A DNA stretch of 64,000 nucleotides from Actinomycetota bacterium (GTDB lineage: Bacteria > Actinomycetota > Thermoleophilia > Gaiellales > F1-60-MAGs149), in the NCBI GenBank assembly GCA_026392355.1, contig JAPLCF010000041.1:4561-68560 (forward strand). The letters are read 5' to 3'. This document shows, in pieces, positions 1 through 64,000 of this stretch; the first letter of the stretch is position 1, and each line of letters starts with the position of its first letter. The notes beneath the pieces are model-generated. The model had not been told where the DNA came from. It did no database searches and saw only the letters and a list, made by a program, of their open reading frames with translations. Both the position numbers and the translations under genes were made by a program.

Positions 1-999
1 CTGATTGGCGAGGTCGCCGCAGCGCTTCAGGAGGTCGAGATCTCGAAGGAGCAGATCGAGGACTTCCACGCCTACCTCGTCGAGCACGGCATCGAGTTGC
101 ATGAGGCCGAAGGTCGCATCGCCGAGAAGGTGGTCGAGGGTGAGAAGGCCGAGATCGACCTGACGGTCGAGCCGAGTCTCGATTCGCTGCGCCTCTATCT
201 GCGCGAAATCGGTCGCGTGCCGCTGCTCACCGCCGGCCAAGAGATCGATCTGGCCAAGCGCATCGAGAAGGGCGACATGCGCGCTAAGCGCCAGATGATT
301 GAGGCCAACCTGCGCCTTGTCGTCTCCATCGCGAAGGGCTACCTCGGTCGTGGCCTGACGTTCCTCGACCTGATCCAGGAGGGATCGCTCGGCCTGATCC
401 GTGCCGTCGAGAAGTTCGACTACCGCAAGGGCTTCAAGTTCTCGACGTACGCCACGTGGTGGATCCGCCAGGCCGTCACGCGTGCCATCGCGGACAAGGC
501 CCGCACGATCCGCATCCCGGTGCACATGGTCGAGAAGCTCAACAAGGTCGTCCACACGGAGCGCCAGCTGGTGCAGCGCCTCGGTCGCGAGCCGTCGGCC
601 GAGGAGATCGCCGAGCAGGTCGACATGACCGCTGATGAGGTGCGCGACATTCTCAAGATGTCGCAGATGCCGATCTCGCTGGAGAAGCCGATCGGTGAAG
701 AGGGCGATTCGTCTTTCGGCGACCTCGTCGAGGACGAGCAGGCACCGTCGCCGTTCCACATCGCCACGACCACGCTGCGGCGCGAGGACGTTGAGCGCGC
801 GCTCAACTCGTTGCCGCAACGCGATCGTGAGGTGATCGAGTTGCGCTTCGGCCTCAACGGCGCCAAGCCGCGCACGCTGGAAGAGGTTGGCCAGCACTTC
901 GGCGTGACGCGCGAGCGCATCCGCCAGATCGAGAACAACACGCTCAAGCGCCTCGAGTCGCTGCCAGAGGCGCAGGCCCTGCGCGACTGCGTGGGGTAA
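1..999 (+). CDS. rpoD: RNA polymerase sigma-70 factor, RpoD/SigA family (5' truncated by window edge)
   Basis: Frame is open from base 1 (region 1.1-like [17 protein letters not shown]). Region 2 [36 protein letters not shown] and region 4 [20 protein letters not shown] are present. It may be a paralogue rather than the primary sigma. Confidence 0.9.
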
Positions 1000-1020
1000 T
1001 TCGCGGGGGGAGGGATCTGC

Positions 1021-1058
1021 ACCTCACCTGGCGCGCCGCGTGATGCGTCAGGTGGGGT
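1021..1058 (+). terminator. Hairpin downstream of sigma factor gene, overlapping tRNA promoter region
   Basis: ACCTCACCTGGCGC (1021-1034) pairs with GCGTCAGGTGGGGT (1045-1058), including G-U pairs. No U-tract. Confidence 0.4.
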
Positions 1059-1086
1059 AGGATTCCGCCGTCCCGCAAGGGACGTT

Positions 1087-1168
1087 GGGAGCGTGCCCGA
1101 GCGGTTAATGGGGACGGGCTGTAAACCCGTTGGCTCTGCCTACGCTGGTTCGAATCCAGCCGCTCCCA
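1087..1168 (+). tRNA. tRNA-Tyr (GUA)
   Basis: Acceptor GGGAGCG/CGCTCCC, anticodon stem ACGGG-CTGTAAA-CCCGT, long variable arm, T-loop GGTTCGAATCC, discriminator A. CCA is not encoded. Confidence 0.97.
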
Positions 1169-1461
1169 CTGCGTGCGGCTCGCGATCCGCTTCGTGCGGG
1201 TCGCCTGCCAGCCGCGCCGTCCGCCACCTGCCCGCTGCCCATCGTGGTAGCACGGGACCCGGAGTGGTGGGCGTCCAATGTGACTTTGTGCGCTTTTTTC
1301 GTCAAAATTGGATACAGCAATTTCTTAGCATTGAAAAGCTTTGTCGCCCGATTGCAACAAGATGGTGACAGGGGGGAAGGGAGAGACTTTGTGACGCGAA
1401 TGTGTGGCATAGTTGCTCTGCGACTCCGGTCGCCTCTCAACTTCCATCGGAAAGCCCTCAG

Positions 1462-1581
1462 ATGCATTACTCGCACCGCAACGTGCAGCTTCGCTACAAC
1501 GCGCGCATCAGTGACATCACCCGCATGCACTCCGCGGACGGCCTGATCCCGCGTCTCGTCCGCTCGTTCCGCAAGCGCTAG
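1462..1581 (+). CDS. Putative small basic protein, 39 aa (MHYSHRNVQLRYNARISDITRMHSADGLIPRLVRSFRKR)
   Basis: ATG at 1462 after GGAAAG, stop TAG at 1579-1581, host-like GC3 codon usage. Below the ORF-track size cut-off. Confidence 0.5.
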   Translation: MHYSHRNVQLRYNARISDITRMHSADGLIPRLVRSFRKR

Positions 1582-1633
1582 GAGTAGCGCAACAGGCTGG
1601 GGGAGCTGCCCCCGTCGCCAACCTGCCGCAGGG

Positions 1634-2248
1634 CTACGCCGGCTTTGCCAGCAGTGCCTCGATCACGTTGGTCACGCTGGGCGCGGCCGGATCCATGTTG
1701 GAGGGCCAGCGCGCCACGGGCACGCCGTCGCGGTCGAGTAGGTACTTCGTGAAGTTCCACTCGGGCGGCGCGCCGATGTCGTCGGGCTCGGCAGCCAGGG
1801 CGGCGAAGACGGGGTTCGCGCTTGGTCCGACCACCGAGGTGCGGGAGAAGAGCGGGAAGGTCACGCCGAAGTTCGTAGAGCAGAACGTCTTGATCTCACC
1901 GTCGTCGGCGTACTCCTGCTGGAAGTCGTTCGACGGGAAGCCGAGCACGACGAAGCCCTGGTCGCTGTACCGCTCGTAGATCTTCTGCAGGTCGCCGTAC
2001 TGCGAGGTGTAACCGCAGCGCGACGCGGTGTTGACGACGAGCACGACTTTGCCGACGTACTCGTCGAGTGCCACGGGCGTGCCTTCGACGCTGTCCATCG
2101 ACCCGGCTAGGACGGTCTTCGCGCCGGCGGGCGGCTCAGGCGCGGTGAGGGGTGCACTTGGCCCGACCTTCGCATCGCGCTGCGCTGCACCACCGCAGGC
2201 GGCGAGGATCACGAGGGCGAGGAGTAGGAGCGGAGTGACGCGGTGCAC
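1634..2248 (-). CDS. Glutathione peroxidase-family (Cys, thioredoxin-type) protein with lipoprotein signal
   Basis: NTASRCG, LGFPSNDF and WNFTKYL motifs. GTG start inferred at 2248, followed by hydrophobic stretch and lipobox ILAAC. Confidence 0.88.
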   Translation of the reverse strand: MHRVTPLLLLALVILAACGGAAQRDAKVGPSAPLTAPEPPAGAKTVLAGSMDSVEGTPVALDEYVGKVVLVVNTASRCGYTSQYGDLQKIYERYSDQGFVVLGFPSNDFQQEYADDGEIKTFCSTNFGVTFPLFSRTSVVGPSANPVFAALAAEPDDIGAPPEWNFTKYLLDRDGVPVARWPSNMDPAAPSVTNVIEALLAKPA

Positions 2249-2431
2249 GACTGGCTCTTCGCCAGCGCGTGCACCGCGGCCGCATCGCTCGGTCGCGCCG
2301 CATTCCGTGATGTTGGAGCAACGCTCAAGGAAGCCGCCAGGGGTGAGCGGATCAAGCAATGGTCGGAGACAGCAATTACCACCGCTGGGTGGATCCTCGG
2401 TTGTCTCGCACCCGAGGGTGCGAGGGGCGCC

Positions 2432-3460
2432 CTAGCCCGCGGGCAGGTACTCGTTCGTGTAGTACGTCGACGGCGTCTGGACGTCGCGCAGCTGGTTGAT
2501 GCTGACGAGCGCATTGGCCAGCTCGGTCCACTGCTGATCGGTCTCGACGAACAGTTTGCCGTCTGCGTTCTTCATGTACTTGGCCGTGTCGGTCCAGCCA
2601 GCAAGGTTGTACTTGTGCGAGCCGCCGTTGTCGGGGTAGGCCTGCTCGTACAGCGTGACGGCGTCCTCCGGGTTGGCGATCGCCCACTCGGTGGCCTGCG
2701 CGATTGCGCTCATGAACGCCTTGGCGGCCTCGGGGTTCTTGACGAGCCAGTCGTGGTTGCCGGCGTACACCCAGATCGGCACGTTTGGCGCCCCCGCGTC
2801 GGTCGCGAGGAGCATGCCCGGCGTCTCGCCCGTGGCGTCCTCGACGGCGGGGATCAGGTAGTTCGTGGTGTTCGTGGCGAGATCAACCTTGCCGTTGAGC
2901 AGCAGCGGCGCGTCGTTGGTGACGGTCACGATCTTCACGTCGCTCTCGGTGAGGCCTGCGTCTTCGAGCACGAACGGCAGCATCGCGTTTGTCCACGTAT
3001 CGCCGAAGCCCGAGATCGTCTTGCCCTTGAGCGTGCTCTCCGAGACGGTGGTGCCGGGCTTCGAGAAGAAGCCCCAGTTGTTCGACATCGTGTAGTTGCC
3101 GATCGACATCACGGGCACGTCTTCTTGCGCGGCAGCGGCGATGTCGGTCGTGGTGACCATGCCGAGGTCAGCATCGCCCGTGCCGAGGACCTTCGTGGCG
3201 GTGGCAGAGTCCGGCGGCAAGGACAGCGAGACGTCGAGGTTGGCGTCCTTGAAGTAGCCCTTCTGCTGCGCGACGACGATCGGCACGCTGAGGAAGTCGA
3301 TGCTCGGCCAGAAGTAGACGAGACGCACCTTCGTCGGGGCAGCAGCGGCACCGGTATCGGTTGCGCTGGACGACGAGTCCGACGACGAGCCACCGCAGCC
3401 CGCGGCGACGGCGGCGACGAGCAGGGCGATGGCGAGGACGAGCAGGCGGGCGTGCTTCAC
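2432..3460 (-). CDS. ABC transporter substrate-binding lipoprotein, SsuA/NMT1/THI5 family
   Basis: GTG at 3460 with GGAGA RBS, lipobox VAAGC, AQQKGYFKDANLDV signature. Operonic with permease and ATPase. Confidence 0.85.
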   Translation of the reverse strand: MKHARLLVLAIALLVAAVAAGCGGSSSDSSSSATDTGAAAAPTKVRLVYFWPSIDFLSVPIVVAQQKGYFKDANLDVSLSLPPDSATATKVLGTGDADLGMVTTTDIAAAAQEDVPVMSIGNYTMSNNWGFFSKPGTTVSESTLKGKTISGFGDTWTNAMLPFVLEDAGLTESDVKIVTVTNDAPLLLNGKVDLATNTTNYLIPAVEDATGETPGMLLATDAGAPNVPIWVYAGNHDWLVKNPEAAKAFMSAIAQATEWAIANPEDAVTLYEQAYPDNGGSHKYNLAGWTDTAKYMKNADGKLFVETDQQWTELANALVSINQLRDVQTPSTYYTNEYLPAG

Positions 3461-4275
3461 GGGGTTGTCTCCGAATGCGTCGAGGATTGGCGGAACCCTA
3501 GCCGACGGCGTGTGGCGCGGTACCGCCACGGCGTTGCGACGTGTTCGATCAGCACGACGAGCAGGAACCAGCCGATGCCGATCGAGGTCATCACAAGTGT
3601 TGTGCCCCAGACGGTGGCCGTGTCGAGGTTGCCGTTGGCGGTGCGCTGGAAGCCGGCGAGCGACTGCCCGGTGCTGGCCACGAGCTCGCCGATGATGGCG
3701 CCGGTCACCGCATACGTGGCACCGATTTTGAGCCCCGAGAAGAGCGGCGTGACGGTGGCAGGGATGCGGATCAGGAGGAATACGCGCCAGCGGCTGCCGC
3801 CCATGACGTGGGCGAGGTTGACGAGGTCGCGGTCGACGTTGGCGAAGCCGTCGAGCACGCTGACGGCGACAGGAAAGAACACGATCCACGCGACGATCAC
3901 GATCTTGGGGCCGAGACCGAAGCCCAGCAGGATCACGAGCGGTGCGGCGAGCGCGATCACGGGCACAGCCTGCGAGGTGATCAGCACGGGATAGACCAGG
4001 TTCTGCACGGTCTTCGCCTGCGCCATCAAGACGGCGAGCAGAAAGCCCAGCACCGCACCGATCACGAAGCCGTAGACGGTCTCCCGAATGGTCGCGAGCG
4101 TGAGCGGCCAGATCTGACTCCAGCTGTCGCGCACCGACTGGAGCGCGTCGAGCGGGGAGGGGGCGACGAACGCGTCGACGGCGAACGCGCGGATGATCAA
4201 GTCCCAGATGACGAAGACGAGCAGGATCGAGACGATCGGGATCAGGATCGTCTTGAACGTGGAGCGCCAGCTCAT
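3457..4275 (-). CDS. ABC transporter permease (SsuC/TauC type)
   Basis: Multiple TM segments and EAA-like loop (DRDLVNLAHVMGGSRWRVFLLIRIP). Start ATG 4275 overlaps the ATPase stop. Confidence 0.88.
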   Translation of the reverse strand: MSWRSTFKTILIPIVSILLVFVIWDLIIRAFAVDAFVAPSPLDALQSVRDSWSQIWPLTLATIRETVYGFVIGAVLGFLLAVLMAQAKTVQNLVYPVLITSQAVPVIALAAPLVILLGFGLGPKIVIVAWIVFFPVAVSVLDGFANVDRDLVNLAHVMGGSRWRVFLLIRIPATVTPLFSGLKIGATYAVTGAIIGELVASTGQSLAGFQRTANGNLDTATVWGTTLVMTSIGIGWFLLVVLIEHVATPWRYRATRRRLGFRQSSTHSETTP

Positions 4276-5033
4276 GCAGCAGCTCCCGTCAGTCCCACGA
4301 GGATGCGCTGCTTGGCGGCGATGAACCCGGGCTGTGTCAGCACGTCGAGCGTGCGCGGGCGGGGCAGGTCGATCGTCAGCTCGTCGGTGACCCGCCCGGG
4401 GCGCGGGCTCATGACCAGCACGCGATCGGACAGGAAGATCGACTCGTCGACGTCGTGCGTGACGAACACGACGGTGCGGTTCGTCTCGGACCACACCTCG
4501 AGCAGCCACTGCTGCATCTCGAACCGCGTCTGCGCGTCCAGCGCGCCGAACGGCTCGTCAAGCAGCAGCACGTCGTGGTTAGTTGCGAGCGTGCGCATCA
4601 GGGCCACGCGCTGGCGCATACCACCGCTCAGTGCGTGCGGGTAATGGTCGAGGAACTCGCCGAGGCCGTAGCGCTGCGCGAAGTCGATGGCCTGCGTGCG
4701 ATCGGCCTTCGTTGTGCCACGCGTCAGGGCCGCTCCGAGCGTGATGTTGTCGATGACGCTGCGCCACGGCACCAGCAGGTCCTTCTGCAGCATGTAGCCG
4801 ACGTTGCCGGCGGTGCCGGTGATGTCCACACCGTCGAGCAGCACGCTGCCCTGGTCCGGCGTCAGCAGGCCCGACACGATGTTGAACAGCGTCGACTTGC
4901 CGCAGCCGGAGGGTCCGACGAACGAGACAAATTCGCCCGGCTGGATTGCGAGCGTCGTGGGCGCGAGGGCGATGCTGCCGTCGAACGCCTTGGTCGCGCC
5001 TTCGACGCGGAGCTTGGGTGTGCCGGCGGTCAT
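4272..5033 (-). CDS. ABC transporter ATP-binding protein (SsuB/TauB type)
   Basis: Walker A GPSGCGKS, LSGGMRQR, Walker B LLLDEPF, H-loop VTHD. Confidence 0.95.
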   Translation of the reverse strand: MTAGTPKLRVEGATKAFDGSIALAPTTLAIQPGEFVSFVGPSGCGKSTLFNIVSGLLTPDQGSVLLDGVDITGTAGNVGYMLQKDLLVPWRSVIDNITLGAALTRGTTKADRTQAIDFAQRYGLGEFLDHYPHALSGGMRQRVALMRTLATNHDVLLLDEPFGALDAQTRFEMQQWLLEVWSETNRTVVFVTHDVDESIFLSDRVLVMSPRPGRVTDELTIDLPRPRTLDVLTQPGFIAAKQRILVGLTGAAA

Positions 5034-5064
5034 GGCCAGCAGCAGTCTAGAGGGGGCGCGAAGA

Positions 5065-5097
5065 GGGGAGGAGCGGCAAGCTCGGCCGCTCCTCCCC
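5065..5097 (-). terminator. Intrinsic terminator-like hairpin
   Basis: Perfect 13-bp stem GGGGAGGAGCGGC / GCCGCTCCTCCCC with a 7-nt loop, just after the stop of 5106..5519. Confidence 0.7.
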
Positions 5098-5105
5098 GGG
5101 AGTCG

Positions 5106-5519
5106 CTAGAAGTCGACGAGCACCCAGTTCGACTTGACCTTCCACTCCTCCGCATGGTCGTTCTCCGAGAAGACGGCGAAGACGCGGTACGTGGTGCCGG
5201 CCTTGAGCATCTTCTTGTCCGTCCACGACGTCAGCCCGCTGCCGGTCCAGCCGATGTACTTGGCCTTCTTGGCGCCGTCAGCCTTGGCGTAGATGTGGGC
5301 ATGGCCCTGCCCGCTGGCGTTCTTGCCGCCGGCGTAGGGCACCTTCTTGTAGACGAAGCCTTCGGGCTCGATGGTGAACTGGAGCTGGCCCGTCGACGGC
5401 TTCGTCTTGTCGATGGTCAGGATGATGGCCTTGGCGTCGCCGACCTCCTGCGCAGTGGCAAGGGGGGCGCCGATGGCGAGCCCGGCGAGCGCCAGGATCA
5501 GCAGGGTGATGCGTCGCAT
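5106..5519 (-). CDS. Secreted hypothetical protein with GHAH and NDH histidine motifs
   Basis: Sec signal peptide (ATA-Q), AAGGAG RBS, motifs GQGHAHIY and SENDH. Confidence 0.7.
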   Translation of the reverse strand: MRRITLLILALAGLAIGAPLATAQEVGDAKAIILTIDKTKPSTGQLQFTIEPEGFVYKKVPYAGGKNASGQGHAHIYAKADGAKKAKYIGWTGSGLTSWTDKKMLKAGTTYRVFAVFSENDHAEEWKVKSNWVLVDF

Positions 5520-5599
5520 CAGATGATCTCCTTAGATCGTTGAGACGGCCAATCAGCCGCTTGCATTGTTATCGCACAGTGTACGGCAACGGACGGCGC

Positions 5600-6043
5600 T
5601 TAGCGCTTGATCGCGGTCTCCACGGAGGCGCCGGCGCCGCGCAGCAGTGCCGAGTAGGGGCATGCCTGGTCGGCCGCGTCCATGGCGGCGCGCAGCGCAT
5701 CGCGCGACACGCCATCAACGTCGGCCTCGACGACGAGCGCGGAGCGCGTAATGCGGAAGCCCTCGTCGCTGTGCTCGTCGAGCGTCACGCGGCAGCTGAC
5801 GTCGAGCCGCCCCGGCGGTACCTCGGCGTTCGTCAGCACCGACGCGAGTGCCATTGCGTAACACCCGGCGTGCGCCGCGGCGAGGAGCTCTTCTGGCGAG
5901 GTCTCATCGCCGGGCTGCCCGATGCGCGTGGGGAGCGAGAAGGCCAGGCCATTGAAGCCCACGCTCGACGCCGAGGACAGACGTCCGACGCCACGCGCCA
6001 GGTTGCCCTCCCAGGTTGCGGTTGCCTCGCGCTCAATTGCCAC
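5600..6043 (-). CDS. osmC: OsmC family peroxiredoxin
   Basis: PEELLAAAHAGCYAMAL and second Cys in ACPYS. N-terminus resembles OsmC (ATATWEGNL). Confidence 0.9.
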   Translation of the reverse strand: MAIEREATATWEGNLARGVGRLSSASSVGFNGLAFSLPTRIGQPGDETSPEELLAAAHAGCYAMALASVLTNAEVPPGRLDVSCRVTLDEHSDEGFRITRSALVVEADVDGVSRDALRAAMDAADQACPYSALLRGAGASVETAIKR

Positions 6044-6069
6044 GGCGGAAGTCTACGTCGCCTGTGCGA

Positions 6070-7077
6070 TCAGACGGGATCTCGGTACAGCGGCGTCGTC
6101 GAGCAGTGGAGCCCGCCGCCGTTGAGGTGCACCTTGTCGAACGGGATGACCTCGACGTTGACGCCCTTCCTGTCGAGCTCGGCGAGCGTCTGGTCGGACG
6201 CGCCCTCGGGGATCAGGAGATCGCCGGGCGCGGCGGCGAGACCATTGACGATCCAGCCGTCGTCGCGCGGCGTCATCTCGACGGTGTCGATCTTGAGGTC
6301 CTTGAGCAGCTCGAGGAACGAGTACGGCAGCCCCATCGGGTTCACGAGCGCGAGGTCCTTGTCGATCATCAGAAAGCTGCCGTCGATGTGAATGTCGTAG
6401 CCGGTCAGCTCGATCACATGGAGCGTCACGCCCTGGCTGGCGAGCACTTCGCCGATCTGGCGCGCGCCCTCACGATTGACGCGGACTCCGACACCGATGG
6501 CGCAGTTCGTGTCATTCAGCCAGGCAAACGAACCACCCTCCATCACCGCGCTGCCCGAAAGAGTGCGTAGGATCGGCACGCCGAGCGCCGCGAGGGTCTG
6601 CGAGGTCACGCGCTCCTCGCCGCGACGGATGCGCGTACCCATGCGGTTCACGATCGCGCCGCCCTTGATCATGATCAGCGGATCGCGCGTGTAGACGGCC
6701 TTCAGATGCCGGTCGCCAACGCCCTGCTGGTAGACGACCTCCACGCCGCGGCGCTCGAGCGCCGCCACGAACGCATCGTGCTGGGCCTGCATTGTGGGGA
6801 TGTCGGGCGCGTCCTCGCTCTGGAAGTACCAGTGCTCGGCGAGGTCGCCATACGAGCCGATCGACTCGATGCGCTTGGACGGGTCGACGATCTCCATCTC
6901 GACACCGGGCCGGTGCATGAGGACGGTGCGGATCTGGCCGACATCATTCGACAGGCCCCACACACGACCCCACGTCGACTCCATCTCATCCGGGTCCTCG
7001 TGCGGCGGATCGCCGCCGATGGCGAACATCTTGACCGTCTCGTTGTAGACCCACGCGGGGTCCATGGGCTCGCTCAT
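6070..7077 (-). CDS. Amidinotransferase superfamily enzyme (DDAH/arginine deiminase-like)
   Basis: YTRD, MEGG, HIDG and C-terminal GGGLHCST with the catalytic Cys. GGAGG RBS. Confidence 0.88.
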   Translation of the reverse strand: MSEPMDPAWVYNETVKMFAIGGDPPHEDPDEMESTWGRVWGLSNDVGQIRTVLMHRPGVEMEIVDPSKRIESIGSYGDLAEHWYFQSEDAPDIPTMQAQHDAFVAALERRGVEVVYQQGVGDRHLKAVYTRDPLIMIKGGAIVNRMGTRIRRGEERVTSQTLAALGVPILRTLSGSAVMEGGSFAWLNDTNCAIGVGVRVNREGARQIGEVLASQGVTLHVIELTGYDIHIDGSFLMIDKDLALVNPMGLPYSFLELLKDLKIDTVEMTPRDDGWIVNGLAAAPGDLLIPEGASDQTLAELDRKGVNVEVIPFDKVHLNGGGLHCSTTPLYRDPV

Positions 7078-7184
7078 CGCGTCCTCCGCATCCGTTGATG
7101 GTGAGCCTACCGGAGCGAGCGCGGCCGCTTGCGCCGAAGTAGTCGGTGCCGGGTAGTATTCCCCGGCGCTGGCAACAGCGTCCT

Positions 7185-7256
7185 GCCCTCTTAGCTCAGT
7201 GGTAGAGCACCTCCATGGTAAGGAGGGGGTCCGCGGTTCAATCCCGCGAGAGGGCT
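7185..7256 (+). tRNA. tRNA-Thr (GGU)
   Basis: Acceptor GCCCTCT/AGAGGGC, D-arm TAGCTCAGTGGTAGAGC, anticodon arm CCTCC-ATGGTAA-GGAGG, T-loop GGTTCAATCC. CCA is not encoded. Confidence 0.97.
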
Positions 7257-7354
7257 CTCGTGATCGAGCTAGCTATGGCTCTCACGAACGTTCGCGCACG
7301 AGGGTCTTCACCACGCCGACCGCGTGGCGATTCGTGGCGGCATACAGTTTGGGT

Positions 7355-8863
7355 ATGAGCCATCCACACTCCGTCGGCGAGATCGAGTGGAAGTTCTCGG
7401 TGGATGCGGAGTTCGATTCGCTGCACGTCGTCGCGGCGGACAGCAAGGGATTCGTGCTGCAGCCAATCGGCACGTTGCGCCTGTCGGCGATCTACTACGA
7501 CACCGAGGACCTGCGGCTCGCGCGGTGGGGCATCACGCTGCGCCGACGCACGGGCGGCGACGATGCCGGGTGGCATCTCAAACTGCCGTTGCGACGACGC
7601 GAGCGCGTCGAGTTGCGCCTGCCGCTCGATGACGCACCCGTAGGCGTCGTCCCGGCAGAGCTGCTCGACCTCGTCGCGCCGTACGTCCGGCGGGCGGAGG
7701 TCGTCAAGGTCGCGCGCATCGACACCGTGCGGGGCCGCACGCGCATCCTCCACAAGACGGGGCGGCCGCTGGCGGAGCTCGCCGACGATGTGGTCGAGGC
7801 GCACCGCGACGGGCAGGAGGTCACGCGCTTTCGCGAGCTCGAGTTAGAGGCGATTGACGCGGACGCGGAGAAGGCGATGCGGAGGGTGGCGAAGGTGCTT
7901 CGCCGAGCCGGCGCCGAGCCGGTCGACGTGCCCAAGCTCGTGCGTGCGCTCGGGGAGCAGGCGGCATCGCCGCCCGATGTGGCGCAGCGTCCGTGGCCCG
8001 AGCCGGACGATCGGGCCGGCGACGCGGTACGCGCGCACCTCGCCCGGCACGTACGGAAACTGCTGCGTGCGGACGTCGATGTGCGGCGGGGCCAGACCGA
8101 CGCCGTGCATCAGGTGCGCGTGTGTGCGCGGCAACTGCGTGCCGGACTCAAGGCCTTCGCGCCGCTCGTTGACGAGGCGTGGGCCGGCTCGATGATCGAC
8201 GAGTTGCGCTGGCTGGCCGACGCCATGGGTGCGGCCCGCGAGACCGACGTGCTGCGGACGCGCCTGCAGCGCCACGCCGCAGAGCTGCCGGAGGCGCACG
8301 AGCGCATCGCCCGTGACCTCGTCGACGCCGCGCTGGAGCCGCAGCTTGCCCGCGCGCTCGATCACGCACGCGCCGCCCTGCGCAGCGAGCGCCACCTCAA
8401 CCTCCTCGATGCGCTTGTCGCGGCCGCCGCGGCACCGCAACTGACGAAGCGTGCGAAGCGACCGTGCGATCGCGTCTTGCCCGAACTCGCCGACGATGCC
8501 TGGCGTCGTCTCGCCAAGCGTGCCAAGCGGCTCGACCGATCCGGCGACACGCATAGCTGGCACCGCACGCGCCTCGCCGCGAAGTCGGCGCGCTACGTCG
8601 CCGAGCTCGCGCTGCCGATCATGGGCCGGAGCATGCGTCCGCTCGCCGAGGGCGCGGCTGAGGTAACCGACCTGCTGGGGGAGGAGCACGACGCAGCGAT
8701 TGCACAGGACGCTCTCGCCGTCCTCGCCGCCGCCCCAGGGATCGACGGAGCGGGGGGATACGCACTGGGGCTTCTGGCACAGGCCGCCCATGAGGATCAG
8801 CAGCGCCTGCGCGCGCGCTTCCTCGAGCGTTGGCCGCGCATCGAGCGGGCGGCGCGCGACTAG
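7355..8863 (+). CDS. CYTH and CHAD domain-containing protein
   Basis: N-terminal EIEWKF (ExExK) CYTH motif, IYYDT..L and LRRR; C-terminal CHAD (DAVHQVRVCARQLR, HRTRLAAKSARY). ATG 7355 lies 6 nt after TACAGT. Confidence 0.9.
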   Translation: MSHPHSVGEIEWKFSVDAEFDSLHVVAADSKGFVLQPIGTLRLSAIYYDTEDLRLARWGITLRRRTGGDDAGWHLKLPLRRRERVELRLPLDDAPVGVVPAELLDLVAPYVRRAEVVKVARIDTVRGRTRILHKTGRPLAELADDVVEAHRDGQEVTRFRELELEAIDADAEKAMRRVAKVLRRAGAEPVDVPKLVRALGEQAASPPDVAQRPWPEPDDRAGDAVRAHLARHVRKLLRADVDVRRGQTDAVHQVRVCARQLRAGLKAFAPLVDEAWAGSMIDELRWLADAMGAARETDVLRTRLQRHAAELPEAHERIARDLVDAALEPQLARALDHARAALRSERHLNLLDALVAAAAAPQLTKRAKRPCDRVLPELADDAWRRLAKRAKRLDRSGDTHSWHRTRLAAKSARYVAELALPIMGRSMRPLAEGAAEVTDLLGEEHDAAIAQDALAVLAAAPGIDGAGGYALGLLAQAAHEDQQRLRARFLERWPRIERAARD

Positions 8864-8999
8864 CTCGCGGTGGTGGCTCTTACGCCCGAGTGCTTGGGGA
8901 GTGAACTAGCCCAGCCGAGGCAACGTCGAGTTCCGTGGGAATAGCCCACGCATAGGGGGCGTTCATTCCCTCGGATCTACCGAAATCTCGAGGAGTCTC

Positions 9000-9422
9000 A
9001 TGTCCATCGATCTGCATCACATCGCCGGCGCCGTCGACCACTCGCTCGCCCGCGGCCGCGCGCTCGCCCTCGCCTACAACGACGTCGACGGCTACCCGTC
9101 CGTCTCGTACCGCGGCAGCACGCACGTCCTCTCGGCGACCGAGCTCGGTGTCTGGACGCGCAACCCCAACGACGGACTGGCCAAGGGCGTCTCCGCCAAC
9201 CCCGACGTCTCGCTGGCGCTGTTCGACCCCGAGACCAGCCCGTTCATGCTCTCGATCCGCGGCACGGCCCGCGTTGATGCGAGCCAGAACGATCGCGTCT
9301 ACGACGCCATGATCCAGGGCGAGCGCGACTACGACCCGGACAAGGGCGGCGTCGCGATCATCATCGAGGTCACGTCGGTGCGCGGCTACGGCGCCGAGGG
9401 TCCGATCGAGCAGTCGGCCTAG
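9000..9422 (+). CDS. Pyridoxamine 5'-phosphate oxidase-like split-barrel flavin/F420-binding protein
   Basis: GAGGAG RBS, ALAYNDVDGYPSVS..GS and NPDVSLAL pattern, 140 aa. Confidence 0.75.
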   Translation: MSIDLHHIAGAVDHSLARGRALALAYNDVDGYPSVSYRGSTHVLSATELGVWTRNPNDGLAKGVSANPDVSLALFDPETSPFMLSIRGTARVDASQNDRVYDAMIQGERDYDPDKGGVAIIIEVTSVRGYGAEGPIEQSA

Positions 9423-9434
9423 CTTCCGCCTGTG

Positions 9435-9470
9435 AAGGGCCGTCGCGACTCCGGTCGCGGCGCCCCTTTT
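9435..9470 (+). terminator. Intrinsic terminator
   Basis: GC-rich stem GGGCCGTCGCGAC / GTCGCGGCGCCCC followed by TTTT. Confidence 0.75.
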
Positions 9471-9549
9471 GCGTTTCCGTGGCCCCACAACGACAACTGG
9501 CCGCCCTGCCCGGAGGCAGGACGACCCGTCGATCGTGCGTCAGTACGGA

Positions 9550-9834
9550 CTAGATCCCGAGGATCTGGGCCTTCTTCGCCGAGAACTCCTCCTCGGTCAG
9601 GATGCCCTGATCGCGGAGCTTCGCCAGCGACTCGAGCTGTGCTGCGAGATCGTCCTGCGGGGCGGCGGCGGGAGCAGCCGGGGTGGCCTGCTCGGCGGCG
9701 GCCTCCTGCTGTGCGGCGGCCTGGTTGGCGTACTTCTGCTGCTGCTTGTTCGAGACCGCATTGGCGGTGCCGACCACGACAGCGGTGCGCGCTGCCATAC
9801 CGACAAGACCGGGTCCACGTCGTCCAAGAGGCAT
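9550..9834 (-). CDS. SHOCT domain-containing small protein
   Basis: C-terminal QLESLAKLRDQGILTEEEFSAKKAQIL is a SHOCT signature; Q/A/P-rich linker. Confidence 0.85.
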   Translation of the reverse strand: MPLGRRGPGLVGMAARTAVVVGTANAVSNKQQQKYANQAAAQQEAAAEQATPAAPAAAPQDDLAAQLESLAKLRDQGILTEEEFSAKKAQILGI

Positions 9835-9845
9835 AACGGTTTCTC

Positions 9846-10262
9846 CTAGCTATTCTGCGCCGCGGCCACAGCGGCCTCGACGACGGGTGCGGGGATGTAC
9901 TCACGAGCCACGACGAAGCCGCCGGACCCCTCGACCGCGCCAGCGAGCTTCTTCGCCCACGTGTGCTCGAAGACGAGCACTGCGGCAGACGAGCCGGGCG
10001 CGACCTCCTCGGCGAGGAGCTCGATGTCCTCCGTGTTGAGGAGGTCAATCGGGTCGTCGTGGAAGCCGGAGAACTCGGGCGCGTGCATCGCGGCGTCCTC
10101 GATCTCGAACCACGCGACATCACCGTTCTCGGCCTTGATGATGAACGCAAGGTCGAGCACGTGGATCGTCTCACTCTCGATCAGCTCGCGCAGCGCGGGA
10201 GCGACCTGTCCGTTGAACTGGCTTCCCGGAAACGAGAAGACGGCGATTTCCACAGGTCCCAA
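9846..10262 (-). CDS. DUF6325-like acidic protein
   Basis: LGPVEIAVFSFPG...IHVLDL and AAVLVFEHTWA pattern. TTG start at 10262 after GGAGG. Confidence 0.7.
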   Translation of the reverse strand: MGPVEIAVFSFPGSQFNGQVAPALRELIESETIHVLDLAFIIKAENGDVAWFEIEDAAMHAPEFSGFHDDPIDLLNTEDIELLAEEVAPGSSAAVLVFEHTWAKKLAGAVEGSGGFVVAREYIPAPVVEAAVAAAQNS

Positions 10263-10399
10263 GGTGAGGCCTCCATCGGTAGATTCCTTCGCAGCATAGT
10301 CGGCTGTGGCAGAGCAGAAGGTGGGGGTAACCACCATGCTGCAGGTGTACCGCTCGGTGTTCACCATCGATGGTGTCGTGCGCGGCTACGATGCCAGTT

Positions 10400-10828
10400 G
10401 TGTCTGAGCCGCTTCCCGTCGCCTGGAACGATCACGTCGTCGCCTTCGAGGCGATCGCGGTCATGATCGCGAAGCTCGTTGGTGAGGGCGTGCCCGCCAA
10501 GGATGCCTTTGTCCAGGCCTGGGATGAGCTCGGCGTCCCCGAGGAGTACCGCGACAAGTATTGGCGCGTCGCCGTGCCGATCATCGCCGAGTATGGCTTC
10601 TCGATTGAGCAGGCCCCCGACCTATCAGGGCTCGACCTCTCTGAGATCGACCTCGAGGAGGGCGACCTGCGCGGTTTCAACTTCGCGGGCACGAACCTCA
10701 GCGGAGCGTTCCTCGCCCGCACGCAGCTTGACGGCGCGAACCTGCTGGGAGCAGACCTCAGCGACGCGGATCTGGCCGGCGCGAGCCTGACGGGCGCGAC
10801 GATGCCCGACGGGACTGTGCACGAGTAG
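10400..10828 (+). CDS. Pentapeptide repeat-containing protein
   Basis: C-terminal A(D/N)LxxA repeats (TNLSG AFLAR TQLDG ANLLG ADLSD ADLAG ASLTG ATMPDG). Start uncertain (10391 or 10400). Confidence 0.85.
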   Translation: MSEPLPVAWNDHVVAFEAIAVMIAKLVGEGVPAKDAFVQAWDELGVPEEYRDKYWRVAVPIIAEYGFSIEQAPDLSGLDLSEIDLEEGDLRGFNFAGTNLSGAFLARTQLDGANLLGADLSDADLAGASLTGATMPDGTVHE

Positions 10829-10922
10829 CCGCGGCGTTTCGCCGCAACGAGCGCGCCCAGTCGATCGTAATCACGGCGATCAGGACGAGGGCGAAGCCGG
10901 TGAGGAGGGAGGTGGCGTTCAT
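10758..10922 (-). CDS. Possible small single-TM protein, 54 aa (overlaps 3' end of pentapeptide gene)
   Basis: MNATSLLTGFALVLIAVITIDWARSLRR..., ATG 10922, TGA at 10758-10760. First half has host-like codons. Confidence 0.3.
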   Translation of the reverse strand: MNATSLLTGFALVLIAVITIDWARSLRRNAAATRAQSRRASSRPSGSRRPDPRR

Positions 10923-10966
10923 GCCGCGGAGTCGGGCGCTCAGGTGCCTCGCTTACGTCCGGGCGG

Positions 10967-11224
10967 TCAGAAGCTGCTCGCCGCCGAGGCGATCAGTCCC
11001 CACGGGATCAGCAGCAGAACCGACAGCAGGAGGAGACTCCCGAGGTCAATGCGCCGCGCGAGTGCCGCGACTGCGAGCGGCCCCGTGATCAGCAGGGTCG
11101 GGACCAGTGCCGCGACGGGATCGGCGCTCGCGAGCCCTGACGTCGGCACGCCGTAGATCAGCACGAGGATCAGCACGACCCGAACGACGAAGCGGCCGTA
11201 GCGCTGCGAGCCGTCGTCGGTCAT
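10967..11224 (-). CDS. Small membrane protein, 85 aa
   Basis: GGAGG RBS, ATG 11224, three hydrophobic stretches. Confidence 0.55.
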   Translation of the reverse strand: MTDDGSQRYGRFVVRVVLILVLIYGVPTSGLASADPVAALVPTLLITGPLAVAALARRIDLGSLLLLSVLLLIPWGLIASAASSF

Positions 11225-11271
11225 GAAGGCAGGCCTCCTCGCCGGCTCGCGACTGTCGCCGAACACGCGCC

Positions 11272-11517
11272 TCACCGCTTCCGGACCGCCCCGTCGACGA
11301 GCGCCAAGCCGCACCCGATTAGGAGCATGCCGACGACGCCGACGATCCACGTGCCGATATTCGGCGGCAGGCCCTGCAGGAACAGGAACCACTGCGTGGC
11401 GGAGCCCTCCGCCATCGCCTGGTTCTGCACCGTGCAGCCGACGATCAGCGAGATGAGCGCGAAGTAGCCACCCAACAGGAAGCACGGGATCGCGAGGAGG
11501 ATGCGGAGGATCATCAT
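11272..11517 (-). CDS. Small membrane protein, 81 aa
   Basis: Two predicted TM helices (ILLAIPCFLLGGYFALISLIVG; WIVGVVGMLLIGCGLALV). Confidence 0.6.
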   Translation of the reverse strand: MMILRILLAIPCFLLGGYFALISLIVGCTVQNQAMAEGSATQWFLFLQGLPPNIGTWIVGVVGMLLIGCGLALVDGAVRKR

Positions 11518-11547
11518 GCCCGCGAGTCGCGGCGGGCGTCAGCATGC

Positions 11548-14211
11548 TTACGCCGGGAGTGCGTGCTTGCCGGTGGCGGCCCGCGAGGCTTTCACCTTCG
11601 CGATGCGGGTTGTCGCCGTGCCGCCCGTCGGCGTGAACATCGTCGTGACGGTCAGGCGCAGGGACGACTGGCTGAGTGCCGCGCGTGCGCGGGCGTTGAG
11701 AGCGCAGGTGACGATGAGGTCGGCGGCGGTGGTAACGGACTGTCGCACGCGGCAGCGCGTCGTCACCTTGCGCCCCTTCTTCGTCACAGCCGTCTGCATG
11801 ATCGCTCCCGCGCTCGGAGCGGTGATCGTGGTGATGAGCTTTGTGCCAACGAGGCGCGGCGTACCGATCGCGAGCGCGCGGGTCGTCGCTGCTGCTGCCG
11901 CCGCCGGTGTCGCCGCCGGTGCCGCGTAGGTAACGGCGCCTGCGAGCGTGGCCGAGCGGCCGGCGTTCGTCACCACGACGTCGACCGCACCCGCAGCGTG
12001 CGATGGCAGCGTGCACGTCAGCTCGGTGATGCTGACGCGGGTGGGATTCGTGCAGGGCGCGCCACCCACGGTGACTTGCGTGCCGTCGTAGAGCGGGCCA
12101 CCGCGGATCGTCAGCGTGCCGCCGCCCGCAGTGCTGCTCGTCGAAGGAGAAACGGCTGTCGGCTGCGGCTCCATGCCAACGAACGTCCACGTCATGTCCT
12201 TGCCGCCGTTCGCGGCATAGGAGATGCGCCAGTAGTTGTAGTACGAGCCCTCTGGGAACCCAGTCAAGGTGCCGGTGATGCCGGAGGCGGTCGAGAGCGG
12301 CGTGATCACTGTCCCGAGCGGCGCGTCGAACCCGTCGGTCCAGACGCTGAGGCCGGAAATGTTCACGCTGCCCGTACTCACGACCTTCGTATAGCCGGTG
12401 CCAGGAGTCGTGTTTTCGACGACGACGTTGAAGGCACCGACGATGGTCGACGACGAGACGGCGCCGACCGTCAGAAGATACGGATACCCGGTGCCGATGC
12501 CGAATCCCCAGCTGCCGGAGGGGAAGGAGACGGGGCTGTTGATCCTGCCCGTCCCCGAGCCGGAAACCGCGGCGCCCGACGCGATCGTCGTCGTGCTCAG
12601 GTGAGTGAGATCCCCGCTCACGATCAGTCCGCCGCTCTGGACGGTGAGGCTGCCGATGAAGTCGCTCGTGCCGGAGAGCGTGTGGCTGCTGTCGCCGGCA
12701 AGCACGAGGTTCAACTTGGACGCGTCGCCCGCGCCAGAGCCGATCGCGCCGGAGAGCGTATTGGGTTCACTGCCCGAGGCGATCGTCAGTGTCGAGAAGC
12801 TCGAGCCATTGCCGTTGTCGATCGTGCCCGAGCCCGAAACGGGGGCACCGGTGACGGTCACCGCGTTTGTCCACGTCTCGACAGCGCCGTTGAGGGCGAT
12901 CGCGCCCACGGCGGTGATATTGCCGCCGATACGGAAGCGGCCAGCTGACGATGAGGCGAACGATGCGACGGCATTCGTGACGCCGATGCCGGCGGAGCCG
13001 ACCGTCAACTGCCCGGCGCCGGTCGTCGTGACCGCGCCACGCCCACTGGCCTGTCCGTTGAAGCCGCCGCCGAGCACGAGGGTGGCGCTGCTTGACACAT
13101 CGATAGTCTGTGCACCGCTTTGGAGCGTCACCGAGCCGCCCAGGCTTGATACCGAGCCGCCCGCCGCAGCAAGTGTGCTGCCGCCGGAGAGCGTGATCGC
13201 CTCGGTGTTGCCGCCGATGCCGTTGAACTGCAGGCGCGCTCCGCTCGCTACTAGTGATCCCCCGGTCGCCGAGCCCAGGGCGCCGCTCGTGTTGGCGATT
13301 AGCGTGCCGCCGATCACCGCCGTCGCGCCGGTGTAGGTGCTCGCGCCCGTCAACGTCAGTGTGCCTGCGCCGCGCTTTTCGATACTCATCACGTCGCCCG
13401 AGTTGCCGTCGCTGATGATGCCGGTGATGGAGCTCGTGCCCGCCGCGTTAACGATGAGCTTGCGGGTGCCGCCCGGCACGCCCGTCACGTCGCCGGTGAT
13501 CGATGCAGTTGCCCCTGCCAAGGTGATGGGGTCGTCGCCCACTGAGAGTGGGCCGTTGACCGTCAGCCCGCCGCTCGTGGTGATGTCGCCGAGGAGGGAG
13601 ACGCCGGAGGTTGTGGTGATGCTGACGGACGTTGGCGGCGTCGTCGATCCGATCGCCAAGAGCGTGCTCGCAGTTGTGGACGCGATGACGAGAGGCCCCG
13701 CACCATCGACCGGCCCCATCAGCATGACGCCGCTCCCGGCGTTGGTGCCAAGGTCCAGTGTGGTCGGACCGACCACCGCGATCGGACCGTTCAGTGAGAC
13801 GACGTTGGCGCGGGCGGATGACAGCTGTGCCGTGACGCTCAGGGTCTGTCTACCACCGAACGTCGAGGTGTCGAGGCCGAATGGCGTAGCACTGCAGCGC
13901 GTGCTGGTGATCGTGACCTGCGGTGTGAACGCCAGCACATCTCCGTCTGCGCCGTTCGTCACCTCAATGTTGCACGACGTCGCCATTGGGATGCTTGCCG
14001 TGCCGGAGACGTTGCTGATCGACCAGTCGTCGAAGAGGGTGCCAATGGTGACGACCTCGTCCGTGGCGCTGCCGTCGAACGTAATGACGATCTTGGCTGC
14101 AGCGCCTGAGCCCGTGACGGCGACGTTTGCCGCCCGCGCCGGCGCTGAACTGATGCTCAAGGCGCAGGCGGCGATGAGTGCCGATCCCAGCACAACGACG
14201 AGCCGAAACAT
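11548..14211 (-). CDS. Large secreted G/S/T-rich protein with autotransporter passenger-associated repeats and an IPT/TIG domain
   Basis: Signal peptide from ATG 14211. Repeats KRGAGTLTLTGASTYTGAT and HTLSGTSDFIGSLTVQSG, IPT/TIG-like PSTSSTAGGGTLTIRG...VTVGG..C...LTCTLP. Basic C-terminal domain. Confidence 0.8.
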   Translation of the reverse strand: MFRLVVVLGSALIAACALSISSAPARAANVAVTGSGAAAKIVITFDGSATDEVVTIGTLFDDWSISNVSGTASIPMATSCNIEVTNGADGDVLAFTPQVTITSTRCSATPFGLDTSTFGGRQTLSVTAQLSSARANVVSLNGPIAVVGPTTLDLGTNAGSGVMLMGPVDGAGPLVIASTTASTLLAIGSTTPPTSVSITTTSGVSLLGDITTSGGLTVNGPLSVGDDPITLAGATASITGDVTGVPGGTRKLIVNAAGTSSITGIISDGNSGDVMSIEKRGAGTLTLTGASTYTGATAVIGGTLIANTSGALGSATGGSLVASGARLQFNGIGGNTEAITLSGGSTLAAAGGSVSSLGGSVTLQSGAQTIDVSSSATLVLGGGFNGQASGRGAVTTTGAGQLTVGSAGIGVTNAVASFASSSAGRFRIGGNITAVGAIALNGAVETWTNAVTVTGAPVSGSGTIDNGNGSSFSTLTIASGSEPNTLSGAIGSGAGDASKLNLVLAGDSSHTLSGTSDFIGSLTVQSGGLIVSGDLTHLSTTTIASGAAVSGSGTGRINSPVSFPSGSWGFGIGTGYPYLLTVGAVSSSTIVGAFNVVVENTTPGTGYTKVVSTGSVNISGLSVWTDGFDAPLGTVITPLSTASGITGTLTGFPEGSYYNYWRISYAANGGKDMTWTFVGMEPQPTAVSPSTSSTAGGGTLTIRGGPLYDGTQVTVGGAPCTNPTRVSITELTCTLPSHAAGAVDVVVTNAGRSATLAGAVTYAAPAATPAAAAAATTRALAIGTPRLVGTKLITTITAPSAGAIMQTAVTKKGRKVTTRCRVRQSVTTAADLIVTCALNARARAALSQSSLRLTVTTMFTPTGGTATTRIAKVKASRAATGKHALPA

Positions 14212-14264
14212 GCTCGGATGGTACAACGGACGGCCGTTCGGTTCAGGCGCGCGTAAGCCGGCGT

Positions 14265-14402
14265 TCAGAACTCGTCGTCGGCAACGCCGTACGTGAACTC
14301 GCTCCAGTCCTCCTCAGCGAGTTCCTTGACGTCGTCGATTTCGACCTCGTCTTCAGCGTCGAGCTCGAGGTTGTCGTCTTCGTCTTCGGGTGCACGGCTC
14401 AT
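14265..14402 (-). CDS. Small, very acidic protein, 45 aa
   Basis: GGAGG RBS then ATG 14402; MSRAPEDEDDNLELDAEDEVEIDDVKELAEEDWSEFTYGVADDEF. TTGACA upstream. Confidence 0.6.
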   Translation of the reverse strand: MSRAPEDEDDNLELDAEDEVEIDDVKELAEEDWSEFTYGVADDEF

Positions 14403-14484
14403 GTCCGCCTCCGTCAGGTGGGGTGCCCGTATGTTCCTGCAATCACGCGCCATGTCAATAGGCGTGGTGACCAAGCGGTAGTCG

Positions 14485-15798
14485 TCAGTGCGTCGGCGTC
14501 GGTGCGGCGTCTGCGGGCGACTCAAGGCGCCGCTCGGCGATCAGCCGCACGATCAGACCGACGACGGCGCCCAGGATCGCGAACGGGGCGATGGCGGCGC
14601 CCGCGCCGGAGATGAGGAGCAGGCCAAGGAGGGCGCTGGTGGCCGGCAGCTTGATCATCGCGGCAGAGCCGGCGGCGATGCCTGCGGCGGCGAGTGCGCT
14701 GACGCTCACCTCCGGGAAGATCAGCGAGCCGGCGACGGCGACGCCGACACCGAGGAACGTGGCGGGGAAGATCGGACCACCGCGGAAGCCACCGCCGAGC
14801 GCGGTGGAGTACGCGACGAGCTTGACGAGGAGGACCACGACGACCAGACCGAGGCTCGTCTCGGCGATCAGCTGCGGCATACCGGTCTGGCCGCTGAAGA
14901 GGATCTCATCGTTCGTGGCGCCAAAGCCCTCAACGGCGATCAGTACACCGATCGTGGTGATGATGGCCGTCGCGTACAGCGCAATGGCCGGACGGCTCTT
15001 GGCGATGCCCTCGTAGCGCAGTGCCACCTCGCGTGCCGTCACGGTCACGATGCCCGCGACGATGGCCACGAGCGCGGCGATCACGAGATCACCGGGGTGG
15101 ATGGAGTCGTACGCGGGCAAGTCGGGGAGGGTCAGGCTATGGACGCCAACGCCGGGGATGTTCCAGAGGCCGATCTGCACCAGGTAGCTCGCGCCCAGCG
15201 CGACCAGCACCGGCAGGATCAGGGACGACGGCGCCACGCCGAACGCGGCGAACTCAAGGATCATGAACGCGGTGATGAACGGGTTGCCGAAAATGGCGCC
15301 GATCGCTGCCGTGCCACCGAGGAAGCCACCTGCCTTGATCGCCTGCTCGTTGCGCGTGCGGCGCAGCAGCAGCACACCGAGTGCCGAGCCGAGCACGATC
15401 AGCGGCGCCTCCGGACCGAGCGCGATGCCGAAGACCAACGTGCCGATCGCCGCGAGCAGGATGCCCGGCACGATCTTCAGTGGGTTATCAAAGTGGAAGC
15501 CCGTCAGTGGGCTCGCGCCCGTGTGGCCAGGCAGGCGTTGCGCGATCAGCACGATCGTTGCGCCGATCAGCAGCATGATCCCCGTCCACCACCACGGCGC
15601 ACCGTCGATGCCGAGCGCCTCGGGTACCGACGAGAACGCCGCGTGCTGCAGCTCGTGCACGACGTAGAGGAAGGCAGTCGCACCAATCGCGCCGACGATG
15701 CCGACGATCACGGCGATCACCAACAGGCGCATCATGTCCTTCTGCGCGGGCGCCTCGTCGGACGGATCTACGGGAGCGGCAGGGGGAGCAGCAGACAT
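14485..15798 (-). CDS. ClC family chloride channel/antiporter-like protein
   Basis: LGPEAP (gating Glu), FRGGPIFP, many TM helices. Confidence 0.85.
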   Translation of the reverse strand: MSAAPPAAPVDPSDEAPAQKDMMRLLVIAVIVGIVGAIGATAFLYVVHELQHAAFSSVPEALGIDGAPWWWTGIMLLIGATIVLIAQRLPGHTGASPLTGFHFDNPLKIVPGILLAAIGTLVFGIALGPEAPLIVLGSALGVLLLRRTRNEQAIKAGGFLGGTAAIGAIFGNPFITAFMILEFAAFGVAPSSLILPVLVALGASYLVQIGLWNIPGVGVHSLTLPDLPAYDSIHPGDLVIAALVAIVAGIVTVTAREVALRYEGIAKSRPAIALYATAIITTIGVLIAVEGFGATNDEILFSGQTGMPQLIAETSLGLVVVVLLVKLVAYSTALGGGFRGGPIFPATFLGVGVAVAGSLIFPEVSVSALAAAGIAAGSAAMIKLPATSALLGLLLISGAGAAIAPFAILGAVVGLIVRLIAERRLESPADAAPTPTH

Positions 15799-15871
15799 GG
15801 CCTGAAGTGTCCCACGCGCAGGGGACAGCCGCGAGGTGGGAAACCCCTTCAGATCAGCCGAGCCGGGGCCG

Positions 15872-16447
15872 TCAGCGGATGAACTGATCGACGAAATCCT
15901 CGCCGAGACCGTTCAGCTTGTACGCCTTCTTGCAGTGTTCAATCAGGCCAACGTTGTCCTCGACGTGGACGACCTTCTCGTCGTCATCGGTGTAGAGCAC
16001 GGGTCCGAGGATGAAGAACGCTGTCTGCATCTCCTCGCAATCGTCCGTGACCGTCAGCGTGTGGACTTCGCCCGGCGGCTCGAAGACATAGCTGCCCGTC
16101 TCGGCCACCCACGAGTGCTCCATGTAATGCCAGCGGCCCTTCAGCACGACGCCGTGGACGGGGGAGGGGTGGCGATGCTTGCTCAGCACGCCGCCCTTGC
16201 GGACCCGCAGCACCTCGCCGTGGCCGCCTGTGTTCATGTCGAAGAAGAGCGGGCGGAAGCAGACGTTCGGCTCGATCTCGACCCAGATGCGCTCGTCGGT
16301 CGGCTCGGGCACGACGATCTCGGGCTTCATGCCGAGATGGCCCATCACGGGCGTGTCGTAGAGCACGTGCTCGGACTTCGGCGGCACCCAGCCGATCATG
16401 CGGGTGGTGTCGATCTCTACGTTGGCGAGGTCGTCGGTTTCGGGCAT
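15872..16447 (-). CDS. Cupin dioxygenase, 2,4'-dihydroxyacetophenone dioxygenase/ChrR-like family
   Basis: HRHPSPVHG..LKGRWHY.E and YVFEPPGEVHTL cupin motifs. Confidence 0.8.
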   Translation of the reverse strand: MPETDDLANVEIDTTRMIGWVPPKSEHVLYDTPVMGHLGMKPEIVVPEPTDERIWVEIEPNVCFRPLFFDMNTGGHGEVLRVRKGGVLSKHRHPSPVHGVVLKGRWHYMEHSWVAETGSYVFEPPGEVHTLTVTDDCEEMQTAFFILGPVLYTDDDEKVVHVEDNVGLIEHCKKAYKLNGLGEDFVDQFIR

Positions 16448-16461
16448 CAGACGTCTCCGTG

Positions 16462-17889
16462 TTAGTTGGTCGGTGCGACGCGCTTGGCGTCATCTTCGGC
16501 GATCTCGGCGAGCAGGCGCGCGGCGAGATCACGCTTGCCATCCACATCCAGCTTGCCGAGCTCGTTGTTGAGGGCCGGTTCGTCGACGTGCTGGTTCCAC
16601 CAATCGACCGCCTCGGCGCCATGCAGCGCCCACTTGCCGATCAGGATCCGCGTCACCTCGTTCGATGGCGCCATGATCCAGCCCGCCTTGCCGTCGCGGA
16701 AGAGGCGCTCGATCTCGTTCGCCTTCGAGTAGCCTCGGCCGCCGCAGATCTGGAGCATCTTGTCGGTGGCCTCCCACGCGGCCTTCGTCGCGAGGACCTT
16801 GGCCGGTAGCGACCACTGGGTCATGCTCGTGCGCGGGCGCGCATCTCGATCTGTCTCGTACATCTCCCACGAGCCGTTGTCGGTGCGATCGTCGAGCTCC
16901 TTCGCGAAGCCGTAGGCGTACATGCGCGACGCCAGCGTGTCGCTGAGCACCTCGCCAAACGCGTCTTGCACCGTCAGGTAGTCAGAGATCGTGCGGCCGT
17001 ACTGGGCGTGCGCGCGCTTGGTGGCGTGCTGCTTGCCGACGTCGAGCGCGCCCAGCGCGAGGCCGTTGTAGGCGCCGGCGTACTGGACGAACGCGAGCGG
17101 GTCGATCGCCTCATCGTTGCTGGCCGCGCCATCGCCGGGCCAGCCGACAATGCGGTCCTCGGGGATCACGGCGTCGATCTCGACGGGGCCCGACTGGTTG
17201 GCGTGCATGCCCAGCGCGTCCCACTGGCCGGTCTTGGCATCGACCTCGTCGGGATACAGCAGGAACACCGACAGGTCCGAGTAGTCGCCGGAGAAGTCTG
17301 GCGATGTCGTCTGCGTCAGGTACCAACTCGCGTACCCGCACGACGTTGTCCACGCGGCCTTCTTCTGCACGTGCCAACCCGCCGGCACGCGCGTGGCGCC
17401 CGACACCTTCGGGTACCAGAAGTGGCCGCCCGTTTCCGGGTCCGTGTACGAGGCAGTGCCGACGAGGCAGTCGGAATCGATGCGGCTGATCAGGTCCTGG
17501 ATGTGCGGGTTATGGCTCGCGCGGAATACGAGCCCCGCCAGCGCGACCATGTGCATCATGTAGATCACGGTGGTGGAGGGGCAGCCGTAACGGGCGAGCG
17601 TCTCGGTCAGCATGAGAATGCCGACGTTGTTCTCGCCACGACCGCCGTACTTCTTCGGCACCACGGCGCCGAGGATTCCGAGCTCGGCCAGTGCCTCGAC
17701 GCTCCTGCGCGGATACTCGCCCGTGCGGTCGCCGATGATCGCGTTCGGGCGGATGACCTTCTCACAGACCTCAATCAGCTGCTGCTGGAGTTCGCGCTGC
17801 TCGTCGGTGAGGAACCAGTCGGGCTCCCACTCGCGGTTGAGACCGGTGTACGGATTGCCGCCCCAGTCAAACGTCAGGTTCTCGCTCAT
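16462..17889 (-). CDS. Acyl-CoA dehydrogenase family flavoprotein
   Basis: N-terminal TDEQRELQQ, SYTDPETGG, WDALGMHANQSG, LQICGGRGY, ERLFRDGKA. Start MSENLTF at 17889. Confidence 0.88.
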   Translation of the reverse strand: MSENLTFDWGGNPYTGLNREWEPDWFLTDEQRELQQQLIEVCEKVIRPNAIIGDRTGEYPRRSVEALAELGILGAVVPKKYGGRGENNVGILMLTETLARYGCPSTTVIYMMHMVALAGLVFRASHNPHIQDLISRIDSDCLVGTASYTDPETGGHFWYPKVSGATRVPAGWHVQKKAAWTTSCGYASWYLTQTTSPDFSGDYSDLSVFLLYPDEVDAKTGQWDALGMHANQSGPVEIDAVIPEDRIVGWPGDGAASNDEAIDPLAFVQYAGAYNGLALGALDVGKQHATKRAHAQYGRTISDYLTVQDAFGEVLSDTLASRMYAYGFAKELDDRTDNGSWEMYETDRDARPRTSMTQWSLPAKVLATKAAWEATDKMLQICGGRGYSKANEIERLFRDGKAGWIMAPSNEVTRILIGKWALHGAEAVDWWNQHVDEPALNNELGKLDVDGKRDLAARLLAEIAEDDAKRVAPTN

Positions 17890-17935
17890 GCACGCAGCAT
17901 CGTCGCGCGAACGCGCAGATGCAAGGGGGTAATAG

Positions 17936-17985
17936 TGCGCATTGCGCAGTATTTTCCCGATCTTGGCGGGAGTTTCGCGGGAAAA
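17936..17985. promoter_or_regulatory. Candidate operator palindromes in divergent promoter region
   Basis: TGCGCA-T-TGCGCA (17936-17948) and TTTTCCCG (17952-17959) / CGGGAAAA (17978-17985) inverted repeat. Confidence 0.4.
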
Positions 17986-18008
17986 AAGGGATGGGATGCG
18001 TAGAATCC

Positions 18009-18479
18009 ATGGCGATGGCGTTACAGATCCCCCTCGATCCCACCGATGAGGCGATCCTGCGCGCGTTGCAGGAAGATGGCCGGCGGTCCTACCGCTCGAT
18101 CGCCCGCGACGTTGGCGTTGCCGAAGGCACCGTCCGCGCACGCGTCCGCAAGCTCGAATCGCTTGGTGCATTGCGTGTCGTGGCGTTCGTCGATCCGGCA
18201 CGCCTCGGCAACTCCGTCCTCGCTCTGCTGGCGTTGCGCGTCGAGACGCAGCGGCGCACCGAGCTGATCGACGAGCTCTGCGCGTGGAGCGAGGTGACCT
18301 ACCTGTCGTCGCTGATCGGCCGCCACGACATCGTGCTGCAGGTGATGTGCGCCGATAACGACGAGCTCGGGCGGATCATCGCGCGCACCCGCGGCCTTGA
18401 TGGCGTCACGGAGGTCGAGCCGATGCTCGAGCTCGAGGTGCACAAGTTCACCTACGCCGGAGCCGGCGCACAGCTCTAG
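18009..18479 (+). CDS. Lrp/AsnC family transcriptional regulator
   Basis: LDPTDEAILRALQEDGRRSYRSIARDVGVAEGTVRARVRKLESLG HTH and AsnC C-terminal domain. Confidence 0.93.
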   Translation: MAMALQIPLDPTDEAILRALQEDGRRSYRSIARDVGVAEGTVRARVRKLESLGALRVVAFVDPARLGNSVLALLALRVETQRRTELIDELCAWSEVTYLSSLIGRHDIVLQVMCADNDELGRIIARTRGLDGVTEVEPMLELEVHKFTYAGAGAQL

Positions 18480-18525
18480 CCACCGGCTGTGGGGGCTAGG
18501 CTGCCACCAGAACGAAGGAGGCGTC

Positions 18526-19302
18526 ATGAGCGAGGCAGTCAAGGTAACGCGGCACGGCGACGTGCTGGAAGTGATGCTCGACCGGCCCAAGGCCAACGCG
18601 ATCGATGCGGCGACCAGCCGTGCGATGAACGACGCCTGGGCGTTGCTGCGCGATGACGACTCGCTCAAGATCGGCGTGCTGACGGGCGGCGGCGAGAAGT
18701 TCTTCTCTGCCGGCTGGGATCTCAAGGCCGCCGCGGGCGGCGAGGGCATGGATGAGGACTTCGGCCCTGGCGGGTTTGGTGGGCTCGAGTACCCAATCGG
18801 CCTCCTCAAGCCTGTGATCGCCGCGGTCAACGGCATGGCCGTCGGTGGCGGCCTCGAAGTCGCCCTCGGCGCCGACCTGATCGTCATGGAAGAGCAGGCG
18901 CGCTTCGCGCTGATGGAGATCCATCACGGCATCCTCGCCGAGTCGGCCGCCGTGCGCCTGCCGCGCCGCATGCCGCACCACGTGGCGATGGAGCTGATGA
19001 TGACCGGGCGCTGGATGGATGCCGCCGAGGCCGAGCGTTGGGGCCTCGCCAATCGCGTCGTGCCGACAGGGCAGTCGCTCAGCGTCGCGCTCGAGCTCGC
19101 AGCCGAGCTTGCCGCCGGCGCGCAGTTGCCGCTGCGCGCCATCAAGGAGACCGTGCAGGAGACCGGCGGCATGAAAGAGCACGACGCGCTCGCCTTCCGC
19201 GAGACGCTGCCCAGTGTGATCGCCGTCAAGCAGTCCGAAGACCAGGTCGAGGGCGCCGCCGCCTTTGCCGAGGGACGCGACCCGGTCTGGCGCGGTCGGT
19301 AG
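18526..19302 (+). CDS. Enoyl-CoA hydratase/isomerase (carnitinyl-CoA dehydratase-like)
   Basis: FSAGWDLK, KPVIAAVNGMAVGGGLE, FALMEI. AAGGAGG RBS. Confidence 0.9.
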   Translation: MSEAVKVTRHGDVLEVMLDRPKANAIDAATSRAMNDAWALLRDDDSLKIGVLTGGGEKFFSAGWDLKAAAGGEGMDEDFGPGGFGGLEYPIGLLKPVIAAVNGMAVGGGLEVALGADLIVMEEQARFALMEIHHGILAESAAVRLPRRMPHHVAMELMMTGRWMDAAEAERWGLANRVVPTGQSLSVALELAAELAAGAQLPLRAIKETVQETGGMKEHDALAFRETLPSVIAVKQSEDQVEGAAAFAEGRDPVWRGR

Positions 19303-19342
19303 TCGCCGTCGGTGGGTGAGCGGTGTTCGTTAGGATGGCCGC

Positions 19343-20707
19343 GTGATCGAGGAACGCGATGTAGTGATCGTTGGCGGCGGTATCGCCGGCATGACGGCGG
19401 CGCGCGAGCTGCGCGATCGCGATCCGTTGATCCTCGAAGCGTCCGACCGTGTCGGCGGTCGCATCTGGTCGAAGCAGCGCGGCGATCTCGCGCTGTCGGT
19501 CGGCGCGCATATGTTCCCGCCGCCGGACTCGATCGTCGGTCGTCAGGTCGATGAGTTCGGGCTGGAGGTGCTGCCGATCACCGGGTCGATGCTCAACATC
19601 GCGATGAACGATCGGATCGTCGTGGGCACGCGTCCGGAGACGTTCCCCTTCAAGCTCGCCCTGTCACTCCGTGGCCGCGTGTCGTTCGCGCGCGCCGGGC
19701 TCAAGGTGCGCAAGGCCGTCGCCGAACACGAGGCCGCTGTTGCCCATCGGCCGGGCGACACGGACGCCACGATTCGTCTGCGCTCGATGGAGGCCGGTGG
19801 CGACGTGTCGTTCGGCGACTACCTCGGGTCGCTCAATCCCGAGGCTCAGCGCATCTTCCAGGCGCTCTGCAACCGCTCGAGCGGCGATCTCGATTCGATT
19901 ACGCAGGCCTCGATGGCCACGCTCTTCGCGCACGTCTGGGACAGCGGCGATCTCGGGCGCAACATGCGCGGTGGTTCCGGCCTGCTGCCCGAGGCGCTCG
20001 GGCGCGACCTCGCGGCGCACATCCGACTCCACACGACCGTGACGCGCGTGAGCCTTACGGGCACCGGCGTCGACATCGAGTACACGGGCCCCGATGGCGC
20101 CGGCACCGTGCGAGCACGCACCGCGATTCTGGCGCTCCCCGCGCCGTTTATCCCCGCACTGCTTGGCACTGCGCTGCCCGGCGAGACGGCGGCGGCGCTC
20201 GATCGCGTCACGATCGGCCCGACGACGGTGCTCAGCGTCCTCACGGACGAGACCGACCCAATGCCGTGGGACGACATCTACTCGCTGCTCACGCCGGACT
20301 GCCGCTTCAACATGTTCTTCAACCACTCCAATGCGCTGCACGCCACTGGAGCGCCGAAGCAGGGCAGCCTGCTGATGGTCTACGGCGGCGGCGGCCGCGC
20401 GCGTGCGCTGGCGGGCATGTCGGAGGCCGAGATGGAGCGGGCTTTTCTCGACGATCTGTACCGCCTGTATCCGCAGACGCGCGGACACATCGCAGAGACG
20501 TGGCTGATGCCCTGGCAGTACGCCGTGCCGCACGCCACCCCTGGACGCTGGCGTGTGCAAGAGACCCTCGAGCGGGGGATTGCAGACCGCGTGTTCCTGG
20601 CCGGCGACTGGGTTGGCGAGTTCGGCGCCATGGAGACCGCGGCCTCGACGGGCGTCGATGCGGCCGCGTCTGTCACGCGGGTGCTCGACGCGGGCGCAGG
20701 CTCGTGA
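19343..20707 (+). CDS. Flavin-containing amine oxidase family oxidoreductase
   Basis: GGGIAG dinucleotide fold, LEASDRVGGR, LAGDW and C-terminal METAASTG. Confidence 0.85.
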   Translation: MIEERDVVIVGGGIAGMTAARELRDRDPLILEASDRVGGRIWSKQRGDLALSVGAHMFPPPDSIVGRQVDEFGLEVLPITGSMLNIAMNDRIVVGTRPETFPFKLALSLRGRVSFARAGLKVRKAVAEHEAAVAHRPGDTDATIRLRSMEAGGDVSFGDYLGSLNPEAQRIFQALCNRSSGDLDSITQASMATLFAHVWDSGDLGRNMRGGSGLLPEALGRDLAAHIRLHTTVTRVSLTGTGVDIEYTGPDGAGTVRARTAILALPAPFIPALLGTALPGETAAALDRVTIGPTTVLSVLTDETDPMPWDDIYSLLTPDCRFNMFFNHSNALHATGAPKQGSLLMVYGGGGRARALAGMSEAEMERAFLDDLYRLYPQTRGHIAETWLMPWQYAVPHATPGRWRVQETLERGIADRVFLAGDWVGEFGAMETAASTGVDAAASVTRVLDAGAGS

Positions 20708-20747
20708 CGTTGGTAGGCTGGCGCTCCGAGACGAGGGGAGTGCGCGC

Positions 20748-21566
20748 ATGACGTCGATCGATGATCTCAAGGGCTTCAGCTATCCACTGACCCCCGGCGG
20801 CAAATCGTCAATCGTCGGTGACATGCCCTGGCACTACGCCACGGAGTACCTCAACATCTCCTACCGCGCCGATCCCGACGTGATCGCGTCGTACCTCCCA
20901 GCACCGCTCGAGCCGGGCCCCGAGCCCGACATGGCCTACGTGGCGTTTAGTCGCTGGTGGTCGGTGTGGGACGGCGAGCAAGACCTCGCCTTCGAGAACC
21001 CCGAGCGCACGCAGTATCAGGAGGCCGCGATCTGGGTCAACTGCTCCTACAAGGGCGAGCCCGGGCAGATCTGCCTGCAGATCTGGGTGAGCAACGATTT
21101 CACGATGGCGCGCGGGTGGTTCATGGGCTTCGCCAAGAAGCTCGGGCAGGTGCACATCACCGACTATCACCCGCTCAATCCCGTGCAGCAGCCGATCGGT
21201 CCGGGCAGCCGCCTCAAGGGCTATGTCGTGGCGCACGGCGAGCGCCTCGTCGAGGGCACGATGGAGGTCGAGCGCCGCATCACGCGCGAGGAGCTGCCGG
21301 TGCCGATGGGGCGACCGCTTTTCCACATCCGGCACTTCCCGAGCATCGTGCGCGGTGCCAAGCCGTCGGTGCTCGAGCTCGTACGTCTCGGTGCCGAGAA
21401 CATGACGTTCGGCGAGGAGCTCTGGGTCGGCAAGGGCGACCTGACGTTCCTGCCGTCCGACATCGAGGAGCACATGGCGCTCGCACCGAAAGAGATCGTC
21501 GGCGCGTATCGCTATTCGTCGGGGTACACGTTCCCCGGCGGCGAAGTGCTGCACTCCTGGGTCTGA
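20748..21566 (+). CDS. Acetoacetate decarboxylase superfamily protein
   Basis: PWHY, LPAPLEP, YQEA and RGWFMGFAKKLG (Schiff-base Lys region). GGGGAG RBS. Confidence 0.8.
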   Translation: MTSIDDLKGFSYPLTPGGKSSIVGDMPWHYATEYLNISYRADPDVIASYLPAPLEPGPEPDMAYVAFSRWWSVWDGEQDLAFENPERTQYQEAAIWVNCSYKGEPGQICLQIWVSNDFTMARGWFMGFAKKLGQVHITDYHPLNPVQQPIGPGSRLKGYVVAHGERLVEGTMEVERRITREELPVPMGRPLFHIRHFPSIVRGAKPSVLELVRLGAENMTFGEELWVGKGDLTFLPSDIEEHMALAPKEIVGAYRYSSGYTFPGGEVLHSWV

Positions 21567-21653
21567 GGCGCTGCGCGCGGGGTTGTGGTGCACCGTTTTG
21601 TCGCGCCCGGCGCGACCCTGACTGACCAGTCAGGAGGGTGCTACGCTTGCACT

Positions 21654-22760
21654 ATGAGCAGTGCCTACATCTCGCTTCCCGCCGACGCGTACCGCTCTGA
21701 GGCCGCGTTCGAGAGCGAGATCGACAGCGTCTTCCGACGCACGTGGGCCTGCGTTGGTCGGTCCGAGCACGTCGCGGAGCCCGGCGCATACTACGCAACC
21801 GACGTCGCCGGACAGAACATCGTTGTCGTGCGTGACCATGATGGCGAACTGCGTGCCTTTCACAACGTCTGCCGCCATCGCGGCGCGCTGCTGTGCGATG
21901 CCGGTGCCGGCACGCTGAAGCGCGCAATCAAGTGTCCGTACCACGCCTGGGCCTACGGACTCGATGGCCAGTTGATTGGCACGCCGAACGTGCGTCCCGA
22001 CGAGATTGACCGCTCACAGTACGGGCTTCACCGCATGCCCGTTGCCGAGTGGGAGGGCACGCTGTTTGTCGATCTCGGGGGACAGGCCGGCTCGTTCGAG
22101 GACTACATCGCCTCCCATGACGACGACCCGCGCGCACTTGAGCGCTTTAACGCCGGCGACCTCCGCATTGCACGCACCACGACGCGTGAGGTGGCCGCCA
22201 ATTGGAAGATCGTGGTCGAGAACTACCGCGAGTGTCTGCACTGCCCGACGGTGCATCCTGAGCTCGTCGACATGATCCCGGCCTATCGCAGCGGTGGCAT
22301 CGCCGAAGCCGAGCCGCGCGCCGACTATGGCGTGGGTATCAAGGACGGTGCAATGGCGCTCACCCTGTCGGGCACCACCACGATTCCGCCACTGCCTGGC
22401 ATCACGGAGGAAGAGAGCCGGTCCGTGTACGGCGCCTACCTGTTCCCGAACAGCATGGTCGACGTTCAAGGGAACTACGCGACCCTGACGACGCTCCTGC
22501 CACGTGGCGCCAACTGCACCGTGGTGATCACCGACTACCTGCTGCCGCCCGACGTGATTGCCGACCCGGCGATGGAATCCGGGCTGGAGCAGCTCATGCA
22601 GTTCATGGAGCTCGTGGTTGATCAGGACAGCGTGGTTGCCGAGCGCGCCCAGCAGGGCATTAGCTCGCGCGCGTTCGACCACGGGGTCTATCCCGAGAAG
22701 GACGCTGCGCTGCACGCGTTCAACGAGCGCTACCGCGCGCTCGTCGCCGGCACCACCTGA
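21654..22760 (+). CDS. Rieske non-heme iron oxygenase alpha subunit (choline/betaine/stachydrine demethylase-like group)
   Basis: CRHRG...CPYHAW Rieske motif, NWKIVVENYRECLHCPTVHP and QD mononuclear iron ligands. Confidence 0.9.
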   Translation: MSSAYISLPADAYRSEAAFESEIDSVFRRTWACVGRSEHVAEPGAYYATDVAGQNIVVVRDHDGELRAFHNVCRHRGALLCDAGAGTLKRAIKCPYHAWAYGLDGQLIGTPNVRPDEIDRSQYGLHRMPVAEWEGTLFVDLGGQAGSFEDYIASHDDDPRALERFNAGDLRIARTTTREVAANWKIVVENYRECLHCPTVHPELVDMIPAYRSGGIAEAEPRADYGVGIKDGAMALTLSGTTTIPPLPGITEEESRSVYGAYLFPNSMVDVQGNYATLTTLLPRGANCTVVITDYLLPPDVIADPAMESGLEQLMQFMELVVDQDSVVAERAQQGISSRAFDHGVYPEKDAALHAFNERYRALVAGTT

Positions 22761-22767
22761 GGTCGCA

Positions 22768-24018
22768 TCACACGAGCGGTTCGGACGCCTGGCCTCGCTC
22801 GATGCGGTCGAGCGTGCCGTCGCGCTGGGCGGCGAGGAACTCATCGCCCGCTAGTTCGATCATCTGCGCGAAGCGATAGCCCTGCGTGCGCGGCTCGGCG
22901 GCGCCGGCCTCGCGCAGTGCGGCGAGCCGACCCGGCTCGCCGAGGCGATACGACCGGTGGTCGGCGTGCATGCACTCGAAGTCGCGATCGGACAGTTCGC
23001 CAAGCTCGATCGCACCGGCGGCGACCGCTGCTTCGACAAGCTCAGAGCCGCGCGCGGTGCGCTCGAAGATCACGTTGATGCCCGGCGCCTCATCGTGCAG
23101 CGGCGTGCCGTCGGCATCGAGCAGCCAGCCGTCGGGCACCGAGAGGTCAGCGACTTCGCCGAGCTGGTCGGGGCACACCTTGCAGCGCCACGGCGCCTCG
23201 TACTTCCAGCGTGGCTCGTCGTCGTTGAGGTACGCCTCCTCGTACGTCAGCTCGGCGCGCTGGCCCGCAGCGTCTTCCAGCGTTGTGAGGCCGGGCCAGC
23301 CCATGCCGCGATAGCGGAACGTGGTGAGCGCATCGGGATCCATACCGTGCGCGGTCGCCATGTCGCGCGGCATGTGACGGCTGGCGGTCGTGCCACAGAA
23401 GATCGTCAGGAGGTAGACAATCTGCTTGTCCACGCGCGGATCGCGACGTCCGAGGTTGCGGATCGCATTGAGGTCGCACGGCTTGGCGATCACCGCGAAG
23501 CGGCTGCCCTCGGCGAGCAGGTCCATCACCGGTACGAGCGGCGCCACCGGGCCGTAGCGCGACTGGGCGCCGCTCAGCACCTCGGCGGGCGTGCGCGAGA
23601 TCTGCGGCAGCGTGAGGGTGGGATCGTCGCCCGAGGCTCGCACGTGGAGGATGGCGTCGACGCGACCCGACTCGAGCAAGAACATGCCGAGCGCGGTGAG
23701 CACGCCGCCGGCTGCGGCGGTGTGGCGCACGTCCGTGTCGGTAGCCCAGGCGCGATGCATCGCGCGGCGCGGGCCCCAGACCGGATCGAGGCGCGTGCCC
23801 TCGTCGAGCGCGTCGGGGTCCGCGCCGATCACCGTCGCGCCCGGGCACACCTCAACGAGCGCGGGATCGGTATCGGCTGGCAGGTGCGGGCGGAGATTGC
23901 CATTCGGCGCGAGTCGCATCTCGATGCGCGGGTCGATGCTCGCGCAGATGCCGCAACTCGAGCAGAGGCCGCCTTGCACGACCTCCGCCAGCGACGCGGG
24001 CCGATTGGCGGGCTTCAC
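22768..24018 (-). CDS. Coenzyme F420 hydrogenase/dehydrogenase beta subunit (FrhB/FdhB)-like Fe-S flavoprotein
   Basis: CSSCGIC..., AAAGGVLTAL, QSRYGP, AKPCD, FCG, CKVCPD..GEVADLS..DGW. GTG start 24018 overlaps the upstream stop. Confidence 0.85.
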   Translation of the reverse strand: MKPANRPASLAEVVQGGLCSSCGICASIDPRIEMRLAPNGNLRPHLPADTDPALVEVCPGATVIGADPDALDEGTRLDPVWGPRRAMHRAWATDTDVRHTAAAGGVLTALGMFLLESGRVDAILHVRASGDDPTLTLPQISRTPAEVLSGAQSRYGPVAPLVPVMDLLAEGSRFAVIAKPCDLNAIRNLGRRDPRVDKQIVYLLTIFCGTTASRHMPRDMATAHGMDPDALTTFRYRGMGWPGLTTLEDAAGQRAELTYEEAYLNDDEPRWKYEAPWRCKVCPDQLGEVADLSVPDGWLLDADGTPLHDEAPGINVIFERTARGSELVEAAVAAGAIELGELSDRDFECMHADHRSYRLGEPGRLAALREAGAAEPRTQGYRFAQMIELAGDEFLAAQRDGTLDRIERGQASEPLV

Positions 24019-24404
24019 GGCGCTTCGTCGATCCCGTCGTAGTCGGGCTCGACGTCCACGCCTTGCCACGCATCGTTGGGATCCTCGCCGCCGCGGGTAC
24101 CCCAGTCGCCGCGATCGACGCCGCCGAAGTGCTCGCCGGCCACCGTCTCGATCGGCTCGGAGAAGACCTCGACCTCGAGGCCGCGTGCGTGCAGGACGAC
24201 GGTCACGACGCCGCGGCCGAGGTCGCCGGTGCGCATGTCCTGCGCCAACGGCTCGACGCCGGCCCGCACGGCGGCACAGCCCTCTTCGGCCAGTTCCGGC
24301 TGCACGTCGAGCCAGCCGCCCTCGAGCGAATCCATCGCGTCGGCACCCGTCTCGAACTCGGCGAGCCAGGCAGCACCATTGGTCCAGGTGCGGATCTGGC
24401 TCAC
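24015..24404 (-). CDS. Hypothetical acidic protein
   Basis: 129-aa ORF coupled by 4-nt overlaps on both sides; host-like codon usage. Confidence 0.65.
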   Translation of the reverse strand: MSQIRTWTNGAAWLAEFETGADAMDSLEGGWLDVQPELAEEGCAAVRAGVEPLAQDMRTGDLGRGVVTVVLHARGLEVEVFSEPIETVAGEHFGGVDRGDWGTRGGEDPNDAWQGVDVEPDYDGIDEAP

Positions 24405-25789
24405 GCGCTGAGGACCTTGCCGGGATTCATCAGCCCGAGCGGATCCATCGCATCCTTGATGCGGCGCATCATCGCCATCGTCTCTGCATCGTGCTCGAGC
24501 GGGAGATACTTGATCTTGCCGGTCCCGACGCCGTGTTCACCCGTGCACGTGCCCTCCATCGCCAGCGCGCGCTTGACGAGGCGCTCCGACAGTCCGATGG
24601 CCGCCGCAACCTCCTCCTCGCTGTCGGGGTCGACGACGATCGTGAGGTGGAAGTTGCCGTCGCCGACGTGCCCGACAATCGGGGCGAAGACGCCCGACTC
24701 GGTAAGGTCGGCGCGCGACTCCTCGATGCAGTCGGCAAGGCGTGACACCGGCACGCAGACGTCGGTCGGCATGCCACGGCAGCCGGGGCGCAGCGCCACA
24801 GTGGCCTCGTAGACCTGATGGCGCGCGTGCCAGATGCGCCGGCACTCGGCGGGGTCGGTCGACCACTCGTAGCCCTCGGCACCGTGTGCGGCGACGATCT
24901 CGCCGAGTGCGGCAGCGTGCTCCTGCACGCCGGTCTCGGAGCCGTGCAGGTCGAAGAAGAGCGTGGGGCGCTCGGCCACCGGCAGCTCCGAGCGCTGCGC
25001 GATCGCGTGCATCGTCACCTCGTCGGCCAGCTCGACGCGTGCGACGGGGAGACCCATCTGGATCGTCTCGGTCGCCGCCTCGACGGCGTCGCGGACGGTC
25101 GGGAAGTTGACGATCGCCGACGCCGTCGCCTCGGGCAGCGGATGCAGCTTGACCGTCAGCTCGGTGATGACGCCAAGCGTGCCCTCCGAGCCGATCATCA
25201 GGTGCGTCAGGTCGTAGCCGGCCGACGACTTGCGGGCGCGCGAGCGGGTGCGCATGATCTCGCCGTCGGCCGTCACGATCGTGAGCGACAGCACGTTCTC
25301 GCGCATGGTTCCGTAGCGCACGGCGGTCGTGCCGCTCGCGCCCGTTGCAGCCATGCCACCGAGCGTGGCATCGGCACCGGGATCGACCGAGAAGAAGACG
25401 CCGTCTTCGCGCAGGCGCTCCTCGAGCTGACGGCGCGTGACACCCGCCTCGATCGTCGCGTCGAGATCCTCGGGGCGCACGGCAATGATGCGGTTCATGC
25501 GCGTCAGGTCGATCGAGACGCCGCCCTTGAGCGCGGCGACGTTGCCCTCAAGCGAGGAGCCGGCACCGAACGGGACCATCGGTACGCGCCGCGCGTGGCA
25601 TTCGCGCACCACTGCCGCGACCTCCTCGGTCGAGCCGGGGAACACCACGAGGTCTGGTCGTGCCGTCTCGTGCCAGGACTCGTCGTGGCCATGGCGCTCC
25701 AGCTCAGACTCAGACGTGGTGACATGCGCATCGCCGACGATCGTCTCGATCGCTGTGCGCAGGTCTTCAAGCCCTTCCATGCGCGTCAC
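24401..25789 (-). CDS. FAD-linked oxidase, D-lactate dehydrogenase/GlcD family
   Basis: PFGAGSSLEG, DPGADATLGG, GSEGTLGVITE, GHVGDGNFH, TGEHGVG, DPLGLMNPGK. Confidence 0.92.
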   Translation of the reverse strand: MTRMEGLEDLRTAIETIVGDAHVTTSESELERHGHDESWHETARPDLVVFPGSTEEVAAVVRECHARRVPMVPFGAGSSLEGNVAALKGGVSIDLTRMNRIIAVRPEDLDATIEAGVTRRQLEERLREDGVFFSVDPGADATLGGMAATGASGTTAVRYGTMRENVLSLTIVTADGEIMRTRSRARKSSAGYDLTHLMIGSEGTLGVITELTVKLHPLPEATASAIVNFPTVRDAVEAATETIQMGLPVARVELADEVTMHAIAQRSELPVAERPTLFFDLHGSETGVQEHAAALGEIVAAHGAEGYEWSTDPAECRRIWHARHQVYEATVALRPGCRGMPTDVCVPVSRLADCIEESRADLTESGVFAPIVGHVGDGNFHLTIVVDPDSEEEVAAAIGLSERLVKRALAMEGTCTGEHGVGTGKIKYLPLEHDAETMAMMRRIKDAMDPLGLMNPGKVLSA

Positions 25790-26391
25790 GGTATCAGCGC
25801 CGCAAACTCCTCCGGCGTGTTGGCGTTGCGCAGCGAATCGAGTTGCGGATCGGCTGCGGCAACGCCCGGCAGAGCGAGCAGCGAGTCCTCAGCAAGGAAG
25901 CGTGTGCGCACACGATCGAAGAGGTAGCCCGGGCCGGCAACGCCCTCTGCGAGCGCGGCTGTGACGGCCGTCAGCGTCGACGTGCGCCAGGCCGCGGTGA
26001 GCGGGTGGCGAAATCCCTGCGCCTCGGGAACGAGCAGGTCATCGTCGGGACCGAACGCAGCGAGCAGCGCTCGCACGAAGGCGGGGTGGAGGAGCGGTGT
26101 ATCGACGCTGGCGACGAACACGGCGTCCGCGCGGCCGCCGATGGCGAGGAGTCCCGCCTCGACACCGCGCAGCGGTCCCTCGCCCGCCACGCGATCACGG
26201 GTCAATTCGACGCCCTCCGGCAGCGCGGGCACGGCCTGCTCGGGCGCGGCCACAGCCACCACAGGACCAGCCACTGCTGAACGCAGGACCTCGGCCATAT
26301 GAACGGCCAGTGGGGTACCGCTCCAGTCGAGGTCGGCCTTGGCCGTACCCATCCGCGTGGACTGGCCACCGAGGAGCAGAATCGCGCTCAT
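25786..26391 (-). CDS. mobA: Molybdenum cofactor guanylyltransferase MobA
   Basis: LLLGGQSTRMGTAKA, GEGPLRG, VDTP, HPLTAAW, NANTPEE. ATG 26391. Confidence 0.85.
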   Translation of the reverse strand: MSAILLLGGQSTRMGTAKADLDWSGTPLAVHMAEVLRSAVAGPVVAVAAPEQAVPALPEGVELTRDRVAGEGPLRGVEAGLLAIGGRADAVFVASVDTPLLHPAFVRALLAAFGPDDDLLVPEAQGFRHPLTAAWRTSTLTAVTAALAEGVAGPGYLFDRVRTRFLAEDSLLALPGVAAADPQLDSLRNANTPEEFAALIP

Positions 26392-26427
26392 TGAGAGAAG
26401 GTACCAGCGGCTGGTAGGGTCACCCGC

Positions 26428-27654
26428 ATGAAGACATGCGTGGTGATCGGAGCGGGCTGCGCCGGGCTGACGGCAGCGGATGCGCTGGCAGAGGCTGGCA
26501 TCGAGGTGACGGTCCTGGAGGCACGCGATCGCGTCGGCGGTCGCGTCTGGAGCGATCGAGCCGGTAACGGCGCGCTGATCGAGCGGGGGGCCGAATTCAT
26601 CACCGCGGGGTACGACGCAACCGACGCGATGGTCGAGCGTCTTGGGCTCGAGTACCGCGGCATGGGCATCCGCTATCCCGACCGCGAGCTGCGGCCCGAT
26701 CCGGGCATTGACCGCGCCGAGGCGCTGGCCGCCGCGCACGACCTCGAGGCCGCTGCCGCTGCGGCCGGGCCTGACGCGATGGCACTCGACATCCTCGCCA
26801 CGGTCGAGGACGACGACATCCGCGAGCTGCTTGCCAGCCGCTCCCAGAGTGCCTCGTCCGTCGCGCTCGAGCTCCTACCCGCCGAGCGCTTGCGCACGGT
26901 CGGTCACCTGCTCGACGACGGCGAGACGCGTCGCGTCGGCGGCGGTAACGACGGCATCGCGCTGTGCCTGGCCGAGCGCCTTGGCGACGCCGTGCGGCTC
27001 GAGGATCCGGTCTCGCGCATCGAGCACGGCCCCGACGGCGTGCGCATCCACGCCGAGAGCGGTGTCTTCGAGGCCGACGCCTGCATCGTCGCCGTACCGC
27101 TGGCCGTCACGCAAAACATCGTCTTCGAACCGCCGCTCGAGCCCGAGCGCATCGACGCGATGCAACGCATCCCGGTCGGGCAGGCTGCCAAGCTCGTGGT
27201 GCCCGCCGCCGAGGCGATCCCACCCGCGGCGATCATGTCGACCGCCGACCGCTTCTGGGCGTACACAACGCCCTGCGACGAGGTCGGGGGCACGGTCGTC
27301 GGCTCGTGGATTGGCGGCGCACCGGTGATGGATCTGCTCGACGTCGACGCCGGTCCCGCGACGTGGATCGACCGCATCCGCAGCTACTGGACCGAGCTAC
27401 CTGCGCTCGACGACGCGGCGGCCGAGACGACGATCTGGCGTCACGACAACCCGTGGACGGGCGGCACCTACTCGGCCGTCACGGGCATTCCTGACGACCG
27501 CGATCGCCACCCGATTGGCGACCAGCTGGGGCGCGTCTCCTTCGCGGGCGAGCACACCGCACCACGGGACTGGACCGCAACTATCGAAGGCGCGATTCGC
27601 AGCGGCCAGCGTGCCGCGGGGGAAGTTATCGAGACGCTCGGAGGAGCAGCATGA
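26428..27654 (+). CDS. Flavin monoamine oxidase family protein
   Basis: GAGCAG, LEARDRVGGRV, ERGAEFI, FAGEHT...TIEGAIRSGQRAA. Confidence 0.9.
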   Translation: MKTCVVIGAGCAGLTAADALAEAGIEVTVLEARDRVGGRVWSDRAGNGALIERGAEFITAGYDATDAMVERLGLEYRGMGIRYPDRELRPDPGIDRAEALAAAHDLEAAAAAAGPDAMALDILATVEDDDIRELLASRSQSASSVALELLPAERLRTVGHLLDDGETRRVGGGNDGIALCLAERLGDAVRLEDPVSRIEHGPDGVRIHAESGVFEADACIVAVPLAVTQNIVFEPPLEPERIDAMQRIPVGQAAKLVVPAAEAIPPAAIMSTADRFWAYTTPCDEVGGTVVGSWIGGAPVMDLLDVDAGPATWIDRIRSYWTELPALDDAAAETTIWRHDNPWTGGTYSAVTGIPDDRDRHPIGDQLGRVSFAGEHTAPRDWTATIEGAIRSGQRAAGEVIETLGGAA

Positions 27655-27983
27655 GCAAGGCAGTCCGATTGGCAGCAAGTGACCTCGACGCGGTCGAGGC
27701 CGTACTCGAAGACGGCGCGATGTCCAAGACGGCCGTCCGCCTCGACTCGGGTGGCGGTCTGTCGTCGGGCGTCTGGGAGTCGGAGGCCTTCACGTGGGAG
27801 ACCGACGGCTATCCCGTCGACGAGACCTGCGTGATCATCGAGGGCGTCGTCGAGTTCCGCTATGCCGACGGCAGCGTCGAGACGTACGGGCCTGGCGAGG
27901 CGTTCTCAATCAAGAAGGGCACGCCGCTCACCTGGCACCAAGACGGCACCGTCAAGAAGTTCTTCGTCATTCGCGAGAGTTGA
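27651..27983 (+). CDS. Cupin_3 (DUF861/EutQ-like) protein
   Basis: SSGVWES, DETCVIIEGVVEF, GPGEAF.IKKG..LTW..KKFFVI. Confidence 0.85.
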   Translation: MSKAVRLAASDLDAVEAVLEDGAMSKTAVRLDSGGGLSSGVWESEAFTWETDGYPVDETCVIIEGVVEFRYADGSVETYGPGEAFSIKKGTPLTWHQDGTVKKFFVIRES

Positions 27984-27986
27984 GTG

Positions 27987-28011
27987 AGCGGCGGGGTCAT
28001 GCCCCGCCGCT
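27987..28011. terminator. Bidirectional terminator hairpin between convergent genes
   Basis: Perfect 10-bp stem AGCGGCGGGG / CCCCGCCGCT. Confidence 0.7.
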
Positions 28012-28014
28012 TAA

Positions 28015-29340
28015 CTACGACTCGACGTAGAGCGAGGGGCGCGGCTGGCCGAGGATGGCGCGTGCGGCGTCGCGACCCGTGCGCACGGCGCCCTCCATGT
28101 AGCCGGCCGACCAGTGGTCGGAGCCGGCTACGTAGAACGGCGGTTCATGCGTGCCCTGGAGCGGGCCGACGGCCGTCAGGTCGCCGGGCTCCCACAACGC
28201 GACGTAACCGAGCGTGTAGGGGTCGGTGCCCCAATGCCGCCACAGCACCGCCTTCGCATCAACCGGTCCGCCGCAGAGGCGTTCGAGCGAGTCGAGCAGG
28301 TTCTGCGTCAACGTTCCGGGCGGAGCGGCGTCGATGTACCCGCGCTTCTCCGGACCGAGCAAGGACGACAGCGCGCTCTCTCCCTGGATCCAGAAGCCGC
28401 CGATCTGGTGCTCTGACACCGCGAGGCCGTTCCAGCCGACTCGACGCCAGACCGGCTCGTCGAATACGGTCACGGCCTTCGAGGCCAGCACCTGGCGTTG
28501 ACGGTGGAGCGACTGGAGTCGCGCGGTGGAGAGGCCAGTGATGCCGACGCGGCGCAACGGCCCGACGGGTAGCGCGCAGACGACCGCATCGGCCTGCAGG
28601 ATCTCACCGCTGATCAGCGTGACCGTGCACGGCGCGCCGACGTGGATCGATGCCACGGGCGCGTTGAAGCGGATACGGCCGGCCAGTTCCGCTTCGAGCG
28701 TATCGACGAGCACGCTTGAACCGCCCTGCACCTTGAGGTTCTCCCACTGGGAGTGATCCGTATTGAGCACGCCACCGACGCCAGCGGCCGCGCGCGCCCA
28801 GGCGAGGACAGAACCGCGCTCGAGCGTGCCATGCGCGGCCGAGAGCGCCCCTGCCTCGAATAGTCGATACGCCATCCACGTTGGATCGAGCGAACGAACC
28901 AGTGCGCCGACCGAGAGACGATCGAGACGCGCCGCGTCGGGGTGCGACCACGGGTCGGAGGGATCGACGGTGGCAGCAATCTTCAGCAGCTCCTCGTCGA
29001 GGCGCGAGAAGCTCGCAAGGTCTGCCTCCGTCAGCCAGTCCTCGCCGAGGTGCGCGCCCTCGAGCATGTCGTAGCCGTACATGCCGGGCTCGTCGGTGTA
29101 GCTGGGCACGATCGTGAGACCGAGCTCGGCAGCGAGCTCGAGGTATCCGTGATGGACCGTGCCGACGATCTCGCCGCCCATCTGTAGCACGCGGCCGTCA
29201 TCAAACTTCATACCCTCGACGCGGCCGCCGACCCGCGACCGCGCTTCGACCACGATCACGTCTGTTCCGGCACGCGCGAGGTCGCGGGCACAGGTCAGGC
29301 CGCCAAGGCCACCACCGACAACGATCACATCCGACTTCAT
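28015..29340 (-). CDS. Flavin monoamine oxidase family protein
   Basis: GGGLGG, EARSRVGGRV, QMGGEIV, AGSDH..AGYMEGAVRTG. ATG 29340 after GGAG. Confidence 0.9.
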   Translation of the reverse strand: MKSDVIVVGGGLGGLTCARDLARAGTDVIVVEARSRVGGRVEGMKFDDGRVLQMGGEIVGTVHHGYLELAAELGLTIVPSYTDEPGMYGYDMLEGAHLGEDWLTEADLASFSRLDEELLKIAATVDPSDPWSHPDAARLDRLSVGALVRSLDPTWMAYRLFEAGALSAAHGTLERGSVLAWARAAAGVGGVLNTDHSQWENLKVQGGSSVLVDTLEAELAGRIRFNAPVASIHVGAPCTVTLISGEILQADAVVCALPVGPLRRVGITGLSTARLQSLHRQRQVLASKAVTVFDEPVWRRVGWNGLAVSEHQIGGFWIQGESALSSLLGPEKRGYIDAAPPGTLTQNLLDSLERLCGGPVDAKAVLWRHWGTDPYTLGYVALWEPGDLTAVGPLQGTHEPPFYVAGSDHWSAGYMEGAVRTGRDAARAILGQPRPSLYVES

Positions 29341-29369
29341 CTCCAGGCCTCCATCAGTGGCTCCGCCAG

Positions 29370-30314
29370 TCAGCGGAAGGGGGTTCGTTCTCCGGGAAGG
29401 GGAAAGGGGTTCGACCACGCCCGCCCGCCGTTGGCTGCGGTCACGCCGATGCGCGCCCACTCCCAGTACTCGGGTGACTCGAAACGGGCCGCGGTGATCA
29501 GACCGTCAGCGGTGCGCTCGACGGCCTCGCCGCGGTAGCTCGAGATGGTCGGGTCGGCATTCACACGGCCACCGTCCCAAGCGCCGGAGTGGAGCGCGAC
29601 GGACGTCGCAGGCGAGCAGTGCACGACAACGCCGCCATCGACGCGCTCGAGGCTGATGAGCTCGGGGCCCGTCGTTGCGTAGAACGCGCCCGAGCGGAGT
29701 GCGTCGAGCACCGCCTCGCGTGTGCGCGACGCGGCCTTCACGATTGTCCAGCCGAGGCCGGCGTCGCTGCCGTGTGCACTCGTCGCCTGATGCGCATCGT
29801 CGGTAGCGATACCCTTGGCGGCGCCACCTAATTGCTTGATGTGGTCCCACTGCACCTCGGAGAGACCATTGCCCTGCTCGACCTCACAGCCGCCGTTGTA
29901 GACCTCAAGGCCCGACAGTGCGGGCGCGGTCAGGTAGTCGTCGGCGGTCAGACTGCTCCAACGCGGGTGTGCGAGGTAGGCGACGCCGCCCTGGGCGACG
30001 ATCCATTCGGCGCAGGCGGCGATCGTCGGGAACGCGGCGCGGGGCTCGGGCAGCTCGTCGATGCCGAGCGCCAGGACCTCGGCCTCGAACGGCGCGCGAA
30101 CGAGGTCGGCGGACAGCTCGCTGCCCGGGATCATCAGCATCGCTTCGGATTCGGCGTGCGTGATGAGCCAGTGGTCGGTGATCACCAGGACGTCGCAGCC
30201 GAGGGCTTCGTAGTACGCGACGAGCTCGGCGGGCGTCGGCTCACCGTCCGATTGGTCCGTGTGGCAGTGCAGTTGGCACCGCAACCACTCGCCGGGTGTC
30301 TCAAAGGGATTCAC
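29370..30314 (-). CDS. PHP-domain metallohydrolase (CehA/McbA-like)
   Basis: LHCHTDQSDG, ITDH, LAHP, EVYN, ATDDAH. Confidence 0.85.
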   Translation of the reverse strand: MNPFETPGEWLRCQLHCHTDQSDGEPTPAELVAYYEALGCDVLVITDHWLITHAESEAMLMIPGSELSADLVRAPFEAEVLALGIDELPEPRAAFPTIAACAEWIVAQGGVAYLAHPRWSSLTADDYLTAPALSGLEVYNGGCEVEQGNGLSEVQWDHIKQLGGAAKGIATDDAHQATSAHGSDAGLGWTIVKAASRTREAVLDALRSGAFYATTGPELISLERVDGGVVVHCSPATSVALHSGAWDGGRVNADPTISSYRGEAVERTADGLITAARFESPEYWEWARIGVTAANGGRAWSNPFPLPGERTPFR

Positions 30315-30413
30315 GCCTGCGATCGTAGCATGCTGATTGAGTAGTCAGCCATCGCGCTCGCCGTACTCACGCGAGTGGCAGCGCGCGCGGCGGCGGCGCT
30401 CTACGCTTCACCC

Positions 30414-30848
30414 ATGGCCGAGGACATCACGCAGATCGCGGGAGCTGATCAGGAAGCGGTCGAACGCTCGTGTGCCGACGTCACCACGGGCGAGGCGCGC
30501 TACCTGATGGCGCTGCTCGACATGCAGCGCGAGGCGGGGGAGAACGGGCCGTCGCAGGCCAGCCTCGCTCGGCACCTGAACGTCTCGGCACCGACCGCGC
30601 TCGAGATGCTGCGCCGCCTACGCGCAATGGGTCTCGTGCAGGACGAGAAGGTGCGGCTCACGCCTGTCGGCACCAGCGCCGCACTCGTACTGAGCACGCG
30701 CCGTCGCGCCGCACTCGCGATCATGCAGGACGTGCTCGGGCTTGAGGGCGAGGATGCCGAGCACGAGGCCGCATGGCTCGCGGCCAGCGCCTCACCGGTG
30801 CTCGGGCGCCACCTGATCTCCTGGCGCGCGCACGGCCCAACGAACTAG
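30414..30848 (+). CDS. DtxR/MntR-fold transcriptional regulator (atypical)
   Basis: EARYL, LARHLNVSAPTALEMLRRL HTH, LTPVG..A, DVLGL....AEHEA dimerisation helix. Confidence 0.75.
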   Translation: MAEDITQIAGADQEAVERSCADVTTGEARYLMALLDMQREAGENGPSQASLARHLNVSAPTALEMLRRLRAMGLVQDEKVRLTPVGTSAALVLSTRRRAALAIMQDVLGLEGEDAEHEAAWLAASASPVLGRHLISWRAHGPTN

Positions 30849-31903
30849 ACCGTCGCCGCAGCCGCCTCGCGCTTAGCCACCTCGGCACGCACGCGTGGTG
30901 CAACCTCTTTGCCCAGTAACTCGATGCTGCGCAGCGTTGCCTCGTGCTGGCTCGGCGCGGCGCTCATCTTCATCAGGAAGCGCGTGTTGCCGAACACTGC
31001 GTGGTAGTCGAGCAACTTCTCGACGACGTCGTCGACCGAGCCGATCAGCAGCGCACCACCTGGCGCGCACTCGGCGTCGTAGTGGTCGCGGCCACGCGGC
31101 TGCCAGCCACGCTCGCGCCCGATGGTGTTCATCATCCCGTTGTAGGTCGGGTAAACGAGGTCCTGCGCCTCCTGCGTTGACTCGCCGACGAAGCCGTGCG
31201 CGTTGATGCCGAGCTGCAGCTCGGCCGGATCGTGGCCGAACTCCTCCCACGCCTTGCGGTAGAGACGCGTCATCGGCTCGAAGTGGCGGAACTCACCGCC
31301 GATGATTGCCAGCGCGAGTGGGAGCTTCAGGCCGGCCGCGCGAACCGCCGACTGCGGCGTGCCACCGATCGCGATCCAGACGGGCAACGGCTGTTGGTAG
31401 GCGCGTGGGTAGACCTCGCGGCCGTCGATCGAGGGGCGGTGGACGCCCTCGTGCGTGACAACGGTGTTCTCGCGGACGTTGAGCAGCACCTCGAGCTTCT
31501 CCGCGAAGATGTCGTCGTACTGTGCGAGGTCCTGGCCGAACAGCGGGAACGACTCGATGAACGAGCCGCGACCAGCCATCACCTCGGCGCGGCCGCGCGA
31601 GAGCTGGTCGATCGTCGCGAACTGCTGGTAGACGCGGATCGGATCCTCTGAGCCCAGCACCGTCACGCCGCTCGACAGGCGGATGCGCTCGGTGCGCGTC
31701 GCTGCGGCGGCGAGGATGGTGGAGGGGGACGAGATAGAAAAGTCGATGCGATGGTGCTCGCCGACGGCGAAGACGTCGAGGCCGGCCGCGTCCGCCACCT
31801 CGATCTCCTCGAGCAGGTTGCGGATGCGCGTGCCCTGGTCGATGCGCTCGCCGGTGGCGGCATCGGGCATGGAGTCGCCGAAGTTGTAGAGACCAATCTG
31901 CAT
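30845..31903 (-). CDS. LLM-class flavin-dependent oxidoreductase (luciferase-like)
   Basis: DVFAVGEHH, RIRLSSGVTVL..EDPIRV, GRAEVMAGRGSFIESFPLFG. Confidence 0.92.
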   Translation of the reverse strand: MQIGLYNFGDSMPDAATGERIDQGTRIRNLLEEIEVADAAGLDVFAVGEHHRIDFSISSPSTILAAAATRTERIRLSSGVTVLGSEDPIRVYQQFATIDQLSRGRAEVMAGRGSFIESFPLFGQDLAQYDDIFAEKLEVLLNVRENTVVTHEGVHRPSIDGREVYPRAYQQPLPVWIAIGGTPQSAVRAAGLKLPLALAIIGGEFRHFEPMTRLYRKAWEEFGHDPAELQLGINAHGFVGESTQEAQDLVYPTYNGMMNTIGRERGWQPRGRDHYDAECAPGGALLIGSVDDVVEKLLDYHAVFGNTRFLMKMSAAPSQHEATLRSIELLGKEVAPRVRAEVAKREAAAATV

Positions 31904-31967
31904 AGCACCAACATCAACGTCCGTCGCAGCGGGATTGTTCCCGGGCGCTGCTGGCGGATAGCATGGT

Positions 31968-32881
31968 GTGGTGATCCCCGACGACGTCCGCGCGCGCGAC
32001 CTGATCGGCTACGGGCCAGAGCCGCCGGCGTTCGCTTGGCCGGACGACGCCACCGTCGTTATCAACCTCGTGGTCGTGTACGAGGAGGGCTCCGAGGCCT
32101 CGGTGCGCTGGGATGACGCGCGCAACGAGGGCTGGGGCGAGTACCCGAGCGAGGGGCCACAGCCGCCGTACCTCGATCATGGCACCGAGGGCCACTACGA
32201 CTTCGGCAGCCGCGCAGGCATCTGGCGTCTCGCGCGCCTGATCGATGAGGCCGGCGTGCCGGCGACCGTGTCTGCGACGGCCACGGCGCTGGAGTTGAAT
32301 CCCGCGGTCGCCGAGTGGATGAATGCGCGTGACCACGACCTGCTCGGCCATGGCTGGCGCTGGCTGCCGCCGTGGAGCATGGATGAGGCGACCGAGCGCG
32401 ATCACCTCGCCCAAGCCATCGCGACGTACGTGCGCGTCTGCGGTCGTCGTCCGCTCGGCTGGAACAGCCCGTACTCGGCGAGCGATGCCACGCGGCGCCT
32501 GCTCGTGGAGGAGAGCGGCTTTCTCTACGACTCCGACCCCTGCGCCGACGACGTGCCGTACTACGTCGAGTCCGGCGGAGCCCCGTTGCTCGTCGTGCCG
32601 TATTCGAAGACGTACAACGACAGCCGCTATCTCGCGAGCCCCGGGTTCGGTAGCCCGCGCGACCACCTCGACCTGCTGGTGATGGGCCTTGACGAGCTCG
32701 TCCGCGAGGGGCGCACAGCGATGATGACCGTCGTCGTGCACGCACGTTGGACGGGGCAGGCAGCGCGGGCCGCTGCCCTGCGAGCCTTTCTCGAGCACGC
32801 CGCGTCTGTCCCTGGCGTCGCGTTCATGCGTCGCGACGACATCGCGCGCTGGTGGCTCGAGCGGTACCCGCCGAGCGCGGG

Positions 32882-32885
<4 letters not shown>
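31968..32885 (+). CDS. Polysaccharide deacetylase family protein (PuuE allantoinase-like)
   Basis: YEEGSE, YDFGSRAGIWRL, LGHGWRW, GFLYDSD..ADDVPY, VPYS..YND, VVHARWTGQ. Confidence 0.85.
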
Positions 32886-34210
<1,325 letters not shown>

Positions 34211-34255
34211 ACCGGCATCGTATGGCTAGCGCGGTACCGCGTATGCTGCCCCGCA

Positions 34256-35692
34256 GTGTTTGTGAATCGTTTCCCATTGCTCGAGCCCGTCTCGCCCGAT
34301 GGACTCGAGGCGCTTGAGCGCGGCTGGATGCGGCTCGTCTCCGAGATCGGCATCCGCTTCGATCACCCCGAGGCGTTGCGCCTCCTTGGCGAAGCAGGGC
34401 AGCGCGTCGAAGGCGACATCGTGCACTTCGACCCCGCCTGGGTGCTCGAGATGGTCGCGAAGGCGCCCAGTGAGTTCACGCTCCACGCGCGTAATCCCGC
34501 GCGGGACATGCGCTTCGGCGGAAACCACATGGTGTTCATGCCGGTGCAGGGCCCGCCGTTTGTGCGGCGCGGCATGGAGCGACGTGACGGCACGCTGCGT
34601 GACTTCGAGGATTTCTGCCGACTGGCGCAGGCGATTGACGAGTACGACTCGCCTGGCAGCCTGCCCGTCGAGCCCAATGACATTCCGCTTGACTCGCGCC
34701 ACCTCGATGAGATTCGCGCGCTGCTGACACTCACCGATAAGCCGTTTGGCGCCAACGCTGTCAGCGTCGATGCGGTGAACGACGCGTTGGCGGCAGCGCG
34801 CATCGTCTTCGGTGATCGCATCGATCGCGAGGCGTGCACGTACACGAACATCAACGTCAACTCGCCGCTGGTCTACGACGAGCGCATGCTCGATGCGCTG
34901 CTGATCTACGCACGCGCCGGACAGCCCGTGCTCGTGGTGCCCTTTCTGCTGATGGGGGCGATGGCGCCCGCGAGCGTCCCAGCGGCCTTGGCCCAGCAGT
35001 TCGCCGAAGCGCTCACGGGCATCGCGCTGATGCAGCTGGTCCGTCCTGGCTGCCCGGCCGTGCTCGGCTCGTTCCTATCGACGACGGACCTGAAGAACGG
35101 CTCGCCGGCATTCGGTGGCCCCGAATCGCACTTCGGTCTGCTCGCGTCGGGCCAGATGGCGCGTCGCTATGGCCTGCCGTGGCGAGCGGGTGGTGGGTCG
35201 CTGACCACCAGCCCCCTGCCCGATGCGCAGGCCGCCTGGGAAGGCATGAACACCATGCAGGCCTCGTTCCTCGCCGGAGCCAACCTGCACATGCACTGCG
35301 GTGGCTGGCTCGAGGGTGGTCTGGTCGCGTCGTTCGAGAAGCTGATCATGGACCTCGACATGCTGCAGACGCTGATCAAAGAGTTCACGCCGATCGACAT
35401 CGACGAGGAGTCGCTTGCGTTCGGTGCCCACGACGAGGTGCGCCACGGCGGGCACTTCCTCGGCGCCGCGCACACGATGGAACGCTTCCGTGATTGCTTC
35501 CACCGGCCGCTGCTCGCGACGACCGACAACTACCAGCGCTGGAGCAAGGACGGCGGGCTCGACGCTGCTGCCCGAGCAACGGGGATCTACCAGCAGCTGC
35601 TTGCCGACTACGAGCAGCCTGCGATGGATGAGGCGATGCGTACGGAGCTCGACGAGCTCGTGACGCGCCGTCGCGCTGAACTCGGCGACTGA
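34256..35692 (+). CDS. Trimethylamine methyltransferase (MttB) superfamily protein, non-pyrrolysine
   Basis: APSEFTLHARNP, NVNSPL..D, GLPWRAGGGSLTTSPLPDAQA, GWLEGGL..SFEK..D. GTG start at 34256 inferred. Confidence 0.9.
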   Translation: MFVNRFPLLEPVSPDGLEALERGWMRLVSEIGIRFDHPEALRLLGEAGQRVEGDIVHFDPAWVLEMVAKAPSEFTLHARNPARDMRFGGNHMVFMPVQGPPFVRRGMERRDGTLRDFEDFCRLAQAIDEYDSPGSLPVEPNDIPLDSRHLDEIRALLTLTDKPFGANAVSVDAVNDALAAARIVFGDRIDREACTYTNINVNSPLVYDERMLDALLIYARAGQPVLVVPFLLMGAMAPASVPAALAQQFAEALTGIALMQLVRPGCPAVLGSFLSTTDLKNGSPAFGGPESHFGLLASGQMARRYGLPWRAGGGSLTTSPLPDAQAAWEGMNTMQASFLAGANLHMHCGGWLEGGLVASFEKLIMDLDMLQTLIKEFTPIDIDEESLAFGAHDEVRHGGHFLGAAHTMERFRDCFHRPLLATTDNYQRWSKDGGLDAAARATGIYQQLLADYEQPAMDEAMRTELDELVTRRRAELGD

Positions 35693-35737
35693 CGCGCAAC
35701 CGTCGCGCCGCCCCGTTTCTGTCATTACTATCAGGGC

Positions 35738-36871
35738 ACGAATTCGCCGCGCCTTGCCCTCACCGCCTGCACCGCCACGCTCGCTGCCATCGCCGCCCTA
35801 ACGGGCACGGCCGGCGCAGCCACGACGCCCCGAGCCACCGCCTGCGGTGGCACCATCGCCGTCGCGACGGTCGCCAAGTCTGGCCTAGATGGCGCGGCGA
35901 ACCAGGCCAATTGGGCGCGCCTTGCGGTGACGTACGAGAACGCGCAGTACGGCACGACCTTCAAGGTTGTGGTCAAGAACGGCTTCAACACCGCTGCCTC
36001 CGCAAAGAGCATTGCCAAGTCGGTTGCCGCCGATGGTTCGATCATCGGCGTGGTGGGCTACCAGACGTCGACGGCCACGGCCGCCGGCGGTCCGGTGCTG
36101 AGCAAGGCTGGACTCGCGTACGTGTCGGGGTCCGCCACGCGCACGTCGCTCGCTGACGGTTCGCTGCCCGGCTTCTATCGCGTTGTCGCCAGCGATGCCC
36201 TACAGGGTCCCGCTATCGGGCGCTACGTGCAGAAGGACCTGAAGGGCAAGAACGTTGTGATCGTCCAGCAGTCGGATACGTACTCCACGGATCTCGCCGC
36301 CAGCGTCGCCAAGAGCCTCACCAATCGTGGGGTCACGAACACCCGGATCTCCGTGGGAACGGGCACCGACAACTACGCCGCCGACGTGGCGAAGATCGGT
36401 GCCGACGTTGACGTCGTCGTGCTCCCGTTCGTCAACGCCCCGCAGGCCGAGGTGTTCGCTGGCGCGCTGACGGCCGCGGGACGCACGCCGAAGCTCGTCG
36501 GTGGCGATGCTCTCTTCGGGCCGTCCTTCAACGTCCCCGGCGCGACTGTCGCAACCTTCCTCGGCGATATGACCAGCAATGCCTTCGGCCGTAAGGTCGC
36601 TGCGACCTACGAGGCGAAGTACGGCAAGCTCAATCAGTCCGGCGCCGCTGCGTACACGGCGGCTCGCGCCGTGATGGCAGCCGGGCGCGCAGCCTGCAAC
36701 ATCTACGGCACGGCAAACCGTGACGGCGTCGCCACTGAGATGCCTTACGTCGAGCTCGCGAAGTCGATCTTCGGAACCCCGATCGCCTTCCAGCGCAATG
36801 GCAACGTCAAGGGTGGCGTGATCCACTTCTGGCGCGTGCTGCCCAACGGGACGTTCGACTTCGTCTGCTGA
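35738..36871 (+). CDS. Branched-chain amino acid (LivJ-like) periplasmic binding protein; apparent ACG start
   Basis: YVSGSAT..SL, FYRVVASDALQG. The frame is open upstream of GTG 35927 and encodes a signal peptide plus a segment homologous to the paralogue at 37590. Confidence 0.8.
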   Translation, partial: TNSPRLALTACTATLAAIAALTGTAGAATTPRATACGGTIAVATVAKSGLDGAANQANWARLAVTYENAQYGTTFKVVVKNGFNTAASAKSIAKSVAADGSIIGVVGYQTSTATAAGGPVLSKAGLAYVSGSATRTSLADGSLPGFYRVVASDALQGPAIGRYVQKDLKGKNVVIVQQSDTYSTDLAASVAKSLTNRGVTNTRISVGTGTDNYAADVAKIGADVDVVVLPFVNAPQAEVFAGALTAAGRTPKLVGGDALFGPSFNVPGATVATFLGDMTSNAFGRKVAATYEAKYGKLNQSGAAAYTAARAVMAAGRAACNIYGTANRDGVATEMPYVELAKSIFGTPIAFQRNGNVKGGVIHFWRVLPNGTFDFVC

Positions 36872-36936
36872 GCGCAGAATCGTTTCGGCTGGGGTAAAGC
36901 CGATACAGTGCTCGTCGTGAGCGTCGAGGAACAGTT

Positions 36937-37593
36937 GTGACCGGGCACGGGCATGGGCACGGCCACGCGGCCGGTCACGGGACGCCGCACGGGCCACGCT
37001 GGTTGTCGCTCTCAATCGCCGTGGTGCTGGGCGTTGCCGCGATCTTTGCCGGCGTCACCGCCTGGCACGCGAACGTCTTGAGCGGCCACGCGGTTGAGTA
37101 CTTCACGCTCTCCACCCAGGCTGTCAACGACGCGAACGCGAGCAGTCAGGATGCCGATCGCGGTATCACCAGCCAACGGCAGCTGTTCATCGACTACCGC
37201 GCGGCGCTCGATAGCGGTGGCGAGTCCCGCGCGGCCGCCATTCGCGGGATGATGAACGCGAGTACGCTCCAGGCCATCGCCTGGTGGGAAGCGCAACCCG
37301 CGGGCGACCGACCGCTGTCGCCGTTCGTATCCGCGAACCCGGCGTGGGATGCGCCAGGGGACGTCGTCAGCGCACAGGCCGCCCTTGACAACGCGAACGA
37401 GTACCTTCACCTCGCCGAGGAGTACCTCGCCCGTTCACATACGCTTGAGCTCTTTGCTGCGCTGCTCACTATCGCCTTTCTGGCCGGCGGTCTGACCGGC
37501 GTCTTCGAGTCGATCCGGGCCAAGATGCTCCTGCTCAGCGTCAGCGTGGTCGTGCTCATCGGATGCCTGACCGGAACGGTGGTGTTCTGGTGA
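36937..37593 (+). CDS. Membrane protein with His-rich N-terminus (DUF4337-like)
   Basis: GHGHGHGHAAGHGTPHG, one N-terminal TM, extracytoplasmic helical region, two C-terminal TMs. Confidence 0.7.
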   Translation: MTGHGHGHGHAAGHGTPHGPRWLSLSIAVVLGVAAIFAGVTAWHANVLSGHAVEYFTLSTQAVNDANASSQDADRGITSQRQLFIDYRAALDSGGESRAAAIRGMMNASTLQAIAWWEAQPAGDRPLSPFVSANPAWDAPGDVVSAQAALDNANEYLHLAEEYLARSHTLELFAALLTIAFLAGGLTGVFESIRAKMLLLSVSVVVLIGCLTGTVVFW

Positions 37594-38735
37594 CGCGGGC
37601 CTGGTTCGGCATCACGCTCATCACGCTCGCGCTGTTCGCCGCCGCCTGCGGCTCGAGCGGAACGAAGGACGACGAGCAAGCCGGTGCCGCGACGTTCGAT
37701 GCCTACGCGTGTGACGGCGACGTCGCGGTGATGGCCCCGTACGGCGGCACCAGCGATACCGACTACGTCCAGATGAACTGGGCGCGGGTGGCGCTCGACA
37801 AGTTCAATCGTGACCACGGCACCAGCTTCACGCTCTATCCGAGCAACGTCGACTTCGACGCCGACGCCGGTGCGGCCGCCGCGCAGCGCATCGTCAGCGA
37901 TCCCAACGTGATTGGCGTCGTCGGTCCGAAGACATCCGTCGTGACGAAAGCAGCAGGGCCGATCTTCGATATGGCGGGGCTTGCGTACATCTCGCCGTCC
38001 GCGACCAACGCAAGCCTCACCGATGGCAGCCTCAAGAACTTCTTTCGCGTCGTGGCGAGCGACGCCCTTCAGGCGCCGCGAATGGCCGAGTTCATCGCCG
38101 ACGATCTCGAGGCGAAGGGCGTGCTCATCGTGCAGGATGACGAGCCCTATTCGGAGGGGCTCGGGAACGCTGTCTACCAGCAACTCAAGGCGCGCGGTGT
38201 CAATGTGCAGCGCGTCAACGTGAAGGTCGGGCAGGAGTTCTACTCCGAGGTCGTCACGCGTGCGACACCGCAGGTGGACGTGGTTGTCGCCCCGCTCCTG
38301 GTCCCGTCTGATGCGCGCCGGCTCGTCACCGAGCTGCACGCGGCAGGCAGATACCCGGCGATCGTCGGCGGTGATGCGCTGTTCGTGGGGGCCTTCGGTG
38401 TACCCGGCGCCTACGTGACCACCTACGCACCCGATATCTCCCGGCATCCGGAGGGACGCGACATCATCCGGCTCTACGAGTCGATCTTCGGCGACTTCGA
38501 GTCCTTCGGTGGCCCCGCCTACGTGGCGATGGAGGTCGTGTTGACCGCGGCGCTCGACGTCTGCAAGCGCGATGGTGGCGTGACGCGCAGTGCCGTCACG
38601 ATGCAGATTCCCAAGGTGCAACTCGAGGAGAGCATCCTTGGGATGCCGATCGCATTCGACGGGCGCCACGAGGTCGAAGATGCCCGGATCCACGTCTACC
38701 GTGTCGGCCTCAACGGTTACGAGCTGGTCGGCTAA
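37590..38735 (+). CDS. Branched-chain amino acid (LivJ-like) substrate-binding lipoprotein
   Basis: Lipobox FAAAC, YISPSATNASL, FFRVVASDALQ, DDEPYSEGLG. GTG overlaps the upstream stop. Confidence 0.85.
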   Translation: MTRAWFGITLITLALFAAACGSSGTKDDEQAGAATFDAYACDGDVAVMAPYGGTSDTDYVQMNWARVALDKFNRDHGTSFTLYPSNVDFDADAGAAAAQRIVSDPNVIGVVGPKTSVVTKAAGPIFDMAGLAYISPSATNASLTDGSLKNFFRVVASDALQAPRMAEFIADDLEAKGVLIVQDDEPYSEGLGNAVYQQLKARGVNVQRVNVKVGQEFYSEVVTRATPQVDVVVAPLLVPSDARRLVTELHAAGRYPAIVGGDALFVGAFGVPGAYVTTYAPDISRHPEGRDIIRLYESIFGDFESFGGPAYVAMEVVLTAALDVCKRDGGVTRSAVTMQIPKVQLEESILGMPIAFDGRHEVEDARIHVYRVGLNGYELVG

Positions 38736-38738
38736 CGA

Positions 38739-38766
38739 CAGCGGGGGCGCCGTAGCGCCCCCACTG
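38739..38766. terminator. Terminator hairpin between convergent genes
   Basis: GGGGGCGC-CGTA-GCGCCCCC with outer CAG/CTG. Confidence 0.6.
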
Positions 38767-38803
38767 ATCGTGTCGTGCTGTGTGGCCGCGAGCGGCCGTG
38801 CTG

Positions 38804-40438
38804 TTAGCCCTCGGCGCCGAAGTCCGGGGCCTCTTCGCCGGCCGGATCCGGCGCGGCGGCGAGCACCTCGGCGGGCACCATGCCCTCGTACTGCTCGAAG
38901 TTCTTGACGAACTGGGCGGCCAGCTGATGCGCCTTTTTCTCGAAGGCGGCCGGATCGTCCCACGTCTCGACGGGGTTGAGCAGCTTGGAGTCAACGCCCG
39001 GTACGGCGACCGGGATGTGCAGGCCGAAGATCGGATCCTGGCGCGTCTCGACGTTGTCGAGCTCGCCCGAGACGGCGGCGCGCACGAGGGCGCGGGTCGC
39101 CGCGATCGGCATGCGCTTGCCAACGCCATACGGGCCGCCGGTCCAGCCGGTGTTGACCAGCCATGCCGAGGCGCCGGTCTTCGCCAGACGCTCGCCGAGC
39201 ATCTGGGCGTAGACGCCCGGATCCTGCGCGAGGAACGGCGCGCCGAAGCACGTCGAGAACGTCGTCTGCGGCTCCGTGACGCCGACCTCAGTACCGGCCA
39301 GCTTCGCGGTGTAGCCCGAGAGGAAGTGGTACATCGCCTGCTCAGGCGAGAGCTTGGCGACGGGCGGCAGGACACCGTAGGCGTCGGCCGTCAGCAGCAC
39401 GACCGCGGTCGGTGTGCCGGCACGGCCCTCTTCGACGACGCCCGGGATGGACGTCAGCGGGTAGGCGACGCGGGTGTTCTCGGTGATCGACGAGTCGGCG
39501 AAGTCGATCTCGCGCGTCTCCGAATCCATGATCACGTTCTCGATGATCGAGCCGAACATCTCGGTCGTGGCGTAGATCTCGGGCTCGGACTCGGCCGACA
39601 GGTTGATCGCCTTGGCGTAGCAGCCACCCTCGATATTGAAGACGCCGTCATCGGCCCAGCCGTGCTCGTCGTCGCCGATCAGCGGGCGCTCGGAGTCGGT
39701 CGACAGCGTGGTCTTGCCCGTGCCCGAGAGGCCGAAGAAGACGGCGACGTTGCCGTCCTGGCCGACGTTCGCCGAGCAGTGCATCGACAGCACGCCCTTC
39801 TGGGGCAGGCGGTCGTTCATGATCGTGAAGACGGACTTCTTGATCTCGCCCGCGTAGCGCGTGCCGCCGACGAGAATCTCGCCGCCGGTGAAGTCGATCG
39901 TGACGAAGCCGCTGACGCGCGTGCCGTGCTTCTCGGGATCAGCTTTGAACTCGGGTGCGTGGAGGATCAGCACCTCAGGATTGTGCGAGGGGATCTCGTC
40001 AGCAGTTGCCGGGATCAGCATCGTCTGCGCGAACAGCAGATGCCAAGCGGAGTTCGAGACAACGCGAATCGCCGTGTGATGGTCGGGGTGCGCGCCGGCC
40101 CAGGCGTCGAGCACGTAGACGTCGCCCTGGTTGAGGAAGTCGATCAGGTCCTCGCGGATCAGCGCGTTGTGCTCCTGCGAGATCGGGCGGTTGACCGGAC
40201 CCCACCAGATGCGGTCCTTGGCGCCGGGCTCATCGACGATGAACTTGTCCTTGGGGGAGCGACCGGTGTTCGGGGCGGTGTTGACGACGAGCGACCCGCC
40301 GGCAGCCAACTGCCCGGCGTTCGCGCGCAGCGTGTGCTCATAGAGCTCGGCGGCCGTTAGGTTCCAGTGTGCGTCGCCACTGGGTGCGAGGCCGTGCGTA
40401 TCGAGGTCGACTGAGCCGCGGCGTGTCGTCGTTGCCAT
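38804..40438 (-). CDS. pckA: Phosphoenolpyruvate carboxykinase (ATP)
   Basis: TGRSPKDK, GGTRYAGEIKKSVF, LSMHCSAN, FFGLSGTGKTTLS, LIGDDEHGW, EGGCYAK, CFGAPF. Confidence 0.97.
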   Translation of the reverse strand: MATTTRRGSVDLDTHGLAPSGDAHWNLTAAELYEHTLRANAGQLAAGGSLVVNTAPNTGRSPKDKFIVDEPGAKDRIWWGPVNRPISQEHNALIREDLIDFLNQGDVYVLDAWAGAHPDHHTAIRVVSNSAWHLLFAQTMLIPATADEIPSHNPEVLILHAPEFKADPEKHGTRVSGFVTIDFTGGEILVGGTRYAGEIKKSVFTIMNDRLPQKGVLSMHCSANVGQDGNVAVFFGLSGTGKTTLSTDSERPLIGDDEHGWADDGVFNIEGGCYAKAINLSAESEPEIYATTEMFGSIIENVIMDSETREIDFADSSITENTRVAYPLTSIPGVVEEGRAGTPTAVVLLTADAYGVLPPVAKLSPEQAMYHFLSGYTAKLAGTEVGVTEPQTTFSTCFGAPFLAQDPGVYAQMLGERLAKTGASAWLVNTGWTGGPYGVGKRMPIAATRALVRAAVSGELDNVETRQDPIFGLHIPVAVPGVDSKLLNPVETWDDPAAFEKKAHQLAAQFVKNFEQYEGMVPAEVLAAAPDPAGEEAPDFGAEG

Positions 40439-40581
40439 TGTGAGGTCATCTCCTGGGTCTTTAGTGCGAGCGCTGAGAACGAACGCATGCGCTGGGGTGG
40501 AAGCCTACTCATCCCATAGGTCATATCCGCAGGTTGATCGCTTTCGGCCGAATCCCTGACGCAATTGTGACGCCAGAAATG

Positions 40582-40612
40582 ACAGAGCCTCGGGTGTCGC
40601 CCGAGGCTCTGT
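40582..40612 (-). terminator. Intrinsic terminator downstream of USP gene
   Basis: Perfect 13-bp stem ACAGAGCCTCGGG / CCCGAGGCTCTGT. Confidence 0.75.
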
Positions 40613-40649
40613 TACGCCCAAATGTGTTGATGGGCCGGTGCCCGCGAAC

Positions 40650-41069
40650 CTAGTCGTGAATTGCCTCGACATCCTCGCAATGGTGCTTGGCGGCACGCAC
40701 GCTCTCGGTGTCCCAGAGATCGCCGACGAGTCGGTGACGCGGAGTGCCGACGATCACCGACGTCGGCGAGAACTTCTCGCAGACCGCGGTCACGCTCGCA
40801 CCCTCTGGTCCCATCGTCGCCTGCCCCATGGCGTCGAGGCCTTGCGCGCGGGCGACCGCGGACATCGCCGCGGCGCGATCCTCGGCAGCGCTACCGCTCT
40901 CGCCCTCGACGAACTCCTGGCCGAGGCCGTGGCCGATCGTCGTATCCATGCCGCCGTGCGTGACCATCACGACCGTGGTGACACCCAGTTCCTTGGCCTT
41001 CGCGATCACCCGCTCGGCCACTAGCTCGTCCGTGCCCATCTCCGTGGAGAACCCCAGAATGCTGCTCAT
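40650..41069 (-). CDS. Universal stress protein-like domain protein
   Basis: About 140 aa; N-terminal beta strand, G......GP..A.I....E......VIVG pattern. Divergent from the canonical family. Confidence 0.55.
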   Translation of the reverse strand: MSSILGFSTEMGTDELVAERVIAKAKELGVTTVVMVTHGGMDTTIGHGLGQEFVEGESGSAAEDRAAAMSAVARAQGLDAMGQATMGPEGASVTAVCEKFSPTSVIVGTPRHRLVGDLWDTESVRAAKHHCEDVEAIHD

Positions 41070-41188
41070 ACGCCAGTTGTACACCGCCGCGCCGTCGAAT
41101 GCACTCGGCGGTTCCGTCAGGCCGTGACGGAAACCCCGCGACCTGCATGGTGTCAGCGGCCGGACGACCATCGGCTAGCATCGCCTGC

Positions 41189-42667
41189 ATGACGCTTCAG
41201 CTCAATGATTCCTCGCTTTTCCGCCAGCAGGCCTACATCGACGGCCAGTGGGTCGACGCCGACAGTGGCGAGACCTTCCCGGTCTACGACCCCGCGACCG
41301 GCGAGGTGATCGCGAACGTCCCGCGCCTCGGCGCCGCCGAGACACGCCGGGCGATCGAGGCGGCCGAACGCGCGCAGGCCGGCTGGGCGAAGCTCCTCGC
41401 GAAGGACCGCGCGCGGATGCTGCGCGACCTTGCCGACGCGATGCTCGCCAACGCGGATGACCTCGCGATGATCATGACTGCTGAGCAGGGCAAGCCGTGG
41501 CCCGAGGCCAAGGCCGAGGTCGCCTATGCCGCGTCCTTCTTCGAGTGGTTCGGCGAGGAGGCCAAGCGCGTCTACGGCGAGACGATCCCCGCCCCGATGG
41601 GCGAGCGTCGCCTCGTCGTGTTGCGCCAGCCGATCGGCGTGACGGTCGGCATCACGCCGTGGAATTTCCCGTCGGCGATGCCGACCCGCAAGGCGGCACC
41701 CGCGCTCGCTGTCGGCTGCACGATGGTGCTCAAGCCCGCCGAGCAGACGCCACTCAGCGCCCTCGCTGTGGCCGAGCTCGCCGAGCGCGTCGGTATCCCC
41801 GCCGGTGTCTTCAGCATCGTCACCGGCGATGCCGAGGACGCGCCGAAGATCGGCGGCGAGATGACGTCGAACCCAATCGTCCGCAAGCTCTCGTTCACGG
41901 GCTCAACGCAGGTCGGCAAGCTCCTCATGGAGCAGTGCGCGGGCACGGTCAAGAAGGTCTCGCTCGAGCTCGGTGGCAACGCACCGTTCCTCGTGTTCGA
42001 CGACGCCGACCTCGATGACGCGATCGCGGCGATCAACGTCGCCAAGTACCGCAACGCGGGGCAGACGTGCATCAGCGCCAACCGCGTGCTCGTGCAGAGC
42101 GGCATTCACGACGCGTTCGTCGAGCGTGTCGTCGAACTGTCGAAGACCGTCAACGTCGCGCCGGGGTTCGACCCGTCCGCGACGATCGGCCCGCTGATCG
42201 ACGACCCGGCCCTCGAGAAGGTTGCGCGCCACGTCGCGGATGCCAAGACGCGCGGTGGGGAGGTCCTGCTGGGCGGCGACGTCCACGCCGAGCACGGCCG
42301 CACGTTCTTCCTGCCGACCGTCATCACCGGCGCCGATATGTCGTGGGAGATGTCGAACGAGGAGACCTTCGGCCCCGTCACGGCCGTGCATCGCTTCGAG
42401 AGCGAGGCCGACGCCGTGCGCATCGCCAACGACACGCCGTTCGGCCTGGCCGCGTATCTCTTCACCCGCGACCACGCCCGCATTTGGCGCGTGGGCGAGG
42501 GCCTCGACTACGGCATGATCGCCATCAACACGGGCTTCATCAGCGCTGCCGAGGCGCCGTTCGGTGGCGTCAAGGAGTCGGGCATCGGCCGCGAGGGCTC
42601 GCAGCACGGCATCGAGGACTTCCTCGAGCTGAAGTACATGGCCTGGGCCGGCATCCGCGACGAGTAG
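41189..42667 (+). CDS. gabD: NADP/NAD-dependent succinate-semialdehyde dehydrogenase
   Basis: ITPWNFP, LKPAEQTP, SFTGST.VG, LELGGNAPF, NAGQTCIS.NR, EETFGP, FGGVKESGIGREG. Confidence 0.92.
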   Translation: MTLQLNDSSLFRQQAYIDGQWVDADSGETFPVYDPATGEVIANVPRLGAAETRRAIEAAERAQAGWAKLLAKDRARMLRDLADAMLANADDLAMIMTAEQGKPWPEAKAEVAYAASFFEWFGEEAKRVYGETIPAPMGERRLVVLRQPIGVTVGITPWNFPSAMPTRKAAPALAVGCTMVLKPAEQTPLSALAVAELAERVGIPAGVFSIVTGDAEDAPKIGGEMTSNPIVRKLSFTGSTQVGKLLMEQCAGTVKKVSLELGGNAPFLVFDDADLDDAIAAINVAKYRNAGQTCISANRVLVQSGIHDAFVERVVELSKTVNVAPGFDPSATIGPLIDDPALEKVARHVADAKTRGGEVLLGGDVHAEHGRTFFLPTVITGADMSWEMSNEETFGPVTAVHRFESEADAVRIANDTPFGLAAYLFTRDHARIWRVGEGLDYGMIAINTGFISAAEAPFGGVKESGIGREGSQHGIEDFLELKYMAWAGIRDE

Positions 42668-42701
42668 CAGTGCGGCATGGAGTGGTGCGGCTCCATGACA
42701 T

Positions 42702-42744
42702 ATGAGTACGCCATGTGTATGGCATACTCATGGCATGAGTACGC
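42702..42744. promoter_or_regulatory. Probable antitoxin operator (inverted plus direct repeat)
   Basis: ATGAGTACGCCAT (42702-42714) / ATGGCATACTCAT (42719-42731), 1 mismatch; ATGAGTACGC recurs at 42735. Confidence 0.6.
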
Positions 42745-43004
42745 GTCTCCAAATCATCGTTGATGACGACGAAGCCGAGCAGTCGCGCGCATGTGCGCGG
42801 GCCCAAGGCGTGAACTTGTCGGAATGGATTCGCCAGGCGATGGCGATGGCCCGCAAGACGCAGGGACCGCGCACTGCTGAGGAGAAGCTCGCGGCGCTGC
42901 GGCGCCTTTCCCAGATGCCTGACGAAGAGCGTGCTCCAGCGCCGCCGATCGACGACATGCTGCGAGAGATCAACGCGCGGTACGACGGGCTTCCGTCGCT
43001 GTGA
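42735..43004 (+). CDS. vapB: Antitoxin, ribbon-helix-helix (VapB-like)
   Basis: TRLQIIVDD..., NLSEWIRQA RHH pattern; stop overlaps the PIN toxin start. Confidence 0.75.
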   Translation: MSTRLQIIVDDDEAEQSRACARAQGVNLSEWIRQAMAMARKTQGPRTAEEKLAALRRLSQMPDEERAPAPPIDDMLREINARYDGLPSL

Positions 43005-43396
43005 TCTTCGTCGACTCGAACGTGCCGATGTACGTCATCGGCGACGATTTGGTGCAGCGGCAGCGCGCCGAGGCGCTCTGCGACCGGCTCGTTTTGAGCG
43101 GCGAGCAGATCGTCACGAGTGCCGAGGTCTACCAGGAGATCATGCACCGGTATCGATCGATCGGCCGGCTTGCATCGATCGCCAAGGGCTTCGAGCACCT
43201 GGACATCATCGTCGACGACGTGCTCGCGATTGATGTCGACGACGTACGTAGTGCGCATGCCATCCTCGATCGCACGCCGGACTTCGATGCGCGCGATGCG
43301 TTGCACATCGCGACGATGGTCCGGCATGGCATCACACGCATCGCGTCGTACGATCGGGGATTCGATCGGGTATCGGATATCGAGCGCCTCTCATGA
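43001..43396 (+). CDS. vapC: PIN-domain toxin VapC
   Basis: IFVDSNV, EVYQEI, DARDALHIA, SYDRGFD acidic PIN residues. Confidence 0.9.
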   Translation: MIFVDSNVPMYVIGDDLVQRQRAEALCDRLVLSGEQIVTSAEVYQEIMHRYRSIGRLASIAKGFEHLDIIVDDVLAIDVDDVRSAHAILDRTPDFDARDALHIATMVRHGITRIASYDRGFDRVSDIERLS

Positions 43397-45036
43397 CCCG
43401 CCTCGGCGGCCACGTGATCGCCGACCAGCTGGTCGCGCAGGGCGTCGACACCGTGTTTGGTGTGGCGGGCGAGTCGTTTCTCAGTGTCCTCGACGGCCTG
43501 TGGGAGCGGCGCGATCACATCCGCTACGTCGGTGCACGCCATGAGGCCACGGCCTCGCACATGGCGGAGGCGTGGGGGAAGCTCACCGGGCGCCCAGGCG
43601 TGTGCCTCGCCACGCGTGGCCCGGGCGCCACGCACGCTTCGATCGGCGTGCACACCGCCTTTCAGGACTCGACGCCGATGCTGCTCTTGCTCGGGCAGGT
43701 ACGACGCGAGCATCAGGGGCGCGAGGCATTTCAAGAGGTCGACCTGCCCGCGATGTTCGCGCCGCTCGCCAAGTGGACTGCGCAGATCGAGACGGCCGAC
43801 GACATCCCGGAGATGCTCGGCCGCGCGTTCGAGATTGCCCTCGCCGACCGGCCCGGTCCTGTCGTGCTTGCGCTGCCCGAGGATATGCAGCGCGAGCTGA
43901 CCGACGCGGCCGATGCACCGTTCGCCGAGCCGGCGCTGCGCGAGCCGGCCGCGGCCGATCTTGATCGGCTGCATACGTGGCTCGGCGACGCAGCGCAGCC
44001 GCTCGTGATCGTCGGCGGCCCGCGGTGGAGCCAGACAACGGCGGATGCGCTCGCGGAGTGGGCGGTGGGCTCGGCCGTGCCCGTCGCGGCGCAGTTCCGC
44101 CGCCAGGACCGCATCGACAACGCGTCGCCGGCCTACGTGGGCGACCTCGGCCTCGGCACGAACCCGGCGCTCGAGGCACGCGTCGCCGAAGCCGACCTAG
44201 TTGTCCTCCTCGGCGGGCGCTTCGGCGAGATCCCCAGCGGCGGCTACACGCGCCTGCCGGTGGAGCGCCGCTTGGGGCATCTGGTTGCGCACGTGCACGC
44301 GGAGCCATCGGAGCTCGGGCGCACGTGGCACCCCGATCTCGCCATCGCCGCCGCTGCGCCGCTCGTCGTCGAAGGGCTCGTCGCGCGGGGACCACTCGGC
44401 CGGCAGCCGCGCGCGATGTGGGCGCAATCGCTGCGTGGCGATTACGAGACGTGGAGCGAGCCCACCGTGCGCGACCTCGCCGGCGTCGACCTTGGCCAGG
44501 TCGTACGCCACCTGCGCGACACGCTGCCCGACGACGCCGTGATCACCAACGGCGCGGGCAACTACACCGTCTGGATCCATCGCTACTACCGTCACCGCCG
44601 CTACGCGACGCAACTCGCACCGACCAGCGGCGCCATGGGGTACGGCATCCCCGCCGCGATCGCGGCCGCGCTGCACGACCCGTCGCGAACGGTCGTGGCC
44701 TTTGCCGGTGACGGCTGCTTCCAAATGGCCGGGCACGAGCTCGCCACGGCGGTGCAGGTCGGCGCGCGCATCATCGTGCTGGTCTGCGACAACGGCATGC
44801 TCGGCACGATCCGGATGCATCAGGAGCGCTCGTTCCCCGGCCACGTCGAGGGCACCGCGCTCGCCAACCCCGACTTCGCCGCGCTCGCGGTTGCCTACGG
44901 CTGCCATGCCGAGCGCGTCGAGCGCGATGCCGACTTCCCCGCCGCCTTCGCCCGGGCCCGCGCCGCCGACGGGCCGGCGCTGATCCACCTGGTCTGCGAC
45001 CCGAGCGCGATCACGCCGGGCGCGCTACTCGCGTAG
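43393..45036 (+). CDS. Thiamine pyrophosphate-dependent enzyme (acetolactate synthase large subunit-like family)
   Basis: GESFL, RHEATA..MA, TRGPGATH, SGAMGYG, GDGCFQM...DNGMLG (GDG-X-N). Confidence 0.9.
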   Translation: MTRLGGHVIADQLVAQGVDTVFGVAGESFLSVLDGLWERRDHIRYVGARHEATASHMAEAWGKLTGRPGVCLATRGPGATHASIGVHTAFQDSTPMLLLLGQVRREHQGREAFQEVDLPAMFAPLAKWTAQIETADDIPEMLGRAFEIALADRPGPVVLALPEDMQRELTDAADAPFAEPALREPAAADLDRLHTWLGDAAQPLVIVGGPRWSQTTADALAEWAVGSAVPVAAQFRRQDRIDNASPAYVGDLGLGTNPALEARVAEADLVVLLGGRFGEIPSGGYTRLPVERRLGHLVAHVHAEPSELGRTWHPDLAIAAAAPLVVEGLVARGPLGRQPRAMWAQSLRGDYETWSEPTVRDLAGVDLGQVVRHLRDTLPDDAVITNGAGNYTVWIHRYYRHRRYATQLAPTSGAMGYGIPAAIAAALHDPSRTVVAFAGDGCFQMAGHELATAVQVGARIIVLVCDNGMLGTIRMHQERSFPGHVEGTALANPDFAALAVAYGCHAERVERDADFPAAFARARAADGPALIHLVCDPSAITPGALLA

Positions 45037-45039
45037 ACA

Positions 45040-45172
45040 CATTGGATCCGGATCCAAATTGTCCCGATTTTGGTCATTTTGGATCCGGATCCAAATTGTC
45101 CAAGAACGTGCAAATCTGGACCCGGGTCCAAATCAGCACGAAGCATGCGAATCTGGACCCGGGTCCAGATTC
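45040..45172. repeat. Four palindromic units TGGA(T/C)CCGG(A/G)TCCA at exact 37-bp period
   Basis: Cores at 45043-45056, 45080-45093, 45117-45130, 45154-45167. Confidence 0.9.
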
Positions 45173-45186
45173 GTTAGGTTCTCTCC

Positions 45187-45954
45187 ATGAAGATCTACGC
45201 ACTCCATTGCGGTGGTGATCTGCAGGACGTCGGGATCTTCGACTACGAGCATCCCCAGGCGGGCGAGGCGCTCTACAACCCGTACTACATGTACGTCATC
45301 ACGCATGCGCAGGGCAACGTGCTGCTCGACACGGGCGCGCACCCGACGTTGCGCACCGATCCACGCTCGCGGCTTGGTGACATGGCCGATGTGTTTGAGG
45401 CGCTGCTGGAGCCCGACGACACCGTGCCCGGCTGTCTGGCACGCATCGGCATGACACCGGAGGACATCAGCGTCGTCGTGCAGTCGCACCTGCACTTTGA
45501 CCACGCGGGTGGCCTCGAGCACCTGCGCCACGCGCCCGTCTACGTGCAGCAGGCCGAGCTCGACTTCGCCTTCGATCGCACGCATGATCAGGCCGAGATC
45601 TACCTCGTCGACGACTTCAACGACGGCGTCGACTGGCGGCCGATTTCCGGCGAGCACGATCTCTTCGGTGACGGCACGCTGATGCTGCACTCGACGCCTG
45701 GGCACACCGCCGGGCACCAGTCGCTGTGGGTGCAGACGCCGAGTCGGCCCACGTTTCTGCTCTGTGACGCGGCCTATCTGATCGAGCCGATGCGCGGTCG
45801 GCGCCTGCCTGGCGTGCTCTGGAACGGCGACGCAATGCTCGACTCGTGGGAGCGAATCGAGGCGATCGAGCGCGACACCGGAGCACGGCTGATCGCCACG
45901 CACGCGCTCGACTACGAGACCGCGGTGCCGAAGCCGCCGGACGGCTGGGAGTAG
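45187..45954 (+). CDS. N-acyl homoserine lactonase (AiiA/AttM)-family metallo-beta-lactamase
   Basis: LLDTG, SHLHFDHAGG, TPGHTAGHQS, CDA.Y, ATH. Confidence 0.88.
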   Translation: MKIYALHCGGDLQDVGIFDYEHPQAGEALYNPYYMYVITHAQGNVLLDTGAHPTLRTDPRSRLGDMADVFEALLEPDDTVPGCLARIGMTPEDISVVVQSHLHFDHAGGLEHLRHAPVYVQQAELDFAFDRTHDQAEIYLVDDFNDGVDWRPISGEHDLFGDGTLMLHSTPGHTAGHQSLWVQTPSRPTFLLCDAAYLIEPMRGRRLPGVLWNGDAMLDSWERIEAIERDTGARLIATHALDYETAVPKPPDGWE

Positions 45955-45989
45955 CCGCCTCACCGCAGCGAGCAGCCAAGCCGCTCTGC

Positions 45990-46832
45990 TCAGTCGGGCG
46001 CGCTGAGCAACTGCTCGACGTTCTCCACGAACCACTCGCCGCCGTGGTCGGGCGCCAGGCGTAGCGCGTTGGCGCCGTGCTGCTCGACGAGGTCGCAGGC
46101 GCGACGCAGCTCGTCGAGGCGGGTGGCGTACGCCGTGGCGTCGGCGACGTCGGGGTCGTGGCCCTCAAGTGCGAACGCGGGGTCGAACGGTGCCAGGCGC
46201 TGGAGCAACGCGCGCGTGCCCGCCACCGTCAGGTAGGCAGGGTCGCCCCAGAGGCACTGGTAGAGCGCATCGCCGAGGAACAGCACACGATCCTCGGGTT
46301 CCCAGATCACCACCGAGTCATCGGCGTGGTCGCCGCCGACCCAGCACAGCTCGACCGTCGTGTCGCCGAGGTCGACGTGATGCGACTCGGCGAACGTGAC
46401 CTGCGGCACGACGATGCGCAGCGATGTGCGCTCGTCTTCGGTGAACTCCTCGAGCAGGTGCGGGAGAGAGAACGCGAGCTCGAGCCCGTCGTCGACGCGC
46501 TGCCGCAGCGCGTTCTCGTCCCACGCGTAGTCGGCCTGGACGGCGACACCGGCCGCCGTCCGCTCCGACGCCAGCACCGGCACGTCGAGCGCAGCCGAGC
46601 CGAACGAGTGGTCCCAGTGCCAGTGCGTCAGTGCGATGCCGACGATCGGCGGGCGATTGTGCGCCTCGAGTTCTGCCGTGAACGCAGCGAGGTGCGCGGG
46701 CGACGCACCGCCGTCGACGATCAGCGTGCCGGCGGTGCCGCGGATCGCGCCGAGCACAGGACGATCAGTACGCTCGTCGGGCGTGAAGCGATCCACGCGA
46801 GGCGAGACTTTCTCGAAGCGGCAGTCAGGCAT
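45990..46832 (-). CDS. MBL-fold metallohydrolase
   Basis: IVDGG, LTHWHWDHSFG, GGDHADDS, LFLGDA, EGH. Confidence 0.85.
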   Translation of the reverse strand: MPDCRFEKVSPRVDRFTPDERTDRPVLGAIRGTAGTLIVDGGASPAHLAAFTAELEAHNRPPIVGIALTHWHWDHSFGSAALDVPVLASERTAAGVAVQADYAWDENALRQRVDDGLELAFSLPHLLEEFTEDERTSLRIVVPQVTFAESHHVDLGDTTVELCWVGGDHADDSVVIWEPEDRVLFLGDALYQCLWGDPAYLTVAGTRALLQRLAPFDPAFALEGHDPDVADATAYATRLDELRRACDLVEQHGANALRLAPDHGGEWFVENVEQLLSAPD

Positions 46833-46843
46833 AAACTACACGG

Positions 46844-48274
46844 ATGCTACGCGTTGCCCGCCCGCCCGTGGAGATCCTTAGCCCGACCGATATCGCGCGC
46901 CTTGATGCGGCGTGGCGCACGATCATTAGCGAGTTCGGCGTGCAGTTTGAGCACGCCGGCGCTCTCGCGCTCCTGCAGGAGGCCGGCCAGCGCGTCGAGG
47001 GCGAGACCGTCTTCTTCGACGCTGATTGGGTCGCAGATCTCGTCGCGCAGACGCCGTCGAGCTTCACCTGGCACGCGCGCAATGCCGAGCGGTCGCTGGA
47101 GCTTGGCGCCGGCATCACGACCTTTGCGCCAGCGTACGGTGCGCCGTTTGTGACCAAGGGCGGCGAGCGCGGCAACGGTTCGCTTGCCGACCTCCGCAAC
47201 CTTGTGGCGCTGATTCAGGATGCCGACGAGCTCGACATCGCTGGCGGTGTCGTCACTGAGGCGCAGGACGTGCCGGTCGAGTACCGGCACCTGCAGCTGC
47301 TCCGTACGCTTGCGATCGAGTCCGACAAGCCATTCATGGCTGCCGTCTCGTCGCGTGACGCCACGCTCGACAGCATGCGCATAGCGGACATCGTCCTCGG
47401 GGGGCTTGACGGGCGCTGTGCGATGACGGCGATCCTCAATTCCGTCTCGCCGCTGCGCTGGGACGAGCGTATGACCGACGCGATGATGCTGCTTGCCGAG
47501 CACGGGCAGGCCGGCATCATCATGCCCGGCGCCATGCTCGGTGCGATGGCACCCGTCACGATCGCGGGTGGCACGGCCGAGATGCTGGCCGAAGCCTTTG
47601 CCGCGATCGCCTTGGTCCAGACCGTGCGCCCGGGCGCGCCGGTGCTGATCGGCTCGGGCTTGCCCATCACCGACATGCAGTCCGGCGCTGCCGGGTTCTC
47701 CGGGCCAGAGCTCGCCCAGGGCGTCGTCCTCGGTTGCCAGCTGGCACGGCACTACGGTCTCCCGACCCGCGCCCTCGGTGGCGGCCTGACGACGAGTCAG
47801 GTGACCGATGCACAGGCAGGGTGGGAATCGATGCAGATTCTGAAGGCCTCGCTCGATGGCCATGCCGACGTCGTCATGCACGCGGCGGGTTGGCTCGACG
47901 CGGGCCTCGTGACGGGCTTCGAGAAGCTCGTCGCTGACGTCGACATCATCGGTTCGCTGATGGTCGAGTACGGCCCCGTTGAGATCGACGATGCGACGCT
48001 CGCACTCGATGCGATCCGCGAGGTCGGCCACGGTGGACACTTCTTCGGGGTCGATCACACGATGGAGCGCTACCGCACGTGCTTCCATCGTCCTGTCGTC
48101 GCGTCGAAGCAGAACATCGAGCGCTGGCGCGCGGCCGGTTCGCTCACGGCCGAACAGCGCGCCGAGGCAATCTGGCGTGAGCGACTCGAAGCGCACGTGC
48201 CGCCGCCGATTGATGCGGATGTTGAGCGCGAGGTCGACGCGTACATCGCGGCCCGCACGCTCGAACTGCGTTAG
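46844..48274 (+). CDS. Trimethylamine methyltransferase (MttB) superfamily protein, non-pyrrolysine (second copy)
   Basis: TPSSFTWHARNA, NSVSPLRWD, GLPTRALGGGLTTSQVTDAQA, AGWLDAGL..GFEK..D. Confidence 0.9.
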   Translation: MLRVARPPVEILSPTDIARLDAAWRTIISEFGVQFEHAGALALLQEAGQRVEGETVFFDADWVADLVAQTPSSFTWHARNAERSLELGAGITTFAPAYGAPFVTKGGERGNGSLADLRNLVALIQDADELDIAGGVVTEAQDVPVEYRHLQLLRTLAIESDKPFMAAVSSRDATLDSMRIADIVLGGLDGRCAMTAILNSVSPLRWDERMTDAMMLLAEHGQAGIIMPGAMLGAMAPVTIAGGTAEMLAEAFAAIALVQTVRPGAPVLIGSGLPITDMQSGAAGFSGPELAQGVVLGCQLARHYGLPTRALGGGLTTSQVTDAQAGWESMQILKASLDGHADVVMHAAGWLDAGLVTGFEKLVADVDIIGSLMVEYGPVEIDDATLALDAIREVGHGGHFFGVDHTMERYRTCFHRPVVASKQNIERWRAAGSLTAEQRAEAIWRERLEAHVPPPIDADVEREVDAYIAARTLELR

Positions 48275-48295
48275 ACGCTCCCAGGTGACACAGGC

Positions 48296-48328
48296 GGGCG
48301 GCCGGTGGGTCGTCGACACCGGCCGCCC
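48296..48328. terminator. Terminator hairpin
   Basis: 12-bp perfect stem GGGCGGCCGGTG / CACCGGCCGCCC. Confidence 0.7.
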
Positions 48329-48481
48329 TGTATGTCCAGAACGCTGCGGGGTCGTCGGCCGCTTCGTTGCGTCTGTACCGGGGCTGACGCGGCGGCCCGG
48401 AGGATCTGACGCGGGAAACCCACATTCGCGACGTCAGTGCACCAAGCGGTAACCAAGATCACCCGACGCGGACGGCGGCGA

Positions 48482-49294
48482 TCAGTCGGGCGCGCGGCGT
48501 GCGAGCTGCGAGCCCTGCACCGAATTGACCGCATCGAGCACGATCGAGTCGCCGCGCCAGCGATCATCGGAATGCTCGATCGGCGTACCGTCGCTGGCAA
48601 AGACGGTGCGCTCCTGGCGCAGCAGCGGCGTGCCGGGTCGCGCGCGCAAGAGTTCGGCGTCAGCGGCTTCGGCCGCGATGGCGCTGATGCGGTGGTGCCC
48701 TGACGCCACCTCGATGCCGTGCTCCGCGAGCGCCGCGTACACGCTGCCCGCCTCGAGATCGGCATCGACGAGCAGGGCACCGATGCGCTCGGGGTAGGCC
48801 GCGTGCTCGACCATCACAGGCACGCCGTCGAGAAGGCGCACGCGAACCATCGTCCAGACGAGGTCGTTGTCGCCGATCCGCAGCTCGTGTGCGACGGCCG
48901 GGTCCACGCTGCGGCGCACGAGCTCGACCATCCGCGCGCCCGGGTTCGCGCCCTGCTGTCGCGCCCAGGCCGTGAAGGACAACAGTTCGGAGAACGGCTG
49001 TAGGCGCGGGCGCTGCAGCACCGAGGTTCGAGCGCCCTGCCGCGTCTGCACGAGTCCCTCCGCGCGCAGCGTTGCGACTGCCTGTCGGACGGTGCCGCGG
49101 GCAAGCCCGGTCGCGTCCATCAGTGCTGCATCCCCGGGCAGGAGGTCGCCAGGCAGCAGCTCGCCACTCGCGATCGTGTCGCGCAGGGCGGAGGCGAGGC
49201 GCACATGTGCAGGGACACCTTGGTCCACCTGTCCATAGCGCTTCCCCACGGCCTTCACCACGTCGTCTCCCGCCCGCTTGACATGACTAGACAT
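48482..49294 (-). CDS. GntR family regulator, HutC/UTRA subfamily
   Basis: LRDTIASGELLPGDLLPG...GLARGTVRQAVATL..EGLV HTH plus UTRA (RVRLLDGVP, LLRQERT). Exact start uncertain. Confidence 0.9.
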   Translation of the reverse strand: MSSHVKRAGDDVVKAVGKRYGQVDQGVPAHVRLASALRDTIASGELLPGDLLPGDAALMDATGLARGTVRQAVATLRAEGLVQTRQGARTSVLQRPRLQPFSELLSFTAWARQQGANPGARMVELVRRSVDPAVAHELRIGDNDLVWTMVRVRLLDGVPVMVEHAAYPERIGALLVDADLEAGSVYAALAEHGIEVASGHHRISAIAAEAADAELLRARPGTPLLRQERTVFASDGTPIEHSDDRWRGDSIVLDAVNSVQGSQLARRAPD

Positions 49295-49326
49295 GTCTGC
49301 GACCTTGATCAAAACGTGTCCAGACA
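49278..49326. promoter_or_regulatory. Two TGTCTAGACA-like operator boxes and a TTGACA element
   Basis: CATGACTAGACATG (49282-49295), TGTCCAGACA (49317-49326), TTGACA (49278-49283). Confidence 0.55.
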
Positions 49327-49335
49327 GGTTTCCCC

Positions 49336-51795
49336 ATGACTGCAACTGTACCGAGCCGCGCGCGCATCGTCATCATCGGCGGTGGCGTGATCGGAACATC
49401 GATCGCGTACCACCTCGCCAAGGGCGGCGAGCGGGACGTTGTCGTGCTCGAGCAGTCTGAGATCGGCGGCGGCACGACGTGGCACGCGGCGGGCATGGTG
49501 GGGCGCCTCCGCGCCAGCAGCACCTTCGCGCGCATGTGCGACACGTCGGCCAAGCTCTACGCCGGTCTTGAGGCCGAGACGGGGGAGAAGGTCGACTGGC
49601 GCCAGTGCGGCACGCTCTACGTGGCGCGCAACGACGAGCGCATGTTCCAGTACCGCCGCACCGGCGCGATGGCGCAGCACCTCGGCATCGACGTCGAGAT
49701 GGTGGGCAAGCAGGAGGCGATCGACCTCTTCCCGTTCCAGCGCGCCGATGACCTCGTAGGCGGCCTGTACATCCCCGACGACGGCAAGGTCGAGCCCGCG
49801 GGTGTTGCCCGCGCGCTCGCCAAGGGTGCCGAGATGCGCGGCGTGACGATCTGCGAGCACGCGCGCGTTACCGGCCTGCGTGTGGAAAACGGCCGCGCCA
49901 CTGGCGTCGCGCTCGACGATGGTCACGTGATCGAGGCCGAGGAGATCGTCCTCAGCGGCGGCATGTGGACGCGCGATCTGGCCCGCGAGTACGGCATCAA
50001 CGTGCCGCTCGCCCCGGTCGAGCACCACTACGCCGACTCCAACCCGATCCCCGGTGACATCGACATGTACCCGTGCACCCGCGACGCCGATGGCTGCACG
50101 TACTACCTCACCGTGCACGACAAGATTCGCCTCGGCGCGTTCCAGGCTGTCACCAAGGCGTGGGAGGTCGACCCGGTCCCGTACCCGTTCTCGTTCGCGC
50201 TGCTCGAGGACGACTGGGAGCACTTTGAGCCACCGCTCACGGAGGGTAAGCACCGGCTGCCGATCCTCGAGGAAGTTGGCTTCGAGCGCTTCGTCAATGG
50301 CCCCGAGTCGTTTACGCCCGACTCGAACTTCTTGCTCGGTCCGGCGCCGAGCGTGCCCGGCGTGTGGATTGCCGCTGGCATGAATTCCGCCGGCATGGCC
50401 TTCGGTGGCGGTGTCGGCGAGGCACTGGCCTCGTGGCTGATCGAGGGCTACGCGCCGTTTGATCTGAGCATGGTCGACCCGGCTCGCTTTGCGCCCGAGC
50501 AGGACAACCTCGAGTACCTGCGCCAGCGCGTCACCGAGGCACTCGGCACGCATTACCTGATGGCCTACCCCAATCGTGAGCTCTTGACGGGGCGCCCGCT
50601 GCGCACCTCACCGGTCCACGAGACGATGGAGCGCGCTGGCGCCTGGTTCGGCGAGAAGGCTGGCATGGAGCGTCCAAACTTCTTCGGCGATCCGGGCACG
50701 CGGCCCGAGGTCGAGTACTCGTTTGGTCGGCAGTCCTGGTTCGAGAACCATCGCCGCGAGCACATGGCGGCCCGAGAGCACGTGGCCGTCTTCGACCAGT
50801 CGGGCTTCGGCAAGCTCGAAGTCGTCGGCCCCGACGCACTGACGGTGCTCAACCGCCTCTGCGCCAACGACGTTGACGTCGCGCCCGGTCACCTCGTCTA
50901 CACCGCCATGCTCGACGACCGCGGCCGGTTCTTCAGCGATCTCACCGTCCTGCGTCTCGCCGACGATCGCTTCCGCCTGATCACCGGAACCGCCCAGCGC
51001 ATCCGCGACCTCTGGCACGTTCGCCGCGGAGCCGAAGGAGCCGACTGCACCGTCGAGGACGTCACCGGCGAGACCGCTGTGATCAGCGTCATGGGCCCCA
51101 ACAGTCGAGCGCTGCTCCAGCCGATCGTCGACGCCGATCTTGCCAACGGGGCGTTCCCGTTCGGCGTCGTGCAAGAAGTCGTGATCAATGAGCGCAGGCT
51201 GCATGCTGCGCGCGTGACGTACGTCGGCGAGCTGGGGTGGGAACTCCACATTCCGGCGGCCGATGCGCGCGACGTGCTCTGGAAGATCCTGTCGGTCGAG
51301 GCCGACGGCGAGGCGGCGCTGCTCGCGGGCCACTACGCGATCAACTCGCTGCGTCTCGAGAAGGCGTATCGCGCCTGGGGGCACGAGCTCTCGCCCGACG
51401 AAACGCCCGTCGAGGCAGGTCTCGGATTTGCGGTCGCGTGGGATAAGCCTGGCGGGTTCATTGGTCGTGATGCACTCCTCGCCCAGCGTGAGACGGGTGC
51501 CAATGCGCTCTCGAAGCGCCTCGTCGGCTTTCGCGCACTCGATCCTGAGCTGACCCTGTGGGGCGGTGAGCGCCTGTGGCGCGACAACGAGCCGCTTGGC
51601 TACACCACCAGCGGTGCGTACGGTCATGCCGTCGGTGGAGCCGTTGCGCTCGGCTACGCCAAGCACCCCGAGGGTGTCAGCGCCGACTGGCTGCAGGCGG
51701 GCGCGTACGCCGTGGAGGTCAACGGCCAACGCCACGCCGTCGAGGCCTCCCTCAAACCGTTCTACGACCCCGACCGCAGCCGCGTGCTGTCCTAA
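49336..51795 (+). CDS. FAD-dependent oxidoreductase with GcvT folate-binding domain (dimethylglycine/sarcosine dehydrogenase-like)
   Basis: GGGVIG, GTTWHAAG, NGPESFTPD, FGEKAGMERP, FDQSGFGK, YTAML, TYVGELGWE, LRLEKAYR. Confidence 0.93.
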   Translation: MTATVPSRARIVIIGGGVIGTSIAYHLAKGGERDVVVLEQSEIGGGTTWHAAGMVGRLRASSTFARMCDTSAKLYAGLEAETGEKVDWRQCGTLYVARNDERMFQYRRTGAMAQHLGIDVEMVGKQEAIDLFPFQRADDLVGGLYIPDDGKVEPAGVARALAKGAEMRGVTICEHARVTGLRVENGRATGVALDDGHVIEAEEIVLSGGMWTRDLAREYGINVPLAPVEHHYADSNPIPGDIDMYPCTRDADGCTYYLTVHDKIRLGAFQAVTKAWEVDPVPYPFSFALLEDDWEHFEPPLTEGKHRLPILEEVGFERFVNGPESFTPDSNFLLGPAPSVPGVWIAAGMNSAGMAFGGGVGEALASWLIEGYAPFDLSMVDPARFAPEQDNLEYLRQRVTEALGTHYLMAYPNRELLTGRPLRTSPVHETMERAGAWFGEKAGMERPNFFGDPGTRPEVEYSFGRQSWFENHRREHMAAREHVAVFDQSGFGKLEVVGPDALTVLNRLCANDVDVAPGHLVYTAMLDDRGRFFSDLTVLRLADDRFRLITGTAQRIRDLWHVRRGAEGADCTVEDVTGETAVISVMGPNSRALLQPIVDADLANGAFPFGVVQEVVINERRLHAARVTYVGELGWELHIPAADARDVLWKILSVEADGEAALLAGHYAINSLRLEKAYRAWGHELSPDETPVEAGLGFAVAWDKPGGFIGRDALLAQRETGANALSKRLVGFRALDPELTLWGGERLWRDNEPLGYTTSGAYGHAVGGAVALGYAKHPEGVSADWLQAGAYAVEVNGQRHAVEASLKPFYDPDRSRVLS

Positions 51796-51807
51796 GGAGC
51801 ACTCGAC

Positions 51808-54231
51808 ATGATCGAACACGCAGACGTTGTCATCATCGGTGGCGGGGTGACCGGTTGCAGCATCGCCTATCACCTCGCGAAGCAGAGCGGCGGGACCGGC
51901 AAGATCGTCCTGATCGATAAGGGCGAGTTGACGAGCGGCTCGACGCACCACGCAGCCGGTCTCGTCACGCAGTTCAACCCGTCCGAGACGATGATGAAGT
52001 TCCGTCGGTACTCGATCGAGCTGTATAAGGAACTCGACGTCTTCGAGACGACGGGTTCGCTGCGCATCGCTTCGTCACCGGAACAGCTCGCCGAGATGCG
52101 TCGCGGCGTCTCGCGCGCCCGTGGCATCGGCATGGATGTGGAGCTGCTCGAGCCCGAGGCCTGCCTCGAGAAGATGCCGGCCGCCTCGCCTGAGTCGCTC
52201 TATGGCGGCGTCTGGGTCCCTGGCGACGGCTGGCTCGACCCGCACCGCACGACGTACGCCTTGGCGAACGCCGCGCGCGAGCTCGGTGTCGAGATCATCC
52301 AGCACTGTCGTGTCACGGGCATCGACCGCGGCCCCGGCGGCGAGGTCATCGCCGTCCGCACCGAGCACGGGCGTATCGCCTGCGAAACGGTTGTCAATGC
52401 GTCTGGCATGTGGGCGCCACGCGTCTGCGAGATGGTCGGTACCTGGGTACCGTCCACGCCCGTCGACCATCAACACATCGCGCTCACGGCCGTTGAGGGC
52501 CACGAATTGCCGCGCGACATGCCGTGCTTTCGCGACCCCGACAACCTCGTCTACGGCAAGTCCGAGGCGGGCGGCATCCTCTTCGGCGGCTACGAGCCCG
52601 ACGCACCGGCGCGCTGGATCGACGGCGTGCCGTGGGAGCACAGCGCGCGCACGGTCCCGGCCGATGAGGAGCGCTTCGTCCAGCTGATGGAGGGCGCGAT
52701 TCGTCGCTTCCCGTTCCTCGAGCACGCCGGTGTGGTGGCGCTGATCTGCCATCCCGACGCAATGACGCCCGACGCCAACCCGCTGCTCGGGCCGATGCCC
52801 GGCGTGCCCGGCTTCTGGGTCGCCGCGGGTCTGTCGCTGAACGGCTTCGGTGGGGCCGGCGGTATGGGCAAGACGCTGGCCGAGTGGATCCTCACCGGCG
52901 AGACCGAGTGGGATGTCTCGGGCTACCGCCCCTGGCGCTTTCCCGACGTCTACCGCGACCCCAAGCATGCCGCCACAGCCGGGCGCGAGACGTATCGCTA
53001 CTACTACCACCTGCGTTATCCCTACGACCAGGACGAGTGGGGCCGCCCGACGCGCGTCTCCGCGCTGCATAGTCGGCTGCAGGAGGCGGGCACCGTCTTC
53101 GGCGTCAAGTCCGGCTTCGAGCGCGCCGAGTACATCGAGCCCGGTCAGCCGTGGCGGCGCATGGGCGCGGACCAGCGCGCGTGGGGTTGGGGTCGCATGC
53201 CGTTCTTCGATCGCATTGGTGAGGAGCACCGGGCGATGCGCGAGACCGCCGGCCTGATCGACCTGTCGAGCTTCGGCAAGATCGCGATCGACGGCCCCGA
53301 CGCCTGCGCGCTCCTGCAGTTCGCGTGCGATGCCGAGATGGACAAGCCGGTGGGCAGCGTTATCTACACCCAGATGCTCGACCATCGCGGCGGTGTGATC
53401 GCCGACGTCACCGTCACCCGGCTCGCCGAAGACCGCTACCGCATGGTCACCGGCGCCGGCGCCGTGGCGTCAGACCGTGGTTGGCTCGAGGGCATCGCCC
53501 ATCGCGCCCAGTACGACGTGACGATCCGCGAGGAGAGCGACGAGCTCGCCGTGATCGGCATCTGGGGTCCCAACGCCAAGACGATCATGAGCGCGGTCAC
53601 GACGGCCGACCTCTCCAACGAGGCGTTCCCGTTCGGCACCGGCCAGGACATCCACGTCGGCAGCGCGCCGGCGTTCGCGCAGCGCATCACCTACGTCGGC
53701 GAGTTCGGGTACGAGCTGTACGTCACGCGCGCCTGGGCAACGGCCGTCTGGGACAGCCTGCTCGCCGCTGGCGCCACGCAGGGCCTCCGCGTCTGTGGTT
53801 ACCGCTCGCTCGACGGCCTGCGGATGGAGAAGGGCTACCGCTACATCGGCACCGACCTTGCGCCGGGCGACACGCCCGACCAGGCCGGCCTCGCCTTCTG
53901 CGCCAAGAAGGACGCCGACTACATCGGCAAGGACGCGCTCGAGAAGCGCCGCGCCGAGGGCTTCGCCACGCGCATCCGTACGCTCAAGCTCGGCAGCGGC
54001 GACTGGCTACCGGCCTACGGCGGCGAGGTCGTGCTCAAGGACGGCGCGCCGATTAGCCGCCTGCGCTCGGTCGCCTACGGCTACACGGTTGGCTCGATGC
54101 TGGCGTTCGCCTATCTGCCGACAGGCCTGGTCGAGGGCGACACGGTCGAGATCGAGACGCTCGACGGCATCGTCACTGCGACGATCGCTGCCGACCGCCT
54201 GGTCGATCCGGCGGGCGAAAAGATGCGCTGA
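51808..54231 (+). CDS. Second GcvT-domain FAD-dependent oxidoreductase (dimethylglycine/sarcosine dehydrogenase-like)
   Basis: GGGVTG, GSTHHAAG, DAMTPD, KSGFERA, DLSSFGK, TYVGEFGYE, LRMEKGYR. Confidence 0.93.
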   Translation: MIEHADVVIIGGGVTGCSIAYHLAKQSGGTGKIVLIDKGELTSGSTHHAAGLVTQFNPSETMMKFRRYSIELYKELDVFETTGSLRIASSPEQLAEMRRGVSRARGIGMDVELLEPEACLEKMPAASPESLYGGVWVPGDGWLDPHRTTYALANAARELGVEIIQHCRVTGIDRGPGGEVIAVRTEHGRIACETVVNASGMWAPRVCEMVGTWVPSTPVDHQHIALTAVEGHELPRDMPCFRDPDNLVYGKSEAGGILFGGYEPDAPARWIDGVPWEHSARTVPADEERFVQLMEGAIRRFPFLEHAGVVALICHPDAMTPDANPLLGPMPGVPGFWVAAGLSLNGFGGAGGMGKTLAEWILTGETEWDVSGYRPWRFPDVYRDPKHAATAGRETYRYYYHLRYPYDQDEWGRPTRVSALHSRLQEAGTVFGVKSGFERAEYIEPGQPWRRMGADQRAWGWGRMPFFDRIGEEHRAMRETAGLIDLSSFGKIAIDGPDACALLQFACDAEMDKPVGSVIYTQMLDHRGGVIADVTVTRLAEDRYRMVTGAGAVASDRGWLEGIAHRAQYDVTIREESDELAVIGIWGPNAKTIMSAVTTADLSNEAFPFGTGQDIHVGSAPAFAQRITYVGEFGYELYVTRAWATAVWDSLLAAGATQGLRVCGYRSLDGLRMEKGYRYIGTDLAPGDTPDQAGLAFCAKKDADYIGKDALEKRRAEGFATRIRTLKLGSGDWLPAYGGEVVLKDGAPISRLRSVAYGYTVGSMLAFAYLPTGLVEGDTVEIETLDGIVTATIAADRLVDPAGEKMR

Positions 54232-54281
54232 CCGGGCGCAACTGCTGCACGGGCTCAGGCCCGATCAAGAAGCTCGTCGGC

Positions 54282-54941
54282 TCAGGCGTGCTTCGCGTCG
54301 TGCCGCGCCTTGAGGCGGTGGATCGCGATCGGGACGATGCTGACGACGACGATCAGGATGATCGCGATCTCGAGGTTGTTCTTGATCACGGGCACGTTGC
54401 CGATCAGATAGCCGAGCAGGGTCAGGCCGACGGCCCAGAGCAGTGCGCCTATTGCGCTGTAGAACGCGTAGCGCTTGAAGTCCATCTTGCTCGCGCCAGC
54501 CAGCACGGTTATGAAGGTCCGCACGATCGCGATGAAGCGGCCGATGACGATGGCCGCGGCGCCGTAGCGGTTGAAGAACTCCTCGGTGTGATCGATGTAC
54601 TTCTTCTTAAAGATCCGTGAGTCCTCACGCCGGAAGAGCGCTGGCCCCGTGTGGTACCCCACGGCATAGCCCACGAGGTTTCCGGCGAAGGCCGCGACGA
54701 ACAACAGTGCGCAGACGAGCGCAATCGGCATGTCGATCGTGCCGTTGCCGACGAACAGTCCCACGACGAAGAGCAGTGAGTCGCCGGGGAGGAAGAAGCC
54801 GAAGAGCAGTCCGCATTCGGCGAAGATGATCGCTGCGGCGACCCAAATCGCAATTGGTCCGGCCGACTCGAGAAGAGTCTCCGGGTTGAGCCACGAGATG
54901 GGGCTGGCGAAGATGGGCGCAAGAAGCGATGCGAACGGCAC
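54282..54941 (-). CDS. DedA/VTT family membrane protein
   Basis: FAECGLLFGFFLPGDSLLF, FFNRYG...GRFI..VRTF....AG...M. Confidence 0.93.
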   Translation of the reverse strand: MPFASLLAPIFASPISWLNPETLLESAGPIAIWVAAAIIFAECGLLFGFFLPGDSLLFVVGLFVGNGTIDMPIALVCALLFVAAFAGNLVGYAVGYHTGPALFRREDSRIFKKKYIDHTEEFFNRYGAAAIVIGRFIAIVRTFITVLAGASKMDFKRYAFYSAIGALLWAVGLTLLGYLIGNVPVIKNNLEIAIILIVVVSIVPIAIHRLKARHDAKHA

Positions 54942-54970
54942 GCGCCCAGTGTACGCGAAGGATCCGGGGT

Positions 54971-55954
54971 CTAGACCTCTGCGAGTCCTTGCATGTCGAC
55001 GTCCTCGAGCCAGCGGCGGTAGGCAATCGAGGAGAGGTCCGGCACCTTGATGTGCAATTCCTCCTTGAGCGACGTCGGGATCTCCTCAGGACGGATGCTC
55101 TCAACGACGGCGCGATCCTGCTCAAGGATGTACAGGTAGTCGCTGACGAAGTTCGGATTCGTCTCCACGAAGTTGCGGAACACGATGCGGAAGATGCGCG
55201 TCTTCTTCGCCCCAGTCGGCGCCGCGATCACCATCACGCTGATGATGTCGTCCGACTCTTCCGTGGTCACGTGCAGGTGCATCGTGAACGGGTAGACGTG
55301 GGTGTACGTGTACGTGATGATCGCGTTCTGCGTCTGGTCGACGCTGCGCCAGAACGCGTTGGGAACGACGAACCACTGGCCCCACTCCTCGGGGTGGAGC
55401 TCGTACGGCTCCTGCTCCGGATGGTCGGGATCTCCGAGCAGGTTCGGATGCACGAACGGGAAGTGGGAGACGTCCATCGAGTTTTCGGTTGAGCGCCCGG
55501 CGCTCGTGTTCCACTCGAGAATGCTGAAGAGATCACTCGTATACGCGGGGTCGGTATCGAGGTCGAGCGGGATGTGCGGGATGTCTTGGATCGGCTCCTC
55601 GAGCGCCACCCACACCACGCCGTACTTCTCGGCCACGCGGTACGCAATCGCGTGCGCGGCGGCGGGGACTGGCTTGTCGGGCTGCGCGGGGATCTTCACG
55701 CAGGCGCCCGTCGAGTCGTACTCCCAGCCGTGATACGGACACACGATGCAGCCGTTCTTCACCTCGCCGAGCGAGAGTGCGGCGCCGCGATGGATGCAGA
55801 GGTCCTTGAAGACGCTGATGCCCGCCTCGGTACGGAAGGCGACGAGGTTCTGATCGAGCAGTGTGAAGCGCTGCGGCTGCTCGGTTACCTCCTCGACGGA
55901 GGCGATCGGGTGCCAAAACTGCGAGAGGCGCTTGGGGTTCGAAGCGAGGGGCAT
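54971..55954 (-). CDS. Rieske oxygenase (VanA/methylxanthine demethylase-like group)
   Basis: CIHRG.ALS.G...CPYHGW, ENSMDVSHFPFVH, EQD. Confidence 0.88.
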   Translation of the reverse strand: MPLASNPKRLSQFWHPIASVEEVTEQPQRFTLLDQNLVAFRTEAGISVFKDLCIHRGAALSLGEVKNGCIVCPYHGWEYDSTGACVKIPAQPDKPVPAAAHAIAYRVAEKYGVVWVALEEPIQDIPHIPLDLDTDPAYTSDLFSILEWNTSAGRSTENSMDVSHFPFVHPNLLGDPDHPEQEPYELHPEEWGQWFVVPNAFWRSVDQTQNAIITYTYTHVYPFTMHLHVTTEESDDIISVMVIAAPTGAKKTRIFRIVFRNFVETNPNFVSDYLYILEQDRAVVESIRPEEIPTSLKEELHIKVPDLSSIAYRRWLEDVDMQGLAEV

Positions 55955-56113
55955 GCGACGAGATTAGTCGGAAAGAGGTGTTGGTGCGAGTGGTCTCTGG
56001 GCGAGCGTGCGCGTGGTGGGTCTGAATGCGGCACGTCCGGATCACGGCTGTTTCGCAGGAGTCTGGCTACGCTGACCGGTATGAAAATCGGATTATCTGA
56101 TACGTTGATTGGC

Positions 56114-56380
56114 GTGCAGGAGATCACCGCCACCGATGCCGCTCGCACCTTCCGCGAGTTGTTGGATCAGGTCGAGCGCGACGGCGAGTCGTACCGCATC
56201 ACGCGCCACGGCCGGATCGTCGCGGAACTGCATCCGGCACGCCGCGGCTCGCTGGCGGACCTCGCGGACTTCGCCCGTGCCAATCGCAAAGCGCACCCCG
56301 GCACCGACGATGACTGGGCGGCGGATATCGCCTGGGTGCGCGACCAGTCGGCACCACTCGACGACCCGTGGTCGCGGTGA
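56114..56380 (+). CDS. Phd/YefM family antitoxin
   Basis: ITATDAARTFRELLDQVE..GE.YRITRHGRIVAEL.P. GTG lies 7 nt after TACGTT. Confidence 0.88.
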   Translation: MQEITATDAARTFRELLDQVERDGESYRITRHGRIVAELHPARRGSLADLADFARANRKAHPGTDDDWAADIAWVRDQSAPLDDPWSR

Positions 56381-56763
56381 GAGGCCTCCTTGTCGACACC
56401 AGTGTGCTGATCGAAATCGAGCGCGGTGCTTTCGACCTCAAAGCAGTTGAGGGCGGGGAGGATGTCGGCGTCGCGGCAATCACCGTTACCGAGCTCCTCC
56501 TCGGTGCGCGTCTCGCGATCGGAGCGATGGCCGAGCGCCGTCAGCGCTTCGCGGAGCACGTCGTCGAGACGTGCGCTGTAGTTCAGTACGACACGGCGAC
56601 GGCCCCGCACCATGCCGCGCTTCTCGAGCACTGCCGGCGAGCCGGCACCATGCGTGGCGCCCACGACCTGATCATCGCCGCAACGGCACGCGCCACGGGT
56701 CGCACCATCGTCACGCTTGACCGCACCGGGTTTCTCGACCTGCCGAACGTCCGCGTGCGTTAG
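56377..56763 (+). CDS. vapC: PIN-domain toxin VapC
   Basis: LVDTSVLI, ITVTELLLG, AHDLIIAATA, TLD. GTG overlaps the antitoxin TGA. Confidence 0.9.
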   Translation: MRGLLVDTSVLIEIERGAFDLKAVEGGEDVGVAAITVTELLLGARLAIGAMAERRQRFAEHVVETCAVVQYDTATAPHHAALLEHCRRAGTMRGAHDLIIAATARATGRTIVTLDRTGFLDLPNVRVR

Positions 56764-57482
56764 GAGCGGCCGTACTCGATCACGTGATCGAGCCAGGCGT
56801 CGATCAGCGTGCGAGCGTGGGGGAGCATGCGATCGGCGTTGTCTGCGACACCGCTGAGCAGTTGGTCGAGACCACCCGGTCCGAGCACGTTCTCTGCCGC
56901 CGTCTTGTAGGCCGGGATGCGCGACCACTCATCGGCGAGCGCCGCATCGACCTCCAAATGGAACTGCACGCCGTAGGCAACCTCGCCGAAGCGGAAGCCC
57001 TGGTTCGGGTACGCCGGGCTGGAGAACAGCGAGACCGCGCCCTTGGGTAGGTCGAAGGTATCGCCGTGCCATTGCAGGGTCTTGAAGCGCTCCGGCAGGA
57101 TCGACGCGACGGGATCAGAGCCGCCGTCTTCGGTGCGCATGACGTCGAGGATGCCGACCTCGGGCGCGGCACCCGGATAGACGCGCGCGCCGAGGGCTGC
57201 GGCCAGCAGCTGGACGCCCAGGCACGCGCCGAAGTACGGCAGGCCGGCGCGCACGGCGTCGCCGATCAGCTGCTTCTCAGCGACCAGCCACGGGTAGGCG
57301 TCGTCCTCGTACGCGCCCATCGGTCCGCCCATCGCCACGATCGCGCCGAAGTCGCGCCAATCGGGCAGCGGCTCGCCCTCGTCGACCTCAACGGTGTGAA
57401 GGGTGTGGCCGCGCGACGTGAGCACCGTGCCGTACTCGGCGGGCGGCTCGCAGGCGATGTGCTGGAGAACGAGGATGTCCAT
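56760..57482 (-). CDS. Type 1 glutamine amidotransferase (GMP synthase-like)
   Basis: GGPMGAY, GACLGVQL (Cys nucleophile), QWHGD, QFHLE. Confidence 0.92.
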   Translation of the reverse strand: MDILVLQHIACEPPAEYGTVLTSRGHTLHTVEVDEGEPLPDWRDFGAIVAMGGPMGAYEDDAYPWLVAEKQLIGDAVRAGLPYFGACLGVQLLAAALGARVYPGAAPEVGILDVMRTEDGGSDPVASILPERFKTLQWHGDTFDLPKGAVSLFSSPAYPNQGFRFGEVAYGVQFHLEVDAALADEWSRIPAYKTAAENVLGPGGLDQLLSGVADNADRMLPHARTLIDAWLDHVIEYGRS

Positions 57483-57532
57483 ACGGCGATTCTAGTGCCG
57501 GTCGGGCCTGTGATCGTACGACCCTCGCTCGG

Positions 57533-59659
57533 TCACTCAGAGGGCGGCGCCGTGTGGTCCGGCACCCGCCCCGGCCACCACGACCGATCCCCGACCCACA
57601 CGGCGAGTGCCGGCACGAGCAGTGTGCGCACCACGAAGGTGTCGATCAACACACCGAGGGCGACGCCGAAGCCGAGCTGGAAGAGCGCCTCGAGCGGCAG
57701 TGTCATCAGGACGAGGAAGGTGCCGGCAAGGATCAGGCCGGCGCTCGTAATCACGCCACCGGTCGTCTCGAGAGCGCGGAGCACCGCCGGTCGCATAGGC
57801 ATCGCGTCGGCCTCCTCGCGGATCCGGGAAACGAGGAAGATGTTGTAGTCGACGCCAAGTGCGACGGCGAACAGGAACAGGAACGTCGCGTAGCCCGGAT
57901 CGACGCCAGGGCTATTGAAGACGTGCAGGAAGATCAGGTACGAGAGTCCGAGCGTCGCGAAGTACGAGAGGATCACCGTCCCGATCAGGTAGAGCGGCGC
58001 AACGACGGCACGCAGCAGCAGGATCAGGATGATCAGAATCAGCAGAAGCGTGAGCGGCACGATCAGCCGCGCATCGCGACTAACGGCCTGGTTCGTGTCG
58101 TAGTCCTGGGCCGTTGGGCCGCCGACGAGCGCCGAGCCGCCCGCGTTGGCCGCCGCGGTTTCGACGGTTGTGCGGATGCGTGGGATCGAGGCATTGGCCG
58201 CATCCCCGTAGGGGTCGCGGGTGAGGACGACCTCGAGCAGTTGTGCCTCCCCGTTGGTGGCGGTCAGGCTGGGACGGACGGCGGCGACGTCGGCCGTATC
58301 GGCCTGGAGCGCGCCGATCACGGCACCTGTTGCCGCTTCGAGCTTGTCCTTCGGCGCATCGACGATCACCTGGGTGGTCGCCAGCTCGCCCGGCGGCAGC
58401 GCCTTGGCGAGGGCGATCTGCCCCTGGATCGACTCGGGCTTGGCGCGGAACCCGCCGCCGATGCCGAGCCCGCTCGGGTTGGACAGGACGCCCAGCACAC
58501 ACACGAGCAGGACGACTGTGACTGTGACGACGGTCACGACGGGGCGGTGCGTGACGAACTCGCCCACGCGGTGATACAGCGAGCGGCGCGAGCGATCCTC
58601 CGAGCCGAAGCGCGGTACGGCGGGCCAGAAGGAGCCGCGGCCGATGATCGTCAGCAGGGCGGGCAGCAGGGTCAGGCCCGCCAGCATCGTGATCGCCACG
58701 CCGATCGCGAGGACGGGGCCTTGGTTGCGCGTGCTCGACAGATCGGCAACGAGCAACACCAGCATTGCCGCGACGACCGTGCCGCCGGCGGAGAGGATCG
58801 CCGGGCCAGACCGCGCGACGGCGTGCTGCATGGCGTCGTGACGATCCTCACGGACGCGCAGCTCTTCGCGGTAGCGCGCGATCAGATAGATGCAGTAATC
58901 GGTGCCCGCACCGAACATCAGGATGATCAGGATCCCCGTGGCCTGGCCGTTGATCGGGAGGTCGAAGGCCTTGACGACGAGGTAGACGACGCCACCGGCG
59001 ATCGAGTAGGCGACGCCGACGACGACGAGTGGGACGAGCGCGATGATCGGCGACCGGTAGATCAAGAGCAGCAGGACGAGGATCAGGACCGTCGTGCCGA
59101 TCAGCAGCTTGCCGTCGATGTTGCCGAAGACCTCGACGGCGTCGACGGTGATGCCAGCCGGCCCGGAGACGTAGACGGAGAGCCCGTCGGGTCGATCTTG
59201 TTGGGCGATCGAGCGCATGTCCTTGACGACCGGCTCGATCGTGTCGATCACCTGCGCCGTCAGAGGCACGATCATGATCGCCGTCGTGCCGTCCTTCGAC
59301 AGCAGGCCCTGCTGTGCCGCCGCGGGGCCGAGCGGGGACTGGATCGGCGCGTGGTCCGGCAGCTGTGCGAAGGCCTTTTCGTCGGCGGCGATGACGGCGC
59401 GATCGGCGTCATTCAGCCCGTCGGGGTTCTGGTAGACGACCAGCGCGGGGATCGTGCGTCCGTTGTCGAAGCGCGTGCGGAGCTCATCGAGCACCTTGGT
59501 CGAGTCCGCGCCGGCCGGCAGGAAGGTCGTCGAGTCGTTCTGGGTGACCGAGTTCAGCTTGGCTTGGAACGAGCCGAGTCCGGCCGCGAGGATGATCCAG
59601 GCGAGGAGAACGAGCCACTTGGAGCGGCGGCCGGTGACGATGCGGGAGAGAGTTTCGAT
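57533..59659 (-). CDS. MMPL/RND family transporter; apparent ATC start
   Basis: FGAGTDY..YLIARYREE, LGVDYNIFLVSRIREE, TGGVITSAG, DTFVVR. The N-terminal TM (KWLVLLAWII) and FLP..A.S motif lie upstream of the first GTG (59494). Confidence 0.88.
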   Translation of the reverse strand: METLSRIVTGRRSKWLVLLAWIILAAGLGSFQAKLNSVTQNDSTTFLPAGADSTKVLDELRTRFDNGRTIPALVVYQNPDGLNDADRAVIAADEKAFAQLPDHAPIQSPLGPAAAQQGLLSKDGTTAIMIVPLTAQVIDTIEPVVKDMRSIAQQDRPDGLSVYVSGPAGITVDAVEVFGNIDGKLLIGTTVLILVLLLLIYRSPIIALVPLVVVGVAYSIAGGVVYLVVKAFDLPINGQATGILIILMFGAGTDYCIYLIARYREELRVREDRHDAMQHAVARSGPAILSAGGTVVAAMLVLLVADLSSTRNQGPVLAIGVAITMLAGLTLLPALLTIIGRGSFWPAVPRFGSEDRSRRSLYHRVGEFVTHRPVVTVVTVTVVLLVCVLGVLSNPSGLGIGGGFRAKPESIQGQIALAKALPPGELATTQVIVDAPKDKLEAATGAVIGALQADTADVAAVRPSLTATNGEAQLLEVVLTRDPYGDAANASIPRIRTTVETAAANAGGSALVGGPTAQDYDTNQAVSRDARLIVPLTLLLILIILILLLRAVVAPLYLIGTVILSYFATLGLSYLIFLHVFNSPGVDPGYATFLFLFAVALGVDYNIFLVSRIREEADAMPMRPAVLRALETTGGVITSAGLILAGTFLVLMTLPLEALFQLGFGVALGVLIDTFVVRTLLVPALAVWVGDRSWWPGRVPDHTAPPSE

Positions 59660-59735
59660 GGTGCTTCCTCGGGCAGGGTGCGTCCGAACTATCGCATGGG
59701 CGGATGTCGTGGCTGTGGCGTGGGATCATGTCGGC

Positions 59736-60275
59736 ATGGATGTCCTCGTGATCGCCGCGACGCCAGGTGAGCTCGACTGGGTTGGGGGTGCCGACACGCT
59801 TGTCGTTGGCATCGGCCCCGTTGAGGCTGCTGTGCACACTGCTGCGTACCTCGCAGCGCATCGGCCCGACGCGATCTTGCACCTCGGTATCGCCGGCGCG
59901 CGGCGTGCGAGCGGCCTACAGATCGGCGACGTCGTAATCGGCACGCTCAGTCAATACAGCGATCTCGCTGCGGCAGTGCCGACCGTGCGCACGATTGAGC
60001 CCGACGCGACCCTCGTTGAGCGTGTGAGCACGCTGCTCCCTGCCGCACTTCGGCAACCGATCGCGACGAGTGCCCATGTCGGCGGCGGTGACTGCGACGT
60101 TGAGGCGATGGAGGGCTTCGGCGTGCTGCGCGCAGCAGCCGAGGCGGGTATTCCCGCGATCGAGCTACGCGCGATCTCGAACATGGTCGAGGAAGAAGAT
60201 CGCGCCAACTGGGACTTCCCGGGTGGGCTGCGCGCCATCGCCGAAGCGGGGCGTGTGGTGCTCGCAGGCCTCTAG
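59736..60275 (+). CDS. mqnB: Futalosine hydrolase MqnB / purine nucleoside phosphorylase fold
   Basis: GIGPVEAA, LHLGIAG, EAMEG, ELRAISN.VE..DRANWD. Confidence 0.7.
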   Translation: MDVLVIAATPGELDWVGGADTLVVGIGPVEAAVHTAAYLAAHRPDAILHLGIAGARRASGLQIGDVVIGTLSQYSDLAAAVPTVRTIEPDATLVERVSTLLPAALRQPIATSAHVGGGDCDVEAMEGFGVLRAAAEAGIPAIELRAISNMVEEEDRANWDFPGGLRAIAEAGRVVLAGL

Positions 60276-60592
60276 TCGGAAGACTTGGAGGAGGACGAGG
60301 AGTCAGACGACTTCGTCGAGGTGCTCGACGAGCTCGAATCGCTCTTCTTGGAGTCGGACGAATCGGACGACTTGGACTCGCCGCCGTCGGCCTTCTCCTT
60401 GGTGGCGCGCTTGCCGCCCTTGCCGTAATCCGTCGAGTAGTAACCGGAGCCCTTGAAGTGGATCGGCGGAGCGAACAGCACGCGCTCGACCTTCTTCCCG
60501 CACTCGGGGCACTTCTTGAGCGGCGGGTCGGTCATCTTCGCGAAGACCTCGGTTTCATGACCTTCCGCGCAGCGATATTCGTACGTAGGCAC
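60272..60592 (-). CDS. FmdB family zinc-ribbon protein
   Basis: MPTYEYRC..GH, CPECG, FKGSGYYSTDY, Ser/Lys/Asp-rich tail. Confidence 0.9.
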   Translation of the reverse strand: MPTYEYRCAEGHETEVFAKMTDPPLKKCPECGKKVERVLFAPPIHFKGSGYYSTDYGKGGKRATKEKADGGESKSSDSSDSKKSDSSSSSTSTKSSDSSSSSKSSD

Positions 60593-60681
60593 GAGTCGCA
60601 CTATAGCGCGGGCGCCGAATCGGCTTGGCACTCTCGGGGGGAAAGTGCCAAGGCGGCCGACGAGGCTACGATGCAGGAAGC

Positions 60682-61845
60682 GTGCGGATCGCCATCGTCA
60701 CCGACTACTACTACCCGCACCTCGGCGGGATCACTGAGCACGTCCACGGGCAGGCCACGGAGCTGACCCGGCGAGGCCACGAGGTGACGATCGTCACGGG
60801 CAATGTCATGCGTCCGCCGCCGATTGTCGACGGTGAGATTCGGCCCGAGGCCAACGTGCCCTTCGAGATCGTGCGCGTCGGTCGTGCGCTGCCCGGGTAT
60901 GCCAACGCCTCGCAGACGTATCACGTCGTCGATCCGTTGCTGCGCCGCAAGCTCAAGCAGATCTTCGAGAAGCGCAAGGTCGACGTGGTCCACGTGCACT
61001 CGCCGTACAGCCCGATCCTCCCGATCATGGGTGTGCTTGCCGCGCCGAAGACCGCCGTCACGGTCGGCACGTTCCACTCCGTCTTCCCGCGCAATCTCGG
61101 CTTCGACATCATCGCGCCACTGATGCGCAAGGTGATCGGGCGCCTCGACGGCAAGATTGTGGTCAGCGAGGCGTGCATTGGCTCGCTCGCTCCGTACTAC
61201 CCGTACGAGTACACCGTCATCCCCAATGGCATCGACGACCGGCGCTTCTCGCCTGAGGCCGACCCAATTCCCGAACTGAAGGACGGCAAGCTCAACATCC
61301 TGTTCCTCGGCCGCTTCGACCCACGCAATGGCCTCGACACGATGATCGGCGCCTTTACGGAAGTCCGTCGCCGCGTTGGGCCTGACGTGCGGCTGATTGT
61401 GGTTGGTGACGGGCCGCTCAAATCGCGGTACCAGGGCCAGGTCCCGGACGACATCGCACCCGACGTGCACTGGGCTGGCCGCGTCAATTGGAACCGTCCG
61501 CGGTACTACGCCACCGCCGACATCCACTGCACGCCATGCCAGCGCGCGTCGTTCGGCATGGTCCTGCTCGAGGCGATGAGCTGCGGACGCCCGGTCGTCG
61601 CGAGCCGCATCTCCGGGTTCCAGTTGCTGATGGAGCACGGCAAGCAAGGCCTGTTGATCTCCCCGGCGGAGAGCACGGAGCGCTTTGCGGAGGCGCTGAT
61701 GTACATGATCGAGCACCCCGAGGAGCGCGACCGCATGGGTCGCGAGGGACGCAAGACCGCCGTCACCGACTACGCGTGGTCGAAGGTCGCCAAGCAGCTT
61801 GAGGATTTCTACGTCGACCTCCTCGACAAGGGTCCGCGCCCGTGA
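60682..61845 (+). CDS. Glycosyltransferase family 4 (PimA-like)
   Basis: YYPHLGGI..HV, DVVHVHSP, VIPNGID, LFLGRF.PRNG, SFGMVLLEAM..G.PVVAS. Confidence 0.92.
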   Translation: MRIAIVTDYYYPHLGGITEHVHGQATELTRRGHEVTIVTGNVMRPPPIVDGEIRPEANVPFEIVRVGRALPGYANASQTYHVVDPLLRRKLKQIFEKRKVDVVHVHSPYSPILPIMGVLAAPKTAVTVGTFHSVFPRNLGFDIIAPLMRKVIGRLDGKIVVSEACIGSLAPYYPYEYTVIPNGIDDRRFSPEADPIPELKDGKLNILFLGRFDPRNGLDTMIGAFTEVRRRVGPDVRLIVVGDGPLKSRYQGQVPDDIAPDVHWAGRVNWNRPRYYATADIHCTPCQRASFGMVLLEAMSCGRPVVASRISGFQLLMEHGKQGLLISPAESTERFAEALMYMIEHPEERDRMGREGRKTAVTDYAWSKVAKQLEDFYVDLLDKGPRP

Positions 61846-63761
61846 CGAAGCGTCAGACGATCCTCCGGGCAGTGCTGATCGGAGTGGCCGTCGCTGCGAT
61901 CGCCGTCCTCGCCGATGCGGTGCTCACGCACGCGAACTTGTCGTGGCTGGCCTGGGTCGTCGATGTCGCCGCGATCCTGCTGCTCACGCTCGGGGCATGG
62001 GGGATGTTCGGCGCCAGCTCGCCGCTGTTCGGCGGCGTGGTTGACGGCAAGCGCATCCGCAAGGACGTCGTCGCCCTGACGTTCGATGATGGTCCGTCGC
62101 CCGACACGACGCCGCGCATCCTCGACATTCTTCGTGCCGAAGGTGTGCGCGCCACGTTCTTTGTGCTCGGCAAGCACGCTGAGCGCCATCCCGAGCTCGT
62201 CGAGCGGATCGTGCGCGAGGGGCACGAGCTCGGCAACCATGGGTACGACCACGGCATCCTCGCGTTCGCCGGTGCCACGCAGGTGCACCACCAGCTGCAG
62301 CGCACGGAGCGCCTGCTGCGCAAGGCCGGCGGGCCGCCCGTGCGCGTGTTCCGCGCGCCGCATGGTTTCCGCAGTCCGTTCGTGGCGCGCACCGCGCGGC
62401 GTCTGGGCTACATGACGTGCGCCTGGAGCGCCGGCGTGTTCGACACCGCCAAGCCAGGTGCCGACGTGATCATCAAGCGCTCCGCCAAGGCGATGAAGCC
62501 CGGCGCGATCCTGCTGCTGCACGACGCCGACGGTTGGGGCGACGACGATCGCTCGCAGACCGCCGATGCCCTACCCGGCATCATCGCGGCGGCACGCGAG
62601 CGCGAGTTCGAGTTCCTAACGATGACCGAGGTTGCGGCGCTCGACCCCCCGAAGCCGATCTCGTGGAAGCGCCTCGCGATCGTCACCGCAATCATTGTCG
62701 TCATCGCCGCGATCGGGCTGGCCCGTGTCGATCGAGGTGAGGTCACCGCCATCCTCGACACCTTCCGCAGCCTCAGCATCCCGCTCGTGATCCTGTCGCT
62801 GCTCGCCAACTTCATCAGCGTGGCCTTCAAGGGCGTGATTTGGAAGAGCGCGCTCGACTCCGTGCCGGGTGTCAAGGCGCCGTATCGCGCCGTACTCCCT
62901 GCGATCTTCGTCGGCTTTCTGCTCAACACCGTCCTGATTGCACGCCTCGGCGAGCTTGGCCGCATGGTCGTGCTGCGGCGGCGCCTGCAGAAGGAGGGAC
63001 AGGACGTACCGATCTCGACCATGACGGCAACGGTCGTGATGGAGCAGCTCGTGCTTGGCATCACGCTCGCGGCGTTGCTCGTCGCGATGGTCTTTACGGT
63101 CGACGGCGTACCCGACTGGGCTGGTCGCGGCACGATGATCCTGCTTGGTGCCCTCATGGCGGGCCTGCTCGTCGTCGGTCTCGTCGAGCTCGTCAGTCGC
63201 TGGCGCCTGCGCCGTGGCGAGGTGCGCGAGGACTACGCGCGCACCTGGTGGCGTTCGACGCTGCGCACCGCCGAGCTGCACTTGCACTCGCTCAGCCGTG
63301 GCGCGCAGTTGCTGCGCCGTCCGTGGCTCTCGGTCAGTTCGTTTGGCGCGGGCCTGCTGTCGTGGATCGCGCAGATCATCGGTATCTATCTCGCGCTGCT
63401 CGCCTTCGATATCGACACGCATCCCGTCGCCGCCGCCTGCGTCGTCTTCCTCGTCTCGAACCTCGTCGGGTTCGTCCCGCTCGTGCCCGGCAACCTCGGC
63501 GTGTTCCAACTTGCGGTCGCCACAGCGCTCTCGCAGGCCTTCGACATCTCGTTCGGCCAGGCCGTGACCTTCGCGATCGGCCTCCAGGTGATCGAGGTCG
63601 CGCTCGGAGCCGGCCTCGGCTTCATCTTCCTGTCGGTTGAGGGGCTCTCCTTCGGCGATGTGCGGCGCACGATCTCGCGGACAGAAGATGAACAGGAGAG
63701 TCTGCGCACGGGGCCACCGCCGGTGGTGGCCGCTACGCGCGGAGGAGCGCTCGGCGCGTGA
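61842..63761 (+). CDS. Fusion: NodB-type polysaccharide deacetylase plus lysylphosphatidylglycerol synthase-like TM (flippase-like) domain
   Basis: ALTFDDGP, GNHGYDH, FRAPHG, ILLLHD, followed by multi-TM region with GFLLN..L.ARLGE..R and P..PGNLGVF. Confidence 0.88.
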   Translation: MTKRQTILRAVLIGVAVAAIAVLADAVLTHANLSWLAWVVDVAAILLLTLGAWGMFGASSPLFGGVVDGKRIRKDVVALTFDDGPSPDTTPRILDILRAEGVRATFFVLGKHAERHPELVERIVREGHELGNHGYDHGILAFAGATQVHHQLQRTERLLRKAGGPPVRVFRAPHGFRSPFVARTARRLGYMTCAWSAGVFDTAKPGADVIIKRSAKAMKPGAILLLHDADGWGDDDRSQTADALPGIIAAAREREFEFLTMTEVAALDPPKPISWKRLAIVTAIIVVIAAIGLARVDRGEVTAILDTFRSLSIPLVILSLLANFISVAFKGVIWKSALDSVPGVKAPYRAVLPAIFVGFLLNTVLIARLGELGRMVVLRRRLQKEGQDVPISTMTATVVMEQLVLGITLAALLVAMVFTVDGVPDWAGRGTMILLGALMAGLLVVGLVELVSRWRLRRGEVREDYARTWWRSTLRTAELHLHSLSRGAQLLRRPWLSVSSFGAGLLSWIAQIIGIYLALLAFDIDTHPVAAACVVFLVSNLVGFVPLVPGNLGVFQLAVATALSQAFDISFGQAVTFAIGLQVIEVALGAGLGFIFLSVEGLSFGDVRRTISRTEDEQESLRTGPPPVVAATRGGALGA

Positions 63762-64000
63762 GGCGGCTGGTGATCGCGCTGGTCGTCTGCGCCGCGGCAG
63801 CAGCGCTCGCGGCCTGTGGGCTCGAGCCCAAGCCGCGCGCGCTGCCGGCAGGCTTTGCGCATCCACGCTTCATGCTCATTTCGGACGAAGCGCAAGGACC
63901 GTTGATCGTGGGCGGCGACTACGGCATGCAATACAGCCTCGACGGGGGCCGGACCTGGCAGTTGCCGGCGATGGGGCGCAAGCCCGTCGTCGCGGCGGCG
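63758..64000 (+). CDS. Lipoprotein with Asp-box (BNR) repeat, 3' truncated by window edge
   Basis: GTG overlaps the upstream TGA; MRRLVIALVVCAAAAALAAC lipobox; YSLDGGRTW Asp-box. Confidence 0.7.
   Translation, partial: MRRLVIALVVCAAAAALAACGLEPKPRALPAGFAHPRFMLISDEAQGPLIVGGDYGMQYSLDGGRTWQLPAMGRKPVVAAA

Follow-up and report, generated by a model that had tools for sequence, protein, structure and literature searches.

A gene for a secreted, LivJ-like solute-binding protein from an uncultured freshwater lineage of the Thermoleophilia has probably lost its start codon, and has done so very recently. The gene lies at positions 35738..36871 (+) of the window, i.e., of the whole 64,000-nucleotide stretch of DNA that was analysed, and opens with ACG (35738..35740, +) at the +1 position predicted for a leaderless transcript, where the ancestral codon is ATG. 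Taken as a whole, the likely reading is that a recent T>C change at 35739 turned the leaderless 5' AUG into ACG, leaving a very young start-loss allele that is null or strongly weakened. Strain-specific loss of a start codon is a known kind of event and is most likely what has occurred here, rather than the use of a new kind of start codon. The first-pass annotation of this DNA had offered three options—true ACG initiation, an inactivating ATG>ACG mutation, and a consensus error—and had put ACG initiation in its headline. The evidence laid out below favours the inactivating mutation and not the headlined option.

The locus and its reading frame

The source genome is metagenome-assembled (2.40 Mb in 50 contigs, 93.7% complete, 67% GC), and the window is part of one of its contigs (C16). 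Its nearest relatives come from freshwater lakes and are labelled “Thermoleophilia bacterium” or “uncultured actinobacterium”. Upstream of the binding-protein gene lies a gene for an MttB-family methyltransferase of 478 aa (34256..35692, +; Pfam PF06253 MTTB, 576.6 bits, E 3.6e-173), the TGA stop codon of which (35690–35692) shares its frame with the binding-protein reading frame. Translation of the window shows this frame to be open throughout from 35693 to 36871. Downstream, a gene for a 218-aa protein (36937..37593, +) is placed between two binding-protein genes and overlaps with its 3' end the start of the second one. The N-terminus of the 218-aa protein is rich in His and Gly, hydrophobic stretches lie near its N- and C-terminal ends, and a Pfam search with it returned no family. 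The second binding-protein gene (37563..38735, +) encodes a Peripla_BP_6 paralogue, as seen by alignment and Pfam, which is 41% identical to the first and has an intact start. In three metagenome relatives the same order is found—MttB, binding protein, small protein with two transmembrane segments, second binding protein—with a gene of 214–220 aa at the position of the small protein; judged by this gene order, the four genes are a conserved module.

Counted from 35738, the binding-protein frame comprises 377 codons plus the stop codon. It is assigned to Peripla_BP_6 (PF13458) with a score of 78.1 bits (gathering cut-off 31.7) over residues 47–356, and gap-free codon alignments with its orthologues support its full length. 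The nearest solved structure is PDB 4GNR (E 4.7e-13), with 1Z15 and 1USG also matching. Its first 27 codons (35738..35818, +) encode the predicted signal peptide (T/M)NSPRLALTACTATLAAIAALTGTAGA, with an arginine in the n-region, an 18-residue hydrophobic core (residues 6–23) and an A-G-A cleavage-type motif; hydropathy peaks at residues 9–27. The assignment rests on reading of these motifs in the translation, on hydropathy and on conservation in the orthologues. Since residue 25 of the 4GNR chain aligns with query residue 53, the mature domain should start near residue 28–29. The signal peptide is followed by ACGGTIAVATVAKSG...QANWARLAV, and the segment ACGGTIAV..QANWARLAV parallels YACDGDVAV..QMNWARVAL of the paralogue. 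Hence, the earlier observation that the stretch lacking a start codon nevertheless encodes a signal peptide and a paralogue-like N-terminus is borne out by translation.

The start region

Between the MttB stop codon and the GTG at 35927, the listing of open reading frames contains no in-frame ATG, GTG or TTG, and translation of the stretch agrees, just as the first-pass annotation had stated. In the same stretch, a −10 promoter hexamer of the TANNNT type, TACTAT (35726..35731, +), is followed by the six bases CAGGGC and then by the in-frame ACG, which lies 15 codons behind the MttB stop codon and is separated from it by a spacer of 45 nt. No Shine-Dalgarno leader precedes the ACG, as the −10 box ends only 6 nt upstream; an AGGG is present, but at a distance of 2 nt it is too close to act as a ribosome-binding site. 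The locus thus presents a canonical start that has been replaced, together with the lack of any alternative start that would keep the whole protein, no in-frame ATG, GTG or TTG being found up to codon 64.

Other ways to supply a start were considered and rejected. A frameshift or a start in an alternative frame is not supported, given that the only TTG nearby, at 35754, is out of frame and runs into a TAA after 15 codons and that the first downstream GTG (35847) and ATG (35889) are both out of frame as well. Fusion to MttB by readthrough of its TGA codon was discarded because the spacer shows no conservation at the protein level in the relatives and contains the −10 box.

Orthologues and the ancestral state

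When 41 related genomes were searched at the protein level, true orthologues (89–90% identity) turned up in two of them only, termed here G022 and G021. The full orthologue set comprises six lineages known from DNA and about 12 sequences known as proteins, with amino-acid identities of 80–91%. At the codon homologous to the ACG, ATG is present in G022, in G021, in Ga0007791_10025851, in ERZ4199032 and in two KRAE22 contigs. The DNA alignment of the window with G022 and G021 shows CTGTCATTACTATCAGGGCA to be invariant and to be followed by ATG in both relatives versus ACG in the window. Further support comes from five orthologous clusters in a large protein collection, the full-length members of which are all 377 aa long and start with MNSPR, MNSSR or MIRSRR.

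The promoter is conserved in company with the start codon. All six orthologous lineages have TANNNT-N6-ATG (TACTAT in four, TAGTAT in one, TATGCT in one), and this arrangement is kept while the spacer upstream of the −10 box diverges among them. The closest match to the start region of the window is found in contig L030 (ERZ28593641), in which the sequence from the final codons of MttB through the 45-nt spacer to base 30 of the gene is identical to that of the window save for the T/C difference and one other base; this near-identity around the start indicates a simple point mutation. Among the roughly 12 orthologous sequences, none starts with ACG. As every orthologue recovered carries ATG, we take ATG to be ancestral and ACG to be a derived T>C change private to the window strain. 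The first-pass annotation had called for this comparison, and had held that ATG in all relatives along with the absence of a protein product would reduce the case to simple pseudogenisation; as regards the relatives, ATG in all of them is what was found.

Leaderless starts across the genome

In leaderless genes of Mycobacterium, a TANNNT −10 box directs transcription from the A or G of the ATG or GTG start codon (Shell et al. 2015, PMC4633059). To place the locus in the context of its own genome, the whole genome was scanned for TANNNT followed, after 2–15 nt, by a codon opening a reading frame of at least 100 codons. ATG was found 259 times at a spacing of 6 and 139 times at a spacing of 7, over a background of about 16 per other spacing, and GTG 117 and 77 times over a background of about 22. 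These counts correspond to a 9–16-fold enrichment for ATG and a 3.5–5-fold enrichment for GTG at the leaderless position. TTG (5 and 9 times; background about 9) and ACG (21 and 31 times; background about 30) show no enrichment at that position anywhere in the genome. Altogether, ATG or GTG opens about 590 long reading frames at the leaderless position, roughly 500 in excess of the background; leaderless starts, all of them ATG or GTG, account for between about a fifth and a quarter of this genome's genes.

Within the window, 21 reading frames of at least 100 codons show TANNNT, 6 or 7 nt, and ATG or GTG; the first-pass annotation had put the genes sharing this geometry at about 17, and the pattern is far beyond chance genome-wide. 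Taken together, conservation among the orthologues and enrichment across the genome lend good support to its description of a leaderless promoter and start preceding a signal peptide. Frames lacking a start codon were counted as well: 181 lie behind TANNNT-N6/7 genome-wide over all codons, four of them opening with ACG, which is no excess of ACG. Otherwise this census is uninformative, because it is swamped by the spurious long frames that arise at 67% GC.

The likeness to mycobacterial leaderless genes is close, with the same −10 box 6–7 nt before the first codon, no Shine-Dalgarno sequence, and ATG and GTG alone enriched. At the binding-protein locus, the −10 box is placed as in such genes, but the 5'-terminal codon is neither AUG nor GUG. 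It is ACG in one gene of one strain, and the mycobacterial rule predicts it to be non-functional. For the Thermoleophilia, the corresponding rule (RTG, i.e., ATG or GTG) is inferred from the statistics of this one genome in combination with the mycobacterial data.

Selection on the gene

The 1134-nt reading frame aligns without gaps with three and with six orthologues and contains no internal stop codon or indel. Pairwise dN/dS values among the orthologues are 0.13–0.17. Relative to G022 and G021, 25 synonymous and 11 non-synonymous changes are private to the window, the start codon excluded; at sites that are invariant in six other sequences, the private changes number 10 synonymous and 5 non-synonymous, with similar figures in sister lineages. 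Neutrality of the whole branch is rejected in both comparisons (p = 1e-7 and 1e-3), and the neutral share of the window branch is at most about 13%. Thus, neither stop codons nor indels nor a raised dN/dS point to decay or relaxed selection in the window lineage, and it follows from the lack of decay and the small neutral share that the loss of the start, if real, is very recent. The substitution data themselves would fit a recent start loss and a gene that is still under selection equally well.

Predicted consequences of the substitution

The chain of events that we propose begins with an ancestral gene transcribed from its TANNNT −10 box, with the mRNA beginning at the A of the ATG. A single T>C transition at 35739 would then have changed the 5'-terminal AUG to ACG in the window strain. 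The promoter presumably still fires, so that the mRNA would now have ACG at its 5' end, and a ribosome carrying fMet-tRNA would be unable to engage it. The full-length secreted binding protein is accordingly expected to have dropped to no more than 1% of its earlier amount, or to have disappeared altogether, since leaderless initiation needs pairing of a 5'-terminal AUG or GUG with the initiator tRNA. For comparison, in Escherichia coli, and with a strong ribosome-binding site, ACG belongs to a class of codons that give about 0.1–1% of the initiation obtained with AUG (10.1101/063800). Any initiation at the internal ATC (35855) or GTG (35927) would yield a fragment that lacks the signal peptide, stays in the cytoplasm and is probably of no use. 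The gene would then be a nascent pseudogene or a strong hypomorph, the loss of which may be tolerated by virtue of the paralogue 0.7 kb downstream.

This proposal has a parallel in pseudogenisation that begins with loss of the start codon, and in selection on prokaryotic start codons (Belinky et al. 2017, PMC5622118): AUG is lost here by one transition in one lineage, the relatives keep AUG, and the reading frame is undecayed. The locus differs in that no compensatory new start is seen and that loss of the protein is deduced from the sequence.

ACG as a possible but improbable start codon

Of the remaining interpretations, the one that fares best—and it is still very improbable—holds that ACG is a working, weak leaderless start, decoded by the initiator tRNA and retained to lower the expression of the binding protein. 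An intact reading frame with lineage-specific substitutions that are under purifying selection would agree with it, as would a promoter unchanged from that of the relatives. Precedents exist as well. Low-level initiation at ACG with an N-terminal methionine is known from E. coli behind a Shine-Dalgarno sequence (10.1101/063800), and rare start codons do function in Actinobacteria, the example being the GTC start of sigR (PMC5472188).

It is, however, the comparison with sigR that weakens the case for ACG. Of 34 species, 32 retain the GTC start of Streptomyces sigR, which is preceded by a strong AGGAGGTG ribosome-binding site and regulated by IF3 (Feeney et al. 2017, PMC5472188). What the locus shares with sigR GTC and with infC ATC is a conserved N-terminus lacking ATG, GTG or TTG, which misleads gene callers. 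Yet the ACG is confined to a single strain, with no counterpart in any of the roughly 12 orthologues, and the gene has neither a leader nor a ribosome-binding site that could compensate for the unusual codon. Moreover, ACG, and even TTG, fails to be enriched at the leaderless position in this genome, and when the codon at that position was randomised in mycobacteria, selection yielded ATG and GTG only (PMC4633059). A special, initiator-like tRNA reading ACG was also considered and rejected, as the genome has one ordinary tRNA-Thr(CGU) and four CAU tRNAs. Should ACG function after all, bacteria would have their first natural example of an ACG start, which would at the same time be the first leaderless start other than RTG.

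Reality of the C at 35739

Somewhat less probable still is that the C is a sequencing or consensus artefact, or a majority call with an ATG allele also in circulation. The possibility arises from the nature of the genome, i.e., a metagenome-assembled consensus in 50 contigs at 93.7% completeness, and from the T found in L030, the flanks of which are otherwise nearly identical to those of the window. Against it stands an independent assembly of run SRR20698643: Logan contig SRR20698643_406187 is 100% identical to window positions 35400–39334 over 3935 nt, the ACG included. As this second assembler worked from the raw reads and gives the same C, an artefact of assembly, polishing or consensus calling is unlikely, which speaks against the consensus-error option of the first-pass annotation; a random read error would not assemble twice. 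A balanced polymorphism, in turn, would be apt to interrupt the contig or leave a bubble in it. The Logan contig represents the same strain as the window, and this is the only run of the collections in which the strain occurs. In exact look-ups, the 314-aa product starting at GTG 35927 is recorded once, on this contig; the 218-aa neighbour protein likewise matches the same contig only, and the MttB protein gave no match.

Internal starts and their annotation

Public annotation places the start of the gene inside the frame. The NCBI annotation of the contig uses ATC (Ile40; 35855..35857, +), from which 36868−35855+1 = 1014 nt, or 338 codons, give a 338-aa product beginning MAVATVAKSG... On the Logan contig, automatic gene calling chose GTG (Val64; 35927..35929, +), the first canonical in-frame start, for a product of 314 aa. 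Both products lack the signal peptide that is present in all 377-aa orthologues.

Least probable of all is that the gene is now expressed from one of these codons as a truncated protein that stays in the cytoplasm and has gained a new role or kept a residual one. In its favour are the NCBI record itself, a GGTGG 4 nt upstream of the ATC, and the finding that, in mycobacteria behind a Shine-Dalgarno sequence, ATT initiates robustly and ATC at a low level (PMC4633059). Against it, both starts delete the signal peptide that a solute-binding protein needs, and with the GTG the mature fold would also be short of about 35 residues (as judged from the Pfam match and the 4GNR alignment). The GGTGG and the ATC belong to the codons that specify C-G-G-T-I, which every orthologue conserves, and the GTG is an ordinary valine codon that varies synonymously (GTC or GTT in four orthologues, GTG in two), with no sign of new selection there. 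What at first resembled a cluster of three private substitutions creating this GTG dissolved with more taxa, GTG64 and ACG65 being shared with other lineages and only N66Y remaining private.

With the start-loss reading preferred, the public calls of 338 aa (NCBI, ATC) and 314 aa (Logan contig, GTG) are artificial truncations, and a more fitting label for the locus would be a start-loss allele of a gene of 377 codons. Beyond annotation, the ATG and ACG alleles form a natural pair on the same promoter and reading frame, which could be used to gauge the stringency of leaderless start-codon selection outside mycobacteria. Leaderless starts restricted to RTG in a freshwater Thermoleophilia lineage mirror the mycobacterial rule.

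Relation to branched-chain amino-acid binding proteins

With the LivJ/LivK-type branched-chain amino-acid binding proteins, the protein shares the type I periplasmic-binding-protein domain and the N-terminal secretion signal. The relationship to this type (4GNR, 1Z15, 1USG) is distant, and the window genome has no detectable LivH/LivM permease. In a search for the LivH/LivM-type permease family PF02653, no member was detected in the window genome, G022 or G021; in the genus, 14 genomes out of 26 have one. Likewise, tblastn with the reading frames of a locus from the genus that carries a LivH/M-type permease gene found no convincing match. The binding proteins may, therefore, be orphan type I binding proteins that work with some other membrane partner, as is suggested by three carriers devoid of the permease in which the orthologues are nonetheless under purifying selection. 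The window genome contains five Peripla_BP_6 binding-protein genes in total.

Follow-up and report, generated by a model that had tools for sequence, protein, structure and literature searches.

Four palindromes standing at an exact 37-bp period upstream of a lactonase-like gene belong, in our reading, to a lineage-specific family of the REP/RAYT type in freshwater Thermoleophilia/Gaiellales, with the cognate transposase, RAYT-A, encoded on another contig of the genome. We put the probability of this reading at about 0.85. The array is not a dedicated regulator of the lactonase-like gene, and its function for the host is much less certain than its REP/RAYT identification. What sets the family apart is the combination of dyad-symmetric units that have no GTAG head, strictly in-register arrays, and helix-turn-helix (HTH)-bearing transposases. 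The REP/RAYT kind is ordinary; the lineage and the architecture are new relative to the searchable literature.

The four-unit array and its flanking genes

The window is the whole stretch of 64,000 nt that was analyzed, and its source assembly (G000) comprises 2.40 Mb in 50 contigs, 93.7% complete, with 67% G+C. As listed in Table 1, the array contains four palindromic cores of 14 bp, two of TGGATCCGGATCCA (at 45043 and 45080) followed by two of TGGACCCGGGTCCA (at 45117 and 45154); the positions and the step of exactly 37 bp given in the original prediction were thus confirmed. A ~30-bp palindrome surrounds each core, and a 7-nt linker completes the period. When genomic copies were aligned, the outer arms, 8 nt on each side of the core, proved to be conserved and the variable part was the linker alone; the earlier description of the sequence between cores as largely unique is therefore not upheld. 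The T-type unit reads GGACAATT-TGGATCCGGATCCA-AATTGTCC and the C-type unit TGCAGATC-TGGACCCGGGTCCA-GATCTGCA, in the latter frequently with one more base pair (G…C) per side. Units 1 and 2 do share 23 nt, and unit 4 is a perfect palindrome as had been reported, with a length of 26 bp (45148-45173) for which the previous 24 bp was a lower bound. With 49 to 55% G+C, against 67 to 78% in the flanks, the array is AT-richer than its surroundings, and no further copy of its cores was found in the window; both points agree with the prediction. The array is very probably a cluster of REPs (repetitive extragenic palindromes), formed by a T-type doublet and then a C-type doublet.

Table 1. Positions of the array units, the neighboring genes, and the three transposase genes (window coordinates unless a contig of G000 is given)
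Feature	Position	Strand	Remarks
Upstream gene, thiamine-pyrophosphate (TPP) enzyme, acetolactate-synthase-like	43393..45036	+	
Probable REP unit 1, T-type	45035..45064		core TGGATCCGGATCCA 45043-45056; outer arms degenerate; 3 mismatches to 30-mer T consensus
Linker CGATTTT, 7 nt, units 1/2	45065..45071		
Probable REP unit 2, T-type	45072..45101		core 45080-45093; 23 nt common to unit 1
Probable REP unit 3, C-type	45109..45138		core TGGACCCGGGTCCA 45117-45130; in 37-bp register with preceding T-type unit
Probable REP unit 4, C-type	45146..45175		core 45154-45167; adjoins -10-like hexamer
TAGGTT, -10-like hexamer	45175..45180	+	6 nt before ATG at 45187
Downstream gene, MBL-fold hydrolase, leaderless	45187..45954	+	best similarity to AttM/AiiA-type N-acyl-homoserine lactonases, sub-threshold
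RAYT-A, RAYT-type Y1/HUH transposase, single-copy	G000:C5:56641-57357		239 aa
Second RAYT-type gene	G000:C9:608558-609355		265 aa, HTH_23 match; flanked by 41-nt palindrome CGTGATGTTCCAAAGGGGTCAGACCCCTTTGGAACATCACG, core GGGGTCAGACCCC
Third RAYT-type gene	G000:C11:102290-103120 (L017)		276 aa; flanked by 66-nt inverted repeat, core CCTCGAGG

An assembly artifact is excluded, because an independently built Logan contig of 5,580 nt spans 44850-45291 without a single difference, and the unit number agrees with this second assembly. The metagenome from which that contig was built is the best-matching one and probably the source sample. A contig from a metagenome of another study joins 45112 to 45150 and skips exactly 37 bp, that is, it carries a deletion allele.

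The array stands between two genes that almost adjoined each other in the ancestor. The TAG stop of the TPP-enzyme gene (45034-45036) touches unit 1, whose left arm overlaps it, and ~150 nt of very stable hairpins follow right after this stop; at the other side, the array ends 1 nt from the -10-like box of the lactonase-like gene. As RNA, the array folds at -87 kcal/mol (z = -10), and the minimum-energy fold pairs units 1 and 2 with each other, and likewise units 3 and 4, such that a doublet can form one long hairpin. Between 44800 and 45400, a permissive Rfam scan matched no known RNA family; its only hits resembled microRNA precursors, as those of any long hairpin would, and scored far under the gathering scores. 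Simple scans of the array region found neither a sigma-70 promoter nor a terminator consisting of a hairpin plus T-tract. The hexamer TAGGTT presumably works as the promoter -10 of the lactonase-like gene. The product of this gene reached 155 bits against AttM/AiiA-type AHL lactonases, for which the cut-off is 390; judged from this similarity, the name "lactonase" is no more than plausible. A second MBL-fold hydrolase gene (45990-46832, minus strand) lies tail to tail with the first, 35 bp apart.

A dispersed repeat family and its candidate transposase

The genome-wide scan for the core and its spacing, suggested as a check along with the original prediction, revealed 62 exact matches to TGGAYCCGGRTCCA and 81 with one mismatch, compared with 2 for a reversed-pattern control, and 26 of 32 neighboring exact cores were spaced 37 bp apart. 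With 30-mer consensuses and up to 8 mismatches allowed, 80 units (56 T-type and 24 C-type) were identified at 35 loci, and the controls yielded 0 to 1. Doublets are the commonest form (21 loci), followed by three units (6 loci) and by single units and groups of four (4 loci each). Among 15 pairs of heterotypic neighbors, that is, a T-type unit beside a C-type unit or a unit beside a G-type one, 11 kept the exact 37-bp spacing (4/7 in G000 and 7/8 at loci of other genomes).

Gene positions, taken from a crude GC3-based ORF caller, placed 21 of the 35 loci in convergent-gene intervals (background 17%, p = 2e-8) and only 2 in divergent ones. At many loci, the outer arms lie 0 to 8 nt, often 0 to 3 nt, from stop codons on both sides. 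Since the loci are found mostly at convergent gene ends, their placement is that expected of REP-type elements and not of operators.

Palindromy is well maintained in the family: 84% of 1,200 arm/core pair positions were complementary. Arm variants paired better within a unit (158 mismatches) than between the two units of a doublet (198 mismatches), the within-unit pairing being better in 16 doublets and worse in 5. No G:T wobble bias that would name the transcribed or single-stranded strand was present (GT+TG 39 versus AC+CA 42). The linkers show a weak T-rich consensus only, which is clearest as CGYTTC in C-type doublets, and the T-rich linker side agreed with gene direction in 8 doublets and disagreed in 7, so there is no preferred direction. 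In the outer flanks of the units, we found neither a conserved tetranucleotide nor a GT(A/G)G head, and nearby stop codons were the only recurrent feature.

Three genes for PF01797 (Y1/HUH) transposases are present in G000. The RAYT-A gene is bracketed exactly by T-type doublets at 56538-56604 and 57425-57491; one doublet is the inverted copy of the other, and the inner units of the two are the mirror-image variants TGGTGCCGGATCCA and TGGATCCGGCACCA. Such bracketing of the enzyme gene by inverted units recurs in five other genomes (G015, G021, G003, G013, and G018). Thus, the statement that no cognate protein is adjacent to the array holds locally, and the cognate enzyme is very probably the one encoded on contig C5. 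RAYT-A was missed by the GC3-based gene caller because of its low GC3 composition; its gene has 58% G+C and 68% GC3, which is atypical for a genome of 67% G+C.

The other two RAYT-type genes are also flanked by repeats of their own, which gives three enzyme-repeat pairs coexisting in this genome. The family with the GGGGTCAGACCCC core comprises ~45 units at ~24 loci, mostly as doublets 64 to 77 bp apart, and fits the published TIRYT consensus GGGG[AT][CG]A[CG], while that with the CCTCGAGG core is found as paired hairpins at ~20 loci. Past the 3' end of the C11 gene, four 48-bp tandem repeats (L017 913-1104) are made of the CCTCGAGG-type word.

For all three proteins, the best NCBIfam model was NF047646, "REP-associated tyrosine transposase," with 52 to 74 bits, which is under the curated cut-off of 80 bits; as a protein, RAYT-A scored 22.9, just under the Pfam cut-off of 23. 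The HUH motif (HYH/HHH) and the tyrosine motif RY[IV]xxNPV are invariant in the three transposases, and each carries a C-terminal HTH_23-like helix-turn-helix. A profile built from the three sequences matched E. coli TnpA-REP (4ER8) in the PDB at E = 2e-6, and the IS200/IS605 TnpAs at 0.5 to 0.8; a phmmer search of the PDB with RAYT-A alone retrieved nothing. In a wider sampling of the phylum, 65 of 301 genomes contained RAYT-like genes at E <= 1e-8, and 27 were above the curated cut-off. RAYT-like genes are therefore common in the phylum, and the protein family itself is no surprise.

Co-variation in the genus and state of the orthologous junctions

T/C cores were detected in 10 of the 25 genomes of the genus, at 11 to 62 copies each, and at 0 to 1 copies in 16 genomes from other families of the order. 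A search for the exact T-type doublet across 185,579 species, each with one representative, returned only about ten freshwater actinobacterial MAGs, labeled Thermoleophilia or Gaiellales. Orthologues of the C5 enzyme (at least 56% identity) are present in 7 of the 10 core-bearing genomes versus none of the 15 others (Fisher p = 2.5e-4). G007 and G024 contain cores and no detectable orthologue, and both are fragmented MAGs.

The core that flanks the enzyme gene changes along with the enzyme. It is T-type in G015, G021, G008, and G005, whose enzymes are 63 to 69% identical to that of C5, and TGGGTCCGGCCCCA in G022 (72% identity). In G003 (56% identity), the flanking core is C-type, as are all 17 of the 17 cores of that genome. 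The enzymes of G006, G013, and G018 are more distant (40 to 45% identity) and are flanked by TGGGCCCGGGCCCA, of which each genome carrying this clade has 3 to 45 copies. Five genomes have neither an enzyme of the C5 family nor any of the cores TGGATCCGGATCCA, TGGACCCGGGTCCA, and TGGGCCCGGGCCCA. These data indicated that transposase clades track the symmetric core variants TGGATCCGGATCCA, TGGACCCGGGTCCA, and TGGGCCCGGGCCCA (T-, C-, and G-type), which differ symmetrically at two variable pairs (AT/AT, AC/GT, and GC/GC). The symmetric T>C / A>G pair that had been noted to preserve the palindrome is thus real, and because the flanking cores track the protein clade, it separates two REP subfamilies, to each of which a separate transposase clade of the genus corresponds. 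As for the C-type units of G000, a tblastn search of this genome with the C-flanked enzyme of G003 detected no extra copy and no remnant; these units are either mobilized in trans by the T-type enzyme, or their own enzyme has been lost or is unassembled.

The same co-variation bears on the idea that the hairpins are structures selected by the host, which spread and were kept for their use as bidirectional terminators or protectors of mRNA 3' ends, with the Y1 link incidental or the enzyme domesticated for another task. The enrichment of loci between convergent genes a few nucleotides from stops, the compensatory changes that maintain palindromy, and the very stable folds would all suit such a role, and REP325 of E. 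coli acts both as a terminator and as an mRNA stabilizer (bioRxiv 10.64898/2026.03.23.713779). Host selection leaves unexplained, however, why a transposase gene is bracketed by inverted copies, why transposase clades track core variants, and why enzyme-free genomes lack all three cores; in addition, the units have neither a T-tract nor an orientation bias. We therefore consider it improbable as the full account. A useful function and RAYT-driven spread are compatible, and host selection mostly complements the REP/RAYT reading.

Orthologues of the lactonase-like gene were identified in 17 of 24 congeners at 81 to 97% identity, and the junction between this gene and the TPP-enzyme gene differs among them. 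It is empty in G009, G010, and G011, which have a 9-nt gap and in which the first three bases of the -10-like TAGGNT double as the TAG stop. G003 also has no REP there, with a 23-nt spacer from the TAG stop to TAGGGT and 32 nt from the stop to the ATG. Relative to the empty junctions of these relatives, the array in the window is an insertion. Other genomes contain a C-type doublet (G008), a T-type doublet (G024), or four T-like units plus a remnant (G022). One junction of G021 (L040) has a T-type doublet plus a remnant, next to a lactonase protein 95% identical to that of the window; on a second contig of G021 (L057), the arrangement is T-C-C, which equals the window array minus one T unit (1 or 2), and the protein of this close relative is 97% identical. 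The occurrence of two versions of the junction in the MAG G021 points to a strain mixture in the bin. The junction of G006 (L046) is occupied by an unrelated hairpin, CTTTGCTTTGGTGCC/TGGCACCAAAGCAAG, and thus the site seems to draw different palindromic insertions.

In all lactonase orthologues, TAGGNT-N6-ATG is kept, with or without REPs. The start signals of the gene thus do not require the array, and the array is no conserved operator. The original prediction had offered, as one possibility, a cooperative operator in which a dimeric regulator would control the lactonase-like gene by binding the four palindromes as duplex DNA, with successive sites facing opposite sides of the helix; the dyad symmetry, the regular spacing, and the position directly upstream of the -10-like box would suit such a role. 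That proposal is already contradicted by the comparative data and is very unlikely: the same palindromes occur at 35 loci, 21 of them between convergent gene ends and 2 between divergent genes; the orthologous junction has no site in G009, G010, G011, and G003 and 2, 3, or 4+ units of mixed type in others, with the -10 and the ATG unchanged; and no regulator gene is adjacent. In contrast, the REP/BIME-like reading, put forward in the same prediction, is borne out by the dispersed loci at gene 3' ends, the unit-flanked RAYT-type gene, and the empty or variable orthologous sites.

Filled and empty sites were also compared elsewhere in the genome. At eight other loci, the flanks, when joined, are contiguous in the REP-free G004, G009, and G011. 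At C2:9660, for instance, these three genomes read GTCTGA directly followed by TCAGTAC, the convergent stops abutting, and G000 has a 70-nt doublet exactly between the two. No target-site duplication was seen at the filled/empty site pairs. This result argues against a MITE of a conventional (DDE) transposon family, moved via terminal inverted repeats, although such an origin would suit elements that are short, palindromic, dispersed, and of higher AT content than the genome, as well as the presence at G000:C9:574867 of a related element of ~115 bp whose terminal inverted repeats are of the GGATCCGGGTCC type. Bracketing by units was found for one gene alone, which encodes a Y1/HUH transposase, and unit-wise in-register arrays are not MITE-like, so we give a MITE origin very little credence.

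The last possibility, a mini-array, CRISPR-like or other, whose transcript would be cut into ~37-nt RNAs, could cite the regular period, the hairpin in each unit, and the C-type doublet that a metatranscriptome contig carries from some related locus, but it is hardly credible, because conserved hairpin arms and a 7-nt linker, not unique sequence, make up its "spacers", arrays have 1 to 4 units and never >4, Rfam gives sub-threshold microRNA look-alikes only, the orthologous junction holds no units or 2, 3, 4, or more in relatives, and the family is tied to a transposase instead. The RNA evidence came from one metatranscriptome, which contained about 4% of the sampled words and yielded a single contig with a C-type doublet, from a different locus. 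In run X23 (freshwater metatranscriptome), a 202-nt RNA-library contig aligned to 45114-45170, the C-type doublet, with 3 differences and then continued into unrelated sequence. Some C-type locus in a related organism may be transcribed, or this may represent DNA carry-over.

Relation to known REP/RAYT systems and a possible mode of growth

The family resembles the REP/BIME elements and TnpA-REP (RAYT) of E. coli and Gammaproteobacteria (Nunvar 2010, PMC2817692; 4ER8) in having many short extragenic palindromes at gene 3' ends. As in the E. coli-type system (PMC2817692), compensatory change keeps palindromy, enzyme and repeat co-vary between genomes, and a single-copy HUH/Y1 gene lies between inverted copies. 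Unlike canonical REPs, the units lack the GT(A/G)G head, and unlike those of E. coli, they are near-perfectly dyad-symmetric and have no intrinsic orientation. BIMEs have alternating orientations and motif-bearing linkers, whereas the clusters described here are in-register tandems with a fixed 7-nt linker. The enzymes are also larger, with ~240 to 275 aa and a C-terminal helix-turn-helix versus the 165 aa of E. coli TnpA-REP, and the host is an actinobacterium, in contrast to the Gammaproteobacterial systems.

Similarities are also evident with the REPINs of Pseudomonas fluorescens (Bertels & Rainey 2011, PMC3116915): doublets are commonest (21/35 loci) and can fold as one long hairpin, and the elements, being non-autonomous, depend on a single-copy RAYT and are retained at orthologous sites in different species. 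Unlike in REPINs, the arm covariation favors the folding of a unit on itself, and odd-number and mixed-type arrays occur in exact register. The latter suggests that single 37-nt units can also be added.

At the level of motifs and architecture only, the enzymes match TnpA-REP subclass 2.1 / RAYT Group 1, including the TIRYTs (Quentin 2018, PMC6006769; Bertels 2017, PMC5581495), which are characterized by a length of ~238 aa, by xH[YF]H or NH[YF]H as HuH motif and Y[IV]xLNP as Tyr motif, and by a C-terminal HTH_23-like domain, and the second repeat family of G000 has a TIRYT-type GGGGTCAG core. The 2018 survey reported no REP-like sequences for subclass 2.1, and Actinobacteridae with IS200-type Y1 enzymes only (PMC6006769); each enzyme of G000, in contrast, has a clearly dispersed repeat family. 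With IS200/IS605, the system shares a catalytic domain of the Y1/HUH type, subterminal hairpins that serve for recognition, and insertion that generates no target duplication. It differs from IS200/IS605 in that it lacks a tnpB partner and combines a single-copy enzyme with multi-copy hairpins, and the profile matches TnpA-REP far better than IS200/IS605 TnpA.

Homotypic slippage can account for the alleles that gain or lose 37 bp, but it cannot make a heterotypic in-register junction; the simplest reading is that new units are joined at a set distance from a hairpin already present. If it works like E. coli TnpA-REP and IS200/IS605, RAYT-A would recognize the hairpin on single-stranded DNA, cut at a fixed offset, and re-join the DNA with no target duplication. 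Such an offset would be expected if the Y1 enzyme positioned its cut relative to the foot of the hairpin, by analogy with IS608 and E. coli TnpA-REP. In this way, units or doublets would join hairpins that are already there, in strict register, or enter short palindromic junctions between two stops, and homotypic units might also be gained or lost in 37-bp steps via slippage or unequal recombination. At the present site, an element would have landed in the original gap of 9 to 32 nt between the TPP-enzyme stop and the leaderless lactonase-like gene. The array presumably replaces the DNA upstream of the lactonase -10 box, including the former -35 region. Going by what REP325 does in E. coli, the 3'-terminal hairpins of the upstream mRNA probably stop or pause transcription and/or block 3' exonucleases.

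A wider joint reading is tentative, and we regard it as doubtful in its entirety. It holds that clearly dispersed REP families are here linked for the first time to HTH-bearing, subclass-2.1-like RAYTs, and that no REP/RAYT system had been described before in Actinomycetota; that their growth mode is unlike that of classical REPs, headless dyad-symmetric 37-nt units being added singly in strict register, with insertion favoring gaps of zero to a few nucleotides at abutting convergent stops; and that they serve as insertable bidirectional terminators/insulators in a streamlined 2.4-Mb genome.

The analysis does away with an attractive but mistaken annotation of the array as a regulatory site of the lactonase-like gene. 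It would also document a REP/RAYT system in uncultured freshwater Thermoleophilia/Gaiellales, in contrast to the 2018 survey (PMC6006769). The pairing of enzyme clades with symmetric core variants is a natural experiment that could help show how a RAYT reads its hairpin, and insertions precisely between abutting stops bear on how a compact genome tolerates or uses mobile hairpins. In addition, the variation of unit number in 37-bp steps provides a ready strain marker and is a source of contig breaks in the MAGs of this lineage.

Longer repeats were also observed on contig C9 of G000. At 574867-575400, there is a cluster of ~115-bp elements that together form a composite palindrome and whose terminal inverted repeats are hybrids of T and C half-sites (AGGATCCGGGTCCA ... 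TGGACCCGGATCCT); these may represent a longer relative of the T/C repeat family. At 303397-303660, a T/C-hybrid unit on one side and a C-type unit on the other enclose three ~60-bp tandem repeats that contain GCCGGATCCATGTCATGCAGAACGGCCCC.
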